From positions 1-15,379 of the forward strand of contig JADGIF010000195.1 of the NCBI GenBank assembly GCA_018985225.1: a stretch of 15,379 bases of DNA. The letters run 5' to 3'. A program made the position numbers and the translations under genes. Below the pieces are notes generated by a model, which worked only from the letters and a program-made list of their open reading frames with translations, was not told the origin of the DNA and did not search any database. This DNA comes from Amoeboradix gromovi X-113 (lineage: Eukaryota; Fungi; Sanchytriomycota). Each line of letters starts with the position of its first letter. The stretch's first letter is position 1. Shown here piece after piece: positions 1-15,379 of this stretch.

Positions 1-329
1 AACGGAATTTAAATTATTTGAAAATATCCGAATTATCTTGTTAGTAAATCTACTACATACACTTTTCTTTCAGGTATATCAAAAAAACATTATGTGACAA
101 TTGTTATAATAGCCATTCTTTATAACATTGTGTCAAGCACTATAGGACAGTTGTCTGTTATCTTATTTTGTCATTACTTGCTTAACAGAAGCATTAGAAT
201 CTCTGCGGCATATTTGTTGCATACCAGACGATTTAAATTGTGGAAGTTTAACAAGTTGACGGTAAAAAATCAAGCGTTAGTTCTATCATAATAGATTTAT
301 TTGGTTGTTCTACCAACTACGCCGTCTCA

Positions 330-1300
330 TTTTAAATATCGCTGGTATCACAGTCGAATAAATATGTCCAGAAGTGTACTGGTCTAAGTTCATCTAGCTT
401 ACAAATTTGAATAAATACATACAAGCAGTCGTTTAAGCAATGCACCATTCCATTTTCATATCCTTTTTGAATTTCTTTATCAATTTTACTTTTTTCTATT
501 AGCGACATTCGTGCAGACCTAGTGTAATTTGTGATCTTAACGTAATATTGCTGCTGAGCAGCTAAGTCCTCAAAGTTAGAGAGAACACTCTTAAGTAGTA
601 ACATCGAGTTTGAAGGAAATTGTGGAAAAACTGTTGTTTAATAAGTTTTGCAGCTGTTTGATACAACATGGCAAAACTGAAACAAAAACAATAATTTAAT
701 TCGAGAATTTTATTGCTATAGTGGTTGATAGCAAAATGTCCGTAGCTAAAATTATGATTTTACTGCTCCCTTAATTATTACTTTGTGTTGAAATGTAGAT
801 TACAGCAGATAGTGAATACATGCTTTAACTTTTTTGGTTTAGTTGCACTTTTTTTTCTGGAGTTTGGTGGCGATGCCAACCAAGATGGGTTCAGTCAAAG
901 TAAAAGAGCACGATGTTTTTATGGAAACTGTTAACTTTTATTTCTAAACAAACAGCATGTGAATTAGTGTGATAAGTGCTGCTCACTGCTTAAGTAATAG
1001 AGAGTCTTGTGATCAACGTGTCAAAAATAATCATTTTTATATTATCTGACGCCACGTGAAGTGAAACAGGTACACTATCAGGAGTATAATTAGTGCTTCC
1101 ATCTTGCATCAATGGTAGGTTTTCAGAAAGCAGTTTTAAAATTATTTTATTCTCAGCATCAAATTTAAAAAACGGCATGATAACTGCGACACCACTGTGA
1201 AAAGGAGGGTAAATTTTGCAATGCCCCGTATCCCATCAACTCCAAGCCAAAAATAGCTCTAGCTCCTCTTCTCTACCAACTTGTTTTTTCGCAATTCGTT
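330..1300 (-). mobile_element. Degenerate hAT-like DDE transposase relic (frameshifted, multiple stops)
   Basis: The minus strand carries hAT-like motifs in the expected order across frameshifts: NLLTNCEK (~1283-1307), LPSF (1201-1212, PSR-like), LMQDGSTN (DGSTN at 1089-1103, first catalytic Asp context DGWTN), CCNLH (793-807, CxxH), TRC (601-609, TRW-like) followed by LKSVLSNFEDL. ORFs 990..1178 and 332..604 are fragments of it. It may extend to the window start. Confidence 0.55.
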
Positions 1301-1544
1301 AGCAGATTGTCAGCTACTTGTAGATTTGGTTCATTGGATATATAAAACTTTTGAAATTGGGTGGCGTAGTGACTGCTTAGGAGAAATATTAAACATGTGG
1401 CAAACCGAAACTGCTACTCGTATTTACAATAACTTAAGCAGCCAGTCTTTTCCAATGTCATAAGCGATTGCGAATTGAATAAATTACCCAGTACAATTCT
1501 ACTTTGCAGAAATTGATACCAAATAATTAGAGACCTGCTTGGTA

Positions 1545-1650
1545 TATACATGATCTAATTTTTACATTTGGTGTCCAACATATCAGCAACCTTCTGCTTT
1601 CCACAAAAGTTTAGCAGTTTACAAGATAGAGATAACGCTTAGAGTAAAAA
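1545..1650 (+). repeat. Short fragment of the dispersed intergenic repeat family (FYIWCP segment)
   Basis: tctaatttttacatttggtgtccaa (1554-1578) matches tctagtttttatatttggtgtccca (reverse complement of ~15159-15183). It is followed by cagcaaccttctgctttccacaaaagt, which resembles 2971-2995. Confidence 0.6.
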
Positions 1651-1658
1651 GTATGAAG

Positions 1659-2843
1659 TTATAATTTATTTTCCATTTCTTTGATTTTCTCCATAAACGA
1701 ATCGTCCAAATCTAATTCCAGATCCTCTTTAACATCTTTCCTCTCTTTCGAAAACAGTGTGCTAGGGTTAGCATACAACTGTTTAGTATACTCCTCCTCG
1801 TTTATTTCCAGCAGCTCCACTGGCGTCGATTCGTTCCTTATTTTAAACATCTTGTTAACATCATTCATTGCTTGCCGTGTGTGAAATGTCATAGTTGGCT
1901 CTGACTCAAACTTTTGAGGTATTGGCGTATCAAAACTGGTTTTTCGAGCCACTGGCTTCACTTCCGGCGGAGTTTCTTTAGCAGCAGGAGTTTTCGAAAT
2001 TCTTCTCGTTGTTACATTTTTATGCATTCCTTGTATAAACAGGTCATACTTTACCTGCTCAAAGGTTCTCATGGTTGCTCGATGCGCACTACTGGTGTAA
2101 TCAAACGAAACCGGATGTAGAGAATTAAAGTCATATTTGCGCACAAGGTTCGGATCATTCATTTCTTTTAATAGAATAGAATAGTGATCATTTTGCTGAG
2201 GAATTACGTACTGTTCTGCTATTCTTTTGGGTTGAGGTATTATTTGACCCTTTAATGGGACACCTTTTTGGATATTCTCAAGATTTACTTCAAAGATGTT
2301 GGTGTTTATGTTATTAGAATGATCAGAACTGATCTTGATTCGTTTTGAAGGATTTAAAGTGTTCATTTGAGGAGTAGTTGAGATTGAGTTTAGCATGGAC
2401 TGTAGTTCGGTTGAGTCTGTTTCCTTAACGCCCGTCGTTAATATTTGTTTAGATTCCTCATACAACTGATTCTTTTGAAGTTCCAATGCGTATTGCTTGT
2501 AAAACTCGGATAATTTATTAAATAACTGACAATTTTGTAGTTCCTTATATAAATCTAATTTCTTAGTGTATGACTCAATAATTATTAAATACAAATTAAA
2601 ATATCTCGAATCGTTTCTCATCGAAGTATTTTCCTTGTTCAATTTGATGAGATTGCGAATAACTTGAATTATCGGTTTTTGATCTGGATTTACTTTATAT
2701 GCCTGCATAATGGACTGGTACGCGGACTCAAAATTATCAAGTTTTATTGCATCTAAATCCACAATGTCGGAATTGTTCAGTCTACCAAACTTGCGAGGTT
2801 GAAGGTTTTCCAGTTGATTGTGTGACATAGTGTGAAAAAACAT
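1659..2843 (-). CDS. Bub1/Mad3 (MadBub)-family spindle checkpoint protein lacking a kinase domain, 394 aa
   Basis: N-terminal LENLQPRKFGR resembles Mad3/BubR1 KENIQPLRxGR. TPR-domain signature RNDSRYFNLYL...FYKQYALELQKNQLYEESKQILTTG. GLEBS-like TFEQVK. Bub1 CD1-like EPTMTFHTRQAMNDVNKMF (1845-1901). AATAAA at 1665-1670 (minus) next to the stop. Confidence 0.75.
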   Translation of the reverse strand: MFFHTMSHNQLENLQPRKFGRLNNSDIVDLDAIKLDNFESAYQSIMQAYKVNPDQKPIIQVIRNLIKLNKENTSMRNDSRYFNLYLIIIESYTKKLDLYKELQNCQLFNKLSEFYKQYALELQKNQLYEESKQILTTGVKETDSTELQSMLNSISTTPQMNTLNPSKRIKISSDHSNNINTNIFEVNLENIQKGVPLKGQIIPQPKRIAEQYVIPQQNDHYSILLKEMNDPNLVRKYDFNSLHPVSFDYTSSAHRATMRTFEQVKYDLFIQGMHKNVTTRRISKTPAAKETPPEVKPVARKTSFDTPIPQKFESEPTMTFHTRQAMNDVNKMFKIRNESTPVELLEINEEEYTKQLYANPSTLFSKERKDVKEDLELDLDDSFMEKIKEMENKL

Positions 2844-2969
2844 GTTACATTGGAACCTTATTCAAAAGATATCCAATGTAAGTTGTAGATGGCAATTTGA
2901 ATATATTAAAGTACATTGAGATGCGGCTACTGTGTAAAAAGTACTTAAGAACTGGATGATTATTAGGAA

Positions 2970-3345
2970 ACAGCTTGCTACTTTCTCCACAAAGTAATTC
3001 CAGCTTTCCGAGAAATTAAGAATTTTGCCATAGTTAAAATGAGATTGCCAGATGAGCTTTACAACAGTAATTGATGTTGACGCGGTGGCGGGGTTGATGG
3101 TGATGCGTATATTTTAAATACATGCTCCCTGATGTCGTATAAGTTCCATGCACTTAAATATTATAGCTAGTATATGTGAATGCCTCTAAATTTGTTTTTA
3201 AAGTGTTCTGGGTCTTGTGCTAAATTCGACCAATGTCTTTCTCCTTTTTTGATGATAATTCATATAAGACCATTTCTGCGTGTAGAAGAATGTATTGTGC
3301 ACAGCTATCTGGTTTCTCTAGATTAATCAAATTCTGAATGATGTA
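2970..3345 (+). repeat. Decayed copy of the intergenic repeat family (probable hAT-like relic)
   Basis: tttccgagaaattaagaattt matches 8730 tttccgagaaatcgagaattc. ggcggggttgatggtgatgcgtatat matches the reverse complement of ~6675-6700. gaccatttctgcgtgtagaagaatgtat...tttctctagatt matches the reverse complement of ~6482-6540. Confidence 0.75.
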
Positions 3346-3463
3346 AACTTTAGCCGTTAGATCATAGATAAATAGGAAAGAACACCAAGATTTTATTCAA
3401 TTACAAAACTCTAAAAGAACCATTGGAGGGATAAATATCATCTTATCACAATGCATGATTTAT

Positions 3464-5069
3464 TTAATCAGAATCGACTACTGCTTCTCCATTGTACTCA
3501 TATAATTCAAATAACTTTGCCAAATCATCTAGTCTACTCGAAGACGCATCCTCTGTCAATGACCTTCTAGCAATAGATGTCTTTCCGTGTATATTATATG
3601 TTAGTACGCCTACTAAGTTAAAAATAAATACCAATTTTGTCATCTTTATGATAAAACAACACTCCTTTGTCAAACAGCTTGTTTTCATTTATATTCCAGA
3701 AAGATTTTGTAGACATCTTACTATTTACTATTCCCACAGCTTCAAACGACACATTTGGCCCAACGTCACTCCAAAACATGGACTGATATAAATAAGGTTT
3801 ATGGTACCCGGCCATGTTCATTCCAGCATGGTATCCAGATTGAACAGCGTGATCATAATGCTCTACTCGTCTTCTGCCAAGCAATGGATCGTAAAAGCTG
3901 ATGCAGTCACCAGCAGCATAAATGTTTGATCTGGCTGATAGCTCTGAGTTAACTAAAATACCACCATTTGAATCGATCTCAAAGCCAGACAGTTTAGCAA
4001 CTTCTACATTAGGTTTAGCGCCAATACAAACCACGCAATGATCTGCCTTCAAAATCTGATTATTGTCAAGGGTGATTAGAACTTTGTCCTTGTCATCACG
4101 CATTTCTTTAACCAGTGAATTGGCGTGTATGCGTATATTAAGCAGCTCAACTTGCTCTTTGCAATGATCAGATAGGTACTTCGGAAGAACCAAACCCAAA
4201 TTGCCGCTTTCGGGATAGACTTGCTGAACTCTAGCGCCATTTTGCGCTAAACCTACAGCTAGCTCGCTTCCCAAGAAACCACCACCAATAACTGCTATTT
4301 CCTTTTTCTTTTTAGCTAACTCTCTCAATTTAATAAAATCGTTTAAATGTCTGAAAGTTGATATATTGGCACTCTGGCTAGGTAGTTCTATAGGCTTAGA
4401 TCCGGTTGCAATTAAAAGCCGCTCGAAGTGGACACTTTCTCCGTTATCGAGTGTTATTATTTGGTTTTCAGCATCAATGGCAACTACTTTTCTATTTAGT
4501 TTCATTTCTACATTTTGTTTCTCATAAAACTCCAAAGGTTTATAGTAAACCGAGGCGGTTTTATTACTCCAATCCTTGAACTCGAGTTTGTCGTTGCCAG
4601 ATATCCAGAGTTCTTTGCTCATTGGTGGTTTTTGATAAGGTAGTTCTGCCTCCTCACTGATTATAATTATTTGACCTTCTTGATCGTTTTTACGAATTCC
4701 TTTTATAGCAGAAAATGATGCTACACCACTACCAACTAGAACATATTTCACCTTTAAAGGTTTGTCTTCAATCGGATCAGCAAACACTTGCTGCTCTGCA
4801 TCAGTGTCACTAATGGGTGCTTCTTCTCTTTCCACCACTTCTCCTGGTTTTTCGACTTCTTCAATAATTCTGTCTAATTTTGCTTTGCTTTTAATCAAAT
4901 CCTTGGCTCGTGGCAACGGTTCCTTCGGTGATGTAAAATAAACAAAAGAAGGCACCGCTATCAATGCAACACCAGCCAGATACCATATATTTTTATCCCT
5001 GCTTTTGGGCAAACTTGATTGATACCTTTGAAATACTCTCCTGGTAAACTGCGCTCTGCTGAAAAACAT
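3464..5069 (-). CDS. AIFM1: Apoptosis-inducing factor (AIFM1-type mitochondrial FAD/NADH oxidoreductase); join(5069..3632,3612..3464), 528 aa
   Basis: Presequence-like N-terminus plus TM segment; LVGSGVAS, ELPYQKPPMSKELW, IGGGFLGSELA, RRRVEHYDHAVQSG, YQSMFWSDVGP. Splicing the 19-nt intron yields DDKIVGVLTYNIHGKTSIARR, matching the AIF C-terminal VGIVLWN...IARK motif. Spliced length 1587 nt = 529 codons. Confidence 0.93.
3613..3631 (-). other. 19-nt spliceosomal intron in AIF
   Basis: GTATTTATTTTTAACTTAG on the minus strand. GT-AG ends, TTAAC branch-like motif, joins ORF 3618..5069 to ORF 3464..3688 in frame. An alternative acceptor 3 nt downstream (TAGTAG) would give 22 nt. Confidence 0.85.
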
Positions 5070-5107
5070 TGTGCGACTCCGAGTTTAGAATAACAAAAAT
5101 AATAAAT

Positions 5108-6271
5108 TTATTCTTTAGGTGCTTCACCGCCTACCATTTGCAAGAAAGACATTTCTTTATTAGCCGCATCTTTCTCTTCTTTCTTCATTTCTTCTCTATA
5201 AGTATTTATTTGCTTAACCACTTGCTGCACATGTGAAGATGCTCTATTCATAAAGAATTCATGCGACTTCTTAGTCTTCTCATCTGGATGCAGGGGAGGC
5301 TGAGGCTCGTTAGACTTGCCTAGCATCAGCGACCACATTAGCCAGCCGCCTATGCTAGAGGAGCCCTCATCGTATTTTTTCTTCTTAAGCGCATAATCAT
5401 GCATTTGTTCCTCATATTTGTTCATCTTCAATCTATCAAATTCTTGAACAAAATTACCTTTATCTCTGAACCACTTAATAGCATCCGGCATATTATTTGT
5501 ATCTGAGAGCGCTACAGCCTCTAAAAAGGGTAATATCTTTAAAATTGAATCGTTTCGATCACCGTCCCACTTTGGCAGTTGCAAAGCATTTTCTTGTGGA
5601 TACACTCGTTGAACATCAGTATCTAGCACCATGATTTTATTGATATCTCTATTTAAGAATGAAATGTCCTTCAAATAGTGTCCGTCACTATATCTTGTCG
5701 CATCTCTCTCTAACTTAAATCTGGCAAACTGGTATGGGTCCAATTTATCAAGAACGTGTTTAATATCATGAGATCCATTTGCGGTCCATATAACCACCTC
5801 GTAGTACTGCGATAAATAGTACAGCAAATAGTCTACGCCTGGGCGCTTAACTGTTTGCCAACCATGATTTCTATCCCATTCAGACTTGACTAATAAGTCA
5901 TCAAGGGATATCACCAGAGTGTACTTGGGCTGATATGGAGCTTCCAGAGGGTCAGGTAAAAGTTTAGACGTTACTGGATTAGTAAAGTATCCTTTAAATT
6001 CACCCCAGCGATTGGATATTCTCTGGGGAAAAGATCTGTCAGAGCCATCAGATCTGCCTAAGTACAGTAATGGCGATGCCAAAACGGCAGTTACAACGGC
6101 TAATTCCTTTAAGACTGCAGCTGTTGATATAGGCTCTTCATCCAAAGGTTTCTTGCTGTTATGCTGCTTATTATCATTATTTTCATTGCTTTTTTGATAT
6201 CTTTTCCAGGATGTATGAAATTGACGGTTTGGTGTCGCTCTTCTAAACGATTGAGATGCAAATCGGAACAT
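5108..6271 (-). CDS. TIM50: Mitochondrial import inner membrane translocase subunit TIM50, 387 aa (start moved to MFRFASQ)
   Basis: Presequence-like MFRFASQSFRR, single TM segment, FCP1-like domain LLPDPL..PYQPKYTLVISLDDLLVKSEWDRNHGWQTVKRPGVDY..YLSQYYEVVIWT. The ATG at 6271 has the same CACAATG context as AIF. The upstream ATG at 6349 lies within a repeat relic. Confidence 0.93.
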   Translation of the reverse strand: MFRFASQSFRRATPNRQFHTSWKRYQKSNENNDNKQHNSKKPLDEEPISTAAVLKELAVVTAVLASPLLYLGRSDGSDRSFPQRISNRWGEFKGYFTNPVTSKLLPDPLEAPYQPKYTLVISLDDLLVKSEWDRNHGWQTVKRPGVDYLLYYLSQYYEVVIWTANGSHDIKHVLDKLDPYQFARFKLERDATRYSDGHYLKDISFLNRDINKIMVLDTDVQRVYPQENALQLPKWDGDRNDSILKILPFLEAVALSDTNNMPDAIKWFRDKGNFVQEFDRLKMNKYEEQMHDYALKKKKYDEGSSSIGGWLMWSLMLGKSNEPQPPLHPDEKTKKSHEFFMNRASSHVQQVVKQINTYREEMKKEEKDAANKEMSFLQMVGGEAPKE

Positions 6272-6308
6272 TGTGATCCCCTGATCTCCACTAATTAGAA
6301 TTGTACAA

Positions 6309-6810
6309 TTATGAATGAGACAGCTCGATTGTTTTCTTAAGTAAATCATTTATCGCGGATTTGTATGCATTTTTATATGATTTCAAGACTTTTCCAGATT
6401 TTTCTATTAGCTCAAATACTCGATATTCTTCCTTTTCACAAGTGGTAAATGGAACAAATAGATGTAATCCTGAATATGTCAAATCTAAAGAAATAATTAG
6501 CAGGTACAGCATACATTCATCAACACTGAGGAACTGGTCCAAATGTGGAAGAATTTGATGCCATGTACAATATGTGGCACTCTAAAGAATACCAATTTGG
6601 AGAGCTATTCATGTACATAGTGTCGTTTGGAAGTCGACATGGAACACATTGCAGTAAGGAACATATACATCAAGTATATGCATCCTTATTCAATCCCGCC
6701 TCAGGGTAGTGAAAGCGTGAGCAATCACTGTAACGGAGCATTTAGCATTAGCTTCTCTGTGGAAATTCTCGATTTTCTCGGAAATCTGGACTTTTAACGA
6801 GGAGATTCTA
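6309..6810 (-). mobile_element. Copy of the intergenic repeat family; retains ORF fragment FLSVDECM...VPFTTCEKEEYR (hAT-like)
   Basis: About 480 bp of clear inverted similarity to 8700-9200, e.g. ctgtggaaattctcgattttctcggaaatctggacttttaacgaggag versus the reverse complement of 8709-8755. PFTTCEK...R resembles the PF.xE motif that precedes the hAT catalytic domain. Confidence 0.7.
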
Positions 6811-7029
6811 ATGATGACTGGAACAAAAACAGTTAAAAAATAAAAATATTAAACTCGAAAGTAGAGGTGAATTTCAAAACTGAAGTCAAAGAAAAATCGT
6901 TCAGTGTTATGTACAAAGAGCATTAAAAGACAGCTCTTACAAATATTGAAGAAAAAAGTTATGTAGAAATTTTGGAAATAAAAAACCGCCCAAATTAATG
7001 GGATCACTCTCAGGTACATAAATGTCATC

Positions 7030-7043
7030 CATTCGCTGGGTAC

Positions 7044-7075
<32 letters not shown>

Positions 7076-7230
7076 ACAAAGTCCGAGGACATGAAGTTGG
7101 GGAGAGTCGAAATTTATAGCTATATAGACCAATCAAAAGACTCTCCGTCGTTTTGAAAATCATGAATACAAATTATTTTTTCTTCGAAAAAAATTTAACA
7201 ATAGCTGTTTCACGGCGCAATAGTAAAAGA
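7030..7230 (+). repeat. Highly diverged 3' fragment of the same repeat family
   Basis: tgaaaatcatgaataca...aaaatttaacaatagctgtt resembles 9133-9197 tgaaaaaatcatgcaaataca...aaaattcaatagctgtt. Encodes IVPILTKSED, compared with IIPFTICENED. Confidence 0.4.
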
Positions 7231-7262
7231 GAAAAATATGTTCTTAGAGTGCGAAAACACAT

Positions 7263-8339
7263 TTATTGTCGAACCTGAACCTCGTCAATGCCTACAATAT
7301 CATCAGTTGAAGGAGTTAATGCCACATCAATAGTGGAATTGTCGTTTTCTTTCGAAATGATGGTACGATTAGCAAGACCTAACAATGTGAAATTTGTTAC
7401 ATTTGTTCCAATATCAGTCGCATTTCCTACAGTTATATCACCAATTTCATCAAATTCTGCAACATCTACATTTGAGTTATTTGAAACTGGTCCAAACACT
7501 TTTAAACCACTTAGTGCCGCGTACATTAATCTTTTTGTTTGTCCTTCGGTTGAATTTTCAAAGTTGTTTTCGAATCCAAAATGAAATGTATTAAAATGCT
7601 TAAAGTTGCAGGTGTATAGAGAATCTGCAATTTCTTTCCCTTCCTGAATAGTCAGATTCTGAATTCTTCCTAAAAAATCAGTTTCCGCAGTTATATTCAT
7701 AAATGATTCGACTGATAAGAAATTTAATGAGGAAATATTATAATAGCAATATTTTTGCAACTGCTGTAGGATTGCAGCTTGGCAATCTGGAGAATCCAAT
7801 TTATCCGCGAAGTCGTCACTAACGTCAAACTTGGAATCTAACTCATAAATCAACGCATTGAAATAGGAGCCATAAATCACGATTTCATTAACATGTTCGC
7901 TAAATCGTAGATCAGAAGTGTATTTGTACAAAAATCTGGATATCAATATCTTTTGAAGTCTGAAAAGAACGGGTTTTGACTTTTCAGTGGAATTGTTAAT
8001 CATGGGTGTAATATCGGTAAAGCAGAGCGAAAGCATTTCTTTTATCTCGTTTTGTTTTTGAAGAGCGTATGAATAAATGGATTTGTAATTTTTTTCATGA
8101 AAATCAACTTGGAACTCTGTTGAATACAATCTTTTTTCGACGTTGGTAGTGTTAGAAATGAACTCAATGACTTTAACTACAGATTTTCTGCAATTCTCAT
8201 TTTGAAATATCATAGCACCAAATTCAACATCTTTTAATGCCAAATTCATCTTGTTTAAAATATCAAATGAATCTGATACATTTCCATTTTTACCACCAGT
8301 TTTCAGTGCTATCCCAAACATTAGAGCCGGATAGAACAT
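7263..8339 (-). CDS. Hypothetical, probably secreted N-glycosylated protein, 358 aa
   Basis: Long intact ORF, short hydrophobic N-terminus (MFYPALMFGIAL), at least 12 N-x-S/T sequons, AATAAA overlapping the stop (7262-7267). No family recognised. Confidence 0.8.
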   Translation of the reverse strand: MFYPALMFGIALKTGGKNGNVSDSFDILNKMNLALKDVEFGAMIFQNENCRKSVVKVIEFISNTTNVEKRLYSTEFQVDFHEKNYKSIYSYALQKQNEIKEMLSLCFTDITPMINNSTEKSKPVLFRLQKILISRFLYKYTSDLRFSEHVNEIVIYGSYFNALIYELDSKFDVSDDFADKLDSPDCQAAILQQLQKYCYYNISSLNFLSVESFMNITAETDFLGRIQNLTIQEGKEIADSLYTCNFKHFNTFHFGFENNFENSTEGQTKRLMYAALSGLKVFGPVSNNSNVDVAEFDEIGDITVGNATDIGTNVTNFTLLGLANRTIISKENDNSTIDVALTPSTDDIVGIDEVQVRQ

Positions 8340-8539
8340 TTGGGCCTAAGCGACGTCAATTTCTAAGTTTCGGTTATAACAGGAAAGGAAGTGAGGTTTA
8401 ATTGTGTGGAAGTCCGTAACAACAGTTTCTATTTTTCATTAATGTTAGTCTCAGTCAACTCGTATATAAAATTTGTAACAAAATTTAAAGTTGCCCAGCC
8501 ATTTTTAATACAAATAGTTATTAATTTAAAAGCTTAGCC

Positions 8540-9215
8540 TTGCAAAACGCTCATAAGTTTCGAAATATTCCTAATTAGGGAATAACATGCTAGGAATGAT
8601 AGAATCTCATATCTTGTTTTCTTTCTCTATCTTTGCATCTCACATTTGTAAGAAGAGCTTTCTCGACAAATATTTCTATAGACCAGATGCACAACCTTCC
8701 ATTTTGCTACTCCTCGTTAAAAGTCCTGATTTCCGAGAAATCGAGAATTCCACAGAAAAACTAGCGGTGCTAACAAATCCGTTGCAGTAACTTCTCATGA
8801 TTTCACTACCTTGAGCCGGGATTGAACTAGTATGTATATTCTTGGTGTATATTCCTTGCTGCCATATGGTATTTATTGTTGCACATGTGGTAAGACCAAT
8901 CACATACGAATTATTAAATAAATGGTTTACAGGTTGTCTATCCTTGATCTGTTTCTAGGCATTGAAAAATAACTAATTGTTCCATTCTTGGGCCTGTTTC
9001 TCAACGTTGATCAATGCTTACAGTAACTATAAGTTAATTCTTTAGATTTGACATGTTCAAGATTACATCCATTATTCCATTTACTATTTGCGAAAATGAA
9101 GATTATTTAGCATTTAAACAACTGGAAAAATCTGAAAAAATCATGCAAATACATAATTCTCGATAAAAGATTTATTTTACAAAATTCAATAGCTGTTACT
9201 GCAGTGCGCTGATAA
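8540..9215 (+). mobile_element. Longest copy of the intergenic repeat family (hAT-like relic; core 8700-9200)
   Basis: Inverted relative to 6309-6810. Translates in pieces as FLNVDQC..SLDLTCSRLH and IIPFTICENEDY with stops and frameshifts. 8541-8575 weakly matches the reverse complement of ~15320-15352. Confidence 0.7.
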
Positions 9216-9364
9216 GATTTGTATACTACAATTTTAGCTACTTTTTTGGGGTGTTCGTCATCTAACAACTCCATTTCCTTTTCTTTTGTCTTTCCTCAAG
9301 TAAACTGAGGAAATCGACCCATCTTTCTGAGAAGTTTTAGTTTTTTCTAACAATCGAAATCACC

Positions 9365-10075
9365 ATGAAAGGCGAGGACGATTATGATTTATATTTAGAA
9401 GGCCAATTAAATGAATTGACGTTCAAACATACCGCGCTAACTAACAACCATATAAATTTACGAAAAGAGCATCAATTGCTTTTGGAGCAGTACGACAGGC
9501 TTCAACAAGATCTTACGGACATCAAGCTAAGTTCTCATCTGCCGAAATCGCGATCACTGGGTGATTTAGATAAGAAATCGAGTGAATATTTCAGCAGTGC
9601 TGATATTTCTCCGATTCTTAATATAGAAGCTATTCTAACAAAAATAGAGCGGTCCAAGTTTAAACCAGTAAGCAATTTTGATAGAGATTACGAATTTTCG
9701 TGTACAATGATAAAAAAGATCAAACAAGAGGTAAAAGAAGAAAAGAATGATTTGTTTAATGATCTTATTCTTATTATTCTTGATACACAGGCTGAATGTA
9801 ATCTTTACCATTACAAATATGCACAAATGGTCCAAGAAAAAGATTTAAGCTTCCGTAATAATTATTACAGACTTCCAGGCAATTTTAATGAAAATAATGG
9901 TATATCAGTTATTTCACCACCCACGATATCAAGTGTCGGACAGTCATCTATAAAAACGTTTACATCAAATGTATTCAAAGCCATTGCGCGGCTTGGCTCA
10001 AGTATGAATGATTTAGCTACTGCAAGTAAAGAAAATGCGGAGACCGATCCAAAAAACAGCGACTGTGAGTTGTAA
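9365..10075 (+). CDS. Hypothetical coiled-coil protein, 236 aa
   Basis: Intact ORF, CACCATG start context, N-terminal heptad Leu pattern, TAATAAA at the stop (10073-10079). Confidence 0.8.
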   Translation: MKGEDDYDLYLEGQLNELTFKHTALTNNHINLRKEHQLLLEQYDRLQQDLTDIKLSSHLPKSRSLGDLDKKSSEYFSSADISPILNIEAILTKIERSKFKPVSNFDRDYEFSCTMIKKIKQEVKEEKNDLFNDLILIILDTQAECNLYHYKYAQMVQEKDLSFRNNYYRLPGNFNENNGISVISPPTISSVGQSSIKTFTSNVFKAIARLGSSMNDLATASKENAETDPKNSDCEL

Positions 10076-10120
10076 TAAACTTTGTTTCTTCTGCGAATTA
10101 AGAATTTATTTATTTCCCAC

Positions 10121-10492
10121 TCATAGCACTGTTATCAGTAAAATTACGAAACTGGATTGTATATAAGCGCTGCAGGATATCCGACTCATTTGGTTGGCTT
10201 GCCCCAGTCCGTTATTAAATGCGCCGTTAGCCCCATTCATTCCACTGTTTAATGCGGACGAGCCAGGTGGAATCTGGCCTTGAACATTTCCACCTGGGGG
10301 AACTAAACCAGCTTGAGGATTTATGCCCATTGTAGATGGCATACCAGGCTGAATACCTTGCTGTTGCATCTGTTGCTGCTGCATCTGTTGCTGCTGCTGT
10401 ATCATCTGTTGTTGCTGAATTTGTTGATTTATACCAGCTTGAGTCGGGTCGACCATTCCGAAAATTGTTGTAAAATACAAAAACATTAGCAT
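10121..10492 (-). CDS. Small Gln/Gly/Asn-rich protein with signal peptide and GPI-like C-terminus, 123 aa
   Basis: MLMFLYFTTIFG N-terminus, poly-Q tract, C-terminal hydrophobic tail (SAYIQSSFVILLITVL), tandem AATAAA at 10105-10114 downstream of TGA. Confidence 0.8.
   Translation of the reverse strand: MLMFLYFTTIFGMVDPTQAGINQQIQQQQMIQQQQQMQQQQMQQQGIQPGMPSTMGINPQAGLVPPGGNVQGQIPPGSSALNSGMNGANGAFNNGLGQANQMSRISCSAYIQSSFVILLITVL
10358..10426 (-). repeat. CAG/CAA poly-Gln coding microsatellite
   Basis: Repeated ctg/ttg triplets on the + strand encoding QQIQQQQMIQQQQQMQQQQMQQQ. Confidence 0.85.
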
Positions 10493-10558
10493 GAGTTAAC
10501 AACAAGTCTTATAAATACATCTAGCCCAATAGAATTCTGTGATATAGTTTGTGCAACA

Positions 10559-10846
10559 ATGTTTTCACTTGTGTGTGGTAACACCGAGGTTACAAAACGT
10601 GAACACATACAAGAATTCCTGGACCAGAACGAAATATATTCAGTGGTAAATCATTCAGGCAGCTGTCAAAACATTGTAATCAGCTGGTCCGCTTCTCAAC
10701 CATTGCATCCAGTAGCGTTAACTAACATGAGGAAACCCACGGTTTTTATACATTGCAACCAACCAGATGTTCTCTTATTGATATTATTAGCAACTTTATC
10801 TACAGGCGTTGCTATTAAGCTTATAGCATCACAAATAAACCGTTAA
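10559..10846 (+). CDS. Hypothetical small protein with C-terminal transmembrane segment, 95 aa
   Basis: Fills the gap between two genes, ACAATG start context, hydrophobic VLLLILLATLSTGVAIKLI, AATAAA at 10834-10839 just before the stop. Confidence 0.6.
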   Translation: MFSLVCGNTEVTKREHIQEFLDQNEIYSVVNHSGSCQNIVISWSASQPLHPVALTNMRKPTVFIHCNQPDVLLLILLATLSTGVAIKLIASQINR

Positions 10847-10868
10847 TTATTTTTATTCTTCTTAAAAC

Positions 10869-12501
10869 ATGTCCCTCAAAAAATTGCTAATCGAGATAGA
10901 CAAATGCTTAAAAAAAGTAGCAGAAGGTCTAACCCACTTTGATCAAATATATGATAAAATATCACAATGCAATAACCAATCTCAGCGTGACAAACTAGAA
11001 CAGGATTTGAAAAAGGAAATCAAGAAGCTACAAAGAAATAGAGATCAGATTAAGTTGTACTTACAAAAAGATGAAATAAAAGATAAAAGACAATTAGAAG
11101 AGAACAAAAGATTAATAGAAACTCAAATGGAGCGATTTAAAGCTATGGAGCGAGAACTAAAATTAAAAGCGTTTAGCAAAGAAGGTCTTGCTCAGCAAAT
11201 CGTGGACCCCAAAGAAAAAGAGAAAAACGAAGCCATGGACTGGATATCCGAACAGCTATCTCAATTTGAAGGTAACATTGAGAAATTCGAATACGAATGC
11301 GAACAACTCGAGAGCAATAAAAAGTTAAAAAACAAGAACAAAGATAAATTGATTGAGCTTGAAGCATACATTGAAAGACACAAATATCATCAAATGCAAT
11401 TAGAGATATTACTTAGAATGCTTGAAAATGGCAAAATTCAACCTCATGAGATTGAGGATGTTAAAGATAGTGTTGCATATTATTTAGAGAACTACGAGGA
11501 TGAGGATGGCATGGATGAAGGAATTTATGATGACTTTGATTTGAACCAACAGGAGGAAGTCTTTAATATGATTCCTGAGTTCGTGAAAAAAGATGAGCCG
11601 GTAGTCTTACCTCCCCCCAAAAGATCGGCCAGTGTTAAGAAAGACGATATTCCAATTGAGCCTCCACCTCGTTCTGAATCCCCGAAAAAAGATTTGAAAT
11701 CCATAAACACTGCCACGCCACCCGCTGTGGAATCTCCCGGTCTATCTCCATTGAAATCTGCAGCATCTAGCTCACCACAACTTAAGGGATTTGCAGATAT
11801 GCTCAAAGATAAAGAGAGACCGCTTCCTGGACAAACTCAAACCGCCACTGCTGCAAATGCCAATAATACACATATCCTTAATTTCAGAGCCGCTATAAAG
11901 ACCACTGCTCCAGTGACACCTGCTAAGAAAAAGGAAGCTGGCGGTATGCCTCACACTTCGCAACATCCGGATATTTCAGTTCCTTCCGCTTTCGAGGATC
12001 TCTTGGCTAGTTTTAACCATGCCAAGAATTCAGCATTCAACAGAACCTTAGAAGAAACTAGCACACTATTTGAGGCTAGTCTAAAAGCTATTCCTACAAG
12101 CCATGACATTATACCGTAAATTCAACTAACGCAGAACACAACCTTACTTCCCAAAGAATGCTCATTCGGTACCCAGTTATTTTCCACAGATGCCCCTCGC
12201 TCTGTTCGACAATCCGGTGACATTCCAAAAATTAAATGCAGAAACGTTGTTTTTTGCCTTTTACTGTCAACAAAAGACATTGCAGCAATATTTAGCGGCA
12301 CGAGAATTAAAAAAACAATCATGGAGGTTCCATACAGGTGAGAAATTGTGGTTTCAAAGACATATGGAGCCAAAAGAGATCCATGATTTATATGAAATAG
12401 GCACCTATATGACATTTGATCCATACGACCAGTGGAAGCAGTTGAAAAGAGTAGACTTCATGTTTGAATATAAATATCTGGAGGATACTGAAATGCCATA
12501 A
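10869..12501 (+). CDS. NOT3: CCR4-NOT subunit NOT3/NOT5 (CNOT3); join(10869..12115,12135..12501), 537 aa
   Basis: N-terminal Not3 domain (EIDKCLKKVAEG...LKKEIKKLQRNRDQIK...MERFKAMERELKLKAFSKEGL) and C-terminal NOT box (ETLFFAFYCQQKTLQQYLAARELKKQSWRFH). Splicing the 19-nt intron restores the linker PYFPKNAHSVPSYFPQMP. Spliced length 1614 nt = 538 codons. Confidence 0.95.
12116..12134 (+). other. 19-nt spliceosomal intron in NOT3/5
   Basis: GTAAATTCAACTAACGCAG. GT-AG ends, canonical fungal CTAAC branch site, joins ORF 10869..12119 to the frame of ORF 12190..12501. Confidence 0.9.
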
Positions 12502-12534
12502 CAAATAAATTTACTTGTTTTAGTTGAGTTGCAA

Positions 12535-12700
12535 TTATCTGTGGACTCTTCATTAAGAAACCCAGACCACTCAAAATTCAAGAATTCTCAGAGACAAATA
12601 AACCACGCAAGTCCCTCCACCACAGTAGTTGCTCACACTTCCACTACCCTGAGACGGGATTAAATAGGACGCATTATTTTCAAATATATGTCCTTGGCTA
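12535..12700 (+). repeat. Fragment of the intergenic repeat family
   Basis: acagtagttgctcacacttccactaccctgagacgggattaaatagga matches acagtgattgctcacgctttcactaccctgaggcgggattgaataagga (reverse complement of ~6683-6731). Confidence 0.8.
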
Positions 12701-12874
12701 AAAAATTGCCTGTTTATTAGTAAATGCTTTATTAAATTTCAATAATGTCATTCGCTTTCTTTAAACTTCAATTCGCGCTCTGTTCGAAATGAGTAATGGA
12801 ATGCCTTACCGTCGTCAAGAGGCATCGGATTGTTGTCATGGAAGATCATTTCTCTTGCTTATGTTAGTAGTTTA

Positions 12875-13020
12875 GATAGGACACCAAATATAAAAACGAG
12901 ACCAAATCGTCTTTAAAGTAGGTGCCCCATAAGGAGGAAATACTATTATTAATAAAAGTCCTTCTTTTAAACCAATTTTCTTTCATTGGAGTCATTCCTC
13001 TCTTTAAAACAAAATAAGGT
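12875..13020 (-). repeat. Fragment of the repeat family (5' segment, FPPYGAPTLKTIWSRFYIWCP)
   Basis: About 140-bp direct repeat of 15160-15300: ggacaccaaatataaaaac...tttaaag..ggtgc.ccata.ggaggaaat.cta. Confidence 0.85.
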
Positions 13021-13261
13021 CTGAGTGTGTAGGCAAAAGATGCATTATCTACTTCTTTACCACTACTATCTATTCCTTTTTCTTTTTCTTCTTACCGCCT
13101 TTCGCATAACTTATTTTTTGTTTTCCCTTCTTATCAGTCATTGTTTCCAAGATTTTGATGAATGTAAAGCTTTTATACTAAAATAATTTACTTGAACCAG
13201 TCAGATTAATTTAATTTACTATCGGTTAACACACACTTGAAATAATGATTCAAACTATTTC

Positions 13262-13380
13262 AGAAAGTTAGTCTAGTTTCTATATTTGATGTCCGGTTTG
13301 TATACTAGCGGAGTTGATCTTGGGACATTCTTCATAAACCAGAAGAACAGATTGCTCTGAATTTGTTCAGTAACAAACTC
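13262..13380 (+). repeat. Fragment of the repeat family linking the FYIWCP segment to the downstream segment
   Basis: agttagtctagtttctatatttgatgtcc is nearly identical to the reverse complement of 15161-15189. The following atcttgggacattcttcataaaccaga resembles 12537-12566. Confidence 0.7.
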
Positions 13381-13450
13381 TATTGATGACTCTTGCATAG
13401 ACAAAACTCATGAAATTAGGACAAACTGTTTATTAATTGAAGTCAATTTC

Positions 13451-13790
13451 TTAATGAAGATCGGAAAGAAAGATTAAAAACGCATGTGCCCGAATAGCTG
13501 GGACAGAAGGATGGCCAAATACGATTACACAAATTCTAAGATGCTTATCAACTGGCACCACCCATAGCCAGATTGGCAGTAATCGCTTATCCGGCCTGAT
13601 AAACACAACTAGAGCATCCCAGCAAGTATTTCTAGTGGGAGTATCAATGAAAATTTGACAAATAACTGCATGTAAATTGCTCTTTGTGTTGATCTTAAAG
13701 GTCTGCACAAATTGTACATCTAACTTGGTAAAATAGTAAATGGGAGTAGTATATGCTTGGATTTGGCTGTGCAAGTAGATGATAGGCATC
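13451..13790 (-). mobile_element. hAT-like relic (LLPFTI ... PTRNT); ORF 13451..13789 is probably not a host gene
   Basis: ccatttactatt (reverse complement of 13732-13743) is identical to 9077-9088. A PTRNT motif downstream resembles hAT PSRxT. No AATAAA at its stop. Confidence 0.45.
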
Positions 13791-13822
13791 TAGGACTGTG
13801 GATGTTATTCAATGTTATTTAT

Positions 13823-15112
13823 TTATCTGTTATATTGCTGCAATACTAAAACTTTTGCTTCAAGTATGTTGCAAATTGAAACCATTTGGATCCTCATATA
13901 TTCTTGCATTTCATTCAACTTAGCATAGTCAATGTTGTTATTAGAGCAGTAAATACACTTACCGCATCTCTTTTTAACTACGCATGATTCGATAGCGGAG
14001 CAGTACTCTTTAGATTCAATAAATGTTGACTGAATAAATTTGATTTCTTGACTCAGTATCTCCACCAATTTATTTAAAGACTCCCTACAGAAGTATTCTA
14101 GACTAATACATAGTATCATTACCTGTTTTACCTGGATGCTGTGTATTTGCTCAAACCTTTCAACTATGGTATTGTATTTCAAGTCATTTTGTAGATTAGA
14201 AATTGTCGGATCACTTTTTAGATCTAAATATCTTTGGGGGAGTTTAAGTTGGGCAGGGGATAGGTGCTTGGCTATTTTAGATATTACTGCTGTGGCATCT
14301 GGTTGCAAACGCTCTCTTGAATACACTCGAGACTCTGCAGCTTCTTCGTCATTTGATTTAGATACTGCTTTAGATACAGAGTTCAATTTAACCTTCTTAT
14401 ACGATGGGGTGGCGTCAGATATGCGTTTACGCGGAAGAGCTTTTATTGGATAATCCACGGCTAGACGAGACTTGGAGGCAAGACTTGATGGCTGAGAAGG
14501 TGCAGGCGTGGGGGATAATGAGGCTGCGTCATCAAGACGTTTTACACCGGTGGGAATTCTGGTATTTAAATTGCCTGTAGCTGAAAAGGAAATTTTACGA
14601 CTTGACTTGGAAGATTTATTGCCAATTCTTAGTCTATCAAGAATAGGATATCCATGCCTATCCCTAAAAGATTCAACACTGCTGTACCTGTAAAGTTTGT
14701 AATTAGTTGACGGCTTAAAGTACATCACATTATCAATAAACGACATCTTAAAAACATTGCATTTCAACAATCCCTTGTCACTCCGACGATGCAAACTTAT
14801 TTTAGAAGCATCGCCGACCAAACCACAAATAATACAAACTAAAGTCTTCTTTTCAGCGTCGATAAATTCCAAACTACTTGGATTAGCTGGATCATATTTA
14901 GGGTTGCGCTTATCACATTTTGTGCACCATCTATCCTCTACTGAAAGCACCTTATAGCATAACGAACAAGACCAAACACATTCTTGTTGATCTTCTTCTG
15001 GCACGTACAGTTTGCGGAATAAATTAATATTCATGATATAATTGCGATCCTCTACTCGTATCAGGTTGGTTAAATTTCCTTTTTCGGTTTCGAATGGATT
15101 GGCTTCATTCAT
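13823..15112 (-). CDS. Hypothetical multi-zinc-finger protein, 429 aa
   Basis: Intact ORF. W-x-C-x2-C-x10-C-x2-C (aa 47-66, RanBP2/NZF-like spacing), C-x2-C-x11-H-x9-C (aa 93-118), basic NLS-like PRKR and KKVK, C-terminal C-x5-C-x5-CGKCIYC. TAAATAAA at the stop. Confidence 0.8.
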   Translation of the reverse strand: MNEANPFETEKGNLTNLIRVEDRNYIMNINLFRKLYVPEEDQQECVWSCSLCYKVLSVEDRWCTKCDKRNPKYDPANPSSLEFIDAEKKTLVCIICGLVGDASKISLHRRSDKGLLKCNVFKMSFIDNVMYFKPSTNYKLYRYSSVESFRDRHGYPILDRLRIGNKSSKSSRKISFSATGNLNTRIPTGVKRLDDAASLSPTPAPSQPSSLASKSRLAVDYPIKALPRKRISDATPSYKKVKLNSVSKAVSKSNDEEAAESRVYSRERLQPDATAVISKIAKHLSPAQLKLPQRYLDLKSDPTISNLQNDLKYNTIVERFEQIHSIQVKQVMILCISLEYFCRESLNKLVEILSQEIKFIQSTFIESKEYCSAIESCVVKKRCGKCIYCSNNNIDYAKLNEMQEYMRIQMVSICNILEAKVLVLQQYNR

Positions 15113-15154
15113 TTTACAAATATGGTAGTTTTAAAAACACCCCTCTACTATATG

Positions 15155-15379
15155 ATATTGGGACACCAAATATAAAAACTAGACTAACTCGTTTTTAAAG
15201 AAGGTGCTCCATACGGAGGAAATGCTACCATTAGTAAAAGATCTTCTTCTATTATACCAAGATTCTCTCATTAATTGTATTCCTCTTTTTAAAATAAAAG
15301 AAGAAGACCCTGCATCTCGTTCAAATATATGAGGTCTTTGAGCATCTAAGCAAAAGGTGCATTTTCTTAGACGGTACTC
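15155..15379 (-). repeat. Fragment of the repeat family (5' segment, FPPYGAPSLKTS*SSFYIWCP), running off the window end
   Basis: Direct repeat of 12875-13020, with several synonymous differences in one minus-strand frame. Confidence 0.85.

What the first reader, a model, noticed from the sequence alone, without database searches (positions are those of the whole stretch)
12116..12134. Fixed-length 19-nt spliceosomal introns: NOT3/5 intron and the shared architecture
Seen: GTAAATTCAACTAACGCAG (19 nt) must be removed to join the Not3 N-terminal domain to the NOT box. The only other intron found in the window (AIF) is also exactly 19 nt and aligns without gaps: GTA at 1-3, T at 6, YTAAC at 11-15, YAG at 17-19. 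The branch A would be position 14, sixth from the 3' end, giving a 14-nt lariat loop and no polypyrimidine tract. Known: introns this small occur in chlorarachniophyte nucleomorphs (about 18-21 nt) and heterotrich ciliates (15-16 nt); typical fungal introns are much longer. Inference: this fungus-like organism may have a ruler-like, remodelled spliceosome, since U1 and U2 sites cannot easily be occupied together on 19 nt. Standard gene finders and aligners with a 20-nt minimum would miss these introns.
Basis: partly seen in the sequence, partly recalled or inferred. Interest (0 to 1): 0.9.

Follow-up and report, generated by a model that had tools for sequence, protein, structure and literature searches.

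The report
Tiny 3'-end introns in sanchytrid fungi
This alga-parasitising fungus has shrunk its several hundred surviving introns to 19-22 bases, shorter than any fungal intron I found reported, and keeps them about one per gene near the gene's end, the reverse of other intron-poor genomes, alongside a rare one-base change in its U2 splicing RNA.

Summary
The 19-nt intron at 12116-12134 is real on DNA evidence; no RNA run was listed. The genome is Amoeboradix gromovi (Sanchytriomycota). Five homologues need exactly 19 nt removed. Independent sanchytrid assemblies carry the intron (19 or 22 nt). It occupies the same codon and phase as 68-74-nt introns of Rhizophagus and Synchytrium, so it is a shrunken ancestral intron. 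Length is not fixed: strict-motif counts are 4-8 per length at 15-18 nt, then 119, 45, 26, 7 at 19-22 nt: a hard floor with a tail. Of 35 introns read, none shares a gene, 31 lie in the 3' half (median position 0.85), and AATAAA follows the spliced stop (25/35) but never the unspliced one. Intron-poor eukaryotes normally show a 5' bias. All five snRNAs, U1 proteins, U2AF65, EJC and Upf2 are present; Slu7 and Prp18 were not detected. U2 has an extra U before the branch-pairing motif in two sanchytrids. I found no paper describing this. The scan found the same system, including the 3' bias, on other DNA of this genome (s1-532160).

The parts
10869..12115 (+). NOT3/NOT5 exon 1 (415 codons plus 2 nt), Not3 N-terminal domain
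   Evidence: Pfam PF04065 E=4.5e-78; tblastn frame 3
12116..12134 (+). 19-nt phase-2 GT-AG intron; branch motif CTAAC at 12126-12130, predicted branch A at 12129
   Evidence: 19 nt surplus against 5 homologues; 22 nt in L006/L007 and 19 nt in L008/L009; same codon and phase in Synchytrium, 74 nt and Rhizophagus, 68 nt
12135..12501 (+). NOT3/NOT5 exon 2 (121 codons), NOT box
   Evidence: Pfam PF04153 profile positions 19-126, starting upstream of the first ATG
12504..12509 (+). AATAAA just after the spliced stop codon
   Evidence: sequence; offset +5
3632..5069 (-). AIF exon 1 (479 codons plus 1 nt)
   Evidence: Pfam Pyr_redox_2 and AIF_C positions 1-48
3613..3631 (-). 19-nt phase-1 intron of AIF, followed by a second AG three bases on
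   Evidence: 20-nt orthologue in L006 whose flanks favour the first AG
3464..3612 (-). AIF exon 2 (48 codons), with AATAAA overlapping its stop
   Evidence: conserved in L006; AATAAA offset +2; no Pfam hit on its own
6994..7101 (-). U6 snRNA gene, the only strong U6 match in the assembly; ACAGAGA box and AGC triad canonical
   Evidence: Rfam RF00026 65.1 bits

Best explanation
These are major-spliceosome (U2-type) introns, mostly ancestral, eroded by deletion to the shortest length this lineage's spliceosome can still remove: 19 nt, with a tail to about 22 (a few may reach 25-28). Shown on DNA: GTA start, YTAAY motif with its A always at -6, YAG end, floor at 19, ancestral position in both genes tested. 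Inferred mechanism: U1 or U6 holds only +1 to +3 and +6, because +5 is T rather than G and neither snRNA compensates. U2 GUAGUA pairs with -10/-9 to -5, leaving about 3 unpaired bases in a 19-mer, which sets the floor. U1 and U2 then probably bind in turn rather than together. The first AG 5 nt past the branch is used, a distance that needs neither Slu7 nor Prp18. The extra U between U2/U6 helix Ia and the branch-pairing motif may give the slack for a 14-nt lariat loop. Most other ancestral introns were lost, 5' and middle ones in particular, leaving about one 3'-proximal intron in roughly a fifth of genes. My preferred reason for that placement, at about 40%, is coupling of the last intron to the poly(A) signal that sits at the stop codon (terminal-exon definition), which would help recognise an intron too short to be defined across itself. 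The confidence figure is for 'real spliceosomal introns with a floor and tail'.
For: Frame arithmetic. Independent assemblies. Length spectrum with floor. Junctions fall inside invariant motifs of eIF4AIII, Rpt6, an AGC kinase, ABCE1 and serine palmitoyltransferase. Sec10 Pfam domain split in two by a 19-nt intron in a relative. AATAAA near the spliced stop in 25/35, near the unspliced stop in 0/35, in 5.5% of random windows. All five 21-nt introns hold an in-frame stop. Ancestral positions. U1, U2, U4, U5, U6, U1-70K, a U1C-type zinc finger, Luc7, U2AF65, Cwc25 found. Slu7 is unnecessary at 9 nt or fewer (PMC10158995) and is also missing, with Prp18, in Stentor (PMC9505925). Floor-plus-deletion model: PMC10245619. 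Last-intron coupling to 3'-end formation: PMC3325483.
Against: No RNA: no run was listed, so splicing, branch point and efficiency are unobserved. The 35-intron set was picked with a motif score, so its consensus is partly circular. Only about 2% of the genome (about 230 kb) could be read. Absence of Slu7, Prp18, SF1-HH and the DBR1 C-terminal domain had no positive control and the assembly is a single-cell draft. The U2 insertion also occurs in unrelated organisms, so it is not proof of a role. In NOT3 the retained intron is not the last ancestral one.
Confidence: 0.9

Rival explanations
1. Strict ruler: the spliceosome measures a fixed 19 nt from the 5' GT.
For: 19 nt makes up about 65% of excess strict matches and 26 of 35 read introns; the AIF flanks favour the AG at 19 over the one at 22.
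Against: 20-22-nt introns are common, interrupt conserved motifs, and replace 19-nt ones at orthologous sites.
Confidence: 0.05
2. For the placement only: one intron near the 3' end is kept because its exon-junction complex marks almost the whole coding sequence for nonsense-mediated decay, or licenses export.
For: Mago, eIF4AIII and Upf2 are present. The normal stop is always in the last exon. No two-intron gene among about 36 (Poisson P 0.01-0.07). A relative lacks the ancestral eIF4AIII intron but has another 19-nt one 25 codons upstream, still one per gene.
Against: Roughly four in five genes have no intron. EJC-dependent NMD has not been shown in this lineage. The swap is a single case.
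Confidence: 0.25
3. For the placement only: neutral mutational bias. cDNA-mediated gene conversion spares sites near the 3' end because the 3' UTR is too short to supply a homology arm.
For: Loss rates are lower at 3' ends in filamentous fungi (PMC532390). The poly(A) signal abuts the stop codon here. The retained NOT3 intron is not the last ancestral one.
Against: The same study and others report a 5' bias in intron-poor genomes. Widely conserved 5' introns of NOT3 and eIF4AIII are gone. Only 4 of 35 last exons are under 40 codons, fewer than a simple distance-from-end decay suggests.
Confidence: 0.3
4. Not spliced: assembly or amplification errors, pseudogenes, or ribosomal frameshifting across these sites.
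For: No RNA evidence; the assembly comes from amplified single-cell DNA (PMC8371127).
Against: Same sites in up to five sanchytrid assemblies; essential single-copy genes; in-frame stops; lengths of 19, 20, 21 and 22 would need different frameshifts; positions match annotated introns of other fungi.
Confidence: 0.03

Closest known systems
Chlorarachniophyte nucleomorph introns (18-21 nt; PMC10245619)
   Same: GT-AG, AT-rich, nearly the same narrow size range, reduced genome.
   Different: Those are many per gene (over 800 in about 300 genes) in an endosymbiont relic nucleus; here about one in a fifth of genes, 3'-proximal, in a fungal nucleus, with a clear YTAAY branch motif.
Heterotrich ciliate (Stentor) introns, 15-16 nt (PMC9505925)
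   Same: GTA start, branch A followed by a 5-nt tail, all five snRNAs kept, Slu7 and Prp18 not found, most intron-bearing genes with one intron.
   Different: Shorter, weak branch consensus, and biased to the 5' end of genes; here 19-22 nt and biased to the 3' end.
Mikrocytid introns, 16-17 nt (PMC10245619)
   Same: Parasite with a reduced genome, a few hundred introns, narrow size range, conserved sequence.
   Different: There only 17-19 spliceosomal proteins and U2, U4, U6 were identified; here U1 snRNP, U5, U2AF65 and EJC are retained.
Microsporidian introns, about 25 nt (Encephalitozoon; PMC6349667)
   Same: Closest fungal-lineage case of intron shrinkage.
   Different: Only tens of introns, longer, the original set extremely 5'-biased in ribosomal-protein genes, poorly spliced; independent origin.
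Myxobolid and dicyemid short introns, median 22-27 nt (PMC13644364)
   Same: Convergent shortening in parasites at conserved ancestral positions.
   Different: Animals; short introns enriched in multi-intron genes; broader size range.

Membership tests
U2-type spliceosomal intron | GT...AG ends whose removal restores the conserved frame | tested here: met
U2-type spliceosomal intron | Branch motif complementary to U2 GUAGUA with a bulged A | tested here: met
   -9 and -5 pair in 35/35 (with G-U), -8 in 35/35, -7 in 30/35; partly circular because these positions were scored; genome-wide excess over control
U2-type spliceosomal intron | 5' splice site complementary to U1 and the U6 ACAGAGA box | tested here: inconclusive
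   +1 to +3 pair in 35/35 and +6 in 30/35, but +5 G is present in 1/35 and neither U1 nor U6 compensates
U2-type spliceosomal intron | Major spliceosome encoded (U1, U2, U4, U5, U6 and core proteins) | tested here: met
   U1 scores below the Rfam cut-off (37.8 vs 69.5 bits) but has the exact 5' end and an Sm site; Prp8 and SF3b were not searched
U2-type spliceosomal intron | Removed from mRNA through a lariat | not testable with these tools
   no RNA run was listed
Fixed-length tiny introns (Stentor or Mikrocytos type, over 90% one length) | One length dominates almost completely and orthologues keep it | tested here: not met
   about 65/23/12% at 19/20/21 nt; orthologues 19 vs 20 or 22
Intron-poor eukaryote pattern (yeast, microsporidia, Stentor) | Surviving introns biased to the 5' end | tested here: not met
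   25 of 28 introns not preselected by pattern lie beyond 0.66 of the coding length, KS P=2e-9; no excess of 5' candidates or late-ATG frames
Introner (transposon-derived) introns | Many near-identical introns at new positions | tested here: not met
   middle bases vary; both positions tested are ancestral; one relative's intron is of unknown origin
U12-type intron | RTATCCTT 5' site, TCCTTAAC branch, U11/U12 snRNAs | tested here: not met
   5' consensus is GTANTT; U11/U12 were not searched

The most novel reading that the evidence does not exclude
Sanchytrids run a spliceosome that can, or is selected to, handle only one tiny intron per gene, recognised from the 3' end through coupling to the poly(A) signal, with a one-base-longer U2 linker and no Slu7/Prp18 setting a 19-nt floor. 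Intron position would then be dictated by the splicing mechanism itself, reversing the 5' bias of intron-poor eukaryotes.
Probability: 0.3. Interest if true: 0.9.

Novelty: new variant of a known kind. Interest (0 to 1): 0.76.

Why it matters
It adds an independent origin of ultra-short introns, in a fungus whose relatives have 56-195-nt introns at mapped sites, so the shrinkage can be traced intron by intron. The sharp 19-nt floor with U1 retained, a conserved U2 linker insertion and apparent Slu7/Prp18 loss give concrete handles on the open question of what sets minimal intron size; the U2 change can be tested in yeast. The 3' bias runs against the pattern reported for intron-poor eukaryotes and so tests the reverse-transcription loss model against terminal-exon coupling and NMD models. 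In practice, the published sanchytrid proteomes (TransDecoder on contigs, PMC8371127) are C-terminally truncated for an estimated 650-850 genes in this species, which affects domain inventories and phylogenomics of this phylum.

Tried and rejected
A motif-free gene-model HMM was underpowered (12 calls, missed the NOT3 intron) but still gave a 19-nt mode. False candidates rejected: 18 nt at window 3944-3961 (coding), 45 nt at C401:4897 (zinc ribbon of a BRF1-like gene, judged from memory of the motif), a weak second intron in CSE1 (two separate genes), and a 29-nt match that belongs to a multicopy element. The idea that +4 T reflects loss of the U6 methylase failed: a METTL16-family gene is present. 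The idea that U1 was lost failed. Sanchytrium DNA was not on record; its intron sites are inferred from truncated proteins only. The metagenome scan for the U2 variant returned no sanchytrid; synteny found one. Paper searches for sanchytrid introns found nothing relevant; most subscription papers are not covered.

Full report
Identity. The window is contig C431 of a 10.55-Mb, 1319-contig assembly. Three fetched contigs are 95,616, 49,639 and 41,655 bases long, the lengths of NODE_1, NODE_5 and NODE_16 in the Amoeboradix gromovi table of Galindo et al. 2021 (PMC8371127). The nearest named homologue of the NOT3 ORF is Sanchytrium tribonematis at 90%. That paper predicted proteins with TransDecoder on genomic contigs and does not discuss introns.

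The observation. The 19 letters lie at 12116-12134. The upstream ORF ends at a TAA inside them and holds only the Not3 domain; the NOT box is in another frame and starts before its first ATG. Intact homologues aligned to the unjoined DNA switch frame here, and five of them leave exactly 19 surplus bases. Independent metagenome and MAG contigs have the same break, with a 22-nt intron in L006/L007 and a 19-nt one in L008/L009, while both exons stay conserved. The Sanchytrium protein ends in the same read-through pattern as L008. An assembly error is therefore excluded. The AIF intron at 3613-3631 is 19 nt here and 20 nt in L006.

Ancestry. Mapping database proteins on their own genes put an intron at the same codon and phase of NOT3 in Synchytrium (74 nt) and Rhizophagus (68 nt). 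Those genes have 11 and 15 introns, including shared ones at codons 8 and 86 and one further downstream, all absent here. The eIF4AIII intron of A. gromovi matches 62-74-nt introns of Paraphysoderma, Allomyces and Rhizophlyctis, whose shared 5' intron is again missing here. One relative lacks this intron and has a different 19-nt one 25 codons upstream. A TBC-domain gene is truncated at the same site in five sanchytrid protein sets.

Length spectrum. With the strict pattern the genome gives 8, 8, 5, 4 matches at 15-18 nt, 119 at 19, and 45, 26, 7 at 20-22 (tallied from the listed rows). Taking about 6 per length as background, the split is about 65, 23 and 12% at 19, 20 and 21. A relaxed pattern gives 490 at 19 nt (control 141) and 439 at 20-22 (control 240). 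Allowing for the 14% of read introns with YTCAY or YTTAY, I estimate 650-850 introns; this is an extrapolation. The shape is a floor with a tail, as the deletion-bias model predicts (PMC10245619), not a single length. A few longer candidates (25-28 nt) remain open.

Placement. In about 230 kb I searched all GT-AG pairs of 13-120 nt with a motif score, treating short first and short last exons alike. Thirty-five introns of 19-22 nt emerged, many splitting invariant motifs. None shares a gene. Median relative position is 0.85, 31 of 35 lie in the 3' half, and among the 28 not preselected by pattern 25 lie beyond 0.66 (KS P=2e-9). Unassigned motif hits at 19-22 nt match the background of neighbouring lengths, and frames with a late first ATG are no more frequent than chance, so hidden 5' introns are unlikely. 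AATAAA lies within -6 to +40 of the spliced stop in 25 of 35 genes and of the unspliced stop in none. This supports the gene models without RNA and shows the poly(A) signal sits close to the stop. The relatives' introns show the same trend. Published intron-poor genomes are 5'-biased (PMC532390, PMC8476143, PMC9505925, PMC6349667). I noted the bias before reading earlier findings, where s1-532160 reports it from other DNA.

Machinery. U1, U2, U4, U5 and U6 were found, U6 inside this window, with U1-70K, a U1C-type zinc finger, Luc7, U2AF65, two BBP/KHDC4-type KH domains, Cwc25, Mago, Upf2 and a METTL16-family gene. Slu7, Prp18, the SF1 helix-hairpin and the DBR1 C-terminal domain were not detected, without positive control. 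The U1 5' end, U6 ACAGAGA and U2 GUAGUA are canonical, yet intron +5 is G in only 1 of 35. U2 has one extra U between helix Ia and GUAGUA, and UU in the helix I bulge. The same two changes are in the syntenic U2 of a relative at 79% protein identity, so they are real. The exact 22-mer occurs in only 5 records of the JGI metagenome set, from other organisms; I have no count for the canonical form.

Mechanism. Shown: boundaries, floor, constant branch-to-AG distance, ancestry, placement, inventory. From established knowledge: Slu7 is dispensable when the branch lies 9 nt or less from the AG (PMC10158995), and Stentor, with the same 5-nt tail, also lacks Slu7 and Prp18. Inferred: six bases for U1/U6, about three free, five or six for U2 and a five-base tail add up to the floor, and U1 and U2 act in turn. 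Speculative: the U2 insertion supplies slack for the 14-nt loop. For the 3' placement I rank terminal-exon coupling to the poly(A) site (about 40%; PMC3325483) above a loss bias (30%) and NMD or export marking (25%); the present data do not separate them.

Limits. No RNA run was listed. The paper library holds nothing on sanchytrid introns but omits most subscription journals.

Verdict. Real, ancestral, ultra-short U2-type introns in a fungus: a new variant of a known kind, with an unusual 3'-proximal, one-per-gene layout and a candidate U2 adaptation. Interest 0.76.

Noticed in passing
window 6994-7101 (-): The genome's only strong U6 snRNA match lies in this window; it was not found at the matching place in relative L006.
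   Followed up: yes
L031:1501-1695 (+) and L049:11316-11507 (-): U2 snRNA with one extra U before the branch-pairing motif and a UU bulge in helix I, conserved and syntenic in two sanchytrids; the same 22-mer also occurs in a GC-rich marine eukaryote (L036, L037, L039) and ascomycete-like contigs (L035, L038).
   Followed up: partly
G000 C435:70217-70306 (+) and about 84730-84820 (-); also C5, C52, C373, C418, C442, C471: A dispersed element of about 90 nt, nearly identical between copies and often near contig ends, folding at -24.8 kcal/mol; no Rfam or tRNA match. Could be a divergent Pol III RNA gene or a small mobile element.
   Followed up: partly
L048:5086-5104 region (+): A relative's eIF4AIII has lost the ancestral intron and carries a different 19-nt intron starting GTC, 25 codons upstream; either a gain or retention of another ancestral site.
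   Followed up: partly
G000 C185:15761-15779 (-): A 19-nt motif match sits at the start of a partial BBP/KHDC4 KH-domain hit, so a branch-point-binding factor may itself be split by a tiny intron. DNA could not be fetched.
   Followed up: no
window 1659-2843 (-): Mad3/Bub1-type gene with the TPR domain only; no kinase exon and no intron motif seen downstream.
   Followed up: no
window 3944-3961 (-): Perfect 18-nt intron-like motif inside AIF coding sequence; a natural test of the 19-nt floor, since it should stay unspliced.
   Followed up: partly
stop codons in C435, C875, C401, C412 and the window: AATAAA most often overlaps the stop codon itself (offset -2 in 13 of 27 hits), implying very short 3' UTRs.
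   Followed up: partly
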